Shown: piece by piece, positions 1 through 64,000 of the stretch
Numbering within the stretch: position 1 is the stretch's first letter
Layout of the letters: each line of letters starts with the position of its first letter
Assembly (NCBI GenBank): GCA_965198235.1
Contig: OZ240248.1
Coordinates: 4,768,001-4,832,000 of the forward strand
DNA length: 64,000 bases
Direction of reading: 5' to 3'
DNA from: Candidatus Poribacteria bacterium
GTDB lineage: Bacteria; Poribacteria; WGA-4E; WGA-3G
Position numbers and translations under genes: made by a program
Notes under the pieces: generated by a model
The model's database searches: none
What the model was told of the DNA's origin: nothing
What the model saw: the letters and a program-made list of their open reading frames with translations, nothing else

Positions 1-1993
1 GCTTGCTGATTCAGATTCGATGATACGGCGCGAAGCCGCGATGGCACTTCGGCAAATGGACGCGACTCGAGCTGCGCAACCGCTGCTTGAAGCGTTGCAG
101 GTGGAGTCAAACGATTTGACGCTTTGGGCAATGCTTGAAGCGGTTGGTGAGTTGGCTACGCCTGATGCTATTCTTATGCTCGAATCGCTTCGCACTGCTG
201 GTTCTATGCTCACACGGATCGAAGCAAAGAAAAGCATCACTCGGATCGAGGCTCGTTATGCCAATGGAGGCACTTCTACATTCCCAGAAGCGTCTGAACC
301 TGAACTGCGTGGTGAGCGGATAGATACAAATGAACCGTCGGCGACAGCAGATCTTACAGATTCACAAACCATCCCAGAAGAAGACGTAATAGAATCGGAG
401 TCGAATGTTCCTCCTCACAGCACGGAAGGTTTTCAAGCCGCTACGTCCGACGATCCGTTTATAGAACAAGTAGAAAATGTAGCGATAGATGAGGTCTCAA
501 CAGTTGAATCCAGTGAGAAACAGCCGAAGATGTTTGTAGAAGAAATGTTCACAAGTCCTTCTATTGATTCAGGCGAAAGGACTGTGGCAGTTCCAGAAGA
601 GATAACTGATACACCGGATCATACACAGTCCGCCGATGAACTGGTCGATGTTATGGAGGAAGCGGAACCCGTAGATGAAATAACTGATACCGCGGATTAT
701 GTGCAGTTTGACGATGAACCGATTGAACCTATAGATGAAACCTGGGGAAATCCGCAGAGGAAACACCCTATCAAAAACCCCAAGCAAAAACCCCAAGCAA
801 AAACACCTACAGATACTTTAACAACCGATGCGGAATCAGCACAACGAGAAAAAGAAGATCAAGAGATAAACGATTTAGCGGAATCTATTGCACGATCGTC
901 TCGTCTTGCCGGTTCGTCAGTTAATCTTCCGGTGTTAGCACCGAATGCTGCCACTGTGCCGTATGATCCGAAGGGCACTGCACTTGAACCCGCACAGACG
1001 AACTTCTTCTTGACCCTAATACACCCCGGGAGGTATCTCTCCAAGCAATGGGTGCAGCGAACGCGCGTTTATCTGATATTGTGGGCTGTTCTCGTTATCG
1101 TTACGATCGGTTTCACTCAGTATCAGAAATATACAAAAATAGAGTTAAGTCCGCTGTCTCGTTTTGGGCTTTCTATCAGTGAACTACCGGAGTTGGTGAA
1201 ACGCTCATTGGCGGAAGGTGATTTCTACATTCAGGAAGGATATTATAGAAAAGCCATTAATTCGTATGAGTTGAGTAGAGGTCTCGGTGCCCTCCCGATT
1301 AGTTTCTATAGGAAACTCGGATTTGCGTACTTTAAGGAAGGTCAGTACGCGCTTGCCATTGAAGCATATGAACTGTTTTTAGAGGCAAGAGCGAATGAAA
1401 ACCCCGACGTGTTTGCCGCCGAAGCTTCACTCGTTGGAGTCTATCCGCTTACTTCGGTCGGAGAAGGAACGACACGCGATTATGAAACCTATAACATTCT
1501 TGGCACAGCGTATATGAAACTCGGACGTGCACTGGACGCGCAACGCGCCTACGAAAAGGCGATACATCTCGCACCAAAATATGGCGAGGCATACAATAAT
1601 CTCGCATGCCTCTATGCGGACAATTATCCGAATCACTTGCCCGCAAGTATTAATAACCCTCAAGTTTCGCACCCGTTTTTCGCAAATTCCGTTTTGCAGA
1701 CTTCACCCAGACTGCGGTTTGCTGAAGCGTTAGCCTATACAGCCGTAACGTTGAATCCGGATGTTGCTGCTTATCACGACACCCTCGGTTGGATTTTATC
1801 GAAGCGGGGACAAGTGAACAAGGGGATGAAAACTCTGGAACGTGCCATCGGTCTACAGAGCGATGCAGTCGAGCCTCATTATCATCTCGCACAGGTTGCG
1901 CTAAAAACCAACGAACGGAAGAAAGCAATACAAGCGATCCGAAACGTGTTCAAACTCAATCCGGCTTTTGTATCGCTCAATACAGTGAAATAG
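1..1993 (+). CDS. HEAT-repeat / acidic linker / single TM / TPR protein (probably 5'-truncated by window edge)
   Basis: N-terminal HEAT-like 'IRREAAMALRQM', long Asp/Glu-rich linker, TM 'VYLILWAVLVIVTIGF', then TPRs ('YNILGTAYMKLG', 'AYNNLA', 'YHDTLGWIL'). Frame is open back to the window start. Confidence 0.75.
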   Translation, partial: LADSDSMIRREAAMALRQMDATRAAQPLLEALQVESNDLTLWAMLEAVGELATPDAILMLESLRTAGSMLTRIEAKKSITRIEARYANGGTSTFPEASEPELRGERIDTNEPSATADLTDSQTIPEEDVIESESNVPPHSTEGFQAATSDDPFIEQVENVAIDEVSTVESSEKQPKMFVEEMFTSPSIDSGERTVAVPEEITDTPDHTQSADELVDVMEEAEPVDEITDTADYVQFDDEPIEPIDETWGNPQRKHPIKNPKQKPQAKTPTDTLTTDAESAQREKEDQEINDLAESIARSSRLAGSSVNLPVLAPNAATVPYDPKGTALEPAQTNFFLTLIHPGRYLSKQWVQRTRVYLILWAVLVIVTIGFTQYQKYTKIELSPLSRFGLSISELPELVKRSLAEGDFYIQEGYYRKAINSYELSRGLGALPISFYRKLGFAYFKEGQYALAIEAYELFLEARANENPDVFAAEASLVGVYPLTSVGEGTTRDYETYNILGTAYMKLGRALDAQRAYEKAIHLAPKYGEAYNNLACLYADNYPNHLPASINNPQVSHPFFANSVLQTSPRLRFAEALAYTAVTLNPDVAAYHDTLGWILSKRGQVNKGMKTLERAIGLQSDAVEPHYHLAQVALKTNERKKAIQAIRNVFKLNPAFVSLNTVK

Positions 1994-2010
1994 CGATGAT
2001 AGCAAAGAAT

Positions 2011-5000
2011 TTAGCGAATTACTGAGAATTTGCCGACGCGCCGATCCTTTTCAGACGCAAGGACATAGATATAGACCCCGCTGCTGACCCCAAAAAGTTC
2101 CCAAACCCTCCTATCCCTTTCATGTTCCGTTCGAATAAGCGATGCAATACAGTTCCCACTGACATCGTAGATATAAATGTTAGTTCCCGCCGGTAGTTTA
2201 TCGAATGTAACCTCATTACACTCTGCCACCGGATTGGGATAGACAACCACCTCTGCAAGCGTTGGTGCCGGGAGCATTATTGTCAACATTCTGGCATCCT
2301 CTGCGAGATCGGCACCGTATATATCCGAAAGTTGCAATGCCTCAATCTGATAACGATTACCTGTGCGGAAGACTTTTGGAGAGAATGTAAGGACAACCCG
2401 ATTCCGTGTTTTGTCAAGGATCGCCGAGCGCGGCGTGTAACTCTCCGAACCGTTTTCTGTGTTTCCCTGCTTGTGCAGACGGTAACGACCAGCGTATGTG
2501 GCAGAAACGCCCATCGGTTTGTCAAACTCCAATATGAGTTGATTCGGCGGTGAAGGCACAGCGGCACGCAAGCGCGGTCGTCGCGTTGGTACGACAGATA
2601 TCGATGTGGATTGTTTTGAAAGTGAACCGTTTGAATTCTGAGACGCGATTGCGTACCAGTACGTTTGTCCTGTGGTAAGTCCAGTATCCGTGAAATGTGT
2701 TTCCTGAATCCCATCACGAATCTTTTCCAGTAATTTCTCGCGTTCTCCGCGATAGAGGGTATATGCTACTGCATCCTGTGCTTCCTGCCAAGTCAGATGA
2801 ACTGAACGCTCGTCAATCGGTTTCGCCGTAATTCCCCACGGCGGGTTGAGCGGAACCCTTGATTGCGAAGTTGCAGTTACAGGTGTCTCGAAAACGGTCA
2901 AGGCATTATTACTGTTAAACAGCAGTGCCTTTGCTCCATTGCCATTTAGGTCGACTACAATCGGATTGAAAGTGCTTGTCGCGGTGTGGTGCCAGATAGG
3001 TCGATAGTCTACTCCGTCATACTGCACGAGATAGAAGTTTGGCTGAACAGCGATGCAAAGTTCATTGCGTCCATCGTTATTCGCGTCCACAATACTCATT
3101 CCATTTCCGCCATCCCACACGTCACGGATGCGTTGCGTCCACACAGCACGATAGGTATTATCACCATTTGATTTGAAAATAGTTAAAAGCCAGTGATAAT
3201 AACGGATATCAAGTTCTGTAGTGCCGATCTGGGTCCCCGTTTTGGCGCAGATAGCAAACTCGGCGTTTCCATCGCCGTCCATATCCCCAGCAGCGAAGAG
3301 GTGTGGAGTGCCTTCAGAAAGCCTGCTTATCCACGTTTGTCTGTATTGGTTGTTTCCAGTCGCTTCGTGTATGAATACATACCCATCGTTGTCCCCGGCT
3401 AAAATTTCTATGCGTCCATCTCCGTCAAAATCGCCTGTAGCGAAATTCGGGCTAATCCCGCTGTTTCCCCACATTGGGCTTTCAAGGGTAGCTGCAATTC
3501 GATAGTCGTTATCCGCGACTGCCTCGTAGACTGAAATAGCATTAGTGGTGTCATTGCGCGCAAAGATTTCAGGTGTGCCATCTGCATCCGCATCTGCGAT
3601 TGTCCGACTCCAATGCCCGTGTGTTTCCCAGATGTGTTCGGTTGGAAATTCGCCTTGTGAGGGTTGCTCCAGCAAAAATGTCGTTCCTGAGGCATTACAC
3701 AGTATTTCTATGAGTCCGTCGTTATCTGTATCAGCAGATGCCCAGAGCCATAGTGATTCGGGGAATGAAAAGATCTGCTTATACGTTCCATCATCCGCTA
3801 TCTCAAGAATTTGTGCTATGCCAGTTTCCATTTCAACGGCGAAGAGTTCCAATTCCCCGTTTCTGTTTATATCCACCGGTGAGGCGATAGCGTGCAATCC
3901 ACCCTCAATTGATGCGACTTGCGAGAAATGTGATATATGAATCGGGGTATCATTCACTTCAATCTGATATAACCTGCCGTTGTTGTCATCAATTTGCAGG
4001 TGTCCGACCCTACTTTTCACCCCTAATCGGTACAAATAAGTTCCCGGAGGTCCGCCTAAATCCGACATGTTGACGAAATGGAGCAAGTTCTCTGAGTCCG
4101 AATAGACAGCTCTATTGATATTTCCGTTTGCCTCAAAAATTTCGATTTTACCTGTGGTTAACGCTTCCGTTTCCCACATCACCACTGAATTGAATTTGTT
4201 TCCCGCAAGCCATGGTTGTGCTTCATGTTTTATAATAAGAGGTTCCTTGTGCCTCACATCAACAACCACTTTGACTCTCTTGATGTCCCCATTTTCAGGT
4301 TTAACACTCAGTCGCAGCGTATACCTGCCTTCCGCTAAAGTGGAGGTGTCCCACTTGTGTAGGCACGCGCTAAACTTCGGTTCAGTTTGCACAGTTCCCA
4401 ACGGATACCATAAATCTGGGACTTCGCCGATGCCATACTCCAGCCAGTATTCAGAAAATCCAGCGCCACCTGCACTCCCAATGATTTCAATTCTATCAAT
4501 ATACAAACCTACTGGAATTTGACTATACCGCACGTACCCACCTCCGCCACCGACGAATTCAATTTCATCAAGAGCGGGTTGGGGTGTCCGTCGAACATCA
4601 ATTTTCGCAATAAGCGATGTTGAAGCCGCGAGTGCTGCGTATGCATCAAGCGAACCTGCCCCAACGAGTTCGGTAATGAAAAGTGGCTTTGCAGTGGTAA
4701 TCAATTTCTCTTGAATTTCTATGTTAGTGGCGTGTGGATTTGCGGACAAAACGAGAGCCGCAACGCCAGAGACATGCGCAGTCGCCATGGATGTACCGGA
4801 TCTCCTTCGGTATTCCCCATTAAGGGCTGTGCTGAGAATTTCGTCACCGGGCGCGGCGATATTGATTGTAGCACCGAAATTAGAACCGTCATACAACTGC
4901 TTTTCCTGTCCAAGTCCCGCAACGGAGATAACGGGTTTAAGAGCAGCAGGATAGTAAGAACCGACTGCCGCCGAATTGCCTGCTGCACCAACCAGTACAC

Positions 5001-5937
5001 ACCCGCGATGATGGGCGTATTCTATGGCATCTTCTATGATGAAGGCACGCACCGTATCCCCCCAACTCATATTAATCACCCGTGCACCATTGTCTGCGGC
5101 GTAAACAATAGCGGCGGCGAGATCGTCGTTCTGGAGGTAAGCGCCCCCTCCATACTTGAAACCCGCTCTAACAGGCATCAAACGGCAGTTGGGCGCGATC
5201 CCCGCGATACCAAGCCCATTGTTCACTTTCGCGGCGATGATACCGGAGACGTGTGTCCCGTGTCCAGTTTCATCTTCGGGGTCGTTATCTCGGACTGTCC
5301 AATCGCCGCTGCCAGGAAGGGTTGGCGCGTCGCTAAAGTCCCATCCGTTTTTGTCATCAATATAGCCGTTTCCATCATCGTCGATACCGTTTTTCGGGAT
5401 CTCACCGACATTCTCCCAAATTTGCGAATGAAATTCAGGGTGTCGGGTCGCAATCCCGCTGTCAACGACCGCCACTGTCACTTGTGGTTTTCCTTGTTCT
5501 ATATCCCACGCTTGTAGCATATTTAGGACAGCCAGATTCCACTGTTCCGCATAGTTTGGATCGTTCGGCTCTGTTTCTGCACAGGGCTGGTTGAGACGAT
5601 TCATCTCAACCGCTTCAATGGTAGGATGCTGTTCATACCGTCGCCGTAACGTTTCCAATTTCCGACCTTTTGAAAATCGAATCAGATAAATACGACGGAG
5701 CTGGGGGTGTTGCCCGCCAGGCGTAGTAGTGGGAAAAACTGGGAAAACAGACACCGCACCAAAACGTCTACTCAACTTTTCGAGCTGCTCGCCGGACGCA
5801 TCCGGATGTAAACGGACGATCAGTTCTCCCGGTGTGTCAGTGATATGAGGGAAATCGTCTGAATTGCTTTGGGCAAAGACAAATTGTGAATTTAGAAACA
5901 ATATGAGGATGTAGAGGTAGAAAGATTTTTTTGTCAT
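2011..5937 (-). CDS. Secreted S8 (subtilisin-family) serine peptidase with FG-GAP/VCBS repeats, FN3, Ig-like and C-terminal FlgD/T9SS-A-like domain
   Basis: Catalytic motifs VAVVDSG, HGTHVSG and SGTSMAT; DxDxDG repeats; C-terminal 'VYPNP...IYDVSG...SGVYIY'. Signal peptide follows MTKK (5937); the ORF track starts at 5973. Confidence 0.9.
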   Translation of the reverse strand: MTKKSFYLYILILFLNSQFVFAQSNSDDFPHITDTPGELIVRLHPDASGEQLEKLSRRFGAVSVFPVFPTTTPGGQHPQLRRIYLIRFSKGRKLETLRRRYEQHPTIEAVEMNRLNQPCAETEPNDPNYAEQWNLAVLNMLQAWDIEQGKPQVTVAVVDSGIATRHPEFHSQIWENVGEIPKNGIDDDGNGYIDDKNGWDFSDAPTLPGSGDWTVRDNDPEDETGHGTHVSGIIAAKVNNGLGIAGIAPNCRLMPVRAGFKYGGGAYLQNDDLAAAIVYAADNGARVINMSWGDTVRAFIIEDAIEYAHHRGCVLVGAAGNSAAVGSYYPAALKPVISVAGLGQEKQLYDGSNFGATINIAAPGDEILSTALNGEYRRRSGTSMATAHVSGVAALVLSANPHATNIEIQEKLITTAKPLFITELVGAGSLDAYAALAASTSLIAKIDVRRTPQPALDEIEFVGGGGGYVRYSQIPVGLYIDRIEIIGSAGGAGFSEYWLEYGIGEVPDLWYPLGTVQTEPKFSACLHKWDTSTLAEGRYTLRLSVKPENGDIKRVKVVVDVRHKEPLIIKHEAQPWLAGNKFNSVVMWETEALTTGKIEIFEANGNINRAVYSDSENLLHFVNMSDLGGPPGTYLYRLGVKSRVGHLQIDDNNGRLYQIEVNDTPIHISHFSQVASIEGGLHAIASPVDINRNGELELFAVEMETGIAQILEIADDGTYKQIFSFPESLWLWASADTDNDGLIEILCNASGTTFLLEQPSQGEFPTEHIWETHGHWSRTIADADADGTPEIFARNDTTNAISVYEAVADNDYRIAATLESPMWGNSGISPNFATGDFDGDGRIEILAGDNDGYVFIHEATGNNQYRQTWISRLSEGTPHLFAAGDMDGDGNAEFAICAKTGTQIGTTELDIRYYHWLLTIFKSNGDNTYRAVWTQRIRDVWDGGNGMSIVDANNDGRNELCIAVQPNFYLVQYDGVDYRPIWHHTATSTFNPIVVDLNGNGAKALLFNSNNALTVFETPVTATSQSRVPLNPPWGITAKPIDERSVHLTWQEAQDAVAYTLYRGEREKLLEKIRDGIQETHFTDTGLTTGQTYWYAIASQNSNGSLSKQSTSISVVPTRRPRLRAAVPSPPNQLILEFDKPMGVSATYAGRYRLHKQGNTENGSESYTPRSAILDKTRNRVVLTFSPKVFRTGNRYQIEALQLSDIYGADLAEDARMLTIMLPAPTLAEVVVYPNPVAECNEVTFDKLPAGTNIYIYDVSGNCIASLIRTEHERDRRVWELFGVSSGVYIYVLASEKDRRVGKFSVIR

Positions 5938-6126
5938 ACAGCAAATTTTAGTAGCATGTAAACATTTAATCATTTATGGTGTTGTAGTATGGCACAACTT
6001 GTGCCTACGATTTTCTCTTAAAATTGCAATTCTATATCTTTATCTGCTATATTAATGATAGGGGATTCAGAGAGAAAAAACAAATTTTTCGTATCTTGTA
6101 ACAAACGCATAAGGAAGTGTGCAATT

Positions 6127-7764
6127 ATGAAAGCCTCAGAATTGATCGTTAAATGTCTGGAAAACGAAAACGTTGACTATATATTTGGACTACCGGGTGA
6201 AGAAAATCTGGATATGATGGATGCACTGTTGGAATCCAATATCCAATTTATTCAAACACGCGATGAACGCGGTGCCGCCTTCATGGCTGATGTTTACGGT
6301 CGTCTCACTGGACGCGCCGGCGTGTGTCTTGCTACCTTAGGTCCTGGAGCGATGAACCTTGTCACGGGAGTTGCTGATGCGAATATGGATAGGGCACCTC
6401 TCGTTGCAATCACTGGACAAGCAAGTTTAGACAGAATGCACAAAGAATCTCACCAATATATGGATGTCGTTTCCGTCTTCAAACCGATGACCAAATGGAA
6501 TACGCTCCTTCACCTCCCTGAAATCATCCCGGAAGCGGTTAGTAAAGCCTTCAAGACCGCGACGGGCGAGAAGCCGGGCGCTACACACATCGACTTTCCA
6601 GAGGATGTCGCCAAGATGGAAGTTAGCGCGGAACCTGTGCCACATGACTTTCCCAGCGAAGCCGAACCCGTTGCCTCCTGTTTGTTACGTGCCGCGCAAC
6701 TGATTAACGACGCAAAGCAACCTATTATTCTCGCGGGAAACGGTGTTGTTCGCCAAGGTGCCTCTCGAATTCTGACACAATTCGCTGAAATGACGAATAT
6801 TCCCATTGCACACACTTTTATGGGCAAAGGTAGTATTCCCTGGACCCATCGACTCTCACTCCTGAGTGTCGGATTGCAGGCAAACGATTTCGTCTCCTGT
6901 GGATTCGACAGGGCAGACCTCGTCATCGCAATCGGTTACGATATCGTCGAATATCATCCACGTCTCTGGAACCCCGATCGGAATAAGAAACTCATCCATA
7001 TTGATACACAACCGAGCGAAAGTGATGCCGCTTACGTCACTGATGTCGAGATGGTAGGCAACATCCGGCAGAGCCTTAGACACCTTATGGCACAAGAAAT
7101 CTATCCTAAAGATTCAGAGTATGCCTCAAACACTTTGCGAAAAATCATACTCGACCAACTCGACGAACATCGCGATGATGCAGGGTTTCCCATAAAGCCG
7201 CAAAAAATCTTGAGCGATGTCCGTTCCGTCCTCGCTGAAGATGATATTCTCATTTCCGATGTCGGTGCACACAAAATGTGGATCGCACGTATGTATCCAT
7301 GTTATCAACCTAATACGTGCATCATCTCCAACGGTTTCGCCTCCATGGGCATCGCGCTACCGGGGGCTTTTGTTGCTAAGCTTATCTATCCAGAACGTAA
7401 ATGTCTGGCAATCTGTGGTGATGGTGGCTTCCTGATGAACTCGCAGGAACTCGAAACAGCAACGCGAACCGGTGTGCCATTTGTCACGCTTATCTTCAAT
7501 GACGAGGCTTATGGACTTATTGAATGGAAGCAGATGAACGGTTTTGGTAGACCTGCCCACATCGACTTCACAAACCCCGATTTTGTCAAATATGCCGAAG
7601 CCTTTGGTGCCAAAGGCTATAGAGTCGAAGGAAGTGATGAACTGGTGCCTATACTCGAAGACGCGTTCAGTCAGAAAGTTCCTTCAGTTATTGATTGTCC
7701 CGTTGATTATGCCGAAAACCTACGCTTAACCGATGAACTTGGGCACCTGACATGCCCAATCTAA
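6127..7764 (+). CDS. Acetolactate synthase large subunit (ThDP-dependent)
   Basis: 'IFGLPGEEN', 'RDERGAAFMA', 'GPGAMN' and ThDP motif 'GDGGF...N'. Confidence 0.9.
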   Translation: MKASELIVKCLENENVDYIFGLPGEENLDMMDALLESNIQFIQTRDERGAAFMADVYGRLTGRAGVCLATLGPGAMNLVTGVADANMDRAPLVAITGQASLDRMHKESHQYMDVVSVFKPMTKWNTLLHLPEIIPEAVSKAFKTATGEKPGATHIDFPEDVAKMEVSAEPVPHDFPSEAEPVASCLLRAAQLINDAKQPIILAGNGVVRQGASRILTQFAEMTNIPIAHTFMGKGSIPWTHRLSLLSVGLQANDFVSCGFDRADLVIAIGYDIVEYHPRLWNPDRNKKLIHIDTQPSESDAAYVTDVEMVGNIRQSLRHLMAQEIYPKDSEYASNTLRKIILDQLDEHRDDAGFPIKPQKILSDVRSVLAEDDILISDVGAHKMWIARMYPCYQPNTCIISNGFASMGIALPGAFVAKLIYPERKCLAICGDGGFLMNSQELETATRTGVPFVTLIFNDEAYGLIEWKQMNGFGRPAHIDFTNPDFVKYAEAFGAKGYRVEGSDELVPILEDAFSQKVPSVIDCPVDYAENLRLTDELGHLTCPI

Positions 7765-7765
7765 C

Positions 7766-7860
7766 TATAGTGAATTATGAAAATATGTTGACACCTACTG
7801 GTAGGCGCGGTTTGTAACCGCGCCGATTCAAGTGTAAAGTTAATTGTATAATCCACCATA
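7766..7860. mobile_element. MITE-like element: imperfect terminal inverted repeats around a GTAG-REP hairpin
   Basis: Left end tatagtgaattatgaaaatatgttgacac versus reverse complement of right end tatggtggattatacaattaactttacac. Central gtag-gcgcggtt-tgt-aaccgcgc. A related partial copy lies at 59117-59180. Confidence 0.6.
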
Positions 7861-8050
7861 ATATCAACGTGAATCCGAATTTTTGTCTCTTTTATATAGA
7901 ACTCACGTTAATATAAGAAGACTAAATCCTGAATTTTGATTGCTCTGTGGCATAGAAAATGCTATTATCTTATTTTAACGTGTCGTAGTCTTTAGTCTAT
8001 TTACTTCGGAATTTGCTTCGTTTTTTTAGAGGAGGGTCCTGTACGAAAAA

Positions 8051-9097
8051 ATGGCAGTTTCAACAATTGAGTGGGTGGATGGCAGAATTCGGATGATTGA
8101 TCAGACGCTGCTGCCCAACGAATTCAAGCAGATTTATTGCGATGATCTCCCGACGGTCTGGGAAGCCATTAAATCCCTGCGTGTACGTGGCGCACCTGCG
8201 ATCGGTATCGCTGGTGCTTTGGGCGCAGTGATCGGAATATGGAATTCCACTGCGAAAACCTATGACGCTTTTGCCACCGAACTTAAATCCGCTACCGATT
8301 ATTTGGCAACATCGCGTCCCACAGCCGTGAATCTCTTTTGGGCACTGGATAGAATTACCCGAACAGCGCAAGAGAACAGCCATCTTCAGATCTCTGAACT
8401 CAAAGAGGTGCTACTTGCTGAGGCTTTGGAGATTATTGATGAGGATAAAGCGATGTGCCGTGCCATTGGGCAGCATGGTATGGCGTTACTAAACGAAAAC
8501 GACACTATTTTGACGCATTGCAACGCTGGAGGGTTAGCGACATCCGACTATGGCACGGCGTTAGCTGTCATGTTCAGTGCCCACAAAGCCGGTAAGAAGA
8601 TCCAAGTCTACGCTGATGAGACGCGCCCTCTTCTACAAGGCGCACGTCTCACCACTTGGGAACTCATGCAAGCGGGCATTGATGTGACGCTTATCTGTGA
8701 TAATATGGCCGCGCAGGTCATGAAAGAGGGTAAGATCCAATGCGTTATTGTGGGTGCCGACCGAATTGCTGCAAACGGCGACACTGCAAACAAGATCGGC
8801 ACCTATAATGTCGCTATCCTCGCAGAGGCACACGGCCTCCCCTTTTATGTCGCCGCACCGACTTCAACCTTAGACTTCGCCCTTGAAACCGGGGCAGAAA
8901 TTCCTATTGAACAACGGGCGGCGGAAGAAGTGACAGAAGGTTTCGGAAAACTAACTGCTCCTAAAGGTGTCAAAGTCTATAGTCCTGCGTTTGATGTCAC
9001 GCCCGCGGCGTTAGTCACAGCGATCATTACTGAGAAAGGCGTGGCGCGTGCCCCTTACACAGAGAGTCTGAAGGCTTTGAGAGACGCCCAAGTGTAA
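8051..9097 (+). CDS. mtnA: S-methyl-5-thioribose-1-phosphate isomerase
   Basis: 'VRGAPAIG', 'SRPTAVNL', 'LTHCNAG', 'ETRPLLQGARLT', 'NKIGTY'. Confidence 0.95.
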   Translation: MAVSTIEWVDGRIRMIDQTLLPNEFKQIYCDDLPTVWEAIKSLRVRGAPAIGIAGALGAVIGIWNSTAKTYDAFATELKSATDYLATSRPTAVNLFWALDRITRTAQENSHLQISELKEVLLAEALEIIDEDKAMCRAIGQHGMALLNENDTILTHCNAGGLATSDYGTALAVMFSAHKAGKKIQVYADETRPLLQGARLTTWELMQAGIDVTLICDNMAAQVMKEGKIQCVIVGADRIAANGDTANKIGTYNVAILAEAHGLPFYVAAPTSTLDFALETGAEIPIEQRAAEEVTEGFGKLTAPKGVKVYSPAFDVTPAALVTAIITEKGVARAPYTESLKALRDAQV

Positions 9098-9106
9098 ACC
9101 TTCAAG

Positions 9107-10396
9107 TTATGCGGCTTTCGCAATGTTCGAGCGGGTGCCACTTATATCGAAGCAAGCGTACTGGTTCGTATTCATAATCCGGGTTGCAAACGCCATTGCC
9201 TGTTTTTCCGTGAGGTAACCGTCCGCGATCTCGGCTTCAAGGGCGCGTCGAATTTCGTTTCTCGCTTGAATCGCATACGCCATGGCACTGGTCGGCCACC
9301 CTGTATCGCCGCCGAAAGCGAACAATTTATTTGACGGAACAGCATGGATGCACCGGCGGAGGAAATCACGCGAACTATACGGATCGATGCTCCACGCCCA
9401 GCAGAAGTCAACCCAAATATTACGATAATGCTTGGCGAGTGCGACGAGTTCATCGTTATAAGGGTAGGCGATGTGCATCAATACAAACTTCGCGTCGAGA
9501 TACTGAGCGAAAAGGGCACACATGTTGCCCGCAGGGATACGTCGCACCGGCATCCGATCATTGCCTGCATAATAACCGGTGTGAATTTTGAAAGGGAGAT
9601 TGTGTTCAATCGTGAGTTCAACGCCTCGCGCCCAGCACCAATCGCCGAGGCAGAGCCGCGTCGCTTCGTCAACCTCTGCGGCAGGTTTTGTGAGCACAGC
9701 ATTCAGGGCAGTAGAAGCCTCAGCATCGCTCCTTTCGCTCCAGTTGAGTGTGCGATTGTAAGCGTGTTGTGATTTTACAGCGATAGCACAAGGGGCGTGC
9801 TTGGCGAAAATCGCCGCCATAGCGGACTTGAGGGAAGCGAGGTCGTTGACTTCAACACCTGTCTCGGCGTGGATAGCACTTGGATCAACCTGTCCGTTAC
9901 AGAATGTTGCCCATGAGAGATCGTAGAGAAAAAAATCCGGACCGGATGTGTCTGGTGTGCACTGCCAACTGAAATCATCTGTTTGAATGTGATCGAGGTT
10001 TGCGATGTCGTGTAAAATGTGATAACGTTTGCCGGGAGTGCGAAGCGTCTTTAGGTTATGGGCACCCGCGAGTCCATCGCCTGTCAGTTCGTCAAGTCCG
10101 TAGATGTGTTTTGCGATGAGACTGACTGCTTCGCCGTATCCAGTAAATTGTGTCGCTTCCCACGCGTCTCGGATACCTTCAAACCGTGATGCAATGTCTT
10201 GAGAAGCGTCCATCAGGTTGCGCATCGCTTCTGGGGAGGCACCGGCTGTTACCAGGTCGGCAGGGACGTAGTTTCCGAATAGATCTTGGAGGATATCGGG
10301 TCCATTCTCAACCCATTCGGCTTCGCGCTTCATGTGTTCGTGCGTGTCAACAAGGCGAATAGATTGAATGTGATGTGTCAAATCGGTGGTTTCCAT
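9107..10396 (-). CDS. Amidohydrolase family protein
   Basis: 'VDTHEH' HxH motif, 'KIHTG', 'VLMH', 'FGGD'. Confidence 0.8.
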   Translation of the reverse strand: METTDLTHHIQSIRLVDTHEHMKREAEWVENGPDILQDLFGNYVPADLVTAGASPEAMRNLMDASQDIASRFEGIRDAWEATQFTGYGEAVSLIAKHIYGLDELTGDGLAGAHNLKTLRTPGKRYHILHDIANLDHIQTDDFSWQCTPDTSGPDFFLYDLSWATFCNGQVDPSAIHAETGVEVNDLASLKSAMAAIFAKHAPCAIAVKSQHAYNRTLNWSERSDAEASTALNAVLTKPAAEVDEATRLCLGDWCWARGVELTIEHNLPFKIHTGYYAGNDRMPVRRIPAGNMCALFAQYLDAKFVLMHIAYPYNDELVALAKHYRNIWVDFCWAWSIDPYSSRDFLRRCIHAVPSNKLFAFGGDTGWPTSAMAYAIQARNEIRRALEAEIADGYLTEKQAMAFATRIMNTNQYACFDISGTRSNIAKAA

Positions 10397-10451
10397 GCAA
10401 AGTCTCCTTTAAAAACTGAGTATAGACTGTCCATAGTCTCATACTTGATAC

Positions 10452-10480
10452 TTGACAAATACGTTGAATTATGATTTAAT
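10452..10480 (+). promoter_or_regulatory. Sigma70-type promoter upstream of the CSD-Hfq-like gene
   Basis: TTGACA-17 nt-TTTAAT with an extended TG. Confidence 0.55.
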
Positions 10481-10558
10481 AGATAATGTCTTGGCAATTT
10501 ACCTCTCTTTTCAGTGTTGTAGGACGGAGTTGGTTCCGAAAAAGATGAGGTCTGCTCT

Positions 10559-10588
10559 ATTGTATAAAGGGTAGCGTTGTTGTGTCAA
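10559..10588 (-). promoter_or_regulatory. Sigma70-type promoter facing the amidohydrolase gene
   Basis: Minus strand TTGACA-18 nt-TACAAT. Confidence 0.5.
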
Positions 10589-10841
10589 GAAAAACCGCAA
10601 ATTCGGTAGAGCCTATTGATGTTGGGCTTTCCGCTGCTTTTAAGCAGTGCGTCATAACCTGACGGTTGCCTCATATACTATGAAGTACACGATTTCGCGC
10701 GCCAACTTACGATACAGATTAACGGCTCTGGCAAGTTCGGGAGAGTCCCTCGCAGGCTCCCCGTATGGAAAAGGAATGCTCGCGCAGGAACGCGAATGGT
10801 TAACGTCACCTTCCTGAAAAGGGACAAGACCGCAGGAGCAT

Positions 10842-11804
10842 ATGATGCCTACAGGACGGATTAAGTACTACAATTTCGATAAAGGCTTCGGATTTATTGC
10901 GCAAGATAGTAGTGATGCGGATGTCTTCTTACATAGTTCTGCTATTAAGCAGCCCGAATACGAAGAACTCCGTGTCGGACAGCGCGTAAAGTACAGCATT
11001 ATTGAAGGTGAGAAAGGGCTCGTTGCCCAAAACGTCGAAGTATTGTTGACACCGACGGAACGCCGATGGCTACGGCAAGGAAAGGCAATTATTCCGAGAG
11101 GTTACGCTGGCTTTCCGGGTCAGGGTCAGGGCCAATTTATCAGTGATGAGGCAATGCCTGCCTCTAATTATGGTGCCGACAAATCAAAGCCGATTCGGAA
11201 TCGCCGTGACCATGATACATCTGTAGCACCTTCGGGCCCGACAGCAAAACCAGCACGCAATCAACGTCACTCGGCGACGGATTTTAACGATTCCGCAGCA
11301 CCAACACAAGAGGCACAAGACCCGTCTTCAAAGCAACTCAGTTTTGGTGATCTTTATATCCTTAAGCAGATTAATTTTGAAACATCCATGTTTTTTGCGT
11401 TGTATACTCACGTACAACTGCCTGCTACCGTCCTTGAAATGACGCTCTCCAGTTTGACACTCAATAGTAATGAGGGCGAGCAGCAGATCGCTAAAACGGA
11501 TGTTAAATACTGTTATAAAGACATTGATGCAGAGAAAGTTCAAGCATCCGTTGATATCGATGATGCTGTGAAGGCGCAGCAGTTGACACAACTAACCGCT
11601 GATGTGCAAGCCCCAGAGATTGATACCGAAGCCGTTCAGCACGCCCGAAAAAATGGAACCTCGATTGAGGTTATACTCCGTGAGGGAGAGATCTTTCGTG
11701 GCGTTATAGACTGGGTCAGTCCTTATGAGATTAAGCTCATTTTAGATAACGGCTCAAAGGTTGTTATCTTCCGGCATGCTGTGTACAGCCTTGCCATAGA
11801 TTAG
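10842..11804 (+). CDS. Cold-shock domain fused to C-terminal Sm/Hfq-like domain(s)
   Basis: aa 1-68 form a CSD with RNP1 KGFGFI and RNP2 VFLH. aa 262-318 align by eye to Hfq, with an Sm2-like FRHAV. aa 166-226 may be a second, divergent Sm fold. Confidence 0.75.
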   Translation: MMPTGRIKYYNFDKGFGFIAQDSSDADVFLHSSAIKQPEYEELRVGQRVKYSIIEGEKGLVAQNVEVLLTPTERRWLRQGKAIIPRGYAGFPGQGQGQFISDEAMPASNYGADKSKPIRNRRDHDTSVAPSGPTAKPARNQRHSATDFNDSAAPTQEAQDPSSKQLSFGDLYILKQINFETSMFFALYTHVQLPATVLEMTLSSLTLNSNEGEQQIAKTDVKYCYKDIDAEKVQASVDIDDAVKAQQLTQLTADVQAPEIDTEAVQHARKNGTSIEVILREGEIFRGVIDWVSPYEIKLILDNGSKVVIFRHAVYSLAID

Positions 11805-11812
11805 GTGCGACC

Positions 11813-12382
11813 ATGAAAGCGTATCACGAACTCCTTGATGAGATTCAGCGCGATGTCGAACGTTTGCGTGAAGAATCGGGGGGTGTGCCGTGCCCATCTA
11901 ACTGCTTTTCCTGCTGCCGAAACACCGCAACTATGGCGATAAGTGAGGTCGAGGCTCGCGACTTAAAGGTCGGATTGGAAGCACTTCCTGTTGAAATCCG
12001 ATCACATATTCGTCGGAAAGCGGAACAGAGCATCAGAAAATTGGAGACGCACGGCTATGACGCTGAAAATATAATGCCGGATGCTGGCATGGAAGCCATT
12101 GGGGTCATAAAAGGCACACCCGAAGGCGAATGCCCTATGCTAATCGGTGGAGTCTGTAGTGTTTACGAACACCGTCCGGTCATCTGCCGTGTCTGGGGAT
12201 ATCCGATTCATAGTGGCAACGAATTAGCCTGTTGTCACAAAACTTTCATTGGGAAACGTCGCCGCTTCCGCCCGCTCAGTTACGATCACTATTGGAAAGT
12301 GTGTCAGGACCTTAGCACAGAGTTAGGTGCAACTCGGAAGACCCCCAACTGCTATCTCGTCTCGCGATTGTTATCGGGATAA
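11813..12382 (+). CDS. YkgJ-family cysteine-cluster (CxxxCxxCC) protein
   Basis: 'CPSNCFSCC', 'CPML...CSVYEHRPVICR'. Confidence 0.85.
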   Translation: MKAYHELLDEIQRDVERLREESGGVPCPSNCFSCCRNTATMAISEVEARDLKVGLEALPVEIRSHIRRKAEQSIRKLETHGYDAENIMPDAGMEAIGVIKGTPEGECPMLIGGVCSVYEHRPVICRVWGYPIHSGNELACCHKTFIGKRRRFRPLSYDHYWKVCQDLSTELGATRKTPNCYLVSRLLSG

Positions 12383-12466
12383 CGCAAAACATGGCTTTTA
12401 CACTTCTCTCGTTGGTGAGGTCTTGACTTCACCTTTTTTAAATTCACAACACGCCTGAAATAAAGC

Positions 12467-12784
12467 CTAAATTTCAGGTCCGCTTTCACTCAACTCACGC
12501 AAAAACTCAAACGTATAAATTCCGGTACGATGTCCATCGTTCCATACCAATCTCACGGCGTAGTGTCCGACGCGCTGAATGTCCACAAGTTGTAGGTTTT
12601 CAAAAAAATTGTCAGAGGGTAGGATGTGAAAAGGATCTTTTCCTAATCGCGTGGCATCACAACGGGCACAAGGGCATTTTTGTCGGAGGGTGCGGTAGGA
12701 CAACTCGCTGTGATGTGAATCTTTCCATTGGATTTCCAAACTCGCACTGCTTCTTTCAATACGAGTCGGTTGGAATTTCTGCAT
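12467..12784 (-). CDS. DUF971 / GBBH-like N-terminal domain protein
   Basis: 'LRQKCPCARC', 'VGHYAVRLVWNDGHRTGIY'. Confidence 0.85.
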   Translation of the reverse strand: MQKFQPTRIERSSASLEIQWKDSHHSELSYRTLRQKCPCARCDATRLGKDPFHILPSDNFFENLQLVDIQRVGHYAVRLVWNDGHRTGIYTFEFLRELSESGPEI

Positions 12785-12816
12785 GATGACTTCTCAAAAA
12801 GGATGCTTTCTGTTTA

Positions 12817-12874
12817 GAAAAAAACGGTTGCTAATTTGTGCGACCGAAGGCAGTCTCGCAAATCAGCAACCGTT
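12817..12874 (-). terminator. Intrinsic terminator after ferredoxin
   Basis: Stem aacggttgctgatttg...caaattagcaaccgtt with a ccttcgg loop, followed by a T run on the minus strand. Confidence 0.7.
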
Positions 12875-12911
12875 CAATAAGTTGCGATTGAAGGATTATT
12901 CTTACTATCCG

Positions 12912-13169
12912 TTATTCAAAGTACTCCGCATTGATCTCAATGAACTCTTCCCATTCTTCGGGAACATCTTCTTCCATGAAGATGGCTTCGACGGGGCATT
13001 CGGGTTCACATACACCACAATCGATGCACTCTTCCGGGTCGATGTAGAGTTGATTGACTTCTTCAAACTCATCGGCATCGGGTAGGGGGTGAATGCAGTC
13101 CACTGGGCATACATCAACGCATGAACTGTCCTTAAGATCGATACATGGTTCACAAATCACATACGTCAT
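12912..13169 (-). CDS. Ferredoxin (7Fe/dicluster FdxA-like)
   Basis: 'MTYVICEPC...CVDVCPVDC...CIDCGVCEPECP'. Confidence 0.92.
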   Translation of the reverse strand: MTYVICEPCIDLKDSSCVDVCPVDCIHPLPDADEFEEVNQLYIDPEECIDCGVCEPECPVEAIFMEEDVPEEWEEFIEINAEYFE

Positions 13170-13342
13170 GTTAGAAAACTCCTTTCCACTTGATTTACAA
13201 TAAGAGCCTCCATATCACACGGGGTGTAACTCCACTTAACGGACGAGGTTAGTCCCTATTTTGATGAAGGCGTTACAAAAATATCGTCGTATGTGGCATT
13301 TTTTTTACATTGTCTGCTGAGTTGCAATCAGGGGACAGTATA

Positions 13343-13371
13343 ATAATACCACATGCAATTTGTTTTGTCAA
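13343..13371 (-). promoter_or_regulatory. Sigma70 promoter for ferredoxin
   Basis: Minus strand TTGACA-17 nt-TATTAT with an extended TG. Confidence 0.55.
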
Positions 13372-13444
13372 GTTATATTTGCAACAACACAGAAACATTC
13401 AGTTTTCAGCAAACAGCAGTCAGTAATGTCAGTATAGAAAAAAA

Positions 13445-13473
13445 TTGACAATTCTAAATTTTTGTGGTAATAT
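13445..13473 (+). promoter_or_regulatory. Sigma70 promoter for recJ-rel
   Basis: TTGACA-17 nt-TAATAT with an extended TG. Confidence 0.55.
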
Positions 13474-13552
13474 ATCCATAGTCGAAAAGGTGTTGCTTGC
13501 AAGCCCTGTATTGCAAAGCGCGGGTTTTCCATCTTAACAATAAAGGTGCGTT

Positions 13553-16129
13553 ATGAGAAAACCTTCTCACAAAAAGTGGCGATTTGGAAATTCGGATTTT
13601 GATAGCAGTTTAGTATTGGCATCCGAAGTAGGTATCTCTCCGTTTGCTGCACAACTGCTCATCAATCGAGGGATAAAAGCTGCTGCTGAAGCACGATCCT
13701 ACCTTTACCCAACTCTTGATGAACTGCACTCTCCTTTTAAATTAGCAGGTATGGATAAAGCTGTAGAACGGATACACAAGGCGATCTCTCGCGGTGAGAA
13801 AATCTGTATCTATGGCGATTATGACACTGATGGCACTACCGCGACGGCATTACTACTCAACACATTCCGCCAGATGGGTGTCCTCGTTGACTACTATATC
13901 CCGAATCGGTTTGGAGAAGGTTACGGGTTAAGCGAGGCCACTGTAGAAAAGATCCACCAGAAAAACAAAGCGAAGTTACTTATTACTGTAGACTGTGGTA
14001 TCACCTCGGTTAAAGAGGTCGCGTTGGCGAATAAACTCGGCATGGATGTTATTGTCACGGATCACCACCAGCCAGAGGAAGAACAGCCACCAGCATACGC
14101 CCTGATTTCACCTAAGATTTCGGGGAATGAATACCCTTACACCGAACTCGCAGGTGTCGGTTTAGCCTTCAAATTAGCACAAGGGTTAATTGACGATAAA
14201 GCATTTCTTGAGTCGCTTCTTGATTTGGTGGCGTTGGGTACCGTCGTAGATATGGCATCGCTGACTGGAGAGAATCGCATTTTGAGCCGCTTGGGATTAG
14301 CAGAACTTGACAAACGCGAACGGCCCGGGGTTCATGCTTTGTGCGAAGCAGCCGGTCACAAAATTGACACACCGCTTGATGGATACGCTCTCTCTTTTAA
14401 GTTGGGACCCCGTATCAATGCCGCTGGACGGATGGACACCGCACACAAAGTGGTCGATCTTTTCACCACCGATTCCGAGGATGTCGCAACTCGGATTGCC
14501 TCTGAACTCAATCAGGCAAATCAGAGGCGACAAGAGTTGGAAAAACAGATTCAAGACCAAGCATTGGAGATAATTGAAAAGGAGATAGATGATGATACCG
14601 TGGGGATTGTTGCTGCCAGCGACAAGTGGAACGAAAAAGCACAAGGGGTGGTCGGTATCGTTGCCGCCCGTTTGATGCAAACCTTCTACAAGCCTGCCGT
14701 TGTCCTTGCAATTGACGGCGATGAGGCTACTGGATCTGGACGTTGTATCGAAGGCATGAACCTTGCTAATAGTTTTGTCGCCTGTACCGAATTGCTTGTG
14801 AAACACGGTGGACACGCAGCAGCGGCAGGGTTAACGCTCAAAACTAAAAATATTCCCAAATTCAGGAAGGCTTTCAACGAATACGCCTGTGAGCATCTGA
14901 CAGAGGAAGCATTGCAACCGAAACTCGACCTTGAGTTTGAAACGCGTTTCTCACTTTTGACGTTAGAGACGCTAAAAGAGCTTGAGCAATTTGAACCCTT
15001 TGGAAAGGATAATCCATCACCGCATTTTGGTACACGACGCGTCAAAGTTAATGGTGTACCCACCCAAATGGGAAAAGAGAAAAACCACCTGCGAATGTTT
15101 GTGAGCGATGGCACAGTGAAACGACGCGCGATTGACTGGGGAGCAGGTGACAAACTTATCACTTTCAGACGCCCCAATATGTCACTCAATATCGCCTTTT
15201 CACCGCAAATCAACGAATGGCAAGGGACCCGTTCCGTACAACTTATTCTTGAAGATTGGGAGATCCACTCCGAAGGCAGAGACATGAACTGGGATGTATT
15301 TCCTAAACTCAGTGATGAATCTTCTGTGAAGCTTGTTGACAAACGGAATGTTAATAAAAAGAATTATCTTTTAAACTTGCTTGCGCGGGAGGAATCTTGT
15401 ATAATTTATGTACGAGACGCAGAGATGTTAGATCTCCTGCTCACAAAGCTCTTACCGGAGAACATTGAGGGGATTGCACGGCACAATGAAACGACATCAG
15501 AGGCAGAAGAAATAGCGTTATTGAAACAATTGGAAACTGGTGAGCTGCGGACACTCGCGTCGAGTAGCACTTTTTCAGGTCTGGAAGCGTTTCCTTTTGT
15601 TAAACACGTTGTTTTTTGCCATCTCGCACCGAGCCAAGACCTTTTTTTCAAACGGTGTGAATCTGCTTTTGCGACTACCGAGACCTCCTATCTGCATTTC
15701 ATCTATAGCGATACAGATGAAGCAGAGATGCACAATTGGATATCTAAAAAATATCCTACGGGTGACGAGTTGCGGCGACTTTACGGAAACATACGAGCGG
15801 TTATACAATCCAATGGCACAGAGGGATACCCTGAAGCAGAGATACTCAAGGGTGGATTGGGGATCCTGTCAGCAGTTCAAACTGGACTCACTATTTTTGA
15901 GGAATTGCAGTTCATTGAGCGGCGTGGGCAACCGGGCAGTAAACTCGTAAAATTCCTATCGGGTCAGAAAAGTGATTTGTCTCGTTCGCCGACCTATCTG
16001 AGAGGGGAATGGATTAAGCAGACGAGTCCTTCTTTTATAGAGTTTCAATTAAGAGAAAACATCGAATCTATGTGGGAGCGCATAGAACATGAGTATCAAA
16101 TCCTTAGTGAACCAAATTCAAGCATATAA
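13553..16129 (+). CDS. recJ: ssDNA-specific exonuclease RecJ with long C-terminal extension
   Basis: 'YGDYDTDG', 'TVDCG', 'TDHH', 'GGHAAAAG'. Confidence 0.95.
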   Translation: MRKPSHKKWRFGNSDFDSSLVLASEVGISPFAAQLLINRGIKAAAEARSYLYPTLDELHSPFKLAGMDKAVERIHKAISRGEKICIYGDYDTDGTTATALLLNTFRQMGVLVDYYIPNRFGEGYGLSEATVEKIHQKNKAKLLITVDCGITSVKEVALANKLGMDVIVTDHHQPEEEQPPAYALISPKISGNEYPYTELAGVGLAFKLAQGLIDDKAFLESLLDLVALGTVVDMASLTGENRILSRLGLAELDKRERPGVHALCEAAGHKIDTPLDGYALSFKLGPRINAAGRMDTAHKVVDLFTTDSEDVATRIASELNQANQRRQELEKQIQDQALEIIEKEIDDDTVGIVAASDKWNEKAQGVVGIVAARLMQTFYKPAVVLAIDGDEATGSGRCIEGMNLANSFVACTELLVKHGGHAAAAGLTLKTKNIPKFRKAFNEYACEHLTEEALQPKLDLEFETRFSLLTLETLKELEQFEPFGKDNPSPHFGTRRVKVNGVPTQMGKEKNHLRMFVSDGTVKRRAIDWGAGDKLITFRRPNMSLNIAFSPQINEWQGTRSVQLILEDWEIHSEGRDMNWDVFPKLSDESSVKLVDKRNVNKKNYLLNLLAREESCIIYVRDAEMLDLLLTKLLPENIEGIARHNETTSEAEEIALLKQLETGELRTLASSSTFSGLEAFPFVKHVVFCHLAPSQDLFFKRCESAFATTETSYLHFIYSDTDEAEMHNWISKKYPTGDELRRLYGNIRAVIQSNGTEGYPEAEILKGGLGILSAVQTGLTIFEELQFIERRGQPGSKLVKFLSGQKSDLSRSPTYLRGEWIKQTSPSFIEFQLRENIESMWERIEHEYQILSEPNSSI

Positions 16130-18296
16130 TCCGGATGCAGAGGTTGAACTTCTGGCGCGTTGCTACCGTTTCGCGCAAGAGGCGCATGAGGGGCAACAGC
16201 GAAAATCCGGGGAACCCTATTTTACGCATTGCGTCAAAACCGCTGGGATACTCGCAGAACTCCGGCTGGATACGCACACGATCTGTGCTGGACTCATGCA
16301 CGATGTCCTTGAAGATACAGGGATCACTCGCCAAGAAATGCAGGTGCGCTTCGGTGCCAACATTGCTAATCTCGTCGAAGGTGTCACAAAGATCGGTCAG
16401 TATAAACCGAGTGTTACCTCCCAAACCCCCGACCCTGCAAGCACAGTTGAGCACCGCGTCCACCGAAAACGCCAAGCGGAAACCTATCGGAAACTCCTGT
16501 TAGCAACAGCGGAAGACATGCGGGTAATCCTAATTAAACTCGCGGATCGACTTCATAATATGGAAACGCTGGGGTTTCTCTCCAGTGAGAAGTGCCAGAG
16601 AGTCGCAAAGGAAACGTTGGAAATTTATGCCCCGATCGCACACCGATTGGGGCTTTGGCGTATCATGGGACGCCTTGAAGACCTCGCGTTCAAGCATCTC
16701 TACCCTGTCGAATACCGAAAAATTGCCGACCTCCTAAATCAGAAGCTCGCTGAGCGAGAGGCGTACTGTGAGAAGATGGTCAAGCAGATTCGCGGAGAAC
16801 TCGAAAAACGGAATGTTTTTGCCGATGTCCACGGTAGAACGAAGCATATCTATAGTATCTACCAGAAGATGCAACAGAAGGGGACACCCTTCAGTGAAAT
16901 CCGAGATCTGATCGGTCTTCGAATCCTCGTCAAGACTGAGGCTGATTGCTACATCGCACTCGGCGCACTTCATCACAAATGGAATTACCATCCGGATCGA
17001 CTTCGAGATTGGATTGGACAGCCTAAGAAAAACGGGTACCAATCACTTCATACCACGATTCTTGATGACGGTAAACCTATTGAAATACAGATTCGCACGT
17101 ATCAAATGCATAAGATTGCTGAAGATGGCATTGCGGCACATTGGAGTTATAAGGAAGGGTTACCGACGAGCCAACAGGGACGTTCTATTTTCGCGAGCTA
17201 TAAGCAGATACTTGAGGACATACAGGAGACCCAGGATAGTCCCCATCATTTCGTGGAATCCATGAAATTGGAACTCTTCCAAGATGAAGTTTATATTTTT
17301 TCGCCGAAAGGAGATCTCTTTAAACTACCCGCTGGCGCGACGGCGACCGATTTTGCCTATAAAATTCATACAGATGTTGGGCATACATGTGTCGGAGCTG
17401 AGGTTAACGGTGCTGTTGCACCGATTCGACGTGTGCTTCAGAACGGCGACCAAGTCAATATTCGGACACAGCCGAATGGGAAACCGAGCCGGAGCTGGTT
17501 GTCGTATGTCAAAACCGCCACGGCACGGGGTAAAATCAATCACTGGTTTCGTGAAAAGGATAGGGCTGAAGCATTGGAGTTGGGCAAGAAATTTCTCACA
17601 GCGGAGTTACGTGTTTCCTATCTTAATTCCCGGGATTATCTCAATTCCCCGAAACTACTTGACATCGCCAAGCAACTCAAACTCAAAAATCTTGAGGAGC
17701 TTTTCGTCCGGATCGGTAATGGGGATGAATCCGCTACCCAGGTCGTTAATTTATTGAAACCTGAGGTACCGAACCCAGAGACAGAACCTCCGGAAGATGT
17801 TGACCGAAAGCGAAAACCCGAATCACCGCCGGCTGTCCAACTTGAAAACGATATAGACTTAGGTATGATACGAATTATGAAGTGCTGTAACCCGATCCCT
17901 GGGGACCAAGTCGTCGGTTATCTCACACGAGGACGCGGCGTGTCCGTCCATAGAGTCGGCTGTATCCGCATCCTTGATGAACCCGAACGACTCTTAACTG
18001 TCAAATGGAGCGAAAAACCTCTTTCTGAGAATGGGAGTCACCCGCCTCCTATCTATCCCGTCAAAATTCTCGTCGAGTGCAATGACCGACCCGGTATGCT
18101 TGGTGAAATCACGACTTCTATCGCACAATACAAAGTGAATATCCGCTCTGGAAAGTTTGAACCCTCCGCCGTCCACCATGATGCCGAAGCCTCTGATAAC
18201 CTGACTATAGATGTGACAGGTGCCGGGCAACTCGATGAAGTCCTGCAAGCGATTCGGGGCTTAAAAGGCGTACAGCGTGTCACCCGTAAGTCCTAA
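16089..18296 (+). CDS. rel: Bifunctional (p)ppGpp synthetase/hydrolase (Rel/SpoT family)
   Basis: 'RKSGEPY', intact HD motif 'HDVLED', 'KLADRLHN', 'NGYQSLHT', TGS and ACT domains. Overlaps recJ by 41 nt. Confidence 0.95.
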   Translation: MSIKSLVNQIQAYNPDAEVELLARCYRFAQEAHEGQQRKSGEPYFTHCVKTAGILAELRLDTHTICAGLMHDVLEDTGITRQEMQVRFGANIANLVEGVTKIGQYKPSVTSQTPDPASTVEHRVHRKRQAETYRKLLLATAEDMRVILIKLADRLHNMETLGFLSSEKCQRVAKETLEIYAPIAHRLGLWRIMGRLEDLAFKHLYPVEYRKIADLLNQKLAEREAYCEKMVKQIRGELEKRNVFADVHGRTKHIYSIYQKMQQKGTPFSEIRDLIGLRILVKTEADCYIALGALHHKWNYHPDRLRDWIGQPKKNGYQSLHTTILDDGKPIEIQIRTYQMHKIAEDGIAAHWSYKEGLPTSQQGRSIFASYKQILEDIQETQDSPHHFVESMKLELFQDEVYIFSPKGDLFKLPAGATATDFAYKIHTDVGHTCVGAEVNGAVAPIRRVLQNGDQVNIRTQPNGKPSRSWLSYVKTATARGKINHWFREKDRAEALELGKKFLTAELRVSYLNSRDYLNSPKLLDIAKQLKLKNLEELFVRIGNGDESATQVVNLLKPEVPNPETEPPEDVDRKRKPESPPAVQLENDIDLGMIRIMKCCNPIPGDQVVGYLTRGRGVSVHRVGCIRILDEPERLLTVKWSEKPLSENGSHPPPIYPVKILVECNDRPGMLGEITTSIAQYKVNIRSGKFEPSAVHHDAEASDNLTIDVTGAGQLDEVLQAIRGLKGVQRVTRKS

Positions 18297-18308
18297 ACTC
18301 ATTCCCTT

Positions 18309-18521
18309 CTATACCGGTGCTGGCATCCTCGAAATAACTTTGGCGACTTTTCCGCTCCGTAGACATTTTGTGCAAACGCGAACCCGTCTCGGTCCTTCCG
18401 CAGTTTGAACCCGGACCCGTTGAAGATTTGGCAACCAACGCCGCTTTGTATGCCGCCGTGATTTACTAATCTGGTTGCCTGCCATCGGACGTTTGCTACA
18501 GATCGTACAGACTCGTGACAT
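18309..18521 (-). CDS. rpmB: 50S ribosomal protein L28
   Basis: 'MSRVCTICSK...GNQIS...TKRRWLPNLQ...VCTKCLRSG'. Confidence 0.95.
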   Translation of the reverse strand: MSRVCTICSKRPMAGNQISKSRRHTKRRWLPNLQRVRVQTAEGPRRVRVCTKCLRSGKVAKVISRMPAPV

Positions 18522-18779
18522 TATGTCTGTCTCCTTCCTTCTTTTTCTCTAAAATGTTGGTAAAACCTAAACATTAATGATACCACAATTACAGAGGAAG
18601 TGCAAATTTCTTTACAGACCCAGACCGAAAATAGACATGATTTTTTTTCTTGTCTCTGGTATACTATATCCCTAAGATTTTGACTTCTATACTCCTGTTT
18701 CGCAACAGCGCGTTCACAAACCCCTGCAGATAGAGGAGGCATATTTTTTCCCGAAACGTTTAGTATTAAAATAGAAAAC

Positions 18780-20069
18780 ATGAAAGTTGCTTATATTACC
18801 GCAGGAGCTGCCGGAATGTACTGCGGAACCTGTATCCACGACAACATGGTAGCCACGGTCCTGAAAAAACAAGGACATAACGTTTCCCTGATTCCAACTT
18901 ATACCCCTACCCGAACAGATGAAGCAAATGTGAGCCTGGACCGCGTCTTTTTCGGTGGGATAAACGTCTATCTGCAACAGAAACTCTCTTTTTTTCGGCG
19001 GACACCGTGGACCTTAGACAAACTGCTCGACACTCCGGCACTATTGAATGGCTTGGCGCGATTTAGTAGCTCGACTGACGCTCAAGACCTTGGGCAACTT
19101 ACAGTCTCTATGCTCCGCGCAGAGCAGGGGCATCAAAGCAAGGAATTAGCGAAATTAGTCAAATGGCTCGCCGAAGAGAATAAACCCAATATTGTCTATC
19201 TCACGAATTCCATGCTTGTTGGTTTCACAAGAGAAATTAAAAAGGCGTTAAATGTACCGGTTATCTGCGCGCTCCAAGGCGAAGATATTTTTCTGCAAGA
19301 TCTTATCGAGCCTTACAGATCAGAGGCATTAGCCCTCCTCCGAGAACGTGCTATAGATCCAGATGGCTTTGTGGCACCTTGCGGCTACTATGCACAGTTT
19401 ATGGCAGATACTTACCTTGACATCCCCATTGATAAGATTGATGTGGTCCCGCTCGGATTAAACATGGATGGCCACGGCTTACCTGTCCAAAAACCGGAAC
19501 CACCACCCTTTATTATTGGCTATTTAGCGCGTATCTGTCCTGAAAAGGGGTTACACATCTTGGTGGACGCTTTCCATCTGGTAGCGGAAGCGTTAGGAGC
19601 GGATAACGTTCAATTGCATGTTGCTGGTTACCTCGGCAAGAAAGACGAACCCTATCTTGAGGAACTCGTGAACCAAATTCAGGCATGGGACTTGTCAGAC
19701 AGTTTTGTGTATCACGGCGAGGTGACGCGCACCCAAAAGATTGATTTCCTCAACCGTCTACATGTCTTTTCCGTTCCCACCGTTTACCGTGAATCCAAAG
19801 GGCTGTCGATTATAGAGTCCCTCGCCAATGGTGTGCCGGTCATTCAACCTCGACACGGCGCGTTTCCAGAGATGATCGGTGCTACTGACGGTGGAATCCT
19901 TGTTGAACCGGAATCCCCTGAATCAGTGGCGGCAGGAATCATCGAACTCCTTAACGATACCGAACGACGTGAATACCTCGGAGAAATCGGAAAAATTAAT
20001 GTGCATCAGAAGTTTAGTGATACAATCATTGCAGAACAACTTTTGAAGGTGTTTGAAAAGTATACCTAA
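18780..20069 (+). CDS. Glycosyltransferase family 4
   Basis: 'ARICPEKG', 'ESKGLSIIES' (ExxGxxxxE motif). Confidence 0.85.
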   Translation: MKVAYITAGAAGMYCGTCIHDNMVATVLKKQGHNVSLIPTYTPTRTDEANVSLDRVFFGGINVYLQQKLSFFRRTPWTLDKLLDTPALLNGLARFSSSTDAQDLGQLTVSMLRAEQGHQSKELAKLVKWLAEENKPNIVYLTNSMLVGFTREIKKALNVPVICALQGEDIFLQDLIEPYRSEALALLRERAIDPDGFVAPCGYYAQFMADTYLDIPIDKIDVVPLGLNMDGHGLPVQKPEPPPFIIGYLARICPEKGLHILVDAFHLVAEALGADNVQLHVAGYLGKKDEPYLEELVNQIQAWDLSDSFVYHGEVTRTQKIDFLNRLHVFSVPTVYRESKGLSIIESLANGVPVIQPRHGAFPEMIGATDGGILVEPESPESVAAGIIELLNDTERREYLGEIGKINVHQKFSDTIIAEQLLKVFEKYT

Positions 20070-20132
20070 TGTTTCAATTGCTGGCGCGCTTTGGAAGTGC
20101 TCTCGCCACAACAATCAAGAAGGAAATGGATT

Positions 20133-20606
20133 ATGTCTAAAACATGGCTCATTTTTGTTTTCATGACCGTTTCGTCATGGGGACTTTACGGTGTTTTTTT
20201 ACATCAAGGGCAGGTCTCTATGGCGGATCCTGTGCATGGACGCTACAAAGCGTTCCTCTTTGTCGGACTCGCGTATCTTTTGGCAGCCGTTATCGGTTCT
20301 GCCCTGATGCTTATCCTTAACGGATCTACTTGGCAATTTACAGGTTCGGGTGTCTCCTGGTCATTCATAGCTGGACTTGTCGGTGCTATTGGGGCATTTG
20401 GCGTGCTACTCGCCTTCGGGGCAGGCGGTCGACCTGCTGTCGTAATGTCCATTGTTTTCGCGGGGGCTCCGATTGTAAACGCTATCGTTGCGACGCTATC
20501 ACATCCACCGGCAGGTGGCTGGGGGGCAGTCCGGTGGCAATTTATCGCAGGCATTCTGTTCGCCGCACTCGGCGGCTGTATGGTGATGCTCTATAGACCC
20601 ACTTGA
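20133..20606 (+). CDS. Small 5-TM membrane protein (DMT/EamA-like half)
   Basis: Five Gly-rich hydrophobic helices; 'SWGLYG', 'GAPIVN'. Confidence 0.6.
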   Translation: MSKTWLIFVFMTVSSWGLYGVFLHQGQVSMADPVHGRYKAFLFVGLAYLLAAVIGSALMLILNGSTWQFTGSGVSWSFIAGLVGAIGAFGVLLAFGAGGRPAVVMSIVFAGAPIVNAIVATLSHPPAGGWGAVRWQFIAGILFAALGGCMVMLYRPT

Positions 20607-20771
20607 TAACGTCCAGAAACAGAACCGCTGGACCTCTGACCTTCCTATGTCTTGGAAAGGCGGTTGAACCCCCTACCCCTTTCCCGCGCTCCGTTCGTTT
20701 TACGGAAAAACGCACTTTTCACTATCCTTTTTTTGTGACATGTCTCTAATAGGCAAAGAGGGAGAGTTTTC

Positions 20772-21386
20772 ATGCCTATAGGCGAAGCTTGCGTGCCAAT
20801 GTCACACAATCGAGAATTAACGGATGCAAATGATGCCGAGTTAGTCGTCGCTGCACTTGCGGGTAATACACAGGCGTTTGATGTTTTGGTCACCCGCTAC
20901 CGGCGAGCTATGCTGACAATCGCGCAACAGATTGTGCGAAACCCTACCGATGCGGAAGATGTCGTGCAAGACGCGTTTTTGCGGGCTTTTGAAGCACTCC
21001 CACAGCTCTCTGATTTGAACCGTTTTGGGGCGTGGCTCCATTCAATCACACGCAATCGTGCCTTGCGCTACTATAGGAGTGCCAGTCGTTACCAACCGCA
21101 GGAAGATATGGAACCCTATTTAAATAGGGGAGCGGATACATCCGCTGAAGATCCCGCTCACATTGTGGAACGTGAATTGACACAGCAAGCGATCAGGGAC
21201 GCGATTCAGGAGTTACCTACTGATTTCCGAGCAGTTATTGAACTTTATTACTGGGCAGAGATGCCACAAAAACGGATGGCTGAATTCCTATCCCTCCCAC
21301 TGTCAACTGTGAAGTGGCGACTCCATAAGGCGAAGGAACTGCTCAAAACGACTTTGGAAAGGCGCGGCTACAGTGAGAATATGTGA
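20772..21386 (+). CDS. ECF sigma factor
   Basis: 'DAEDVVQDAFLRA', 'FGAWL', region 4 'STVKWRLHKAK'. Confidence 0.92.
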   Translation: MPIGEACVPMSHNRELTDANDAELVVAALAGNTQAFDVLVTRYRRAMLTIAQQIVRNPTDAEDVVQDAFLRAFEALPQLSDLNRFGAWLHSITRNRALRYYRSASRYQPQEDMEPYLNRGADTSAEDPAHIVERELTQQAIRDAIQELPTDFRAVIELYYWAEMPQKRMAEFLSLPLSTVKWRLHKAKELLKTTLERRGYSENM

Positions 21387-21431
21387 CACTCCTTTCTTCA
21401 TTGAAATGGGTTCATCATTTGCGTGAGTTTC

Positions 21432-21487
21432 GTAGCGTAGCCTGTTAGGTTGCGTCATACGATGCATAATCTAACAGATTATACTAC
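21432..21487. repeat. REPIN-like inverted GTAG doublet
   Basis: gtagcgtagcctgttaggttgcgt versus reverse complement of the right arm, gtagtataatctgttagattatgc. Confidence 0.6.
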
Positions 21488-21671
21488 AAAAGAGCAGCGT
21501 GCGTAAGTCCTAAAAAAAGATGGAAACTTCGGTTACTTTAACCCAAACCCGGTTAGAATTCGCCGGAAACCACCGCGTAATGAAATTAGGTTTCCTTAAA
21601 TGGCATAATTTTGCTTCGCAGTGAGAATGCTTTACATTTGGAGCGGTACCCAGGAGGCTATAGTTAAAAAA

Positions 21672-23081
21672 ATGGAACAACAAAGGCAACAGGAGCTCAG
21701 AGGGCTTTTTCACATGTTGGAGCACACCGCAAAAATCGCAGAGGACGCCGCGTTAACGGGAGCGTTCAGTGGTGGCGAAACGCAGTGCATCTCCCAATTC
21801 AATAACGTCCTCAAACGTCTCAGTGACATCAACGCAATACCTGATGGACTTTTTGAAGTGCTGCAAGCAGACGCGTCCTTTAGCCAGATTGGAATCGCTT
21901 GTCATCAACTCGCCGCCTACCTCAACGAAGAATTGGATACGACCGCAGATTTCAAGGGATGGTTCTCCAGTTTCTTCGGAAAACGGTTCATGGAAAATCT
22001 AACAGAGGAGTTGGCAGACAAGCCATTCGGCGACTTAATCCGCAAAGCTGTTCCAGATTTCTTAACTGAGACGACACTGGAAGACATCGTTGAGGTGTTT
22101 CCTGTCGCGCTCGGTGGAAGGTTAACGGTTGATGCTGATTTCGGGGCAATTGATGTGCAGAGCGCAGAGGGTGATAACCTCTCTGTCCGCGTCCGACGCG
22201 CCGCACAGTTGAAGGAAGACCGGCGTGCGGGGGAAGTTCTCAAGAATTTTGATGTACAGATGACACACGAAGCAACGGATGTCAAAATTGAGGCGAAATT
22301 CAGAGGTCCGGTAAAGCAATGGAAAAGGGCGAAAAAGCGCTTGGATGTCCAATTTGAGATCGTCGTTCCGCGAAACTATGCACTTGATTTGAAGACCGCG
22401 GATGAGGAAATTTCCGTTGTGGATATAGGTGGAGATGTGAATGTTCGCACAGCCGGTGCGGGACTCCGTTTACAAAATATCACCGGACGTATTGATGGAA
22501 CAACTTCCGGTGGAAACATAGATCTCAAGGCGTTCAAGAGCGACGTGGCACTTCGAACAAGTGGCGGGAATATTACGCTTGAGGGAGGCACGGGCGATGT
22601 CAAAGCCAAAACATCGAGTGGAAACATCCGGGTTACCGATGTCATGGGTGCTGTCAACGGGGAAACCTCCGGCGGCAATGTTACCCTAAGGGAATGCAAA
22701 GGCGGAGCAGACGTGAAAACTGCTGGCGGAAGTATAGAGGTAGAGAACGACGGACCCGTCCTGGCGAAAACGAGTGGTGGCTCTATTCGCTGTCAACTCC
22801 AAGAGGCAGTTTCAAGTCAAAACTTGCTACTGGATCTGGAAACAACAGGTGGCAGTATCAATGTTTCGCTCGTTCCGGATATTGCTGCGACAGTCGAAGC
22901 AAGGGTGCTTGGAGGTTCAGTGACCACAGAATTTCCGGTAGCGGTGGAGACGGCAGGTGCTGTCAAACCCGATCAGTTGCATGGAACTATTAATGGTGGG
23001 GGACCACTTCTGCGACTCTTTTCCGTCGGCGGGAACGTCATACTTAGGAAGTCAGAGGGACACAATCCAACAGAGGTATAA
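21672..23081 (+). CDS. DUF4097 (beta-solenoid) protein with N-terminal helical domain
   Basis: Repeated 'TSGGNI/TAGGSI' units; no signal peptide. Confidence 0.8.
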   Translation: MEQQRQQELRGLFHMLEHTAKIAEDAALTGAFSGGETQCISQFNNVLKRLSDINAIPDGLFEVLQADASFSQIGIACHQLAAYLNEELDTTADFKGWFSSFFGKRFMENLTEELADKPFGDLIRKAVPDFLTETTLEDIVEVFPVALGGRLTVDADFGAIDVQSAEGDNLSVRVRRAAQLKEDRRAGEVLKNFDVQMTHEATDVKIEAKFRGPVKQWKRAKKRLDVQFEIVVPRNYALDLKTADEEISVVDIGGDVNVRTAGAGLRLQNITGRIDGTTSGGNIDLKAFKSDVALRTSGGNITLEGGTGDVKAKTSSGNIRVTDVMGAVNGETSGGNVTLRECKGGADVKTAGGSIEVENDGPVLAKTSGGSIRCQLQEAVSSQNLLLDLETTGGSINVSLVPDIAATVEARVLGGSVTTEFPVAVETAGAVKPDQLHGTINGGGPLLRLFSVGGNVILRKSEGHNPTEV

Positions 23082-23213
23082 CGTGTTGAAAATTTGAAAG
23101 CAACACTTCATTGTTGTAAACCTTACACCCTCAACCAACGCTGGCGAGGTTTCCAACCTCGCCCTCTTAGGCATCCAAGAATTGTATATTTTGCTATAGT
23201 TTGGAGATGAATC

Positions 23214-23465
23214 ATGGGATTACTGTCGATTCTCAGTTTAATATGGGGTATATTGGCTATTATCGGGATGGCAGTTGCCATTATCCCGTTTCTTGGGGCA
23301 CTCAATTACCTTAACATTCCGTTCGCAGTCTTTGGATTGCTTTTCAGTGTCCTTGCGCTTGTCCTATCGTCGAACAAAGAATATGCTGTTGCTGGGTGTG
23401 TCCTTTGTGGCGTGGCCATTTTCTTGGGTGCCATCCGACTTGTCTTGGGATTCGGGGTTCTCTAA
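23214..23465 (+). CDS. Small membrane protein
   Basis: 83 aa with three hydrophobic segments. Confidence 0.65.
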   Translation: MGLLSILSLIWGILAIIGMAVAIIPFLGALNYLNIPFAVFGLLFSVLALVLSSNKEYAVAGCVLCGVAIFLGAIRLVLGFGVL

Positions 23466-23474
23466 TTAGACCTT

Positions 23475-23630
23475 CTGACATACTCCCAAACCTAAAGGAT
23501 TGGGGTTCTTTTGTTCCTTTTAGAAACATTCCTTGGGTTTAAGCCAAGGCAACAGGGACTTTCAAACGAAAGCCCAAGGGCGGTGTCATTTTCATGGGTG
23601 TGCCCATGTCCGCCACTACAGGGTCGCCGA
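23475..23630 (-). ncRNA. Putative omega-RNA (reRNA) scaffold of the IS605 TnpB
   Basis: Placed by its position across the tnpB 3' end and the right end. The guide would be the flank aaggtctaattagagaac. The 5' limit is approximate. Confidence 0.55.
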
Positions 23631-24771
23631 GGTGACCGAGATACTTTTGTCTTATATTTATAGCACCTACGCCGTCGCGATGATACTGAAAACCGCAGTT
23701 GCAGGTATAGTTTCGGTTGTTTGGTTTCTTTCGGTTGCCACACTTCGGGCAAGTTTGAGAGGTATACGCCTCATCTATGACCTCTACCTTGATACCGAGG
23801 GATACCTTTGCCTTGTAGGTAATCAAGTCCGTGATTTTACCGAAAGCCCACTGGTGGAGTTTTTGGTTCGTGCGTTTACCGTAGTCAATGTTTTCTCGGA
23901 TACCCGTAAGGTCTCCAAGAATGATTCTGCCGATACCTATAGTTTGGCAATACTTCAGAAACTTTGTGGTATGCTTATGGAGTGCATCTTTGATTTGGTC
24001 GTCAATCTTTTTGATACGCTTCCACTTTCTACGTGTGAGTTTCCACCAGCGTTTAGAATGGCGTTTACACCTACTGATAGCACGACTGAATTCAGCAAGC
24101 ACTTTATTCCGCAGTCGGTATAGCGAGCGGATATACCGTCCATTGAAAATACGTGTATCTGCTCCGTCATGACTGACAATCGGGTGGATTTCGCCAATAT
24201 CAACGCCTATGATACCGCCACCTGTTTCGGTGGGTTTGGTTTCATATCTATAGGAGAAATGGAGCGTCCATTGACCGTGGTTATAGCATAAATCAATCGT
24301 TGCGATATGTTCTGCTTTAGACATATCAAAGTTTTTCGGCAAAGGGATCCGTAGTTTCGGTCTACCTTTTCCCATGGAAAGTTCAACACACTTTTCTGCG
24401 AAGGTAATAGCAGATTTTAGCCAGCGTGTCGTCATGTAGTTTTTTTGCTTGTTTGGAGGTTTCGGACTCCGAATGCCACCCCTCTTTTTCAACGCAGAAT
24501 AGGACACCCAAGATTTGAAGTAGTGTTTCCGAATCGCTTGAATACTTTGCGAATGGAGCGGTTGCTTTTTACTCAGCTGTTTATCCACCCACCCCTCACA
24601 ATCACCCCCGAAATAGAAGTGGTCGTGAGCATGTGGATAGCCACGATGCCATTGATACATAGTCATTTGATACTTACACTCATTCCAAACGGAGGCAGAC
24701 GCAGCGTTGATTTCAGAGTATCTCGATTGTGGCGCTATTTTGAGTACCTCGGTTCTGTGAAACTTTGGCAT
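23539..24771 (-). CDS. tnpB: RNA-guided endonuclease TnpB (rearranged RuvC-II)
   Basis: RuvC-I 'GVDIG', 'ILGDL', 'DEAYTSQTCPKCG', RuvC-III 'HRDGVGAINI'. Confidence 0.92.
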   Translation of the reverse strand: MPKFHRTEVLKIAPQSRYSEINAASASVWNECKYQMTMYQWHRGYPHAHDHFYFGGDCEGWVDKQLSKKQPLHSQSIQAIRKHYFKSWVSYSALKKRGGIRSPKPPNKQKNYMTTRWLKSAITFAEKCVELSMGKGRPKLRIPLPKNFDMSKAEHIATIDLCYNHGQWTLHFSYRYETKPTETGGGIIGVDIGEIHPIVSHDGADTRIFNGRYIRSLYRLRNKVLAEFSRAISRCKRHSKRWWKLTRRKWKRIKKIDDQIKDALHKHTTKFLKYCQTIGIGRIILGDLTGIRENIDYGKRTNQKLHQWAFGKITDLITYKAKVSLGIKVEVIDEAYTSQTCPKCGNRKKPNNRNYTCNCGFQYHRDGVGAINIRQKYLGHLGDPVVADMGTPMKMTPPLGFRLKVPVALA

Positions 24772-25185
24772 TTAGACACCTTTTTGGTTCTCAATATACT
24801 GCTTTAGAACTTCAAGGGTAACATTTCCTGCACTCGCTACAAACTTTGAACGCGTCCACAGACAAGGTAAACGACGCTTAAGTATTGGAAACTCATTGCG
24901 TAGTATTTTTGCTGTGTAACCTTTGATTTTTCCAATCACACTTGTAACTGAAATGTCGGGGGGAATACTCGCAAGCAAATGAATGTGATCAGGCATACTT
25001 TCAACTTCTCTGACAACATAGGGATATGCCTCTTGTTGTTCAAGAATTAATGCTTTGAGTCTTGCTTGGATTTCTGGTGATAGAACAGAACGACGATACT
25101 TCGTGCACCAAATCATGTGATACTCACAAGCATATAGACTTGTTTCTGTGGAAATATATTTGTGGTCATTGTTAGTAATATTCAT
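24772..25185 (-). CDS. tnpA: IS200-family Y1 HUH transposase
   Basis: 'YHMIWCTKYRR', HUH motif 'DHIH', 'QYIENQK'. Its stop codon abuts the tnpB ATG. Confidence 0.95.
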   Translation of the reverse strand: MNITNNDHKYISTETSLYACEYHMIWCTKYRRSVLSPEIQARLKALILEQQEAYPYVVREVESMPDHIHLLASIPPDISVTSVIGKIKGYTAKILRNEFPILKRRLPCLWTRSKFVASAGNVTLEVLKQYIENQKGV

Positions 25186-25192
25186 ACTATTA

Positions 25193-25221
25193 ATTATATC
25201 ACAAAGATTAGTTGTTGTCAA
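25193..25221 (-). promoter_or_regulatory. Consensus sigma70 promoter of IS605 tnpA
   Basis: TTGACA-17 nt-TATAAT; ATG lies 7 nt after the -10 box. Confidence 0.75.
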
Positions 25222-25599
25222 GTCAATTTGTAAAATATATTAGTTTTTGATATGTCAACCGATTAGCCGCTACTACATCCCAAACCTAAAGGATTGGGTT
25301 TTGTAGCGGAAGGTTTGATAAGGTAGGTAGAACAACTTCTATTGGGGAGCGGATTTTATCAAACGAGGAAAACGTATAGGGCAAGTAACTGCACAAAGTT
25401 TTCTATGATAATCTAATTCTTTGCGTTGTTTTCTATATTTTTGAAAAATGATATTGAATTTTCTATAATAATAGGAAATAATATGTTATTATGGAACACA
25501 GATTAGTAAAGATTGGTATGGTAAAATGGGTGCAGTTTATTCAAACTCACGTACTTAACGCGAAACTCACGTAAAAGTGAGATTCATTTCTCTAGGAGG

Positions 25600-26304
25600 T
25601 TGAACGGCATGAAAATTATGTTGGTATTAGCAGGATTTGTGTTGATGATAGCCTATATTGTTATCAGCACGAGCGACATGGCACAGGCGGAGGAAGTCTT
25701 GGGAACAGGAACGGATGAACTGCTAGGAGGAGACCTAACCGACCCAGAAGACGATGGTGATCCTGAATCAGATGACGATTACAACGCCATTTTCTCAGCC
25801 AATGATGAACCCGGATTCGCGGGCGGGGAATTTGCGTTTAACGTCTTCGATAACCGCCTTGGCCCCAGCAATGACAAATGGTGCTGCGGACGTGGGGGCG
25901 GCATTCCGGATGAAGGTCTACACGTGACAGCTGAGTTTGAGGAGCAGTACGCATTGACACACTTCACCGTATCTTCAGCGAACGATGTTCCTCCGAGGGA
26001 CCCTACAGTGTGGGAGATTCAGGGGTCGAACGACGGCGATGAATTTACGACCATCTTTTCTCACGACGGGGATAGCTTTTGGGAACAGCGACTGCAAGTC
26101 GTCCTTTTTGAGGCAGGGGAAGATTACGACGTTCAAAAAACCGGGTATCGGTTTTTTCGGCATGTTACTTTTGACACCGCATCGAACCCAGCCGGGGCGT
26201 ACTTTCAAATTGGCGAAATTGAGTACTTCGGCGATGATAGTTTTCCCGTAGACCCTAAAGCCAAGCTCACAACCACATGGGGACGCATCAAAAACGTCCG
26301 ATAA
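25600..26304 (+). CDS. Secreted discoidin/F5-8-like protein with C-terminal TTWG tail
   Basis: Signal peptide; 'SANDVPPRDPTVWEIQGSNDG', 'YRFFR', 'QIGEIEYFG'; tail VDPKAKLTTTWGRIK. Confidence 0.75.
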   Translation: MNGMKIMLVLAGFVLMIAYIVISTSDMAQAEEVLGTGTDELLGGDLTDPEDDGDPESDDDYNAIFSANDEPGFAGGEFAFNVFDNRLGPSNDKWCCGRGGGIPDEGLHVTAEFEEQYALTHFTVSSANDVPPRDPTVWEIQGSNDGDEFTTIFSHDGDSFWEQRLQVVLFEAGEDYDVQKTGYRFFRHVTFDTASNPAGAYFQIGEIEYFGDDSFPVDPKAKLTTTWGRIKNVR

Positions 26305-26567
26305 GCGCAAATCTCGGACATTTTCTAAATCGGCTTGAATCCAGTAATAACTTGGTTTGAGTCGTTTTTCATATCCGCTTGAAACCGTATGGACTCTACT
26401 GGGGAGGACCTTTTCGATTATGAACCGCGAAAATCTTCATGCTCATATTGATTATGAGCTTATAACAGCGGTTCATCTTGGCGCAAATGCCAGCAAGAAA
26501 GCGAAGTCAACAACGAATGCAACGATCGTGAGCCGTGCCCCTTTGTATTCATTATGGCTCTCTGCCC

Positions 26568-27281
26568 TAGTGTTGTGTCAATCTTCTATTGATGGATATA
26601 GTTTCTTGAGTTTGATGCGGGCATCGTCAGTAGTAAACCGCCATTGGACAGTGGCACGCTTTTCATTTCTTTGGTTTTGCCATGCCTGAACCTCGCGTTT
26701 TAGGGTCTGTTGGTCGGGTATACGCCTCGAAAGACATTGCCGGCTTAGCACGGAAAGTTCAATCTCAGCGATATTCAACCAACTGCCATGCTTCGGGGTA
26801 TAGTGGAACTGAAGTTTTTCGGCAATACGCCTGGCTTGATGCGCTGGAAACGCTTTATATAACGAAGCCGGCTTATGCGTATTGAGATTGTCACAAACAA
26901 GCGTAATCTTTTGAGCATCTCGAAAGTGAACATCCACCAAATCTCGACAGATATGAGCAAAATCAACGCTCGTGCGTCTGTCAGTGACTTCAACATGTCG
27001 AAATCCCTGAAACGGAGCAAAAATCATAAACAGATTACTAACGCCATTGCGGGCGTATGCATAATCATGGCGACTCGGCATGCCTTGAGCAATGGGTAAA
27101 GGCTGCCGAGTTTCTTTGAGGTGTTGTTGACTCGTCTCATCAACACAAATTACAGGAGTGGCAGCCTCCTCGGGGCGATGGTAGATTTCTAAGACATCTT
27201 CCATCGCAGAGGTGAACTCAACCGAAGTCTCAGGATAACATCTTTCACATTAACTGTCAATACCATGTTGACGAGGCACTA
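26568..27281 (-). mobile_element. Internally deleted IS630-family element with TIRs and TA duplication
   Basis: Ends TAgtgttgtgtcaatcttctattg and (reverse complement) TAgtgcctcgtcaacatggtattg. The element is only about 710 bp. Confidence 0.8.
26578..27204 (-). pseudogene. IS630 transposase DDE domain lacking the N-terminal HTH
   Basis: 'MEDVL', 'VDET', 'CDNLNTH', 'YTPKHGSWLNIAEIE'. Confidence 0.85.
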
Positions 27282-27412
27282 AAACACCTCGCCGTTGGGC
27301 AAACGGAGAGTCTAAACGCTTGTGGAGTCTGAGTAAGACCTCCACGAGGGAGGCGTCGGATAATGAAGCAAGAATCAAAGAACCCCACTCCTTTAGGTGT
27401 GGGAGTTGTCAG
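27282..27412 (+). ncRNA. Orphan TnpB omega-RNA / IS605 right end (no tnpB ORF)
   Basis: aaacgcttgtggag...gtaagacc...tgaagcaagaa, then aaagaaccccactcctttaggtgtgggagttgTCAG. It also encodes a TnpB-like tail, LAVGQTESLNACGV*. Confidence 0.75.
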
Positions 27413-27439
27413 TCATATACCACACCGAAAGGAAAATCA

Positions 27440-28162
27440 ATGAATTGTCTTGATTATGGACTTTCTTTTATCAACTCTGTTGGCAACGGGAATGCCCCCC
27501 GCTTTTGGGTCGAATCTCGATGCCGCATAATAGATAACACAGATGGAAGTTTCAGCGATTATTACCAATGTGGTTCGTGTAAGAGTGAACACACCTTTGC
27601 GGAGAAAAATCTCTTCATAAATCCAAACTATGACTTCCTCCCTGTTTTTGGCGAAGAACATATAGCAGTATTCAGAAGGCATGCTTACTGCAACGATAAC
27701 TACGTCGAGTATAGACCGGCGCGGGATTATTGGGGAGGCACCCTGTTTGATGTTCAAGAGGCATCGCCGGTCCGGGTCCTTGATAGCAACGCAGCCATTT
27801 TTGAGGCGACACAAAAATGTCTACCCATCGTAACGCACACAGAAATATGGGATACCAATACACATCAGCGGGCAATTATCGAGTGTCCGGTTAAAACGAT
27901 GAACATAGATGAAAACGCAGGCATCTACCAAGTTGATACCGGAATTGTTCTATTTCCAGATCTGTCAAAGCGATACGATCGGCAGATTGAGACGTTCAGC
28001 CTCGCTTACGTTGCTTTCAACGCACCGCACTTCGCTGACTTCGTTATCGAACGCCCCACTGCCATCATTGAAAATGGAGTGGAAGTTACCCAAGTTCACC
28101 ACTATTCCGAAATCCGGAGTTTAGAAGCAAAGAATACCGTGTTCTGCATCGGTGATTTTTGA
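27440..28162 (+). CDS. Hypothetical protein
   Basis: RBS aagga before ATG at 27440; globular-looking sequence with 'CGSCKSEHTF'; no family recognised. Confidence 0.7.
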   Translation: MNCLDYGLSFINSVGNGNAPRFWVESRCRIIDNTDGSFSDYYQCGSCKSEHTFAEKNLFINPNYDFLPVFGEEHIAVFRRHAYCNDNYVEYRPARDYWGGTLFDVQEASPVRVLDSNAAIFEATQKCLPIVTHTEIWDTNTHQRAIIECPVKTMNIDENAGIYQVDTGIVLFPDLSKRYDRQIETFSLAYVAFNAPHFADFVIERPTAIIENGVEVTQVHHYSEIRSLEAKNTVFCIGDF

Positions 28163-28303
28163 CAGACACTCCCATTTAGATAAATCTTCTTGCAAAAATT
28201 TTGGGCTCCGTTTATAATACCCGATTATAGCACCGAACCGGACATCAGATTTCAAACGGTGCTAATCACAACTCGCATGATCTTTACACGGAGGACCAAA
28301 AAC

Positions 28304-29629
28304 ATGAAAAGTGTTCGCATAAGTCTTGTCTTAGTGCTAATACTTGCACTTGCGTTTGTTAGTGCCTCGAAAGCGGATAACCACCAATCCCAATCCTTAA
28401 CCGTTGTCTGGGCAGAATGGGATCCGGCTAATTATTTGCAGGAACTCTCTAAGGACTTTACCACCGAAACCGGCATTGTTGTCGACGTCATCCAGATTCC
28501 GTGGCCGAATTTCCAAGATAAGGTCTTCACGGCTTTTGTCGGAAAGAGCGATCTTTACGACATTGTTATTGGCGATAGCCAATGGCTCGGTCGGAACTCT
28601 CAAGGTAGGAACTATATCAATTTAACGGATTGGATTAATGAGAATATAGATGTTGATTCTATCTATGGACCAGCGATGACAGCGTTTGCTGAGTATCCAA
28701 AAGGCAGCGGAACATACTGGGCATTACCTGCGGAGGTGGATGCTGCTGGGTACGTCTATCGGAAAGACCTATTTGAAGATCCGAACGAAATGAAGGCATT
28801 CCAAGCAAAGTATGGCTACGCGCTCGCTCCGCCGAAAACGTATGACCAACTCCGCGATATAGCCGAATTCTTCACGCGTCCGGATAAAGACCTCTATGGT
28901 ATTGCGACATGGTATAGCAAGGAATACGACGGCATTACGATGGGTTTCCAACAGGTAATGTGGAGTTTTGGCGGCGCATACGGCGATGCGGAAAGTCATA
29001 AAGTTGCCGGGTACATTAACACAGCGGAGGCTGTTAAAGCTCTTGAATTTTACACGGATTTGCTCCAGTTTGCCCCCCCTGATGCACCGAACTACTATTG
29101 GGCGGAGACGTTGAATGCCTATAACTCGGGTAAGGTCGCAATGGCGATGAACTACTTCGCCTTTTTCCCCGGCGTAGTAGACCCTAAATCGAATGCAATT
29201 TCTCACGACAAGAGTGGTTTCTTTATAGCGCCTTCTGGTCCGAAAGGGCATTATATCAGTATCGGTGGACAGGGTATGTCTATTTCTTCCTATTCTAAAA
29301 ACAAGGATCTCGCCAAGCAATACATGAAATGGTTTATGCAGAAACCAGTTCAGGAGAAATGGGCAGCACTCGGTGGGTTCACACCACACAAAGAGGTATT
29401 GCAGTCGGATACGTTTAAGACAGCGACCCCCTTTAACGAAGCTTTCGCCGCGAGTTTCCCGTACCTACGCGATTTCTGGGCAGTGCCGGAATATGCAGAG
29501 CTCTTAGAAGTTTGCCAGACAAATTGGAGTGAAGCCATCTCCAAAATCAAGTCTGCAAAGGATGCACTGGACTCCATCGCGCGGAAACATGAGGAAATCT
29601 TTGAGGACGCAGGCTATTACGACGAGTAA
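28304..29629 (+). CDS. Sugar ABC transporter substrate-binding protein
   Basis: Signal peptide; 'YRKDLF', 'PPKTYDQL', 'GKVAMA'. Confidence 0.9.
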   Translation: MKSVRISLVLVLILALAFVSASKADNHQSQSLTVVWAEWDPANYLQELSKDFTTETGIVVDVIQIPWPNFQDKVFTAFVGKSDLYDIVIGDSQWLGRNSQGRNYINLTDWINENIDVDSIYGPAMTAFAEYPKGSGTYWALPAEVDAAGYVYRKDLFEDPNEMKAFQAKYGYALAPPKTYDQLRDIAEFFTRPDKDLYGIATWYSKEYDGITMGFQQVMWSFGGAYGDAESHKVAGYINTAEAVKALEFYTDLLQFAPPDAPNYYWAETLNAYNSGKVAMAMNYFAFFPGVVDPKSNAISHDKSGFFIAPSGPKGHYISIGGQGMSISSYSKNKDLAKQYMKWFMQKPVQEKWAALGGFTPHKEVLQSDTFKTATPFNEAFAASFPYLRDFWAVPEYAELLEVCQTNWSEAISKIKSAKDALDSIARKHEEIFEDAGYYDE

Positions 29630-29778
29630 AGATTGCGAGGGTGGAAACACGTTTCTATTGTCCTTCCATCCTCCATTCAAGTCACCATTCTTCCAAATCA
29701 TTTCATAAATTCTGCCTACAATCATTTGTCGCGCACGATGACAAGGAGACAGATCTCTATAACACAAGAGGTAGCACA

Positions 29779-30492
29779 ATGCAGAAACAGATTAAGGCAG
29801 CACCGACAATCGTTTATCCCGAATCAGATGGTAAACCAATGGCAGAAACCGATCAACATCGAAAACTCATGATGGATTTTATTTTCATGCTTGAAAACCA
29901 CTTTGAGGAGGTCAACGATGTGTATGTCTCCGGCAACCTACTGATATATTATGAAGAGGGCAACATCCACAAATCTGTGGCACCCGATGTGTTCGTTGTC
30001 TTCGGTGTTAGTAAGAAAGATCGGCGGACGTATCGGACATGGGAGGAGGGAGGCACTCCTGATTTCGTGTTGGAAGTGGCGAGTCCAAGCACGTATAATA
30101 AGGATATAACTGACAAGAAAGCACTGTATGCGTCTGTGTTAGGTGTTCGGGAGTATTACATCTATGACCCGTATGGAGAAGTCCAGCCACATTTTCAAGG
30201 GTATCGTCTCGTAGAGGGTAGGTATGAAACGATAGAACCTGTGGATAGCCGTTTACCGTCCCTTGTGCTCGGTTTGGAATTAGGGGAGCGTGATGGGATT
30301 CTGAGTCTCTACGATGCGAAGCGTTCGGCATGGGTTTCCCCACCGAAGACACGAGTATCAGAGGCGGAGACGCGCGCTGAAAATGCCGAAACACGCGCGA
30401 CACGAGACGCGCAGGCCCGGCAACACGCCGAAACGGAACTTGCCAAAGCTTTGGAAATTATTGAACAGCTGAAAGAAAAAACGGTGGACTAA
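29779..30492 (+). CDS. Uma2 (DUF820) family endonuclease with coiled-coil tail
   Basis: 'YPESDGKPMAET', 'APDVFVVFGV', 'PDFVLEVASPST', 'GVREYYIYDP'. Confidence 0.9.
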   Translation: MQKQIKAAPTIVYPESDGKPMAETDQHRKLMMDFIFMLENHFEEVNDVYVSGNLLIYYEEGNIHKSVAPDVFVVFGVSKKDRRTYRTWEEGGTPDFVLEVASPSTYNKDITDKKALYASVLGVREYYIYDPYGEVQPHFQGYRLVEGRYETIEPVDSRLPSLVLGLELGERDGILSLYDAKRSAWVSPPKTRVSEAETRAENAETRATRDAQARQHAETELAKALEIIEQLKEKTVD

Positions 30493-30601
30493 CGAACCTC
30501 TTCCTACCGGAAAGGCACATCGCTTGATGATGACGACAAATCAAATTAAGTTTTGTCCGGTAGAGGACAATTAGGGATATACTGAAACCTCCTCAGATAA
30601 T

Positions 30602-31522
30602 ATGCTAACCAACCACCCCCATCGAACGTCGCGCGGGATGAGCGACTATCAATTGAAGATGGCATTTATCATGCCCACCATGATTTTGCTCATCTTGATG
30701 AACATCTTTCCACTGCTGTGGTCGCTGTACTTGAGTTTCCATCGCTACAAAGCCTCGATGCCTGTTGCCCCGAAATTTATCGGTGTCCGTAATTATTCAC
30801 GCCTCCTCGCCGATCCAGATATCTGGGGTTATTTTCAAACCACTGCCTATTTTGTGATCCTTGCGGTATCAGCGCAATTCTTTATCGGATTCGGATTGGC
30901 GTTGCTCCTGAATCGGGACTTCCGGTATAAAGGCTTCGTCACAACGCTGCTTCTGCTACCGATGATGCTATCGCCTGTGGTCGTTGGGCTCTTTTGGCGC
31001 TTTATCCTCTCTTCAGATAACGCCGGTTTACTAAACTTTTTCCTCAGCCCCTTTTTAAAGTCGCCTATCGGGTGGACCACCAATCCAAAGGTAGCAATGT
31101 TAGCGGTTGTCATTGTGGATACATGGATGTGGTCTCCATTCATGATGTTGATTGCCTTGGCGGGACTGAGCGCAGTTCCGAAATCTCTCTACGAGGCTGC
31201 TGATGTCGATAGAGCCTCCGCTTGGTTCAAGTTTCGATGGATTACCCTCCCGTTAGTATCCCCGCTTTTACTGATTGCCCTTCTGTTCAGAACAATGGAT
31301 GCCTTCAAGATGTTTGACATCGTCTATGTGCTTACACGTGAGGGTGGACCTGGCACTGCCACGGAAACTGTATCAATGAACCTCTATAAACTCGCTTTTC
31401 GGAACTACAACACCGGTAAAGCGTGTGCGATGGCGTATATTCTGCTCATCATTATCGTTGCCCTGAGCAATATCTACGTAAAATACCTCAATCGCGTCAA
31501 AGGGGAGACACAGGAGACCTAA
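30602..31522 (+). CDS. Sugar ABC permease (MalF-like)
   Basis: EAA loop 'LYEAADVDRAS'. Confidence 0.92.
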   Translation: MLTNHPHRTSRGMSDYQLKMAFIMPTMILLILMNIFPLLWSLYLSFHRYKASMPVAPKFIGVRNYSRLLADPDIWGYFQTTAYFVILAVSAQFFIGFGLALLLNRDFRYKGFVTTLLLLPMMLSPVVVGLFWRFILSSDNAGLLNFFLSPFLKSPIGWTTNPKVAMLAVVIVDTWMWSPFMMLIALAGLSAVPKSLYEAADVDRASAWFKFRWITLPLVSPLLLIALLFRTMDAFKMFDIVYVLTREGGPGTATETVSMNLYKLAFRNYNTGKACAMAYILLIIIVALSNIYVKYLNRVKGETQET

Positions 31523-32742
31523 TGCGGCGTCGGAAAAGTTTTGTCCACTACCTCATATTGGTGTTTATTGCTGTGGCTGTGGTTGTCTATATCACCCCGA
31601 TTTACTGGATTTTGGTGACCTCTCTGAAAAGGCTGGCAGACATTACCACAAAACTTCCGAAGTTTGTTTTTGATATATCGTTAGAGAACTATCAGAAGTT
31701 GATGCCTTCAGAAGGTGTGGCAGATGTAACATATCTGTTTTTAGGCGAGGTGTTTGTGGGATTATTGCTGTTCGGTTTCTTCTCGCTTTTTAATGTGAGG
31801 TGGTTACCCCGTGCTTTGTCGCTCCGAAATCTCGGCTTAATCTGGAACAGCATTTTCGTTTTAACGTGTCTCTATAGTTTTCTGACGCTGCAACCGCTGC
31901 AGAGTCGTCTCCAGACGGATGCCCGTTTCAACTTTCTGCTACTCATTTTAGGCACAATTATAGCCTATCTCCTGATTGTCCCGTGGAAAAAGTCTGGAGG
32001 GCTGACATCGCAGACAACAAAAAAACAGCGACTCACCTTTGTGTTGCCAAGCATCTTTGGAACAGTAGCGATTTGCATCGCACTGGCAAACGGTGGTTCC
32101 AAGTATTTTTACCAGCTGCTGAATAGCATTATCATCGGTGGTGGTAGCACGATTCTCGCTGTAGGGCTCGGAACGCTTGCGGCTTACGCTTTCTCTCGGT
32201 TCGACATCGCTGGAAAGGACGACCTGCTCTTTTTTATCCTTAGCACACGAATGCTCCCACCTGTCGTCGTTGTTATCCCAATCTACCTGATGTACAGCGC
32301 ACTTGGGTTGCGGGATACGCACTTTGGCCTGATTTTGCTCTATACCACCTTTAATGTCTCATTTGCGGTGTGGCTCATGAAGGGGTTCATTGATGAAATT
32401 CCGAAGGAGTATGAGGATGCCGCACTCGTTGATGGTTACTCTCGGTTCCAAACCTTCATGAAGGTAATTTTACCGCAATCTGTCACAGGTATTGCTGCGA
32501 CTGCCGTATTCTGTCTGATTACAGCGTGGAACGAGTTCGCGTTTGCGCTCGTTCTCACAGAGGTCGGCGGCAGAGCCGTGACCGCTCCCCCTTCAATTAC
32601 GAGCGCGACCGGTTCTACTGGTATGGATTGGGGAAAAATCGCCGCGGGAACCTTTGTGTTCCTTCTACCCGTTGCCGTTTTCACCTTCCTGATGCGGAAT
32701 CATCTTCTGCGTGGTGTCACATTTGGCGCAGTGAAGAAGTAA
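31522..32742 (+). CDS. Sugar ABC permease (MalG-like) with extra TM insert
   Basis: 'EDAALVDG', 'AWNEF'. Start overlaps the upstream stop (TAATG). Confidence 0.9.
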   Translation: MRRRKSFVHYLILVFIAVAVVVYITPIYWILVTSLKRLADITTKLPKFVFDISLENYQKLMPSEGVADVTYLFLGEVFVGLLLFGFFSLFNVRWLPRALSLRNLGLIWNSIFVLTCLYSFLTLQPLQSRLQTDARFNFLLLILGTIIAYLLIVPWKKSGGLTSQTTKKQRLTFVLPSIFGTVAICIALANGGSKYFYQLLNSIIIGGGSTILAVGLGTLAAYAFSRFDIAGKDDLLFFILSTRMLPPVVVVIPIYLMYSALGLRDTHFGLILLYTTFNVSFAVWLMKGFIDEIPKEYEDAALVDGYSRFQTFMKVILPQSVTGIAATAVFCLITAWNEFAFALVLTEVGGRAVTAPPSITSATGSTGMDWGKIAAGTFVFLLPVAVFTFLMRNHLLRGVTFGAVKK

Positions 32743-32783
32743 GGCTTTTCTGAATTCTGACAACTGAATGCGTTTAATGGAAT

Positions 32784-32812
32784 TTGACTTCCGCATCGGT
32801 TTCTGTTATACT
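32784..32812 (+). promoter_or_regulatory. Sigma70 promoter
   Basis: TTGACT-17 nt-TATACT with an extended TG. Confidence 0.65.
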
Positions 32813-32842
32813 TATCGCAAGCAATAGAGGAGGGCGCGCAAA

Positions 32843-34243
32843 ATGAACAATCACACACTGCGACTCACCGATGAAGAGATGCGGGATTTCATCATCAACG
32901 GATACGTCAAGGTAAAGGTCGATTTCCCGCCAAGTTTTCATGAGAACGTTTACCAACAACTCGACGCAATGTTTGAAGGGACGGGTAATTTGGGCAACAA
33001 CGTCCTACCCCTCATTCCTGAAATTCAAGAAATTTTCGATCATCCCCTTGTTCACGGTGCAATGCAGGGAGTACTCGGTGAAAACTATGCGATGCACTCG
33101 CACCGATACTGCCATTTCAACCAACAAGGTAGTGAAGGTCAGAATTTTCATAAAGACAGTTATGAAGGGGACGGGCAGATTCGTCGCCACCGATGCCGTT
33201 GGACGATGGCATTCTATTATCCGCAGGATGTCACGGAGGATATGGGACCCACCGCTGTGTTACCCGGGTCGCAGTATTACGAAACAGGTGAAAGCGCACA
33301 CCAACAGCCTGATCTCGCACTCACTGGCGAAGCAGGGACAGTGACAATTGTCCACTACGACTTGTGGCACCGGGCAATGCCGAATCAGAGTGACAAGAAA
33401 CGGTATATGTTGAAGTTTCTTTTTATCCGACTTGATGAGCCACAAATACCCTCGTGGAAAAGCGATACCCACGACTGGTCCGCCCTCGGCAACGGAGAAG
33501 AATCCGAACACCCAGAATTATGGGAATCGCTATGGGATTGGTCTTACGGGAAACAGAATGGAGCTAACGGTGTCTCGCACGCTGAGGTGGATACCCTTAT
33601 TGGAACCCTGAACAGCGATAATGAGAGAGAGCGGTTAAATGCCGCGTATCGCTTGGGGCGGATTGATGCTGCCGTGCCTGCCTTGAAACAAGCGTTGTAC
33701 AGTAAATCTGATGCTATCCGTGAATATGCAGGATACGCTTTAAGCCTCACTGGAGCACCCGCGGTTCCGATGCTCATTGATGCCTTACAAACCACAGATG
33801 ATTCAGTGCGGGCGAGCGCAGCGTTTGCCTTGGCGGATATGGGGAAAGCCGCACAAGAGGCACTGCCTGCGCTAACCACTGCCGCACAGGATCCCGACGA
33901 ATGGGTCCGACGACACGCCACAGAAGGATTGGGACTTATCGGACAACAGGTTTCCAAAAACGCGGATCTATCCGAGGCTGTGCGGGTCTTGATGAATGGG
34001 TTGCGTGATGACCATTATGCGGTTCGTGATAACGCTGCCCGTGCATTAGCGAAATTGGGCACGCTTGCTGAACCTGCGATTTCTGCGCTTGTTGCGCAAC
34101 TGGAAGATGAGAATCGATATGTCCGTTTCCATGCTGCTTTAGCGTTAAAGGAGATTAAGACCCGTGAAGCACAGGACGCACTCTTCAATCACCTGTTTGC
34201 TTCGCGTTGGTGTGCGCTAACGACACGCGGAACGCCATATTAG
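32843..34243 (+). CDS. Phytanoyl-CoA dioxygenase (PhyH) family domain fused to HEAT repeats
   Basis: HxD motif 'FHKD', 'GPTAVLPGS', 'LWHRA'; C-terminal 'VRASAAFAL'-type repeats. Confidence 0.88.
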   Translation: MNNHTLRLTDEEMRDFIINGYVKVKVDFPPSFHENVYQQLDAMFEGTGNLGNNVLPLIPEIQEIFDHPLVHGAMQGVLGENYAMHSHRYCHFNQQGSEGQNFHKDSYEGDGQIRRHRCRWTMAFYYPQDVTEDMGPTAVLPGSQYYETGESAHQQPDLALTGEAGTVTIVHYDLWHRAMPNQSDKKRYMLKFLFIRLDEPQIPSWKSDTHDWSALGNGEESEHPELWESLWDWSYGKQNGANGVSHAEVDTLIGTLNSDNERERLNAAYRLGRIDAAVPALKQALYSKSDAIREYAGYALSLTGAPAVPMLIDALQTTDDSVRASAAFALADMGKAAQEALPALTTAAQDPDEWVRRHATEGLGLIGQQVSKNADLSEAVRVLMNGLRDDHYAVRDNAARALAKLGTLAEPAISALVAQLEDENRYVRFHAALALKEIKTREAQDALFNHLFASRWCALTTRGTPY

Positions 34244-34323
34244 GGAGCATCGGCTGTTTTGTTGTTTCGATCTCTCTGTTTCGTTAGGAATCTTTCACCA
34301 TTAGGCACGCTTCTCAGACACAT

Positions 34324-34782
34324 TTGCAAACTGTGCCTAAGAAGCGTGCATATCAAACTCGTGTGAGTCTTGTTCCATTTAGCAGATACGCGGGTGACAG
34401 TTCATCTGCCAACGTTTTTGAGATCGCTGGTGGGCTCGACAAACTCGCTGAGGCAATAGCCACACGCCAGCATTTTGAGATCGAGAGAGCCAATCTAACA
34501 GCAGAATCCGGCAGAGACAAGGTGCAGCATATCCTCGGATGCTCTAAAGTTCATGCCAACCGTGTTCTGAATAAATTGAGGGGTGGGAACCTCCGGCGTG
34601 TAACCTTTCGCGAACAGATCCTCTCTCTTCTTGGTGATGGTGAGGAAAAGGCGGCTGAAGTGGTTGCAGCGATTGATGGAAACCCAAAAGCAGTAAACCA
34701 TGAACTCGTAAGACTTGCCAATGCAGGTGAGATTGTAAAGGTCCGGTGGGGTGTGTATGCCCTTCCACCCTCTACATCATAA
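34324..34782 (+). pseudogene. Probable 3' remnant of a winged-helix protein gene
   Basis: C-terminal wHTH 'ELVRLANAGEIVKVRWGVY'; TTG start with no RBS; overlaps the convergent gene. Confidence 0.45.
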
Positions 34783-35305
34783 AGGACATACCCATCTGTC
34801 CTGCAAGTATCCCCAGGAGAGCACCGGCAAACACATCCGTCGGATAGTGGACACCGAGATAAACGCGAGCGACACCCACCAGAGTCCCCCAGCAAAGCGT
34901 CGGAATTTGTAAAATTGGAAAGGTATTCGACAACAGTACCACCATCAGAAAAGCAGAGGCAGTGTGTCCTGATGGAAAACTAAAACGATCCGGTGGACGG
35001 ACCCGAAATTGCACATCGACAATCCGCTCATACGGTCGGTCACGTTTCATTGCTTGTTTGAGGAAGTGGTATAGGAGTCTCTCAAGCGGAAATGCGAGTG
35101 CTGCTGATAGAAGGAGCGGCTTGCTGGTAGCTGAGCCGAACGTCACGTGCACGTATAACGCCAAAAATGGATATAGACACCCGTTAGCACTCCAAGAAAT
35201 GATGCGAAATGAGTGACTCAGAATTCTTCTATCGCCCCAACCAAAGATACGGTTAAACAGGAATGTATCCCATCGGGTTAGACTATTTGTAAATTCTCTA
35301 AGCAT
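34772..35305 (-). CDS. PAP2-family phosphatase
   Basis: 'K...RDRP', 'SFPSGH', 'ARVYLGVHYPTD'. Confidence 0.92.
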   Translation of the reverse strand: MLREFTNSLTRWDTFLFNRIFGWGDRRILSHSFRIISWSANGCLYPFLALYVHVTFGSATSKPLLLSAALAFPLERLLYHFLKQAMKRDRPYERIVDVQFRVRPPDRFSFPSGHTASAFLMVVLLSNTFPILQIPTLCWGTLVGVARVYLGVHYPTDVFAGALLGILAGQMGMSFMM

Positions 35306-35538
35306 AGTTTACAAAGTGAGCAGGTACGCTTAAACACAAACCTGCTGTATCTTTTATCTCCAATTGTCGCTGTTTAATTACTTCACAGGATTCTCATCAC
35401 CTCTCCTGCATCTCCAATTTGATTAAAATTGTAGTGGAAGTATGTTGCATATTTTTAACCAGCATATCATTTTTATATAAAAAATATTGAACAAAGTTGT
35501 GTCAATATTTTTGATTCATACCCCAACATTATGTGTAA

Positions 35539-35723
35539 CCGTTGTGTAGGACTTAAACAAATCTCACAAATATGGTAAAATGTATTAGAATCTATACAAA
35601 TCTACCATGTTTGTTGATTGTTGCCATACTTCCTGCCTCAACGTCCACTGCCTCTCAACGAGGTCTTACACGGACTCCACAGGCGTTTATCGTCTCCTCG
35701 CAACTCGTGGCGACGGTTAAAGG
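35539..35723 (-). ncRNA. Putative omega-RNA of the IS607 TnpB
   Basis: Minus strand aaacgcctgtggagtccgtgtaagacc...tgaggcaggaag downstream of tnpB. Confidence 0.65.
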
Positions 35724-36815
35724 TCAAGCAGGACAGAGATTAATAGCAGCGTTGAGGTCTCTGTCACATTCAAAGCCACATTCGCAACAGTGATATGTGC
35801 GTTCAGAGAGCGTCAAATCTGCTTTCTTGTGTCCGCAGTTGCTACAGGTTTTACTACTGGCGAAGAATTGCGGTGCTTCGGTTATTGGTATGCCACGCCT
35901 ATCTGCTTTGTATTTGAGTTTCGTTAGAAAGCCACCAAGTGCTGAATCGGATAACGCCTTTGCAAGTTTCCTGTTCTTAAGCATGTTGGTGATTTTGAGC
36001 GTCTCAATACCAATAGCAGCGGCTGGACGGACAATCCGTATCGTTGCTTGGTGGTGAGCGTCTTCACGGATATTCGCGATACGTGCGTGGACAGAGATGA
36101 GTATAGATTTCGCTTTATACCCATTCTGACTACCTTTGACTCTACGAGAGAGCCGACGGTTGGCCCGTGCTAACTTCCGCTCATACCGCTTGAGAGGGCG
36201 TGGATTGTCGTAAGTGTCACCGTTAGAACATGTAGCAAGCGTGTTGATACCTACATCAATACCGATAGGTGCTTTATCGTCAAAGAGTGGGGGTTGGTGC
36301 TTATAGTTGCTGCTATCCAATCGTCTGACGGTGAGAGATACATACCACTTGTCGTTACGCTTGGAGACAACAACTTTTGTAATTTCACCACTATATCGCA
36401 ATTCTTCACGCATGCGTATCCAACCTATCTTTGGAAGGTTGACACGTTTTTTACAGACGTCAACAGTTCCTTCGCCATTGTCTGCTTGGTAAGAGCATTT
36501 ACCACTTCGGTTCTTATAGACAGGGAACTTATTTTGTCCTTTTTTCCAACGTGTTACAGCGTCTCCAAGATTGTGAATAGCATTCTTGGACGCATTCTGT
36601 GAGAGGTCTTCACACCAGTCAAACTTATCGTATTTGACTGCATTAAACTCACGCTTAATGTCAATATGACTTCGCCATTCGTCTTGGTCTAAACCGACTT
36701 TGAAAGACGATAAAGCAAAGTTGAAGGCAACACGGGCATAGCCAGCGTGCTGTGCCATAAGCGTGGCTTCCTTATTATTCGGATTGAGTTCTATCTTCTG
36801 TGTTCGGAGGTCCAA
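35724..36815 (-). CDS. tnpB: TnpB with canonical D-E-D RuvC
   Basis: 'GIDVG', 'IGIETL', 'SSKTCSNCG...CCECG', 'DRDLNAAINL'. Confidence 0.93.
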   Translation of the reverse strand: MDLRTQKIELNPNNKEATLMAQHAGYARVAFNFALSSFKVGLDQDEWRSHIDIKREFNAVKYDKFDWCEDLSQNASKNAIHNLGDAVTRWKKGQNKFPVYKNRSGKCSYQADNGEGTVDVCKKRVNLPKIGWIRMREELRYSGEITKVVVSKRNDKWYVSLTVRRLDSSNYKHQPPLFDDKAPIGIDVGINTLATCSNGDTYDNPRPLKRYERKLARANRRLSRRVKGSQNGYKAKSILISVHARIANIREDAHHQATIRIVRPAAAIGIETLKITNMLKNRKLAKALSDSALGGFLTKLKYKADRRGIPITEAPQFFASSKTCSNCGHKKADLTLSERTYHCCECGFECDRDLNAAINLCPA

Positions 36816-37446
36816 GATTGAGTTCCAATTGTTCTTTTTCTTCGGAGACGATATTCTCTATTTCCTCTGCCATTTTCTTGGATTTATGAGAACGTCGTCC
36901 GTAGAGTTTCGCACAAAATACAGTCATGATTTCCGTGATGTCACGCGTAAGTTCTTCCTCGAAGGTAGGTTGCTCACCTTTATTGATAATGACAACTTCT
37001 ATACCTTTGAGTTCACAGATACGAAAAACTATTTCTGCACCAAATCGAAGCAGTCTGTCTTTATGTGTAATAACCAGACGAGACATTTGACCCTGCACCA
37101 TTAATTCAAGGAGGCGGCGTAAGCCTTTTTTATTATAATTCATGCCACTGCCGAGGTCTCTTATGATTTCAGTTTGCCACCCATTCTTATTACAAAATGC
37201 CTCAAGGACGGCATGCTGACGTTCTAAATCTTCCTTTTGATCTGAACTGGAGACGCGGGCATAAGCAATCGTAGGATAGGCTAAATCGTTGACACCTAAT
37301 AACTCTTGGAGACTGTAAAGGCGTGTGCCTTTCGGTGTTCTTTTCGCAGGCTGGATAACACCGCCCTCTTCCCAACGCCGAAGCGTTTGAGGATTAACAC
37401 CGAGTATTTTAGCAGCCTCGCCAATCTTTACAAATCTATCATTCAT
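36775..37446 (-). CDS. tnpA: IS607 serine recombinase/transposase with MerR-type HTH
   Basis: 'IGEAAKILGV...TLRRWE', 'YARVSS', 'HKDRLLRFG', 'LYGRRS'. Confidence 0.95.
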   Translation of the reverse strand: MNDRFVKIGEAAKILGVNPQTLRRWEEGGVIQPAKRTPKGTRLYSLQELLGVNDLAYPTIAYARVSSSDQKEDLERQHAVLEAFCNKNGWQTEIIRDLGSGMNYNKKGLRRLLELMVQGQMSRLVITHKDRLLRFGAEIVFRICELKGIEVVIINKGEQPTFEEELTRDITEIMTVFCAKLYGRRSHKSKKMAEEIENIVSEEKEQLELNLGPPNTEDRTQSE

Positions 37447-37452
37447 ACTATA

Positions 37453-37482
37453 ATTATACCACATTTCTATAGTATTTGTCAA
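37453..37482 (-). promoter_or_regulatory. Consensus sigma70 promoter of IS607 tnpA
   Basis: TTGACA-18 nt-TATAAT; ATG lies 6 nt after the -10 box. Confidence 0.7.
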
Positions 37483-37568
37483 ATAAAATCTTACAATGTA
37501 TAGAAATAAATAAGTTTGTATAGATTTGTCTAAATTTGACTATATTTTAGCCTACTGCAACTTTCCCC

Positions 37569-38306
37569 TCACAGAGAATGTGGATCCACGTAATCGGCGA
37601 GGGCTCGGAGTGCTATAACCTTGTAATCGTTTTCGTAGAGATACGCCATATAATCTTCAAATTGCTTTGGTTCTGTGTGAACCCATGGATGCTCAATATC
37701 CGGCACACCGTGGAACGTAAGGATCGTGATATTCCCATCTGTTGCTTGAGCGAGTGCCCACATGAAGTCATCAAAGTTCCAATTGGGACCGGCGGCTCCT
37801 GTCGTCGGAATCAAGAGGGGATGATGCAGCTGTGGATTGTAAGCAGGTCCGCGGTCCCCTTCTCCGCTGTAAGGGAACTCAGGAGCAACGCCGCGTCTGG
37901 CAAAATGAAAGCCGTGTTCAGCGAGCACTTGGACCGCTGCTTCACCGTGGCTATAACCCGGGTAACAAAACGTTGCCGGTTTTGAAATGCCGTAAGTCTC
38001 ACAACGTGCGTCAATATGTGCTAAATCCGCACTGAGTTCCTCGGCGGGTTGCTGTGTGACGTTTCGGTGATGGCGAGTGTGATTACCAATCTCGAAACCA
38101 CCGTCGTGTAGTCCTGTTACCTCTTCCCACGTCATATAGGCTTCTTTATTCGTGAGGAAGTTGAGTCCTTCGGTGATATAGAAGGTTGCACTGAAGCCGT
38201 ATGCCTTGAGGATCGGAGCAGCGAAAGTCGCCTGTGACTTGCACCCATCGTCAAAGGTAAGCACAACAAGTTTATCGGGGATTGTCTTCTGCAAAACGTT
38301 TTTCAT
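37569..38306 (-). CDS. Polysaccharide deacetylase (CE4)
   Basis: 'LTFDDG', 'GNHTRHH', 'YPG', 'LTFH'. Confidence 0.9.
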   Translation of the reverse strand: MKNVLQKTIPDKLVVLTFDDGCKSQATFAAPILKAYGFSATFYITEGLNFLTNKEAYMTWEEVTGLHDGGFEIGNHTRHHRNVTQQPAEELSADLAHIDARCETYGISKPATFCYPGYSHGEAAVQVLAEHGFHFARRGVAPEFPYSGEGDRGPAYNPQLHHPLLIPTTGAAGPNWNFDDFMWALAQATDGNITILTFHGVPDIEHPWVHTEPKQFEDYMAYLYENDYKVIALRALADYVDPHSL

Positions 38307-38422
38307 GTGGCAAATTTCATATCTATATGGAACATTAAAAAAATTCATACTGTGCTGGACTGTTAATTATAGACGCACAATGCTATTTAAATCAAGGAAA
38401 AAATCTGGCATTAATTTCTCCT

Positions 38423-38447
38423 GTAGGAGGGATCTCCGAATCCCGAC
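38423..38447 (+). repeat. GTAG-REP
   Basis: gtaggagggatctccgaatcccgac; one mismatch to the copy at 46528-46552 (minus). Confidence 0.75.
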
Positions 38448-38491
38448 TTTCACTGACGAAAACCGATTGCTGACTGCCAATTGAAAAATGG

Positions 38492-38520
38492 TTGACAAAA
38501 ATTCAGAACTGATTTAAAAT
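38492..38520 (+). promoter_or_regulatory. Sigma70 promoter
   Basis: TTGACA-17 nt-TAAAAT. Confidence 0.65.
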
Positions 38521-38550
38521 GTTTACAGGAAACTAATGGAGGTAAGAACC

Positions 38551-39543
38551 ATGATTGACCGACGTGCATTTTTAAAGTCGATGGCAAGTTTGACAACAGG
38601 CATTCTCTTGTCATCTGCGTGTGCAGAGGGTGGTGAAGAAGGAGCTACGAGTGATCATTTGGGTACTCTCCTGCCGACCCGGAGGTTTGGACGCACGGGA
38701 GAAGCTGTGACGATGCTCGGTGTAGGCGGGTGGCATATTGGGGAGATGAGCGAAGCGGAAGCTCAGAAAACGATCGAGACCGCACTTGAGGGGGGTGTCC
38801 GTTTCTTTGATAGTGCTGAATCTTATCAAGCCGGTGGGAGCGAGAGCCGTCTCGGAAAACTGCTTGTTCCAAAATATCGCGATGATGTGTTTCTTATGAC
38901 GAAAACAACCGCACCAAACGCGGTGAAAGCATGGGAACACCTTGAAGGTTCACTGACACGCTTGAATACCGATCAACTTGACCTCTGGCAGATGCATTCT
39001 GTCCGGAATCCTGCAGATGTCGATGAGCGGATTGATAACGGTATTCTTGACGTTATGTTGGAAGCAAAGGCAACCGGCAAAACGCGCTATATCGGGTTCA
39101 CTGGACATTCAAATCCAGCCGCTCATGCCCGTGTACTGGAACGGACCGATATTTTTGACACGTGTCAATTAGCGATGAATCTCGTTGACATCAGTTACGA
39201 AAGTTTCATTGAGAGAGTGGTGCCGACGCTCGTTGAGCGAAACATTGGCGTGATTGGAATGAAAGCGTTAGCGAACGGTGGTTTCTTCGGTGGTTTGCAG
39301 CACGGCAAACACGGTCCGAATCCGAAAGTTGTCCCCAATCGTGTCAGTGTCTCCGAAGCGATTCGGTTCGTCTGGTCGTTGCCCGTAAGTACACTCGTTA
39401 CCGGTCCAGACGATGCAAAGCAGATGCAAGAGAAAATTGACATTGCCAAAACCTTTACAGGCATGGACGATGACGAACGACAGGCATTAATAGAGAAGGT
39501 CGAAGATATGGCGGGGACAACCGTTGAATTTTATAAAGCCTGA
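38551..39543 (+). CDS. Aldo/keto reductase with Tat signal
   Basis: 'DRRAFLK' Tat motif; 'FFDSAESY', 'LMTK', 'LWQMH'. Confidence 0.88.
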   Translation: MIDRRAFLKSMASLTTGILLSSACAEGGEEGATSDHLGTLLPTRRFGRTGEAVTMLGVGGWHIGEMSEAEAQKTIETALEGGVRFFDSAESYQAGGSESRLGKLLVPKYRDDVFLMTKTTAPNAVKAWEHLEGSLTRLNTDQLDLWQMHSVRNPADVDERIDNGILDVMLEAKATGKTRYIGFTGHSNPAAHARVLERTDIFDTCQLAMNLVDISYESFIERVVPTLVERNIGVIGMKALANGGFFGGLQHGKHGPNPKVVPNRVSVSEAIRFVWSLPVSTLVTGPDDAKQMQEKIDIAKTFTGMDDDERQALIEKVEDMAGTTVEFYKA

Positions 39544-39580
39544 TGCTCACCTATGGGAGCGATGTTTCTAAAAACATGTC

Positions 39581-41242
39581 ATGCGGATTTTTGCTCTCTT
39601 GTGTGTCCTTATTTCTCTATGTATTCGTGCCGGAGCGGATGTTAAATTTACGGATGTCACTGATGTATCCGGCATCGAATTCCGACACTTCACTGGGGCA
39701 ACCGGTGAACGTTATATGCCTGAGACGATGGGGGCGGGTTGCGCTTTTTTCGACTACGATGCAGATGGTCATTTGGACATTCTGCTCGCGAATGGAACGA
39801 GTTTGATACCGGCAGGTCCAGCGGATACCCCGAAACTTTACCGAAACGCTGGGGATGGGCAGTTTGTTGACGTTACTGAGGCAGCAAGACTCGACGTGCC
39901 GATGTACGGTATGGGCATAGCCGCTGCCGATTACGATAACGATGCCGATCTCGATATCTACTTTACTAATGTAGGTGAAAATCGACTCTTCCGCAATAAC
40001 GGCGACAGGACTTTCACAAACGTCACCGAATTTGCAAAGGTAGGCGATTCCGGTTGGTCGACAAGCGCAGCCTTCTTCGATGCCGATAAGGACGGTTGGT
40101 TGGATCTGTTTGTTTGCAACTATGTTGAATGGACCCCTGAAACAGATGTTGCGTGTACAGTAAATCTGGCTGGTGAGAAACAATACCGGACCTATTGTAC
40201 CCCTACTGTCTATCCCGGACAATCTTGTCGTTTCTATCGCAATCAAGGCAGTGGCACATTCACGGATATGACATCACAGGCGGGGTTGTCCAATCCAATC
40301 GGGAAGTCGCTCGGCGTAACCCTTTTGGATTACAATCATGACGGATGGATCGACCTTGCGGTGGCGAACGATACCGAACCTAATTTTTTGTATCGCAATA
40401 ACGGTGATGGCACATTTACCGACGAAGCCGTGCTGATGGGTGTCGCTTTCAGTGAGACGGGGAAAGCGCGCGGAAGCATGGGGATTGATGCAGCGGATGT
40501 CTATAACAGTGGCGGCACTGCAATCGTTATCGGTAATTTTAGCAACGAGAAAACGGGATTTTTCTATACAGAACCGGGTGCTGCCTACTTCACCGATAGA
40601 GCGGATAAGGCAGGAATTGGTAAGCCAAGTTACCGTTTTTTGACGTTTGGGGCCCTGTTTTTCGATTGCGATTTGGATGGAGCACTTGACCTGTTTTGCG
40701 TTAATGGACATATTGAACCGGAGGTGCTGCGCTATCAGCAGCATACTCCTTACACACAATCCCCCTCGCTCTTCCGAAACCAGAGAAACGGAACATTTCG
40801 AGACATCACCAAAGTTGCTGGCCTCACTCGCCAAGGTGTTGGACGTGGATGTGCCTACGGTGATTACGATAATGATGGTGATGTGGACCTTCTTGTAAGT
40901 AATAACGGCGTTACCGAAGATTACGGTGGCGTGTGGCTCCTGCGTAACGATAGCGACCCTCCGTCTAACTATCTCCGAGTGAGGGTTATCGGGACCCGTA
41001 GTAATCGCGATGGAATCGGGGTGCGTGTTCGGTTAACTTTGGGGGATAGCGTTCAACAGCAAATCGTCCGTACCGGTGGCAGCTACTGTTCCCAAAGCGA
41101 AATGACATTGACCTTCGGATTGGGAAAAAGCGAAACGGGTGCGCAACTTGAAATCCTATGGCCCTCTGGTGAGATAGACCAGTACGCAGAACTTGAGGCG
41201 AATCAACTTATAGAGGTAGTCGAAGGAGGGTCCCAAAAATGA
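39581..41242 (+). CDS. CRTAC1-family (FG-GAP + ASPIC/UnbV) protein
   Basis: Many DYDNDG repeats; 'SNRDGIG', 'GSYCSQ', 'FGLG', 'WPSG'. Confidence 0.9.
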   Translation: MRIFALLCVLISLCIRAGADVKFTDVTDVSGIEFRHFTGATGERYMPETMGAGCAFFDYDADGHLDILLANGTSLIPAGPADTPKLYRNAGDGQFVDVTEAARLDVPMYGMGIAAADYDNDADLDIYFTNVGENRLFRNNGDRTFTNVTEFAKVGDSGWSTSAAFFDADKDGWLDLFVCNYVEWTPETDVACTVNLAGEKQYRTYCTPTVYPGQSCRFYRNQGSGTFTDMTSQAGLSNPIGKSLGVTLLDYNHDGWIDLAVANDTEPNFLYRNNGDGTFTDEAVLMGVAFSETGKARGSMGIDAADVYNSGGTAIVIGNFSNEKTGFFYTEPGAAYFTDRADKAGIGKPSYRFLTFGALFFDCDLDGALDLFCVNGHIEPEVLRYQQHTPYTQSPSLFRNQRNGTFRDITKVAGLTRQGVGRGCAYGDYDNDGDVDLLVSNNGVTEDYGGVWLLRNDSDPPSNYLRVRVIGTRSNRDGIGVRVRLTLGDSVQQQIVRTGGSYCSQSEMTLTFGLGKSETGAQLEILWPSGEIDQYAELEANQLIEVVEGGSQK

Positions 41243-42042
41243 AACTATGGATGTATGGATGCCTCTTTCTGGTAATCTTAGGGCTAATTATTGGATGTCA
41301 AGACAACGAAAGGATTTCGACTAAAAAAAAATCCGCATCCACGACATCCACAAAGCCCTCGGTTTCACCCTCGGCACAGGACTACAATAACAGCGGGATT
41401 GCTTACCAACGTGCAGGGAGACTGCAAGAGGCAGCGGCGGCTTATCGACAGGCTATCGAGATAAGACCGACGTTGATTGAGGCGCATCATAACTTAGGCA
41501 CGGTGTATGTGATGCAGGGGAAGCTTGTGGAGGCGATTGTTGCGTATAAGCGCGTTATTCAGTTACGCCCCGACATGGCAGATGCCTATGTTGATTTAGG
41601 TAGAGCCTATGGGTTCGCAGGGCAACTTGATGAAGCGATTGTTGAATACCAAAAGGCACTTACCCGCGACGCTACCCTCGTCTACGCTCACTATGGAATC
41701 GGTGTCGCTTACAGACATAAAGGCATGTTTCCCGAAGCCATCGCGGCACTTGAGAAGACGATAACCCGGCGACCTGACTTCGTCGAGGCACTCATGCAGC
41801 TGGGTTATATCTATCGAGAAACAGAACAGTTTACCGACGCTGTGGAAATCTTCACCACGGTTACGCGAATCCATCCAACAGACGCTACAGCGTACCATGA
41901 ACTCGGGGTCTGCTATACAAAAGCGGACGCGTATATAGAAGCTATTAAGGCTTTTGAAAGAGCCTTACAACTCAATCCAGATGCTGTTGAGACGCAAAAT
42001 CTCTTGCGGGTTGCCCAAGCGCGTGTGGCGCGTCAAAAGTAG
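41239..42042 (+). CDS. TPR lipoprotein
   Basis: Lipobox-like 'IIGC' and six TPRs. Confidence 0.85.
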   Translation: MKLWMYGCLFLVILGLIIGCQDNERISTKKKSASTTSTKPSVSPSAQDYNNSGIAYQRAGRLQEAAAAYRQAIEIRPTLIEAHHNLGTVYVMQGKLVEAIVAYKRVIQLRPDMADAYVDLGRAYGFAGQLDEAIVEYQKALTRDATLVYAHYGIGVAYRHKGMFPEAIAALEKTITRRPDFVEALMQLGYIYRETEQFTDAVEIFTTVTRIHPTDATAYHELGVCYTKADAYIEAIKAFERALQLNPDAVETQNLLRVAQARVARQK

Positions 42043-42197
42043 TTCATAATTAAGTGTGTTAATTTACTGGCACAAGTTGTACCGTTATTGTCAGGGCGGA
42101 CGTGCCACAATTTCCTGCTTCCCTGCTTGAAAAAGAGGTTTTCAAGTAGAGAACAAAAGGGGTCTGTGGAATTCCTATGAATTCCAAAGGAGGAAAA

Positions 42198-43025
42198 ATG
42201 CGTCGAGTTATACTTTTTACGATATTGATAGCACTGTTTTCCGTGCTAACTTTTCTTGTGAACGCTGCGGATATTGAGGATGGACTTTGGATGTATCTAC
42301 CCTTGAACGAAGGGGCGGGACAACTGGTCGCTGACCACGGACCCAACGAATTCAAGACGGAACTCAGTAAAAGCGCACCGAAATGGGTTGATGCGAAGCA
42401 CGACGATATCGGAAAAGCCATGGAATTTGATGGCAAGGCGACCTTCGTCAAAATTGATATGGCGGGTCAGGGGAAAGACATAGATTCTCACTTTGACAAG
42501 AAGGACGGGATTACTATTTGTGCGTGGGTGAAGGTGTTAAAAGTCGGGACTGATGGCCACGGACAAACCCGTCAGCCCATCGTCATGAAAGGTGCCGGTG
42601 GGCAGTGGGAGTTTTCCCTCTATATCTATGACGACTTCGGTGCTGGTATGTCAGTTTGGACGTGTCCCGGTTCAGGGGTCTCAGAACCACACGGTGCAGG
42701 CACGGCGCCGCAAGGCAAGTGGATCCACCAATGCGGCACGTTTCAATTGGAGGAAGGTGTACGCGTTTACGTTGATGGCGAAAAAGATCCGGTCGCGCAA
42801 GCACCAGATAATGGCAACGGTCCCTGCGAGGCTGGAGATCGTCCTGTATTTATTGCCCACCGTGAGGATGGACAGTGGTTAAATGCAGTTATTGCTGAGG
42901 TCTATATGTGGGACCGCGTGATTGATGTTGATGAGATGAATCTCACTATGAACAACATTGGCGGATTGGCGGTTCAACCGGGAGGTAAACTGTCAACGAC
43001 CTGGGGCAACATAAAACGTCGCTGA
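42198..43025 (+). CDS. Secreted LamG/ConA-like protein with C-terminal TTWG tail
   Basis: Signal peptide; 'ITICAWVK', 'YVDG', 'IAEVYMWDR'; tail VQPGGKLSTTWGNIK. Confidence 0.82.
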   Translation: MRRVILFTILIALFSVLTFLVNAADIEDGLWMYLPLNEGAGQLVADHGPNEFKTELSKSAPKWVDAKHDDIGKAMEFDGKATFVKIDMAGQGKDIDSHFDKKDGITICAWVKVLKVGTDGHGQTRQPIVMKGAGGQWEFSLYIYDDFGAGMSVWTCPGSGVSEPHGAGTAPQGKWIHQCGTFQLEEGVRVYVDGEKDPVAQAPDNGNGPCEAGDRPVFIAHREDGQWLNAVIAEVYMWDRVIDVDEMNLTMNNIGGLAVQPGGKLSTTWGNIKRR

Positions 43026-43073
43026 CAGTTTTGAAAGGGCAGTTGAAAAACCGCCCCTTATGTTCTTCTCTCT

Positions 43074-44576
43074 TCAGGGTTGCTCGTAGTATTCACCGAG
43101 ATGACTCGCAACCAGCGTCAAGTCTAAGATGTTTACTGTATTGTCTCCGTTAACATCAGCAGGCGTGGGTCCCTCCTGTCCGAAATTCAATCTCACCAAC
43201 ACCAGGTCTAAAATGTTAACGAAATTATCTTCGTTGACATCCCACGCGGGTGTCGATCGTTCAACTATCTCACTATCCGCGGTTTCCACAGGTGTGGGTT
43301 CAACTATCTCGCTATCTTCAGTTTCCACAGGTGTGGGTTCGACTGTCTCACCATCTTCAGTTTCCACAGGTGTGGGTTCAACTATCTCGCTATCTGCGGT
43401 TTCTGTAGGTGTGGGTTCAACTGTCTCACCATCTTCAGTTTCCACGGGTATGGGTTCAACTATCTCACCATCTTCGATCCTCACCGGCAGTGGTATCCCC
43501 TCACTACTCACAAGCATCACGTCATCAAGAGACAACATTGATGCCTTTGCGGCAACCACTTCAAATGCAATCGCCAGGAGAACCCCGTGTGTGCTCTCCG
43601 CTTTCATAGGGGCAGTCACGACGAAGGATACCCGATCTGACTCAACAGTTGCAGGAGCAGCAAAAACATCACCAGAGAGATAGGTCCCCTGCTGCCACAA
43701 AACGTAGCGAAGTGCCTCCGGGTCGAATTGGACTGATAACTGATAACCCCGGACGTTTTGCGCGTTGGCGACGACAACAGCGATACCAAATTGTTCTCCA
43801 ACATCAGGTGACTCGATTGACGCAGGCACGATCCTGACAATTGCCACAGTTTCGATGTCCAGCAACACAGCGAGTTCATTGATCCCATCAGGATCTTGGA
43901 GCAATACATGAAGATCCGGGTCGTTAATGAGGGTATTGACTTCAGGATCCTCCTTGAGAAGTATCAGAAATCTGTCATCAATCTCTGGGACAATTATTTC
44001 CAATAGATCTGGATTTTCGGCTATCAGTTTTATCATTGCGGGTCGTAAGAGTGCCTGTGTGTCCGGTTGCTTGAGTGTTGTGAGAACATCAGGGAGCAAT
44101 TCCTGAATGTCTTCGCGTTGAAAGAGGCGTTCATACCTTTCAAAGATCAGTGTTGCGAGAGAGGGTTTAGCGGCTTCAAGGAGATGTGTGAGTTCATCAA
44201 TCGCATCTGGCATTTGGAGTAAGGTTTGAACGTCCGGATCGCTGAATAAGACTCGGATGTCGGAGTCCTCTTGTTTTAGTAAGGTTATGAATTCATCACT
44301 GATCTCCGGGACGATTCTTTTCAGGAGGTCAGGGTTTTCCAGAACAGCCTCAATAAGAACAGGCGTTAGGAGCTTTTGATTCTCCGGTTTCTTGAGTTCG
44401 ACAAGGACCTCTGGTAGGACTGCTTGAACGTCTTCACTGAGCAGGATTGTTTGATGTTTCTGAAATACCTGCTCAGCGAGTGAGGGCATTTGGGCAGCGA
44501 TCTTCATTGCGAAGATTACACACATGCCTATGGTGAAAATAGATAAAAGGTGTTTTGAGAAAATACGAGACATCAT
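43074..44576 (-). CDS. Secreted protein: duplicated helical domain + cohesin + acidic PT linker + dockerin-like domain
   Basis: Signal peptide from 44576; cohesin-like 'VRGYQLSVQFDPEAL'; paired EF-hand-like 'DVNEDNFVNILDL' and 'DVNGDNTVNILDL'. Confidence 0.8.
   Translation of the reverse strand: MMSRIFSKHLLSIFTIGMCVIFAMKIAAQMPSLAEQVFQKHQTILLSEDVQAVLPEVLVELKKPENQKLLTPVLIEAVLENPDLLKRIVPEISDEFITLLKQEDSDIRVLFSDPDVQTLLQMPDAIDELTHLLEAAKPSLATLIFERYERLFQREDIQELLPDVLTTLKQPDTQALLRPAMIKLIAENPDLLEIIVPEIDDRFLILLKEDPEVNTLINDPDLHVLLQDPDGINELAVLLDIETVAIVRIVPASIESPDVGEQFGIAVVVANAQNVRGYQLSVQFDPEALRYVLWQQGTYLSGDVFAAPATVESDRVSFVVTAPMKAESTHGVLLAIAFEVVAAKASMLSLDDVMLVSSEGIPLPVRIEDGEIVEPIPVETEDGETVEPTPTETADSEIVEPTPVETEDGETVEPTPVETEDSEIVEPTPVETADSEIVERSTPAWDVNEDNFVNILDLVLVRLNFGQEGPTPADVNGDNTVNILDLTLVASHLGEYYEQP
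43260..43476 (-). repeat. Coding tandem repeat, 39 bp, about 5.5 copies (EDGETVEPTPVET)
   Basis: Repeated gtttccacaggtgtgggttcaactatctc units. Confidence 0.9.
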
Positions 44577-44687
44577 CTGAAGAAAATAGTAAACGTTACT
44601 TCGCTTTAACGCGATTTTAGAACAGAGCAATTTATAGTGCATTATAAAATAAATAGGTATTTCGAGAGAGCAGATCCGCCTCTCTAT

Positions 44688-44716
44688 CGCTGGTGGGGTT
44701 TGTAACCCCATCGGTG
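44688..44716. repeat. REP-like palindrome ggggtttgtaacccc
   Basis: Same core as the copies at 61720-61789. Confidence 0.65.
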
Positions 44717-44826
44717 TATCGTTTATAGATGTGTCGCAGCTTATGGGAAACCCGTAAACCGCGACAACATACTCACAAATATTAGTTCCGGGACGTGTCC
44801 GTGCGAAGGGACACGACCTATACCGG

Positions 44827-45609
44827 CTAAGCCATTATTTCTTCCGAAGTCGGATTCATTTTGAACCCGCCCGCCATAATGTTGTTGTAAGGTTCTTGCG
44901 GATCTCGCCCGACGGGTCGCATTTCAGGCTTATGGTATCCGAATCTAACGGCTTTTCGCCACTGATCTGTCCGATTGACTTCAGACCAGTGAATCAGGCA
45001 ATAACTGAAGAAAATGACATCCCCTGCTTTTGCCGGAATCGGAATCGAGTCAATGAAATCTGGGTGGAATTTATCAGTCGGCAGATGCGGTGCTGTTCCT
45101 TCACCTCTGATGTGTTCCCGGGGTCCCTCTTTATGGCTACTGGGGACAACCCGCAGGGCACCACTTTCAAAGGGAGCGTCGTCAAGATGGACGAGGCAAT
45201 CAACAAAGTCAAGTCCATCATGTGGATAGAAGGGGTAATCCTGGTGCATCGGAAACGGTGTCCCTTTTTCCGGCGGCTTTGCGTGTAACACGGTATGGTG
45301 CCATTGAATGGTATCACCGATGAGTGATTGCACCGCGCCCGTCAGCCGTTCGTGGAAAATCGCCCTACCCCATGCGGCGGAGTAGAAATGGGGGTTGTGC
45401 ATAAAGACAGCCTTTGTCGTCTGCTGGTCCTCCTCTTTGAGGTAGCGTGTGCGCCAAGGTCCGGGCCAACCGATTGTTTCCTGCCCCCAATTATTGATAA
45501 TCCGCACCATTTCAGATGCCAGTTCTTTCGTTTCCACTGGTGCGAAGAGTTGGTCTACCTTGAGATAACCGTTCTCATGGTAAAATTCGACCTGTTCTTG
45601 CGTTAGCAT
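44827..45609 (-). CDS. PhyH-family dioxygenase
   Basis: 'FYHENGYL', 'HQD', 'GALRVVPSSH', 'GDVIFF...IHWS'. Confidence 0.9.
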   Translation of the reverse strand: MLTQEQVEFYHENGYLKVDQLFAPVETKELASEMVRIINNWGQETIGWPGPWRTRYLKEEDQQTTKAVFMHNPHFYSAAWGRAIFHERLTGAVQSLIGDTIQWHHTVLHAKPPEKGTPFPMHQDYPFYPHDGLDFVDCLVHLDDAPFESGALRVVPSSHKEGPREHIRGEGTAPHLPTDKFHPDFIDSIPIPAKAGDVIFFSYCLIHWSEVNRTDQWRKAVRFGYHKPEMRPVGRDPQEPYNNIMAGGFKMNPTSEEIMA

Positions 45610-46527
45610 GTTCAGACTCCTTATCGCTATTGAATGTTTCGCGCGAATGACAGAAACTGTTAGTTGCTCTAAATTTTACTTTAAAACCGTATATTTGTCA
45701 ATTTGCTTTTACGAGCAATCAGCAAGCAGCGGTCAGTAAGGTCGCGAGTATGTGGTGCGATTCAGAAATATAGAAAAGAAAATGTGGCGCGTTTCAGAGT
45801 ATTCAGAGTGGGCGGCGGAATATTGAGGTTATGCTAAGTGAACATTAACTTTCACGGAGGCTTCACGGAGGTTTTTATCGTCATAGGCGGGCCGTGGGTT
45901 CCCAAGATTCAACATACCCCTTCTCCGTGAAAAAACAGATGTGAAATTATATTTATCATATCGTATCAGTATTTTTTGAGACTATACGCTCTTATCTTTT
46001 AGGGTTAGTTCCTTAACTTAGGTGGGATATAAACAATTGGGTTGAGGGGTTCATCCTTACGCGATGCCCCTGCGATTTCGCTTCTTGAAAATACTTAACA
46101 GAAAAAAGCGTTGTGGTATCACCCGAAGATAGCCCCAGCGGAGCGATGGGTCTATACTGACATAGACAATCCGCTCAATCGCTGGGACGAGGACAACGTT
46201 AGTTCACATATCTCTAACAACATTTTGATTAAAATAATTTTCTGATATGTTATCTTAGTGAAGTGCTGTGTGAGAACGTCGCATCGCACACCTCATGAAA
46301 AACGGCCCCTCCTTGCTTATAAAATTTCATAGCAGGTATGAAAGAAATCTTTGTCGAAAATCGGGAAAAGTCCAGTTGTGGCATAGGTTTACAGCTTTTT
46401 CTAAAATCTGCCCTTTTCTGATTTTGCTATGAAAACTGTGAAACGCTCGCGATCCCTTTTCGGAATTATTCACCGATAGAGAGGAGATGCTATAGCCATT
46501 CGATTTGCTGTCGATTCTATGAAATAA

Positions 46528-46552
46528 GTCGGGATCCGGAGATCCCTCCTAC
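46528..46552 (-). repeat. GTAG-REP
   Basis: Minus strand gtaggagggatctccggatcccgac. Confidence 0.75.
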
Positions 46553-46653
46553 GGTAGAACTGAATGACTCTGGCACACCTAAAACAAATGCTTGCATTAA
46601 TGTGCAATCTATTGTATGATAGTCGCATCCCGTATCAAGGAGAAAAGGAAGCA

Positions 46654-48159
46654 ATGAGTCTTTTGGGTATAGATGTTGGAACAACGGGGTGTAAGGTTAT
46701 CGCCTTTCGCGAAAATGGGACGACTCTCGCACAGGCGTATGGCGAGTATCCGTTGATCCATCCGCAACCCGGTTGGTCAGAACTGGACGCGAATGCCGTC
46801 TGGGAAAATATATCGGCTGGCATTCAACAGGTTGCATCACAAACGAAATCCGATCCAATTGAGGCAATCAGTGTCGCTTCACAAGGTGAAGCGGTAACAC
46901 CAGTATCCGCCGATGGACAGATTTTAGCAAACGCAATCACCACTTTCGATGCTCGGACAACCGGCATCTGTGATAGGTTGAAGCAACAGATAACGCCTTT
47001 AGAGGTAATGGAAATCACTGGCATGCCAATGAGCGATATTCATACCTTGGCGAAACTTATCTGGATGCAGCAGAATCAACCTGACCTCTACCGACAGGTA
47101 TGGAAATTCCTCGGTTTTGAGGATTTCGTCTATTTCAAACTCGGTGTCCCGCCGGTGGTGGACTACTCTCTCGCTGCGCGCACGATGGCATTTGACATTA
47201 TCAACAAGGCTTGGTCAGAAAAAATGTTCGGCTTGGCAGATGTAGACACCGCACTCTTTCCAGACGCGGCACCATCGGGTACACCGATTGGTGAGGTTAG
47301 CACGAAGGTCGCTGATGAGCTCGGTCTCCCGCAAGGCGTGGTATGCGTTACGGGTGGACATGATCAGCCGTGCGGTGCCTTAGGTGCGGGGATTATTCGG
47401 AGCGGCGAGGTGATGGACGCAACTGGCACCGTTGAATGTATCGCACCTGCTTTCACAGAACCCGTCATCAACCAAGACATGATAGATGGGAATTTCGCCT
47501 GTTATCCGCACGTTGTTGATGGGTTGTATGTCACACTGGGGTTTGTATCCAGTGGCGGCGTTGTGCTGCGATGGTTTAGAGATACACTCGCGCAAGCAGA
47601 AGTCGCCCAAGCAGAGGCAGAAGGACGCGATGTCTACGATTTACTGATGGAGGCACTCCCTGATTCTTCTGGGACAGCGATGGTGCTGCCACACTTCACC
47701 GGTTCAGGCACGCCCCATCTTGATCTCGAATCGAAGGGAGCAATTGTCGGGTTGACGCTTTCGACCACGAAAGGCGAGCTTATCAAAGGGATTCTGGAAG
47801 GTATTAGCTACGAAATTAAACAAAATCTCGCTATGCTTCAAGACGCAGGGGTTGTGATAAACGAGGTGCGTGCCATCGGTGGCGGCGCGAAATCCGAAAA
47901 ATGGCTCCAACTCAAAGCGGATATGTTTGGGAAAAAGGTGATTGCCCTTGATATATCGGAGGGTGTCTGTCTCGGCACCGCTATCCTTTCTGGTACAGCA
48001 ATAGGCAAGTATGATTCCATTGAAACGGCGGTCGAGCAGTTGGTCACGCCACGCGATGTGTACTATCCACGTGAGGAGTTCGCGCAGCGTTACGATGAGA
48101 AGTTGAAAGCCTATGAACAGATTTATCCCGCACTTCGCGCCCTGAATTACCAGTTATAG
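46654..48159 (+). CDS. FGGY-family carbohydrate kinase (xylulokinase-like)
   Basis: 'GIDVGTTGCK', 'GGHDQ', 'GGGAKS'. Confidence 0.9.
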   Translation: MSLLGIDVGTTGCKVIAFRENGTTLAQAYGEYPLIHPQPGWSELDANAVWENISAGIQQVASQTKSDPIEAISVASQGEAVTPVSADGQILANAITTFDARTTGICDRLKQQITPLEVMEITGMPMSDIHTLAKLIWMQQNQPDLYRQVWKFLGFEDFVYFKLGVPPVVDYSLAARTMAFDIINKAWSEKMFGLADVDTALFPDAAPSGTPIGEVSTKVADELGLPQGVVCVTGGHDQPCGALGAGIIRSGEVMDATGTVECIAPAFTEPVINQDMIDGNFACYPHVVDGLYVTLGFVSSGGVVLRWFRDTLAQAEVAQAEAEGRDVYDLLMEALPDSSGTAMVLPHFTGSGTPHLDLESKGAIVGLTLSTTKGELIKGILEGISYEIKQNLAMLQDAGVVINEVRAIGGGAKSEKWLQLKADMFGKKVIALDISEGVCLGTAILSGTAIGKYDSIETAVEQLVTPRDVYYPREEFAQRYDEKLKAYEQIYPALRALNYQL

Positions 48160-48201
48160 ACTCTATTTTATTTTAATGTGTGCCTATGGGAAAGCCGATT
48201 T

Positions 48202-49170
48202 ATGAAGGAATATGTTGTAGGTATTGACATCGGTGGGACGAAACTCGCTACTGTTGTGGCTGATAAGACCGGACATATCCTCGGCAAGGTGCGTAAACCG
48301 ACACTCTCAGAAAAGGGACCGGAATATGCAATCGGCTTGCTGTTTGATATGGTTCGTGAGGCTGTCAGTCAAGTTGGCTTGGAACAGGCATCTATTTCAG
48401 CGATAGGCGTGAGTTGTGGCGGTCCGTTGGATACGAAAACTGGGATTGTCTATTCGCCTCCGAATTTACCCGGATGGGACGCACTACCGCTTAAGGCACG
48501 GCTGGAATCCGAATTTCAGGTGCCGGTAATGATTGAGAACGACGCGAATGCCAGTGCGCTCGCAGAGTTCAGGTTTGGCGGTGGACGCGGCTACAATGCC
48601 GTCCTCTATATGACGATGAGTACAGGAATCGGGGGTGGTATTGTTATTGACGGGCAGGTTTACCACGGAGCCAACGACAGTGCCGGTGAGGTAGGGCATC
48701 AGATACTTCTACCGAATGGGCCGCGCTGCGGATGTGGTAAACAGGGATGCCTTGAGGCACTCTGCTCCGGTCCTGCTATCGCACGCCGCGCACAAGCCGC
48801 GATACAAAAGCAACTTGCGGGTGAAAAGGTATCAACAGCAATGTTACCCCTTGCCAATGGACGTATTGAAGATGTCAAGTCGGAGCATGTACTCGCGGCG
48901 GCGCGCATGGGTGATGCTTTAGCTTTGGAACTTGTTCAGGAGACAGCGTATTACATGGGTTGGGGTATCGCAAATTTGGTCAACATCTTAAACCCCGACA
49001 TCGTTTTACTCGGAACTATCGCAGTTGCCGCTGGCGATCTTTTGCTCGACCCGATTCGGGAGACGGTTTTGAAGTTCGCTATGCCCCGCTCCGCAGAAGC
49101 GGTTAATATCGCGCCTGCCCAATTAGGTGATGCGTTGGGTGACCTCGCTGCCGTCGCATTAGTCGTCTGA
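48202..49170 (+). CDS. ROK-family sugar kinase
   Basis: 'GIDIGGT', 'ENDANA', 'GEVGH', 'CGCGKQGCLE'. Confidence 0.92.
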   Translation: MKEYVVGIDIGGTKLATVVADKTGHILGKVRKPTLSEKGPEYAIGLLFDMVREAVSQVGLEQASISAIGVSCGGPLDTKTGIVYSPPNLPGWDALPLKARLESEFQVPVMIENDANASALAEFRFGGGRGYNAVLYMTMSTGIGGGIVIDGQVYHGANDSAGEVGHQILLPNGPRCGCGKQGCLEALCSGPAIARRAQAAIQKQLAGEKVSTAMLPLANGRIEDVKSEHVLAAARMGDALALELVQETAYYMGWGIANLVNILNPDIVLLGTIAVAAGDLLLDPIRETVLKFAMPRSAEAVNIAPAQLGDALGDLAAVALVV

Positions 49171-49217
49171 AAATTGCTTACTATCTACTCGCTTATGTCG
49201 GATTGGAAAGGAACGAA

Positions 49218-49781
49218 ATGGAGAGAATTCAGAGTTATATTTCGCATCTGCAAGGTGTTTTGGAGCGGCTCACATTGGCAGATGTACGGCGTTCTATAGA
49301 TGTGATAATGGAAGCATATTACGCCGAAAAGCAAATTTTTGTGATTGGTAACGGTGGAAGTGCTTCTACAGCATCACATATTGCCTGTGACTTAGGAAAA
49401 GGCACAAGTGTCCCTGACAAATCCCGTTTTCGTGTTATTAGTTTAACGGATAACGTCGCAACAATGACCGCCTGGTCAAACGATGTATCTTATGAAGATG
49501 TTTTTGTCGAGCAACTGAAAAACCTTGTGAATCCGGGAGATGTTGTTATCGGTATCAGTGCGAGCGGCAATTCAGAGAATGTGCTCCGGGCAATGCGACA
49601 CGCTAAAGAGATTGAATGTCCAACAATCGGGTGGAGTGGCTTCGATGGTGGTGCCTTGGCAGCGATTTGTGATGTGAACGTCGTTGTGGATAGCGATCGC
49701 TATGGTCCCGTTGAGGATGTCCATCTTATCCTGAATCATGTCCTTCACGCATGGATCCAAGAAGAGTTCACATCAAGTTGA
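49218..49781 (+). CDS. SIS-domain phosphosugar isomerase (GmhA-like)
   Basis: 'GNGGSAS', 'ND', 'ISASGNS', 'EDVH'. Confidence 0.88.
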   Translation: MERIQSYISHLQGVLERLTLADVRRSIDVIMEAYYAEKQIFVIGNGGSASTASHIACDLGKGTSVPDKSRFRVISLTDNVATMTAWSNDVSYEDVFVEQLKNLVNPGDVVIGISASGNSENVLRAMRHAKEIECPTIGWSGFDGGALAAICDVNVVVDSDRYGPVEDVHLILNHVLHAWIQEEFTSS

Positions 49782-49794
49782 ATTACAATCGGTC

Positions 49795-49824
49795 TTGACG
49801 TTTACCGTCGTCTTGGGGTATAAT
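49795..49824 (+). promoter_or_regulatory. Sigma70 promoter of the nfeD-floA operon
   Basis: TTGACG-18 nt-TATAAT. Confidence 0.6.
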
Positions 49825-49898
49825 TAAATTAGTTACCGATCATTTAAACAATTACGCAAAAAATATTTTTCTTCTCTTTTCTTATTGGTACCAAAAAC

Positions 49899-49991
49899 CG
49901 AGCCTGAAATGAAATGGAAGGCGGATATACGGAAAGGCACTCCCAATGTACAACCCACTTTACCGAACCGCAAGGAAAATTAAAAGACTGG
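49899..49991 (+). repeat. Dispersed ~93-bp repeat, copy A
   Basis: Colinear with 57098-57191; shares the exact 22-mer cgaaccgcaaggaaaattaaaa and tacggaaaggc. Confidence 0.75.
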
Positions 49992-51478
49992 TTTACGTGT
50001 TCCTTTTTATCGGATGTCTCTTCATGAACGGCGATCTGTCCGCTCAAGACGCCGCGCTGGTTTACGTGATTGACATTCGGAACGAGATCGGAAGCGGACT
50101 CGGCACCTACATCAGTGATAGTATTCAAATGGCAGAGGAGGCTGGTGCCGATGCTATTGTTTTTGATGTGGATACACCGGGGGGTAGGGTAGATTCCGCC
50201 ATAAATATCATCCGATCCATTCAGGATACACAAATTCCCACAATCGCCTTTGTCAATCGACAGGCTATATCTGCGGGAGCGATGATTTCTATCGCTTGCA
50301 ATCAGATTGTTATGACTTCGGGAGGGACGATCGGCGATTCTGCGCCTGTTAATATTCAAGGGGAGGAGGTTGGAGAAAAGGCAATCTCCTATATTCAGGG
50401 AACTATCCGTGCGACGGCAGAACGCGAGAATCGAAATCCTGATATTGCCGAAGCGATGGTAGACAAAGAACTCGTCCTCGTTAAACTCACAGATGGTCAG
50501 ATTATTAAACTTCTGCCCGAAGAATACGCTGCGCGTAATGAAAACGGTGAAGAGATGGAAATCCTCTGTGCCCAAGGAAAGCTGCTCACCTTATCCACCC
50601 AACAGGCATTAGAATACGGGTTCGCAGACGCGCAAGCCGAAACCCTCACAGAACTATTGGCACAATACGAGATTGTCGAGGTTAATGGAACCAAACTCCC
50701 TCTAACAGAAGATGGCATCGCGCGACGAGAGCAGGATTTTGGTGTTTCAGAAATCAACCGTCTGAAAACGTTAGCTGGTGCACGTATTACCGAGGTTGAG
50801 GCGACGCTTGCGGATAGGATCGTTTTCTTTATCACGAATCCGCTTATCAGTTCGCTTCTCCTTTCGTTAGGAATCCTCGGTATCTTTATAGAGATTCGCA
50901 CGCCCGGCTTCGGTATCCCCGGATTCCTCGGTTTACTTTGTGTAGGACTTTTCTTCGGCGGACACATGTTGACGAAAATCGGTGCGGAATGGGCATTCCT
51001 ACTCTTCCTCATCGGACTTGGACTCATCGCCTTGGAGGTCTTTGTGATCCCTGGCTTCGGTGTTGCTGGAATTCTCGGTATTACGTTGATGATGGGAAGC
51101 ATTTTCTTCGTTTTCGACAAGGCTTACGAATTCCGTACCGCGGTTATGTGGCTCTCGATCTCTGTGATTTTGACTGCTGGATTGGCGATTCTCGCCGCTT
51201 TTCTCCTGCCTGAGACGCAGCTTTTTCAGAGGTTCGCTTTGTCAACAGTGATGGATACTGAGATGGGGTACCACTCGTCGAGTTCCGAGGATTTTCAGGC
51301 GTATCTCGGAAAATTTGGGACAGCCCTAACGCCTCTGCGTCCCTCTGGAACGGCTCGAATCGCCAATAATAGGGTGGATGTCGTCACCGTCGGCGATTTC
51401 ATTGCACCAGATAGCAACGTCAAAGTCGTAAGTGTTGAAGGCTCTAAGGTCTTCGTAGAAGCGGTTGAGGATGATTAA
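49946..51478 (+). CDS. nfeD: Long NfeD (ClpP-like protease domain + TM + OB fold)
   Basis: 'DTPGG', 'AISAGA', 'PGFG', 'LRPSG'. Confidence 0.9.
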   Translation: MYNPLYRTARKIKRLVYVFLFIGCLFMNGDLSAQDAALVYVIDIRNEIGSGLGTYISDSIQMAEEAGADAIVFDVDTPGGRVDSAINIIRSIQDTQIPTIAFVNRQAISAGAMISIACNQIVMTSGGTIGDSAPVNIQGEEVGEKAISYIQGTIRATAERENRNPDIAEAMVDKELVLVKLTDGQIIKLLPEEYAARNENGEEMEILCAQGKLLTLSTQQALEYGFADAQAETLTELLAQYEIVEVNGTKLPLTEDGIARREQDFGVSEINRLKTLAGARITEVEATLADRIVFFITNPLISSLLLSLGILGIFIEIRTPGFGIPGFLGLLCVGLFFGGHMLTKIGAEWAFLLFLIGLGLIALEVFVIPGFGVAGILGITLMMGSIFFVFDKAYEFRTAVMWLSISVILTAGLAILAAFLLPETQLFQRFALSTVMDTEMGYHSSSSEDFQAYLGKFGTALTPLRPSGTARIANNRVDVVTVGDFIAPDSNVKVVSVEGSKVFVEAVEDD

Positions 51479-51627
51479 TTTTTTGCTCAGTCGATATGTC
51501 CTATAATTGTGACAACTCAGAGAATCTTGTCTGAGGTTTTCTGTGTAAGTCAAGCGGTTCAGGCATGCCATAGCGATATGGCAGTATCTGCTGCCCCGTA
51601 CCATAGATGCGGTTCGGAGGAACAACT

Positions 51628-52113
51628 ATGATATGGTTTCTCATCTTCCTGATAGGCATTGGAATTCTGTTAGTATTTATTGAGTTGCTCATTCTTCCAG
51701 GTTTTGGAGCAGCAGGTGTGCCGGGGTGTCTCCTTATATTGGTAGGGGTCGGGGTCGCTTGGTGGAAATTCGGATTCCAGATGGCTCTAACTTATACGGG
51801 GGCAACGCTGGTAGGCGTTATTCCACTGGCGATTGTGGGGCTATCGGTCATGCGTGCAACGCCTGCTGGTAAAACCTTTATCTTGGGGACCACGCAAGAT
51901 AAGGCAGAGGGCTTCCACGCACCTCCGTCGGAATTGGCGAGTTTAGTTGGAAAATCTGGTAAGGCATTGACACCACTACGACCGGCAGGGGCTGCGCTCA
52001 TCAGTGGACACCGAGTTGATATTGTCACACAAGGCGAATTCGTTCCTGCAGAAACCGAAATCGAAGTGATTTTTGTCGAAGGCAGTCGTGTCGTAGTCCG
52101 TAGTTTACAGTAG
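51628..52113 (+). CDS. Short NfeD-family protein
   Basis: 'ELLILPGFG', 'LTPLRPAG'. Confidence 0.88.
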   Translation: MIWFLIFLIGIGILLVFIELLILPGFGAAGVPGCLLILVGVGVAWWKFGFQMALTYTGATLVGVIPLAIVGLSVMRATPAGKTFILGTTQDKAEGFHAPPSELASLVGKSGKALTPLRPAGAALISGHRVDIVTQGEFVPAETEIEVIFVEGSRVVVRSLQ

Positions 52114-52177
52114 ACATACTTATGTTTGTAGGTGTGCTTTCTAAGCGCACATGCTACAAATAGGTAGGAGGCAGATA

Positions 52178-53083
52178 ATGGTGGATCTATTTACGGGGGG
52201 AATTGCCCTTGTTGTTCTAATTGTTATCATCGTGTTCTTTTGGTTCGTCCCCGTTGGACTTTGGATTGCCGCTGTTGCAGCGGGAGTCTCTCTCCGAATT
52301 TTCGATTTGATTGGGATGCGCCTCAGACGGGTGAACCCGAATATTATTGTGAAGGGTTTAATCAGTGCCCACAAGGCTGGATTGACGGTAGGGACTGCCG
52401 AATTAGAGGCGCATTACCTTGCTGGTGGTAACGTCCTCAATGTCGTCAGCGCGCTCATCGCTGCAGATAAAGCGAGGATTGAGTTGAATTTTCAACGCTC
52501 TGCTGCTATAGACTTGGCTGGACGTGATGTCTTTGAGGCGGTTCAGGTCAGCGTCAATCCACGGGTGATCACGACCCAGAAAATCAGTGCGCTCGCTTTA
52601 GATGGGGTTGAATTGATAACCACCGTTCGGATTACGGTGCGGACGAACATCAATCGGCTCGTCGGGGGTGCGGGTGAAGAGACGATCATTGCGCGTGTCG
52701 GTGAGGGGATTATCAGCGCAATCGGTGCCTCTGAAACCTATGAAGATGTACTCGAAAATCCGGATATTATCTCGAAAACAGTGCTTGACCGCGGACTTGA
52801 TGCTGGAACCGCTTTTGAAATCCTGTCTATTGATATTGCTGATGTCAACGTTGGCAAAAATATCGGTGCGGAACTTCAAGCGGAGCAAGCCGAGGCAGAC
52901 TTGGTCGTAGCACAAGCGAAGGCGGAAGAGCGTCGCGCTATGGCAGTCGCTCGGAAGCAGGAGATGACCGCAAGCGTCCAGGAGATGCGTGCGAAAGTCG
53001 TTGAAGCAGAAGCGCAAGTCCCGCGTTCCTTGGCAAATGCGTTCCGTGAAGGCAACTTGAACGTTAATACGGAGCAACAATAG
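52178..53083 (+). CDS. floA: Flotillin-like FloA (YqfA), paralog 1
   Basis: 'VPVGLWI', 'LEAHYLAGG', 'AIDLAGRDV', '[10 protein letters not shown]'. Confidence 0.92.
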
Positions 53084-53087
53084 AATC

Positions 53088-53226
53088 GTTGTCAGTTATC
53101 AGTTGTCAACCGTCAGTTAAAGAACTTTTCTGTAACAATCTTCCCCAGTTTGGAATATTCCAGGAGCGCGGTGAATTGTTACAAAAGTGCCTCTTAACCG
53201 ACTCCTGACGACTGATAACCGATAAC
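53088..53226. repeat. ~140-bp palindromic element built from heptamer (gttRtca) arms
   Basis: Left arm gttgtcagttatcagttgtcaaccgtcagttaa pairs with the right arm; inner stems tgtaacaat/attgttaca and tggaatattcca. Confidence 0.8.
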
Positions 53227-53255
53227 TATTTTGATAGTTTAAAAAACAATGGAGA

Positions 53256-54296
53256 ATGGTAAATATGGCACCAACAATGGTCGCAATTATTGCTGTCCTG
53301 CTTATCCTGTTCATAATTATTATCAGTTGGCTCGTTCCAATTGGTCTATGGATTACTGCTATTGCGGCAGGTGTGAAGGTTGGGATTTTTGATCTCGTTG
53401 CAATGCGTTTGCGGCGTGTTCCACCTTCTGGGATTGTAGAACCCCAGATCAACGCAACGAAGGCAGGCTTAAGTCTATCCCTTGACGATCTGGAGGCACA
53501 TTTCCTTGCCGGTGGACGCGTTGCGAGTGTCGTATCGGCACTGATTGCCGCGGATAAAGCCAACATAGATCTCGGTTTCGCCCAAGCTGCTGCGATTGAC
53601 CTTGCAGGTCGCGATGTCTTGCAAGCCGTCCAGGTCAGCGTTACACCTGAGATTATTGACATCCCCAGTAGAAACGAGTCCAGTGGTGGTATCACTGCCG
53701 TTGCCCGCGATGGTATCCAGTTAATCGTGAAGGCGCGTGTTACGGTGAGAGCCGACATTGACCGACTCGTCGGCGGTGCTACGGAGGATACTATCCGTGC
53801 AAGAGTCGGTGAGGGGATTATCACAACGATCGGCTCATCGGGGAGCCACAAGCAAGTCTTAGAGAGCCCGGTTCGCATCTCAGAGACGGTGCTCGCGAGG
53901 GGGTTAGCTGCGGGGACTGCCTTTGAAATTTTGTCTATTGACATCGCCGATATAAATGTTGGTGAGAATGTCGGAGCGAAATTACAGACCGACCAAGCGC
54001 AGGCTGAACTCAAGATAGCACGTGCGAAAGCGGAAGAACGTCGCGCACGCGCAGAAGCGGAAGAGGAAGAGAATAAAGCGTTAGTCGAAGAGATGACCAT
54101 CAAACTGATTGAGGCAGAAGCGGAGGTGCCACTTGCTATCTCGGACACCTTTGATTCCCAACGGATGAGTGTGATGACTTATTACGAACTTCGTAATATC
54201 CTTGCGGATACAGAGATGCGCCAGTCGATCGCTTCACCCGGTGGAACACAAGAGTTAGATACAACCCGTTCTGCACACTCTCTCGGACTTGTATAG
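53256..54296 (+). CDS. floA: Flotillin-like FloA, paralog 2
   Basis: Same motifs as paralog 1, plus C-terminal '[14 protein letters not shown]'. Confidence 0.92.
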
Positions 54297-54359
54297 TCAG
54301 CATTTAGGAAGTCCATAACTCTATGCTTCAGTCCTATAGTATTTATTAAGGAGAAAATA

Positions 54360-54806
54360 ATGGAAAGTATCCTCCAGATGTTGGGACCGCTGATTCTCGT
54401 AATTGTGATATCTATCTTGAGCAGCTCGCGCCGGCGGAAAGCACAGCAACAGAAGGCTGAAAGAGGAAGGGATGAACGTGCGATGTCGGAGAGCGACAAT
54501 GCACCGCCGCCTTTCATGGAAGATTTTCCGTTTGAGACGCAGCAGGAGCAGATGATTTCGCAGCAGGACGAAAAAGAGGTTATGCCGGTTGTTGAGGAGC
54601 CGGCACGTCCTGAATCGGAGAGACCCGATCCGGTTGTTGAGGCATCGCAACCCCAACCGCCTCCAGTGCCTGTGGATTCTCCGACCAGAACGCGGTCTGT
54701 TCCGGCGACATCACTGCTGGATTGGTCGCCGCAAACTTTTCGTCAAGGCATTATTCTTTCGGAAATCCTTGGTCGTCCCAAATCACGCCGAACAAGGCGA
54801 CAGTAA
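54360..54806 (+). CDS. floA-associated membrane-anchored protein (YqfB-like)
   Basis: N-terminal TM, disordered middle, C-terminal 'RQGIILSEILGRPK'; position directly after floA. Confidence 0.65.
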   Translation: MESILQMLGPLILVIVISILSSSRRRKAQQQKAERGRDERAMSESDNAPPPFMEDFPFETQQEQMISQQDEKEVMPVVEEPARPESERPDPVVEASQPQPPPVPVDSPTRTRSVPATSLLDWSPQTFRQGIILSEILGRPKSRRTRRQ

Positions 54807-54937
54807 CAGGTAAACTCGCTTCGCGAGTACGCTGATCTTAACTCCCAAACGCCTTTTTCGGGGTCCGTTTTTCTTTAATCGCACCTACACACAATCGAAA
54901 TTTGCGTAGAACCTTAGCGAGAAATACCGGATTTCAG

Positions 54938-57088
54938 ATGGCTCGCCTCTTTCACAAAATTTCTGTTCCCCTTTTGATTCTTCTGCTGTTTGCGGGTTGT
55001 TCTCAACGTAGAGCACTTGTGGAACAGCAGGTCTCATTTCACTTTGAGTTTCCCCCTTATACCCGGCATCTCAAAGGGTTCAAAATTTGTCTGGATCCCG
55101 GACACGGCGGACAAGGGCACGTTCTGGATTACAAACGGGGTCCAACAGGCGTTCGCGAGGCTGAAGTTAATCTACGGGCAGCTTTCCATCTACGCGAGAT
55201 GTTACAGAAGGTGGGGGCTACTGTTATTATGACGCGTGTTGATGATTCTTATATGAGTCTGTCGATGCGTAGCCAAATTGCCAATGAAAATGGTGCTGAT
55301 TTCTTTATCTCGCTGCACCATAACGGAATTGATAATCCGAAAGTTAACTATACCTCTACTTGGTATCACGGCGATGCAGACGACTCACGCCAGAGTCTCA
55401 ATCTCGCTCGGTATGTCCAGCAGGGAGTCTCGGACGCGCTGCAGTTGCCCACCTCTCCGGCATCGGGACTTTATTCAGATAAATTAATAACGGCTTCCGG
55501 TTTTGGAGTCTTGCGATTGACCGAATGTCCAGCGGTTTTGTGTGAAGCATCTTTTCTCTCGAACCCAGAAGAAGAAGCGAGGCTGAAAGAGGACGACTAT
55601 CTGAGAAAGGAGGCGTACGGTTATTTTTTGGGTATTGCCCGTTATGTTGAAGGCGGGTTTCCGAAAGGTGTTCTGGTAGAGCCTCAACACGCCTCTGTCA
55701 TCCAAACGAAAACGCCACTCCTCCAAATTCAAGTTATGGATGGACTTCATGAGCGGGGCGCGTGGATGCTCAAACGCCAACAGGTCTTCACTGACTCCAT
55801 CCGTGTCAAGGTTGACAATGCAGATGTCCCCTATCACTACGATCGCGGGACAGATCAGATTACTGTTTCGATTGAGAAACCGTTATTGAATGGCGTGCAT
55901 TTTGTCCAAACCGAATTGGTGAACTATTATGGTAATCACAGTCTACCTTCACCGCAATGGTTTAAGGTGGCACCGCCTGCAGAGGCGTTGGACCTTAATG
56001 CGTGGACAGATATCCTCCCTGCTGATGGGAGAAGTTACGTCGGTATTTCTGTAACTGCACGGGATACTGAGGGAATGTCAATTGCTGACGATGAACCTAT
56101 TTACGCACAAACGTCGAATGGAACACTCGCGGAGGCTCGTCGACTCTCGAAGAACGGATCGGCACAGTTTTATCTATATGCCCCTGATGCGCCGGGTACG
56201 GCGATGGTGGAAACCTCCTATGGACAGGCATGTCAGTCATTGACGATTCACTTCGCGGATATTGATGGCGCGATTGTGCAAGGACAGGTTTCTGATGCAG
56301 ACTCCGGAGAATCGCTCCAAGACGTACAATTACAAACCGATTCCGGATTGACGGCGGCTACGGATGCCGAGGGACACTTTTTCATCACAACCGGTTCCAA
56401 ATTGAAGGATTTCGGCGAAACAGCACTTCACATTTCTAAGAGAGGCTACTATCCGGATAAACGCAGAATTCACATTCGATCGAATCAAGCGACGGTCGTC
56501 GATGTCGGACTTCACCCTATCGCGGATGGTGTGTTTGCATCGACCGTCATTGTTCTCGATTCACAAACGGATACTCCTGAGACACAGAAGCTCATCACAA
56601 CGTTGGAAGAGATGTTGAAATTCGCCGGTGCCAAGGTTTATAACATTCATACCTCTGGGTTAAAAATGTCTGTGGAAAAACGGATAGAGAAGGTTAACGC
56701 TATTAAGGATAGAGGATATTACTTGCAAATTAATCACGCGGAATGGCGTAAGGGGCAACCGACTGTAGTTGCGGCGCACTACCGAGGCAATCAAGGGACA
56801 GAGACGTTTCTAAAGCGGATACTTGAACGGTTCAACAGAACACTTTATGAAACCCCGATTGTCACTGTTCAAGATAGAACGACTCCTGAAATCCAGCAGA
56901 CGAACAAGATGGCGATGACGCTTCTAATCCGATCTTTAGCTCATCCAAACGCTTCTGCCGTGTCGGAAGCTCATGCGATCTTCTTCGGCGCGTGGACTTT
57001 CCTGAAGGGCGATGGGGAGATTGATGCAGAAAAACAGAAACGGTTTATGGTGTACCTAAAAAAGATGCAAGCGTATTCTTCCTATTAG
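54938..57088 (+). CDS. Lipoprotein N-acetylmuramoyl-L-alanine amidase (Amidase_3) with Ig-like domains
   Basis: Lipobox 'FAGC'; 'LDPGHGG', 'E', 'ISLHHN', 'VLCEASFLSN'. Confidence 0.9.
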   Translation: MARLFHKISVPLLILLLFAGCSQRRALVEQQVSFHFEFPPYTRHLKGFKICLDPGHGGQGHVLDYKRGPTGVREAEVNLRAAFHLREMLQKVGATVIMTRVDDSYMSLSMRSQIANENGADFFISLHHNGIDNPKVNYTSTWYHGDADDSRQSLNLARYVQQGVSDALQLPTSPASGLYSDKLITASGFGVLRLTECPAVLCEASFLSNPEEEARLKEDDYLRKEAYGYFLGIARYVEGGFPKGVLVEPQHASVIQTKTPLLQIQVMDGLHERGAWMLKRQQVFTDSIRVKVDNADVPYHYDRGTDQITVSIEKPLLNGVHFVQTELVNYYGNHSLPSPQWFKVAPPAEALDLNAWTDILPADGRSYVGISVTARDTEGMSIADDEPIYAQTSNGTLAEARRLSKNGSAQFYLYAPDAPGTAMVETSYGQACQSLTIHFADIDGAIVQGQVSDADSGESLQDVQLQTDSGLTAATDAEGHFFITTGSKLKDFGETALHISKRGYYPDKRRIHIRSNQATVVDVGLHPIADGVFASTVIVLDSQTDTPETQKLITTLEEMLKFAGAKVYNIHTSGLKMSVEKRIEKVNAIKDRGYYLQINHAEWRKGQPTVVAAHYRGNQGTETFLKRILERFNRTLYETPIVTVQDRTTPEIQQTNKMAMTLLIRSLAHPNASAVSEAHAIFFGAWTFLKGDGEIDAEKQKRFMVYLKKMQAYSSY

Positions 57089-57097
57089 ATAAAAGCG

Positions 57098-57191
57098 CGT
57101 AGCTTGGAACGAAGTGGAAAGCGGGTCTACGGAAAGGCGCATCAAAGGAGTAACCTATTTGAACGAACCGCAAGGAAAATTAAAAAAATGG
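57098..57191 (+). repeat. Dispersed ~93-bp repeat, copy B
   Basis: See copy A at 49899-49991. Confidence 0.75.
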
Positions 57192-58183
57192 ATATTGTCT
57201 CTCAAATCATAGAACTACAGCTCCAGCATCCGTTCAAGATTGCGCGTCGCGCGACAGATGCGTCACGGCAGGTGATTTCTGTAGAGATTGATGGAGGCCT
57301 CGGTGAAACGGCACCGGCTCGGTTTTACGGTGAAACCGTTCAGACGGTGAGTGTAGCGTTGGAAACCATTGCCCCGGCACTTCCCAAAGACCTTGATGCA
57401 ATCCATGATGTGATGGAGGTCGTTGAAGCAACACTCGGTGGCAATTACGCAGCAAAATCCGCCATTGATATGGCACTCCACGATCGACTCGGTAAAAGAC
57501 TTGGTGTTCCGCTCTATCAACTTTGGGGTCTCAATCCGCATAAGACCCCTTGTACATCGTTTACCATTGGACTTGATGAACCTGAGGTGATGGCAGAGAA
57601 GACCCGGCATGCTGAAGCGTATCCGATCCTGAAAGTCAAACTCGGTACACCGCAAGATATTGAGATAATGCAGAAACTTCGCGAGGTCACAGATAAGCCC
57701 ATCTATGTCGATGCGAATACAGCGTGGACACCGAAGGAGGCTGTCCGCAAGATTCGTGAGCTTGCTCGGTATGGTGTAGAATTGGTGGAACAACCGACGA
57801 AACCCAATGATCTGGCGGGACTCAAGTTTGTCCGTGAACACTCAGAACTCCCGATTATTGCGGATGAAAGCGTCAAGCGCGCAAGCGATATTCCGGTTCT
57901 CGCTGAATGTGTTGACGGTATTAATATCAAACTCGTCAAGTGTGGCGGATTGCTTGAGGCATACCGAATGATAAGCGTTGCTCGCGTACACGGTTTACGC
58001 GTTATGTTGGGTTGTATGATAGAGAGTTCACTCGGTATCACCGCCGCGGCGCACCTGACACCACTCGTAGACTATGCCGATCTGGATGGTCATCTGCTCA
58101 TTGCGAACGACCCATACACAGGTGTAAGCCTTGATAAGGGTAAATTGATACTACCAAACCGCCCCGGTATCGGGGTTATGTGA
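57188..58183 (+). CDS. Dipeptide (L-Ala-D/L-Glu) epimerase, enolase superfamily
   Basis: 'KVKLG', 'VDAN', 'EQP', 'ADES', 'NIKLVKCGG', 'DLDG'. Confidence 0.9.
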   Translation: MDIVSQIIELQLQHPFKIARRATDASRQVISVEIDGGLGETAPARFYGETVQTVSVALETIAPALPKDLDAIHDVMEVVEATLGGNYAAKSAIDMALHDRLGKRLGVPLYQLWGLNPHKTPCTSFTIGLDEPEVMAEKTRHAEAYPILKVKLGTPQDIEIMQKLREVTDKPIYVDANTAWTPKEAVRKIRELARYGVELVEQPTKPNDLAGLKFVREHSELPIIADESVKRASDIPVLAECVDGINIKLVKCGGLLEAYRMISVARVHGLRVMLGCMIESSLGITAAAHLTPLVDYADLDGHLLIANDPYTGVSLDKGKLILPNRPGIGVM

Positions 58184-58240
58184 AACATTTTCATTCAAAG
58201 TTATACACACAACTATTAAACCAAATGGAGAAAACTAAAA

Positions 58241-58954
58241 ATGACAAAACAGAACCGCAATGTTCTCATCACCGGCGGCACCGGTATATTAGGGAGTGCC
58301 GTCACCAAAGCCTATCTCGCCCAAGGCGACAGTGTTGCTGTCACTTATCTGTTTGAAGACGAGGTTGAACGCTTCAAAGAGTTCAATCCAGACCTCTTTG
58401 AAGATGTCGGCTTCCTCTTTGCGAACGTTACCGAGGAAGCCGAGGTTCAGAAGACCGTTGAGGAATTCTTATCCAAATTTGGTTCGTTGGATGTCTTGGT
58501 GAACATCGTTGGCGGGTTTGTCGGTGGAATTCCAACTGCGAAACTTGAAGAAAGCAGGTGGGACTTCATGATGAATCTTAACCTCAAATCGGTTTTTCTG
58601 TGTTGCAAGACGGTAATACCGCACATGACGGAACGTGGCTCCGGCAAGATTATCAATGTTTCCGCACGCGCTGGATTAAAAGGTGAGGCGGGTTTAAGTG
58701 CTTATTGTGTCTCTAAAGGCGGTGTCCGCACTTTGACCGAGTCGTTGGCTGCTGAGGTGATGGATTCGGGGGTAAATGTCAATGCCATTATGCCGAGCAT
58801 TATGGACACACCCGCTAACCGTGAATCCATGCCAGACGAGGAGCACGACCGGTGGGTAGCTCCTGCCGATGTCGCCAAGGTGATATGCTTCCTGACTTCC
58901 GATGATGCAGCTGTCATCAACGGTGCTGCCATACCCGTTTACGGTAGAGCCTAA
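58241..58954 (+). CDS. Short-chain dehydrogenase/reductase
   Basis: 'TGGTGILG', 'YCVSK'. Confidence 0.92.
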   Translation: MTKQNRNVLITGGTGILGSAVTKAYLAQGDSVAVTYLFEDEVERFKEFNPDLFEDVGFLFANVTEEAEVQKTVEEFLSKFGSLDVLVNIVGGFVGGIPTAKLEESRWDFMMNLNLKSVFLCCKTVIPHMTERGSGKIINVSARAGLKGEAGLSAYCVSKGGVRTLTESLAAEVMDSGVNVNAIMPSIMDTPANRESMPDEEHDRWVAPADVAKVICFLTSDDAAVINGAAIPVYGRA

Positions 58955-58972
58955 CCCATTGACCTCTTGCAC

Positions 58973-59004
58973 GGGCGGACTACAGTGTCCGCCCATTTTT
59001 TTTT
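58973..59004 (+). terminator. Intrinsic terminator
   Basis: gggcggac-tacagt-gtccgccc followed by a T run. Confidence 0.85.
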
Positions 59005-59116
59005 AAAACCGATAAAAGAAAACGCTCCAATCCGACGTTCCCCTATCTGCGTAACCATATCCCTTTTCTATCCACAATACGGGAAGCATTTTGAAAGACA
59101 GCATTGCAACTTTCAT

Positions 59117-59180
59117 CTGGTAGGCGCGCTTTGTAAGCGCACCGATTAACGATGTATCATTAATTGTAAAATCTACTATA
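59117..59180 (+). repeat. Partial copy of the 7766-7860 REP/MITE
   Basis: ctggtaggcgcgctttgtaagcgcaccgatt...ttaattgtaaaatctactata. Confidence 0.7.
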
Positions 59181-59415
59181 ATCTTTACGAGCTTAAAGTT
59201 CGCGCATACCTATTTATCCCTTGCGGTCCTGTTCCATTTTGTGCAAGGCCCGAATCCGTTTGCACAATTTCGGGCAGTTTACCGATACACTGCTTCAAAA
59301 TTCGCCTATATTGGGCATTTCCGGGAATGGCACGCAAATTGCTGATACTGTAACAAAAGTTGTGAAATGTAGTGAAACTTTCAATCCATTATAGGGACTT
59401 TTGGAGGTATAAGAA

Positions 59416-61275
59416 ATGCGTATCAAAAGACTTTCAGGTGCACTTGTGGTCTCAGTCGTGTGCCACATCGTTGTTGTTATTATTGCCGGTTTCCATTTGG
59501 TAGCACAAGACCGTCAGTTCAAAGAACTTCTTGGGACAGAATTTGTTTTATTTCCAGAAGTACCGAAACCGAAGGTACGTAAACCGGTTATCGAATCTGT
59601 GATTAAGTGGTCGGACATCCACGCTAATGCACCAAACGTACTACCAAACGCTAAGGACATTATGTTTCAAAGACCCCCTGGGTTAGGAATGATTCAGAAT
59701 GCCGGTGAGGCACGGGACCAACTCGAACCGGTTGTTGAAAACATGGTACTCGGTAATGTTAAAGTACCAGAACGACATCCTCCGAGAGGCGAGGCAGCTC
59801 GCGCCGTTGTCGTGACACGTAAACACCTCGGCAGTAGTGGAGTCCTGCCACCTCAGATGTTGAACCCGCCGAACGGTGCCGCCTATGATGATGTCTTCTT
59901 CAAAGGTTCTGGCACCAATCCGTTCATCGATACAGAAGATGATGCGTTTTCGACGTTTGGCATGGATGTAGATACCGCTTCATATACTGTCACGCGGCGT
60001 TACCTCCGAGATGGCATCCTCCCACCCTCAGAAGCGGTACGCGTTGAAGACTTTGTCAATGCCTTTGATTACAATTACACACCCCCATCGGACGAAGCAT
60101 TCGCCGTCCATCTTGAGGGTGCTCCTTCAAAGTTTGGTGAAGGCAAACGTCTCCAATTACTGCACATCGGCATTCAAGGTCGTATCATTCCAGACACTGA
60201 CCGAAAGAATGCAATACTCACTTTTGTGATTGATGTCTCCGGCTCAATGCGTATGGAAAATCGGTTGGGGTTGGTAAAACGAGCGTTAACCCTTTTGGTC
60301 GGGCAGCTCCGTCCTGAGGACAAGATAGGTATTGTCGTTTACGGTTCCAATGCTCGGGTGATCCTGCCACATACCAGTATTGTCAATCGGGAGCACATCT
60401 TAACCGCAATCCATGCCCTTGCGCCAGAAGGAGCAACGAATGCAGAGGCAGGGCTCCGAATGGGATATAAACTCGCCCTCCAGAATTCAAAGCCCGATTG
60501 CATCAACCGCGTGATTCTGTGTTCCGATGGTGTTGCGAATGTCGGACAAACCGGTTCCGATGGAATTCTCAAAGAGATTCGCACTTATGTTGAGGATGGG
60601 GTAACATTAACAACGGTCGGTTTCGGGATGGGCAATTACAACGATATCCTCATGGAGGAGCTCGCAAACAACGGCAACGGTAGTTATGCCTACGTTGATA
60701 CACTCAGCGAAGCGAAGCGGATCTTTGTAGAGAATCTGACTAGCACACTACAAGTCATTGCGAAAGATGCCAAAATTCAGGTCGAGTTTAACCCGGAAAC
60801 CGTTAGTCGGTTTCGGTTGCTGGGATATGAAAACCGAAGACTCGCGCATGAAGACTTCCGTAATGATGCTGTGGATGCGGGTGAAGTCGGTGCGGGGCAT
60901 AGTGTTACCGCACTTTATGAGATTAAACTTCACGAAAATGCTGTCGGAAAACTCGTCACGGTCTCTATCCGGCATGAAGATCCGGACACAGGACGTGTGA
61001 CGGAGGTGAATGAATCTATCTCCACAGATGCCTTGAAGGGTACATTTGAAGAGACAACATCGGCATTCCAACTGGCTGCTTCTGTTGCGGAGTTCGCCGA
61101 AATCCTGCGAGGCAGCTTCTGGGCACAGGAAGGAAGTTTAGAACTTGTGCGTGAAGCACTTGAAGGTGTCTTGCCGCACATCGATGCGAAAACTCGGGAA
61201 CATAGGGGGAGGAACGAAGAGTTGCTCGGTCTTGTACGTAAAGCACACCGCCTTAAAGAACAACAGGAAGGATAG
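59416..61275 (+). CDS. vWA-domain protein (YfbK-like, DUF3520)
   Basis: 'STFGMDVDTASY', MIDAS motif 'DVSGS', 'SDGVAN', 'RLLGYENR'. Confidence 0.9.
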   Translation: MRIKRLSGALVVSVVCHIVVVIIAGFHLVAQDRQFKELLGTEFVLFPEVPKPKVRKPVIESVIKWSDIHANAPNVLPNAKDIMFQRPPGLGMIQNAGEARDQLEPVVENMVLGNVKVPERHPPRGEAARAVVVTRKHLGSSGVLPPQMLNPPNGAAYDDVFFKGSGTNPFIDTEDDAFSTFGMDVDTASYTVTRRYLRDGILPPSEAVRVEDFVNAFDYNYTPPSDEAFAVHLEGAPSKFGEGKRLQLLHIGIQGRIIPDTDRKNAILTFVIDVSGSMRMENRLGLVKRALTLLVGQLRPEDKIGIVVYGSNARVILPHTSIVNREHILTAIHALAPEGATNAEAGLRMGYKLALQNSKPDCINRVILCSDGVANVGQTGSDGILKEIRTYVEDGVTLTTVGFGMGNYNDILMEELANNGNGSYAYVDTLSEAKRIFVENLTSTLQVIAKDAKIQVEFNPETVSRFRLLGYENRRLAHEDFRNDAVDAGEVGAGHSVTALYEIKLHENAVGKLVTVSIRHEDPDTGRVTEVNESISTDALKGTFEETTSAFQLAASVAEFAEILRGSFWAQEGSLELVREALEGVLPHIDAKTREHRGRNEELLGLVRKAHRLKEQQEG

Positions 61276-61354
61276 CATGTTTTGACTGGGCGATTTCAGT
61301 TCTCGCTTTTCCGCAAGCTAAATCGCCCTGTACTACAAAGCCACTCAGTTTTTC

Positions 61355-62791
61355 TTATTGACGAAACGGCTTTTTCAGTTGCGTCTGCACAAGCCACTCT
61401 AAAATTTGCAGGCGTAACGCCGTTTCAACGTCCGCAACTTCAGGTCTACCGGCGAGGTTCTGTCCCTCATTCGGGTCGTTCTGCACATCAAATAGAAGAT
61501 AAACTTCACCCTTCGCGTTGAGTGCTATCTTCCACTCCTGATTTAAGAGCATAATCTCGCCCTCTATCTCCGAAATTGCAAATTCACGATGTGTCGCTTC
61601 AGGTTGCGTTAGCACTGGACACAACGATTTTCCGAATTGACGATGCTCCAATTCACCACCAGCCAATTCAACGAGCGTCGGACCGATGTCAATCCATTCC
61701 ACTGGACTCTCACAAATTGTTCCTGTGGGAGGGGTTTGTAACCCCGATGTGTCGCGCCTTCCTGTGGGAGGGGTTTGTAACCCCGATGTCTTAGGAATTC
61801 GCACGAGTAGCGGCACCCGAACGGCACCGTTGAGGAAGTTACTCTTATAGATAAGTCCATAGTCCCCGTTCATTTCACCGTGGTCGGAGGTGTGGACGAT
61901 GATTGTATTTTCAAGTTCGCCGCGTGCCTCGATTGTGTCAAGAATTTCGCCAATCTGTGCATCGATGAGCGTCACGTTGCCTGCATAATTCGCTCGGAGC
62001 CTCCCTATTTCGCCGGGTTCAAACGTCGGGTTCACCCTCTGCATCAGTCTGTCCAAATATCCTTTGGGACGTTCTCCGGCGGATGGACACCGGATTGCAG
62101 GTGGCATGTCTTCAGGATCGTACATGCTGGCGTAAGGTTCCGGTGTATCCCACGGTTCATGCGGTCCACCGAAACTAACCCAACAACACCAAGGTTCGTC
62201 CCGTTCATAGTTCTGGATGTATTGTTTTGCCTGTTGTCCGACGTAGACATCGGCGTAATCTTCGAGTCCTAACGTTGATGGACGAACGAGATGCGGTTTT
62301 GTGCTGAACCGTTCGCGATAATCGGCGCGATAAGCCTCCCATAATCCTTTTTCTTCCCACTCTGCCGTCATGTGAGACAAGACATTCGCACTTGCCCGCG
62401 GTCCACCGATTTCGTTCACATCGTCCAACCCATAGGCATTCATTAAACCCTCGCGTTCGCGGAGATCGCCGTTGTGCGGGTGGAGGTGCGTTTTACCAAA
62501 AAGACTTGTCCGATATCCAGCATCGCGCACTGCTTGCATCCAAGTCGGTGTTTCGGCAGGCATCTGATGGTTCATGTTGTTCCAGACATCGGTGTTGTGG
62601 GGATACAAACCTGTCGCCAGACTGAGTCGCGTCGGGATACAGACCGGCGATGTGGTGACACAGTTGGTGAATCGGAGACCTTCACTTGCAATCCGATCCA
62701 GATTTGGGGTCTGGACCCAATCGCCACTGCAACCCATTGCGTCCCAACGCTGTTGGTCTGTCATGAGAAAAAGGATGTTCGGAGTTGCCAT
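61355..62791 (-). CDS. Sulfatase (Cys-type, formylglycine-dependent)
   Basis: 'PNILFLMTDQQR', CxPxR motif 'CIPTR', 'GKTH', 'SDHG'. Confidence 0.93.
   Translation of the reverse strand: MATPNILFLMTDQQRWDAMGCSGDWVQTPNLDRIASEGLRFTNCVTTSPVCIPTRLSLATGLYPHNTDVWNNMNHQMPAETPTWMQAVRDAGYRTSLFGKTHLHPHNGDLREREGLMNAYGLDDVNEIGGPRASANVLSHMTAEWEEKGLWEAYRADYRERFSTKPHLVRPSTLGLEDYADVYVGQQAKQYIQNYERDEPWCCWVSFGGPHEPWDTPEPYASMYDPEDMPPAIRCPSAGERPKGYLDRLMQRVNPTFEPGEIGRLRANYAGNVTLIDAQIGEILDTIEARGELENTIIVHTSDHGEMNGDYGLIYKSNFLNGAVRVPLLVRIPKTSGLQTPPTGRRDTSGLQTPPTGTICESPVEWIDIGPTLVELAGGELEHRQFGKSLCPVLTQPEATHREFAISEIEGEIMLLNQEWKIALNAKGEVYLLFDVQNDPNEGQNLAGRPEVADVETALRLQILEWLVQTQLKKPFRQ
61720..61789. repeat. Two tandem REP-like palindromes (39-bp period) in frame inside the sulfatase
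   Basis: ttcctgtgggaggggtttgtaaccccgatgt twice; translated as TSGLQTPPTG twice. Confidence 0.85.
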
Positions 62792-62793
62792 CG

Positions 62794-63636
62794 CTATCCT
62801 CGCTCAATCCCTGCCTCCGTAAAGGCGTTCGCCAGTGTTTCATAGGAGAGTGTCGCGGCAGCAAGGGGATCGTAATCTTCTCTCGCTTGCACCATGAAGC
62901 TTACTTCGGCAGTGATGAATCCGTCATAACCGTGTGCCTGCATCTGCTTAAGGTAGTCGACATAATCAAAAGGACCCTCGCCGGGGATGAGGAACTCGTG
63001 GTCGGGTGCAGTACCGCGCTGGTCCTTGACGTGTGTATGTGCGGATACCGCTGCTAACGCTGACACTGTCTCTTCCGTCGGCATACCGACAATATCGAAA
63101 TGGCTGATGTCGAAGTTAACTTTGAGATACGGTGAGTTGACGATTTCAAGGAGTTCAAGCACCTTCGCAGGCGTATCGATGATCGCACCGATATGGGGTT
63201 CCATTGCGATGGTGACACCGCGTGATGCCCCGTAATCGACGAGCTCTCCCACCCGTTCTGCGAGGAAATCTTTTTTTGTTTCCCACTCTTCTGGCTTTCC
63301 ACCGGGGGTCGTGTTGACAGCGGGTAGTTCGTCTCCTTGTGCGAGTTCGACTGCCAAATCAACGCCGCCTTTCAACCGCCATATATTTTTCGCGTGGACT
63401 TCTGGATCCGTTTCCAACAGACTGGAATGTGCAGCGATTGCTGGCAGTGCCAAGTTATGCTGTTGGAACAGGGATGAAATCCGTTTCCGTTCTGCCGCGT
63501 CAAGCGTGCTGAGTTCGGTCGTAAAGCGTGGAATGATGGTGAGTTCAACGCCATCGTATCCGAGGTTCGCAAGGTGGGAGAGGGCGGTGTCTATAGGGAC
63601 AGTAGGCATACCCCACGTACTATATCCGAGTTTCAT
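62794..63636 (-). CDS. Sugar-phosphate isomerase/epimerase (xylose isomerase-like TIM barrel)
   Basis: 'GYDGVEL', 'MEPH', 'DISH', 'HVKD', 'E'. Confidence 0.88.
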   Translation of the reverse strand: MKLGYSTWGMPTVPIDTALSHLANLGYDGVELTIIPRFTTELSTLDAAERKRISSLFQQHNLALPAIAAHSSLLETDPEVHAKNIWRLKGGVDLAVELAQGDELPAVNTTPGGKPEEWETKKDFLAERVGELVDYGASRGVTIAMEPHIGAIIDTPAKVLELLEIVNSPYLKVNFDISHFDIVGMPTEETVSALAAVSAHTHVKDQRGTAPDHEFLIPGEGPFDYVDYLKQMQAHGYDGFITAEVSFMVQAREDYDPLAAATLSYETLANAFTEAGIERG

Positions 63637-63700
63637 TTTTTAATTATGGCCTCCATTTCATTTCGGGCAGGTTTCTGATTAATTCTAAGCTGGGTTTGTG

Positions 63701-63728
63701 CATCGCGATCGGGAGCTCGCTCCTACAG
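63701..63728 (-). repeat. GTAG-REP variant
   Basis: Minus strand ctgtaggagcgagctcccgatcgcgatg. Confidence 0.6.
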
Positions 63729-63732
63729 CTCG

Positions 63733-64000
63733 TCAAAAAATTGTGCCGAGCCAGTCGTTTAGCAGAAAACCGACGCGGTGAATCAAGAGAGCAACACGCC
63801 CCATTACTGTGTTACCGAACGCTGCTCCGAATCCTATCATGAGAAAGGCAATACCAATTTTTGACAGCCATCTGACAGGTCCCTGGTGCTCCACAGAGAA
63901 AAAGAAATAGATGAGCGTACAAATCAGACCTATGACTATAAGGACTGCTCCGATAATATCCTCAAGGGGCAGCGCACCGGCATGCATTTGCACAAAGGGT
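63733..64000 (-). CDS. 3' end of a membrane protein (truncated by window edge)
   Basis: Hydrophobic helices 'LIYFFFS', 'FLMIGFGAAFGNTVMGR'. Confidence 0.7.
   Translation of the reverse strand, partial: PFVQMHAGALPLEDIIGAVLIVIGLICTLIYFFFSVEHQGPVRWLSKIGIAFLMIGFGAAFGNTVMGRVALLIHRVGFLLNDWLGTIF

What the first reader, a model, noticed from the sequence alone, without database searches (positions are those of the whole stretch)
10842..11804. Cold-shock domain fused to tandem Sm/Hfq-like domains: candidate composite RNA chaperone
Seen: an intact CSD (KGFGFI, VFLH), a disordered linker of about 95 aa, then 'AVQHARKNGTSIEVILREGEIFRGVIDWVSPYEIKLILDNGSKVVIFRHAV'. This follows the Hfq pattern: helix, conserved Sm1 glycines, and an Sm2 [Y/F][K/R]HA[I/V] motif. 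aa 166-226 show similar helix-strand spacing without the Sm2 motif. Known: CspA melts RNA structure and Hfq forms hexameric rings that anneal sRNAs to mRNAs, normally as separate small proteins. Inference: three chains could build an Hfq-like pseudo-hexamer with alternating canonical and degenerate subunits and three tethered CSDs, giving a melt-and-anneal machine. I do not know of a characterised protein with this architecture.
Basis: partly seen in the sequence, partly recalled or inferred. Interest (0 to 1): 0.85.

Follow-up and report, generated by a model that had tools for sequence, protein, structure and literature searches.

The report
Cold-shock domain fused to tandem Hfq
A sponge-symbiont bacterium carries one gene that joins a cold-shock RNA-binding domain to two back-to-back copies of the Hfq RNA-chaperone fold, and this fusion appears to stand in for the separate cold-shock and Hfq proteins of other bacteria.

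Summary
ORF 10842-11804 (+), with a likely true start at 10845, encodes four parts. These are a cold-shock domain (Pfam E 1.2e-19), an invariant basic helix motif, a disordered linker of about 80 aa, and two Hfq-fold domains. The C-terminal domain is a sequence-detectable Hfq homolog: the family profile hits solved Hfq at E 4.7e-10, and the model fits at Z 8.3, rmsd 1.0 A. The middle domain is a diverged duplicate (hhalign 95.7%; Z 7.9, rmsd 1.4 A to Caulobacter Hfq).

The organism is a Candidatus Poribacteria sponge symbiont. The tandem-Hfq module was found in 169 of 176 genomes of the phylum. In the window's own genome this gene holds the only CSD and the only Hfq-like domains, and no ProQ or CsrA was found.

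The tandem-Hfq module is also a wider unnamed family with other partners (HTH, GmrSD and others).

The proposed trimeric pseudo-hexamer is plausible but untested, because the one complex prediction gave no verdict. No paper describing this architecture was found.

I read it as a new variant of a known kind: a composite Csp/Hfq RNA chaperone.

The parts
10762..10841 (+). Proximal 5' leader with the Shine-Dalgarno AGGAG at 10834-10838. It is conserved within the genus.
   Evidence: the last ~75 nt before the start are near-identical in 5 of 5 same-genus loci, including L007-L009, whose sequence further upstream is unrelated. AGGAG lies 6 nt before the ATG at 10845. No Rfam match and no significant fold (z -0.36).
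10845..11804 (+). Coding sequence of the CSD-tandem-Hfq protein (319 aa from the second ATG; the ORF opens at 10842). The stop codon is at 11802-11804.
   Evidence: (P0001, 319 aa, 100% identical).
10851..11039 (+). Cold-shock domain (aa 4-66) with RNP1 KGFGFI and RNP2 VFLHS.
   Evidence: Pfam PF00313 E 1.2e-19; CspA structures 1mjc/2l15 at 3.5e-13; five strands E4-11, 16-21, 27-31, 48-55, 60-67 in the model.
11043..11117 (+). Post-CSD basic motif LLTPTERRWLRQGKAIIPRGYAGFP (aa 68-92) with a short helix at aa 71-78.
   Evidence: 99.8% column identity among 18 sequences; pI 11.55; kept as LLTPxExxxLRQGKxxIPR in distant Poribacteria clusters P0121, P0125, P0131 and P0135; helix H71-78.
11118..11327 (+). 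Variable, predicted-disordered linker (aa 93-162).
   Evidence: pLDDT below 50 for aa 84-129 and 131-163; 54% mean identity and length variation.
11328..11528 (+). Hfq-N (aa 163-229): the first, degenerate Hfq-fold domain. AKTDV stands in place of the Sm2 YKHAI-type motif.
   Evidence: Helix plus five strands. VIA Z 7.9, rmsd 1.4 A over 63 residues to 6gwk Hfq. Hfq fills the top 7 of 48,161 chains in the unbiased search. hhalign to the C-domain profile gives 95.7%, E 9.3e-9. 91% identity in A1. Not detected by Pfam in the window protein or in 10 relatives tested.
11529..11624 (+). Inter-domain connector (aa 230-261) with two short helices.
   Evidence: H227-236 and H241-245 in the model; 76% identity.
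11625..11801 (+). Hfq-C (aa 262-320): the second, canonical Hfq-like domain. It has the Sm1 glycines G282 and G287, Y295, and the Sm2 motif FRHAV (aa 310-314).
   Evidence: Pfam Hfq_1 4.5e-5 and Hfq 1.1e-3; 27.0 bits, at the cut-off, in the six-frame genome search; family profile against PDB Hfq 4.7e-10; Z 8.3, rmsd 1.0 A over 59 residues; G282 invariant in 76 sequences.
11813..12382 (+). Downstream gene, probably co-transcribed: a CxxCxxCC cysteine-cluster protein (189 aa).
   Evidence: 8-nt gap. Pfam PF03692 E 2.6e-4, below the cut-off. Found next to the fusion gene in 5 of 7 usable distant Poribacteria loci (L012, L014, L016, L018, L019; not L013 or L017; L015 ends at its contig end).
12414..12433 (+). 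Terminator-like hairpin followed by a T-run, after the two-gene unit.
   Evidence: 8-pair stem, then TTTTTT. This is a consensus match only.

Best explanation
The gene encodes a 35.5-kDa composite RNA-binding protein of Candidatus Poribacteria.

Shown:
- It has an N-terminal cold-shock domain, an invariant basic helix motif and a flexible linker of about 80 residues.
- It then has two Hfq-fold domains that arose by internal duplication. The second keeps the Hfq Sm1/Sm2 signature. The first has lost the His and the aromatic residue of the uridine pocket, yet it is the more conserved of the two.
- The gene is a near-universal, syntenic gene of the phylum.
- In this genome it is the only carrier of either a CSD or an Hfq fold.

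Inferred:
- It is the lineage's general RNA chaperone. It would combine the single-strand binding and melting activity of Csp proteins with the RNA-docking and annealing platform of Hfq.
- The Hfq domains would assemble through the usual beta4-beta5 edge pairing into a closed ring. Three chains forming a pseudo-hexamer with alternating canonical and altered sites is the most economical form.
- The CSDs would be held on long tethers above the ring.
For: Architecture:.

Organism: named homologs are Candidatus Poribacteria, and one record is filed under the sponge Geodia barretti.

Conservation: the module is found in 169 of 176 genomes of the phylum, and in 132 of 133 of the high-quality ones. 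The CSD is on the same frame in the distant loci L012-L014 and L016-L019.

Sole carrier in this genome: the own genome (96.3% complete, 2 contigs) has one CSD match and one tandem-Hfq match. No other Hfq or LSm match falls below E 0.01, and there is no ProQ or CsrA.

The window's family f1: 22 of 38 sampled genomes have a single CSD match. No f1 match lies in a frame under 184 aa, except one at a contig end. Other families also keep 67-109-aa Csp frames.

Complementary pattern: G001 and G003 lack the module but have Hfq matches in 92-104-aa frames.

RNA-site residues kept in Hfq-C, read from the HMMER alignment to Caulobacter Hfq and from A1: Y295, R311, H312, R269 and K270. Numbering against E. 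coli Hfq is recalled.

Domain conservation: Hfq-N is 91% conserved against 80% for Hfq-C, so it is under constraint and not decaying.

Expression: contigs of four sponge metatranscriptome libraries (one study) cover the gene at 95% identity or more, in 30 of 30 bins for X1. This is weak, since such contigs do not prove transcription.
Against: - No oligomer or RNA-binding evidence exists for any member.
- The protein is acidic overall (pI 5.38) and Hfq-N has pI 4.83, which is unlike a typical RNA-binding surface.
- The position aligned with the proximal-face Gln of Hfq is Asp, and the distal-face aromatic is Ile/Thr (alignment; residue roles recalled). Hfq-like RNA site specificity may therefore not be kept.
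- The window protein scores better against Hfq_1, the 'Hfq related' cyanobacterial type, than against Hfq. As I recall, cyanobacterial Hfq binds RNA poorly.
- Two of 18 close orthologs have FRPAV instead of FRHAV.
- Relatives of the module are fused to HTH or GmrSD domains, or sit beside an unrelated large ORF. The module is therefore not tied to chaperone roles.
- The complementary pattern with stand-alone Hfq rests on only two genomes.
Confidence: 0.6

Rival explanations
1. The domains are the same but the assembly differs. Either the canonical Hfq-C domains alone form a homo-hexameric ring with Hfq-N and the CSD hanging outside, or the two Hfq folds pack against each other into a closed intramolecular pseudo-dimer that does not form rings. 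The protein is still an RNA binder, but not a trimeric pseudo-hexamer.
For: The two-domain model has pTM 0.86, so a fixed intramolecular packing is predicted. I could not inspect the coordinates to see whether it matches neighbouring protomers of an Hfq ring. No solved chain among 48,161 representatives covers both domains; the longest alignment is 78 residues. Hfq-N has lost the pocket residues.
Against: Sm/Hfq domains characteristically close rings through edge strands (established knowledge, recalled), and a tandem repeat halves the chain number needed. Hfq-N is more conserved than Hfq-C, which fits a structural role inside an assembly.
Confidence: 0.22
2. The Hfq-like part is mainly a protein-interaction or regulatory platform, as reported for cyanobacterial Hfq. 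Only the CSD binds RNA, so the protein is a cold-shock/antitermination factor with an oligomerisation or docking domain.
For: The best HMM matches are Hfq_1 'Hfq related' and NCBIfam Hfq_rel_Cyano. Hfq-N and the interdomain segment are acidic. The proximal-face Gln and distal-face aromatic positions are changed. Linkage to a CxxCxxCC protein is conserved in 5 of 7 usable distant loci.
Against: Hfq-C keeps the Sm2 Arg-His, the Tyr of the uridine pocket and two basic rim residues. No other Hfq, ProQ or CsrA was found to fill the sRNA-chaperone role.
Confidence: 0.12
3. The tandem-Hfq unit is a nucleic-acid ligand sensor of the Sm-like/WYL kind, used in stress or conflict systems. The CSD fusion would be a regulator responding to single-stranded nucleic acid and not a general chaperone.
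For: Family members carry XRE-type HTH domains (4 of 68), GmrSD_N (2 of 68) and other partners, and triple CSD-Hfq2-HTH proteins exist (P0123, P0128). The Uabimicrobium member is overlapped by a 503-aa ORF. WYL-domain regulators appear among the structural neighbours at Z 5.3-5.7.
Against: The Poribacteria CSD form has no DNA-binding or effector domain. It is single-copy in the own genome and syntenic, and the module is present in 132 of 133 high-quality genomes, which is typical of housekeeping genes. Hfq ranks far above WYL proteins in both fold searches.
Confidence: 0.06

Closest known systems
Hfq (bacterial Sm-like RNA chaperone; Pfam PF17209, and the related PF21979 Hfq_1)
   Same: Both C-terminal domains have the N-terminal helix plus five-strand Sm fold, with rmsd 1.0-1.4 A to solved Hfq. 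Hfq-C keeps the Sm1 glycines and an FRHAV Sm2 motif, and it is found by sequence profiles.
   Different: There are two Hfq folds on one chain, the first lacking the Sm2 His and the pocket aromatic. They are fused behind a CSD and a long linker. The HMM score is at or below the curated cut-off. The proximal Gln and distal aromatic positions are changed. The oligomer state is unknown.
CspA-family cold-shock proteins (PF00313)
   Same: The N-terminal 66 residues are a standard CSD with RNP1 and RNP2 motifs (E 1.2e-19; CspA structures at 3.5e-13).
   Different: Bacterial Csps are typically free-standing proteins of about 70 aa. Here the CSD carries a 250-aa extension, and in the window's family no small free Csp frame was found in the sample.
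ProQ (FinO-like domain, linker, then a C-terminal domain once modelled on Hfq)
   Same: Two RNA-chaperone-type domains are joined by a flexible linker in one polypeptide. This comes from passages of PMC3808355 read.
   Different: The N-domain is unrelated (FinO, not CSD). The ProQ C-domain is a single small barrel, later described as Tudor-like (recalled), not a sequence-detectable Hfq, and it is not duplicated. No ProQ was found in this genome.
Stand-alone tandem-Hfq proteins of about 165 aa in metagenomes, and their fusions to HTH or GmrSD
   Same: They have the same two-domain module, aligned over query residues of about 12-168. JGI names some of them 'sRNA-binding regulator protein Hfq'.
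   Different: They have no CSD. They are uncharacterised, and only their second domain is recognised by Pfam: of 10 tested, 7 show one Hfq stretch, always the C-terminal one, and 3 show none.
Pseudo-hexamers built from tandem-domain trimers (for example BMC-T shell proteins, or PCNA against the beta-clamp)
   Same: This is a concept only: duplication of a ring-forming domain lets three chains make a six-unit ring with alternating, specialised sites (recalled knowledge).
   Different: The folds are unrelated, and no such assembly has been shown here.

Membership tests
Cold-shock domain (PF00313) | HMM match above the curated cut-off | tested here: met
   70.4 bits against a cut-off of 27, aa 4-66; 73.5 bits in the genome search.
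Cold-shock domain (PF00313) | RNP1 (K/R-G-F-G-F-I) and RNP2 (V-F-x-H) nucleic-acid-binding motifs | tested here: met
   KGFGFI at aa 14-19 and VFLHS at aa 28-32 in the translation. Both are invariant in A1. The motif definitions are recalled.
Cold-shock domain (PF00313) | Five-stranded OB-type beta-barrel | tested here: met
   Five strands between aa 4 and 67, with block-mean pLDDT of 81-93 for the blocks covering aa 1-70. No separate fold search of this domain was run.
Hfq (PF17209 / PF21979), C-terminal domain aa 262-320 | HMM match above the curated cut-off | tested here: inconclusive
   Hfq_1 scores 23.9 bits and Hfq 19.0 bits on the protein (cut-off 27), and 25.4 bits on the module. In the six-frame search it scores 27.0 bits and is marked over the cut-off. 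Of 68 family members, 48 match Hfq (best 1.7e-20), and the family profile hits PDB Hfq at 4.7e-10.
Hfq (PF17209 / PF21979), C-terminal domain aa 262-320 | Sm fold: N-terminal helix plus a strongly bent five-stranded sheet | tested here: met
   H262-271 and five strands. Z 8.3, rmsd 1.0 A over 59 residues to 4y91 Hfq. Foldseek's top hits are Hfq, with TM 0.89-0.90 normalised to the target.
Hfq (PF17209 / PF21979), C-terminal domain aa 262-320 | Sm1 glycines and Sm2 [YF][KR]HA[IV] motif | tested here: met
   G282 is invariant and G287 and H312 are at least 90% conserved in 76 sequences. FRHAV is at aa 310-314, and 2 of 18 close orthologs have FRPAV.
Hfq, middle domain aa 163-229 | Sequence-level homology to Hfq | tested here: inconclusive
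   No Pfam Hfq match to this domain in the window protein or in 10 relatives. The profile-profile match to the family's own C-domain is 95.7%, E 9.3e-9.
Hfq, middle domain aa 163-229 | Sm fold | tested here: met
   Z 7.9, rmsd 1.4 A over 63 residues to 6gwk_A. Hfq takes the top 7 of 48,161 chains (Z 7.1-7.9). Z below 8 is called middling by the tool, but the rows are all Hfq and cover the whole domain.
Hfq, middle domain aa 163-229 | Sm2 motif with Lys-His | tested here: not met
   The window has AKTDV, so the Lys (K218) is kept and the His is replaced by Thr. Distant relatives have KH or KT at this place.
Hfq (whole protein) | Homo-hexameric ring | tested here: inconclusive
   The only job run returned no verdict (see Tried and rejected).
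Hfq (whole protein) | Binds U-rich and A-rich RNA and speeds sRNA-mRNA annealing | not testable with these tools
   This needs purified protein. Only residue conservation could be read.
Flag1_repress / FljA (PF03614) | HMM match | tested here: not met
   No match in the own genome at E up to 10. One relative (P0168) scores E 0.094, 13 bits against a cut-off of 24. None of 27 homologs of P0168 carries PF03614.

The most novel reading that the evidence does not exclude
Across most of a bacterial phylum, the separate Csp and Hfq chaperones have been replaced by one polypeptide. Three copies of it close a pseudo-hexameric Hfq ring with alternating canonical and re-specialised sites, and each copy carries a tethered cold-shock domain. 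This would be a self-contained machine that melts and anneals RNA, and the first natural tandem-Hfq ring.
Probability: 0.3. Interest if true: 0.85.

Novelty: new variant of a known kind. Interest (0 to 1): 0.7.

Why it matters
Hfq and cold-shock proteins are the two best-known general RNA chaperones of bacteria. As far as I know they have always been studied as separate small proteins.

Here a whole lineage of uncultivated sponge symbionts joins them in one chain and duplicates the Hfq fold. In the window's family, no free copies were found in the genomes sampled.

If the ring model holds, it gives a natural experiment on three questions:
- How Hfq's six identical sites can be split into two kinds.
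- How melting and annealing activities cooperate.
- How post-transcriptional control works in Poribacteria, where no ProQ or CsrA was found in this genome.

It also shows that tandem-Hfq proteins are a widespread unnamed module. Current annotation labels them only 'cold shock protein', 'Hfq' or 'hypothetical'.

Tried and rejected
- Complex prediction: three copies of module residues 12-171, with alignment A2, gave 'no answer' (score 0.00 in both runs; controls not run). This is neither support nor evidence against.
- Rfam: a scan of 10300-12600 at E up to 1 gave no match, so no cspA-type thermosensor or other known leader was found.
- Leader fold: the conserved leader 10762-10850 folds no better than shuffles (z -0.36). 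I make no structured-RNA claim.
- FljA lead: the protein-atlas feature search put clusters carrying Flag1_repress (FljA) at 0.89-0.90. It was not borne out and I dropped it.
- LSM family search of the genome: there was one weak partial hit (E 0.017, 26 positions) inside a 909-aa frame elsewhere. I did not follow it up.
- The two weak Hfq hits at E 1.2 and 2.1 were treated as noise.
- The search for related loci with A2 failed because no stretch was conserved enough. I repeated it with the closer alignment A5.
- The search for homologous proteins with A2 listed only close Poribacteria fusions in its top 120 of 300 hits, so it added nothing on distant taxa.
- Model coordinates are not exposed to scripts. 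I could not check whether the predicted packing of the two domains equals that of neighbouring Hfq protomers.
- Sun, Zhulin and Wartell 2002 (NAR 30:3662) is not held. My memory that it noted repeated Hfq motifs in one protein is unverified. A citing paper says only that some species have two hfq genes.
- Supplementary files of papers were closed and were not consulted.
- Parts of the gene without cover in RNA runs X2-X4 are not interpreted.
Full report
**What is there**

The window holds an intact 320-codon ORF at 10842..11804 on the + strand. Pfam places a cold-shock domain at aa 4-66 (E 1.2e-19). It gives sub-threshold matches of aa 263-316 to Hfq_1 (E 4.5e-5, 23.9 bits against a cut-off of 27) and to Hfq (E 1.1e-3). 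NCBIfam agrees, with CspE/CspD/CspA-type models at 1e-19 to 1e-17 and Hfq_rel_Cyano at 1e-4. So does a sequence search of solved structures: CspA at 3.5e-13, and the Hfq-like proteins 5dy9 and 2qtx at about 2e-3.

The start is probably the second ATG, at 10845:
- The identical database protein has 319 aa, and homologs start MPTGR.
- Two of five same-genus loci read ATAATG at this place.
- AGGAG at 10834-10838 is better spaced for the second ATG.

**Organism and conservation**

A search with aa 150-320 found 258 proteins. The 120 listed are all 251-323 aa long and 74-100% identical. All but one of them carry a precomputed CSD tag, and a minority also carry PF21979. Where named, they are 'Candidatus Poribacteria bacterium', and one is filed under the sponge Geodia barretti.

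Identity among 18 such sequences, by segment:

| Segment | aa | Identity |
|---|---|---|
| CSD | 2-67 | 97% |
| Basic motif after the CSD (LLTPTERRWLRQGKAIIPRGYAGFP) | 68-92 | 99.8% |
| Linker | 93-162 | 54% |
| Middle domain | 163-229 | 91% |
| Connector | 230-261 | 76% |
| C-terminal domain | 262-320 | 80% |

The basic motif recurs as LLTPxExxxLRQGKxxIPR in distant Poribacteria clusters.

**The two C-terminal domains are both Hfq folds**

A scan with aa 150-320 of 1.84 billion cluster representatives gave 121 hits at E up to 1e-3. Most cover both the middle and the C-terminal domain, in proteins of about 150-480 aa and a few that are longer. I aligned 67 of these 121 hits with the window fragment. 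The 67 were chosen by hand as those covering most of the module. Of the 68 sequences:
- 48 match Pfam Hfq (best 1.7e-20) and 28 match Hfq_1.
- 13 carry a CSD, 4 carry XRE-type HTH domains and 2 carry GmrSD_N.

A profile of this alignment hits 37 PDB sequences, all Hfq or Hfq-like. The best is Caulobacter Hfq at 4.7e-10, and only the C-terminal domain is matched. Pfam sees only that domain in 10 relatives as well: 7 of them show one Hfq stretch and 3 show none.

The middle domain is nevertheless related. Its profile aligns to the C-domain profile with 95.7% probability, E 9.3e-9.

AlphaFold2 on the module (68-row alignment) gives pLDDT 93.9 and pTM 0.86, with two units of one helix and five strands. 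The fold searches gave:
- Foldseek ranks Hfq first (1kq2, E 1.5e-4, TM 0.89 normalised to the target).
- VIA-align places module residues 112-171 on Thermotoga Hfq (Z 8.3, rmsd 1.0 A, 59 residues). It places residues 17-79 on Caulobacter Hfq (Z 7.9, rmsd 1.4 A, 63 residues).
- An unbiased pass over 48,161 chains again puts seven Hfq entries on top (Z 7.1-7.9). It finds no chain that covers both domains.

The full-length model (76 rows, pLDDT 77.4) has a confident CSD, a helix at aa 71-78, pLDDT below 50 for aa 84-129 and 131-163, and the confident tandem module.

**Residues**

Hfq-C keeps G282, G287, W291, Y295 and FRHAV (aa 310-314). G282 is invariant in 76 sequences, and G287, H312 and K218 are at least 90% conserved. 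Aligned to Caulobacter Hfq:
- The Sm2 Lys-His corresponds to R311-H312.
- The pocket aromatic corresponds to Y295.
- Two basic rim residues correspond to R269-K270.
- The proximal Gln position is Asp, and the distal aromatic is Ile/Thr.

The roles of these positions are recalled from the Hfq literature.

Hfq-N has AKTDV in place of the Sm2 motif and Ser at the aromatic position. More distant relatives have KH or KT, and Tyr.

The protein is acidic overall (pI 5.38). The post-CSD motif is strongly basic (pI 11.55) and Hfq-N is acidic (pI 4.83).

**Genomic context and distribution**

The own genome is 5.17 Mb in 2 contigs and 96.3% complete. In it:
- This gene is the only CSD match.
- It is the only match to the tandem-Hfq profile.
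- It is the only Hfq or Hfq_1 match below E 1.
- There is no convincing LSM, no ProQ and no CsrA.

Across the phylum the module is present in 169 of 176 genomes, and in 132 of 133 high-quality ones. It is missing from the three genomes of the two most distant families. Two of those three (G001, G003) were in the Hfq sample, and they carry Hfq matches in 92-104-aa frames. That is the size of ordinary Hfq.

CSD matches were found in 59 of 61 sampled genomes. In the window's family, 22 of 38 genomes have a single match. No listed match lies in a frame shorter than 184 aa, apart from one at a contig end. Other families also have 67-109-aa Csp frames.

Several genomes have extra Hfq-matching frames of about 155-225 aa, which are probably CSD-less tandem-Hfq paralogs. 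The own genome has none.

A CxxCxxCC cysteine-cluster gene follows 8 nt downstream, and a terminator-like hairpin follows that gene. The same neighbour is found in 5 of 7 usable distant loci, and a small ferredoxin-like gene lies nearby in 7 of 8.

A pattern scan of species genomes with the closer alignment A5 returned 19 loci. Thirteen are named Candidatus Poribacteria, five 'uncultured bacterium', and one Candidatus Uabimicrobium. The Uabimicrobium module sits behind a helical N-terminal region with no CSD.

Contigs from four sponge metatranscriptome libraries of one study cover the gene at 95% identity or more. This fits expression but does not prove it.

**How it most likely works**

Shown:
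- The domain order is CSD, basic helix, flexible tether, then duplicated Hfq.
- The gene is conserved across the phylum.
- It is the sole CSD and Hfq carrier in this genome.

Inferred:
- The protein takes over both chaperone roles.
- The CSD binds and keeps RNA single-stranded.
- The Hfq part oligomerises into a ring that docks RNAs and promotes pairing.
- The tether lets the CSD reach RNA held on the ring.

A trimer forming a pseudo-hexamer is the simplest ring for a tandem repeat. It would alternate three canonical and three altered sites. The high conservation of Hfq-N argues that the altered unit has its own constrained job, either an interface or a different ligand.

Rival readings are another oligomer form, a protein-docking role like that reported for cyanobacterial Hfq, and a ligand-sensing role as in WYL-type Sm-like domains. 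The evidence for and against each is set out under the rival explanations.

**Comparison with what is known, and novelty**

Each part belongs to a known family: the CSD fully, Hfq-C by profile and fold, and Hfq-N by fold and profile-profile only. What is not described, as far as I could find, is the combination.

Literature searches gave no paper on such a protein. The searches covered Hfq with cold-shock domain/fusion/tandem, Poribacteria with Hfq and Poribacteria with cold shock. They also covered 'tandem Hfq', 'two Hfq domains', 'duplicated Hfq', 'tandem Sm domains' and 'Hfq repeats', and 'Hfq-like domain', 'CSD-Hfq', 'Csp-Hfq' and 'PF21979'. I saw listings and abstracts only. The library lacks most subscription journals, and supplements were closed.

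The nearest conceptual relative is ProQ. Passages of PMC3808355 describe it as a FinO-like domain and a C-terminal domain modelled on Hfq, joined by a linker.

Database pipelines already tag some members with PF00313 plus PF21979 and name them 'CspA family cold shock protein'. The sequences are therefore known, but the architecture is unremarked.

I rate it a new variant of a known kind, with interest 0.7.

Noticed in passing
window 11813-12382 (+), and loci L012, L014, L016, L018, L019: A 189-aa CxxCxxCC cysteine-cluster protein (PF03692, E 2.6e-4, below the cut-off; no NCBIfam match) sits 8 nt after the fusion gene. It keeps that position in 5 of 7 usable distant Poribacteria loci. Its function and any link to the chaperone are unknown.
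   Followed up: partly
window 10762-10841: About 75 nt of 5' leader are near-identical in five same-genus genomes, even where the sequence further upstream is unrelated. There is no Rfam match and no fold better than shuffles, so this may be a protein- or self-binding site for autoregulation.
   Followed up: partly
window 12912-13169 (-); L012 7171-8164: A small ferredoxin-like ORF (85 aa, cysteine-rich; not scanned against Pfam) lies near the fusion gene in 7 of 8 distant loci. It is present as three tandem copies in L012 and two in L013.
   Followed up: no
proteins P0123, P0128, P0124, P0133, P0143, P0161: Other architectures are built on the same tandem-Hfq module. These are CSD-Hfq2-HTH(XRE) triple fusions (P0123, P0128), Hfq2-HTH (P0124, P0133), two CSDs before the module (P0143), and an 849-aa protein tagged GmrSD_C + CSD + Hfq (P0161).
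   Followed up: partly
L038 2377-4961 (Candidatus Uabimicrobium sp. chromosome): A 358-aa protein has a repetitive helical N-terminal half and a tandem-Hfq C-terminal half. It overlaps by 4 nt a 503-aa ORF of unknown family, which may be a two-gene system unrelated to housekeeping RNA chaperoning.
   Followed up: no
G001 and G003 (deepest families of the phylum): These genomes lack the tandem module but have several Hfq matches in 92-135-aa frames: three in G001, and two in G003 (plus one in a 404-aa frame). These look like multiple ordinary hfq genes where the fusion is absent.
   Followed up: no
window 12467-12784 (-): A 105-aa protein matches GBBH-like_N (PF06155, E 3.8e-25). It is conserved next to the cluster in the same-genus loci and in L012 and L017.
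   Followed up: no

Follow-up and report, generated by a model that had tools for sequence, protein, structure and literature searches.

What is an omega-RNA-like segment directly behind an IS630-family element, with no tnpB gene beside it and with parts that resemble two different transposons? The segment lies in a 64,000-nt stretch of Candidatus Poribacteria bacterium DNA (GCA_965198235.1, contig OZ240248.1, 4,768,001-4,832,000 of the forward strand), which was analysed as a whole and is called the window here. A sequence-only reading had proposed that it links an IS605 and an IS607-type element, both resident in the window, and that it could be used as a stand-alone guide. We arrived at a plainer explanation, to which we give a probability of roughly 0.8: the segment is a relic, the 3'-terminal 131-133 bp of a tnpB-only IS200/IS605-family (IS1341-like) Poribacteria element that was cut by IS630, rearranged, and is now inert. 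Table 1 lists the parts of the relic and its neighbours.

Table 1. Coordinates of the relic, its parts and the surrounding features (window positions).
Feature	Position	Strand	Basis or remarks
Relic: complete omega-RNA scaffold module plus transposon right end	27282-27412	+	131 nt; alignment, structure, covariation
Last 17 codons and stop of the lost tnpB, L-KHLAVGQTESLNACGV-stop	27280-27332	+	translation; intact congener TnpBs
5' stem of the module, CTCGCCGT...ACGGAGAG	27288-27310	+	helix 1: 5/8 pairs changed on both sides
Scaffold core	27319-27380	+	pattern matches, consensus fold, covariation
Long-range stem of the core	27319-27323 with 27368-27371/27380	+	consensus fold
Second long-range stem of the core	27327-27332 with 27356-27361	+	encloses hairpin 27339-27342 / 27350-27353
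Right-end subterminal imperfect hairpin, Y1 TnpA type, CCCACTCC TTTA GGTGTGGG	27384-27403	+	helix 6 of the consensus
Element end GTCAG, probable right-end cleavage motif	27408-27412	+	congener flank homology; contigs of other copies
Guide-equivalent flank, TCATATACCACACCGAAAGG	27413-27432	+	overlap with the ribosome-binding site of gene 27440-28162
Downstream gene, 240 aa, no Pfam family, intact	27440-28162	+	93-98% identical to congeners
IS630-family element with both terminal repeats and flanking TA	26568-27281	-	aligned with two full copies in the same genome
DDE_3 (IS630-type) transposase piece	26578-27204	-	Pfam DDE_3
Gene with a weak F5/8 type C match, below the Pfam cut-off	25600-26304
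Resident IS605	23475-25310	-	Y1 tnpA 24772-25221 (149 aa), tnpB 23539-24771 (410 aa); left end approximate
Resident IS607-type element	35539-37563	-	serine recombinase 36775-37482, 363-aa tnpB 35724-36815, omega RNA downstream

The 5' boundary of the relic is set by the IS630 element. Immediately 3' of it the plus strand translates as ...LKHLAVGQTESLNACGV and a stop, and the stretch LAVGQTESLNACGV with its stop (27291-27332) is a TnpB C-terminal tail, so that the earlier description of a tnpB-less omega-RNA and right-end remnant directly behind an IS630 holds. The IS630 terminal repeats read TA-GTGTTGTGTCAA at 26568 and ...TTGACGAGGCAC-TA ending at 27281; the inverted repeat itself stops at 27279 and the TA occupies 27280-27281, which places IS630 in the TA of the tnpB codons ...N-L|K-H.... 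Compared to the two full copies in the same genome, this IS630 has lost about 530 bp internally, and only the DDE_3 half of its transposase therefore remains. To the left of IS630 no TnpB homology was found, which suggests that the rest of the element was lost by a rearrangement with IS630 as its breakpoint. Extensions of tblastn alignments back to 27252 were considered as TnpB remains and rejected, as they run into the IS630 terminal repeat shared with other IS630 copies. Transcript data for this region consist of contigs assembled from four sponge metatranscriptome runs, which hold no strand, ends or level and may include DNA; a contig with a full IS630 departs from the window sequence at 27208/27209.

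The 3' boundary can be read from related genomes, 23 of which have the downstream gene. Their homology to our query starts at or after query position 132, equivalent to window position 27413, right after ...GTTGTCAG. At eight of nine aligned congener junctions the upstream side is a shared, empty site of the form TTGACA-17-TAAAAT...ATGAA|TCATATACC..., and the ninth (L007) has a different upstream sequence. Because eight of the nine are empty sites, we place the right end of the relic exactly at 27412 and the start of the guide at 27413, which bears out the guide position given in the sequence-only reading. Contigs of other family copies in the RNA libraries likewise part from the window sequence after 27412. 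Within the eight empty sites the guide-equivalent flank is preceded by ATGAA in four and by ATAAA, ACGAA or ACGGA in the others, and its conservation there indicates that the flank is older than the insertion. In eight congeners (loci L008-L015) the near-consensus TTGACA-17-TAAAAT lies 20-55 nt upstream of the insertion point.

The upstream side of the locus has been rebuilt. The original upstream flank of the empty site is now found at window 22124-23466, and its last ~150 nt, with the native TTGACA-17-TAAAAT promoter and ATGAA, were not found in 23000-27500; in their place are the resident IS605, the gene with the weak F5/8 match, IS630 and the relic. As the sequence-only reading had also noted, the relic has no left end: no left-end motif or hairpin was found on the same strand in the flank beyond IS630. 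The relic and IS630 junction arrangement was met in this genome alone. An RNA-library contig from run X3 joins the right end of a member of the omega-RNA family (equivalent to 27412) to position 25541, and other contigs do so for further IS605-type right ends; 25541, upstream of the gene at 25600-26304, is therefore an insertion site in other strains as well.

Although the element was truncated, its RNA module was not. Folding the relic together with 45 aligned congener modules (L026, L029 and L033, with a replaced 5' part, were left out) gave a consensus of 28 pairs, which make up a 5' stem, an inner hairpin enclosed by two long-range stems, and the hairpin of the right end. Half of these pairs (14/28) show changes on both sides, 97.7% of the cells are paired as against 36-55% when the partners are slid, and none of 500 shuffles reached the observed values. 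The relic retains all 28 pairs. A decaying IS remnant with broken scaffold stems had been named as the alternative to a functional guide; the remnant is indeed our best reading, but the stems are not broken. A comparison of the scaffolds by covariance model had also been suggested, and model R1 matches the omega RNA of the IS607 copy over its full length at 68.3 bits; the 126 bits of the relic are not an independent score, because the relic is in the training set of the model. IS630 missed the omega-RNA module by only 6-8 nt, and complete tnpB-less mini-elements begin at this very 5' limit; tnpB-less copies elsewhere start just 5' of the position equivalent to the 5' stem. Given the undecayed scaffold and this shared limit, selection for the module may still be acting. 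The portion CCACACCGAAAGG of the guide flank is a near-complement (12/13) of the hairpin loop and 3' arm, CCTTTAGGTGTGG (all within 27390-27432), and consequently the predicted fold of relic plus guide pairs the guide and ribosome-binding region (27420-27432) with the 3' arm of the hairpin. This complementarity may be due to chance or to an old end fragment.

Where did the relic come from? Intact congener copies are 89-95% identical to it over the 131 bases. Each follows immediately on a TnpB ORF of about 365-375 aa whose translation ends in ...RDINAAINLKHLAVGQTESLNACGV or ...NLKHLAVGQTESLNACGV and a stop, with no tnpA adjoining. TnpB coding sequence is immediately upstream in 36 of 48 aligned congener copies (L032, with a variant motif, is counted as coding) and missing in the other 12. 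An exact-pattern scan for the core motif, using one genome per species from what is a sample of genomes, returned 66 stretches, 63 titled Poribacteria and three titled 'uncultured bacterium'; a full TnpB lies upstream in 42, a partial one in 15 (seven of them cut by a contig end) and none in nine. Rfam gave no family at gathering score anywhere in the window and, in 23000-37600 with E up to 1, no match that overlaps the relic, and no paper combining TnpB and Poribacteria was found in the literature searched. The relic is a member of an undescribed Poribacteria element family. The left-end junctions of this family carry TGAA in all ten cases (four full elements and six mini-elements) and ATGAA in eight of them, from which we infer a TGAA target motif (TAM), in agreement with the ATGAA of the empty site at the relic locus. 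A sub-threshold Rfam match to HgcC (19.2 bits, E 0.94), which falls on the 3' region of the resident IS605, was disregarded.

Two further observations concern insertions and relics of this kind in congeners. A related tnpB element with a 3' end 78% identical (L020:903-1027, G021:C167) sits about 30 bp downstream of the site of our relic, also after an ATGAA, which in this case overlaps the start codon of that gene; the two insertions struck one small target region independently. Three species share, at one locus, an orthologous omega-RNA fragment from the GTGGAG core onward (L026:304-435, L029:57-187(-) and L033:64-195(-)). Its core is well kept and its hairpin is damaged differently in each, and its presence in three species implies that such relics outlast speciation.

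The membership of the relic in this family also accounts for its double likeness to the two resident elements. Its end at 27377-27405 (+) matches the IS605 right end at 23483-23511 (-), a pattern that occurs twice in the window and in none of 100 shuffles, and the hairpin thus belongs to the type of the resident Y1 element, as had been proposed. That element ends in ...GTATGTCAG and has the same hairpin type in its left and right ends; its right end shares the hairpin and GTCAG with the relic, with one more base between them in IS605. The compensatory change pointed out in the sequence-only reading is real: 27388 C pairs with 27399 G in the relic, and the equivalent pair in IS605 is A with T. 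The likeness of the core to the IS607 scaffold is equally clear, since 27314-27342 (+) has its counterpart at 35660-35688 (-), 3' of the IS607-linked tnpB, again a pattern with two occurrences and none in shuffles, and the two omega RNAs have the motif GTGGAGT...GTAAGACCTC in common. The IS607-linked TnpB is the closest in the genome to the cognate family of the relic (47-57% identity by tblastn, 54% in the alignment), as its omega RNA is to the relic itself, and this relatedness of the proteins explains the likeness of the cores.

One may also ask whether the relic is a recombinant made in this genome from an IS607-type scaffold and an IS605 right end. Within the window, its core is indeed closest to the IS607 copy and its hairpin to the IS605 copy. 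However, many congeners have this same combination of core and hairpin after an intact TnpB gene, with identities that reach 95%. Over 70 nt, the core and the resident IS607 copy agree at only about 73%, and the Y1-type hairpin recurs at many places in the genome. We consider such a recombinant highly improbable and rejected a chimera of the two resident elements on the strength of the intact congener copies; with it falls the proposal that the relic links them. The double likeness is a matter of common descent within the TnpB lineage and of a shared type of Y1 end, with no recombination here.

Compared to the resident IS607-type omega RNA (35539-35720), the relic has the same scaffold architecture and the invariant core GTGGAGT..GTAAGACCTC..GGAGGC..GA.GCA.GAA, and the corresponding TnpBs are about 54% identical. 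It differs in its right end, which has a Y1-type hairpin and GTCAG, not a hairpin-free end ...CTACACAACGG beside GGG. The 30-50 nt between core and guide are wholly different, the IS607-type elements are flanked by GGG in all eight visible junctions, and they are moved by a serine recombinase. Alignments of congener TnpBs by tblastn extend 51 nt past the stop of the IS607-linked tnpB (35673-35723, -), which suggests that this gene was shortened by a stop, relative to its Y1-type relatives, inside the conserved region of the omega-RNA 5' stem. The other resident TnpB, of 410 aa (23539-24771, -) and present in three copies, has a Gly for the RuvC-II Glu (IGIGRIIL vs IGIETLKI) and a His for the first Asp of DRD in the alignment. 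If these substitutions are real, it could be nuclease-dead; misalignment is possible at 26% identity.

Studied examples of omega RNA (reRNA) from tnpB-only elements of the IS200/IS605 family (IS1341 group) are ISDra2 and the ISGst elements. As in these, the scaffold of the relic overlaps the 3' end of tnpB, of which 17 codons remain, the omega RNA ends in a right-end subterminal hairpin and cleavage motif, the guide is flanking DNA, the left-end junction carries the target motif, and a Y1 TnpA would mobilise the element in trans. Unlike them, the relic lacks tnpB and a left end, and its putative target motif is (A)TGAA. With its tnpB overlap, its hairpin and terminal motif, its covarying fold and a TAM deduced from the flanks, the relic is an IS200/IS605 right end; with no left end and no recognisable promoter of its own, it is neither a complete IS200/IS605 element nor a PATE. 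Altae-Tran reportedly described stand-alone omega RNAs in Ktedonobacter in 2021, although a commentary (PMC11610941) makes no mention of them. PATE mini-elements, as presented in the preprint by Meers et al. 2023 (PMC10055086), contain omega RNAs without tnpB on which TnpB would act in trans. They share with the relic an omega RNA that has no nuclease gene and depends on a TnpB encoded elsewhere, but they are two-ended and mobile, whereas the relic is a right end only and lacks the promoter-bearing left part of the congener mini-elements. The guides of TldR, a nuclease-dead TnpB-like repressor, are also omega-like RNAs used away from transposition; they adjoin a domesticated tnpB-like gene and target promoters, whereas the guide of the relic matches only its own insertion flank.

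Could the module nevertheless act, as the sequence-only reading envisaged? On this account it would be a stand-alone guide in use, loaded in trans most plausibly on the IS607-linked 363-aa TnpB, that cuts insertion-free alleles (ATGAA followed by TCATATACC...) and so favours the rearranged locus after DNA exchange. The full module with its 28 of 28 pairs would suit such a role, and so would the IS607-linked TnpB: its aligned RuvC positions still read D, E and D, it shares 54% identity with the cognate family, and its omega RNA fits the same model over its whole length (68.3 bits). The relic has its invariant core nucleotides in common with the omega RNA of this TnpB, which is catalytically intact by its RuvC residues, so that cross-loading could still take place. 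Four of the eight empty sites have ATGAA with one to three mismatches to the first 16 guide bases, and tnpB-less omega-RNA elements that would need TnpB in trans are common in Poribacteria and appear in print (PMC10055086). Against this, no cognate TnpB is encoded in the 5.17-Mb assembly. The IS607-type elements border GGG and not TGAA, so that the likely TAM of their TnpB would not fit the natural target, and the segment between core and guide is unrelated in the two omega RNAs. A simple consensus scan, for sigma-70 only, showed no promoter on the plus strand in 26900-27600, whereas complete mini-elements do have a strong promoter, TTGAC-N17-18-TATAAT. A search with guide plus TAM, which the earlier reading had called for, was run against the genome and gave no TAM-flanked target: the guide is unique in window and genome and matches its own flank alone, and the nearest other site, with 15 of 16 bases and GCGAC in front, is at about chance level. 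In addition, TnpB is reported (PMC10278001) to make omega RNA by cutting its own mRNA, and the tnpB mRNA that was the source of this omega RNA is gone. Use as a stand-alone guide thus finds no support in these results, and we regard it as unlikely.

A different role is conceivable for the relic as the 5' leader of the gene at 27440-28162, with transcription starting in, or reading through, the IS630 end and the relic, and possibly with regulatory folding. The native congener promoter is missing, yet the gene has stayed intact, at 93-98% identity to its congeners; the gene must be transcribed from somewhere upstream, and its transcript would take in the relic. The predicted pairing of 27420-27432 with the 3' arm of the hairpin would fit a regulatory leader, as would one exact RNA-library contig that equals 27383-27514, although it has 30 letters left of the junction, one below our criterion, and could be due to DNA carry-over. 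However, no promoter-like site is present on the plus strand in 26900-27600, and the RNA-library contigs carry no strand, start or level. A leader that was kept for its function seems about as unlikely to us as a guide in use. Among the matches listed from the four runs, no contig spans the IS630/relic junction. A higher summed contig depth over 27333-27473 was considered as a sign of expression and rejected, since it stems from other family copies.

We therefore return to the relic as an inert remnant, for which the order of events was probably as follows. The element would have inserted after ATGAA upstream of the gene at 27440-28162, and this would have put the guide of its omega RNA against TCATATACC.... 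IS630 then probably entered the TA within the tnpB codons ...N-L|K-H..., after which a rearrangement at the IS630 breakpoint seems to have taken what was left of tnpB upstream, together with the left end and some 150 bp of flank that included the promoter of the gene. What remains is a full, still foldable omega-RNA module with its right-end hairpin. In its present state the relic would be inert, at most a passive passenger in the transcript leader of the gene that follows. Lacking a left end, it is immobile and the resident TnpA cannot move it, although this Y1 enzyme may still bind or nick its right end. That one insertion sequence destroys another and a neighbouring promoter goes with it is textbook material, and the locus matters little in itself.

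The family to which it belongs is of wider interest. Poribacteria, uncultured sponge symbionts, hold a rich undescribed family of TnpB and omega RNA with a putative TGAA target motif and many guide-only copies, which makes them well suited to studying how widely transposon lineages share guide RNAs in trans. It is tempting to speculate that omega-RNA modules are units of selection in their own right in this group, that guide-only copies survive and multiply there by borrowing both Y1 TnpA and TnpB of other elements, and that even our relic is kept and loaded by the non-cognate IS607-linked TnpB, thereby biasing the inheritance of the locus. We hold this view to be a long shot; if true, it would mean that guide RNAs are shared across families, between serine-recombinase and Y1 transposon lineages.

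Complete mini-elements that consist of omega RNA alone are common in the Poribacteria group and are a more promising lead than the relic, even though the concept is already published. Such tnpB-less elements of about 290-430 bp include L028:1-427, L030 and L042 (reverse strand), L050, L060 and L088:5957-6252. Their parts follow in the order of a left end with a hairpin after (A/C/T)TGAA, a promoter, a short structured spacer, the omega-RNA module and the right end; the promoter is TTGAC-N17-18-TATAAT except in L088, where none was noted. Because the copies L028, L030 and L042 occupy different sites in two genomes, these three are mobile. The window's own genome has 15 matches to the omega-RNA model, with a long TnpB match upstream of four, a remnant of 69-132 aa upstream of three, and none upstream of eight. 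Matches with no TnpB match nearby include G000:C1:833446-833574(-), 1877577-1877714(-), 401114-401237(+) and 1567551-1567678(+), and each of these four has a promoter-like TTGAC...TA..AT 190-250 nt upstream.
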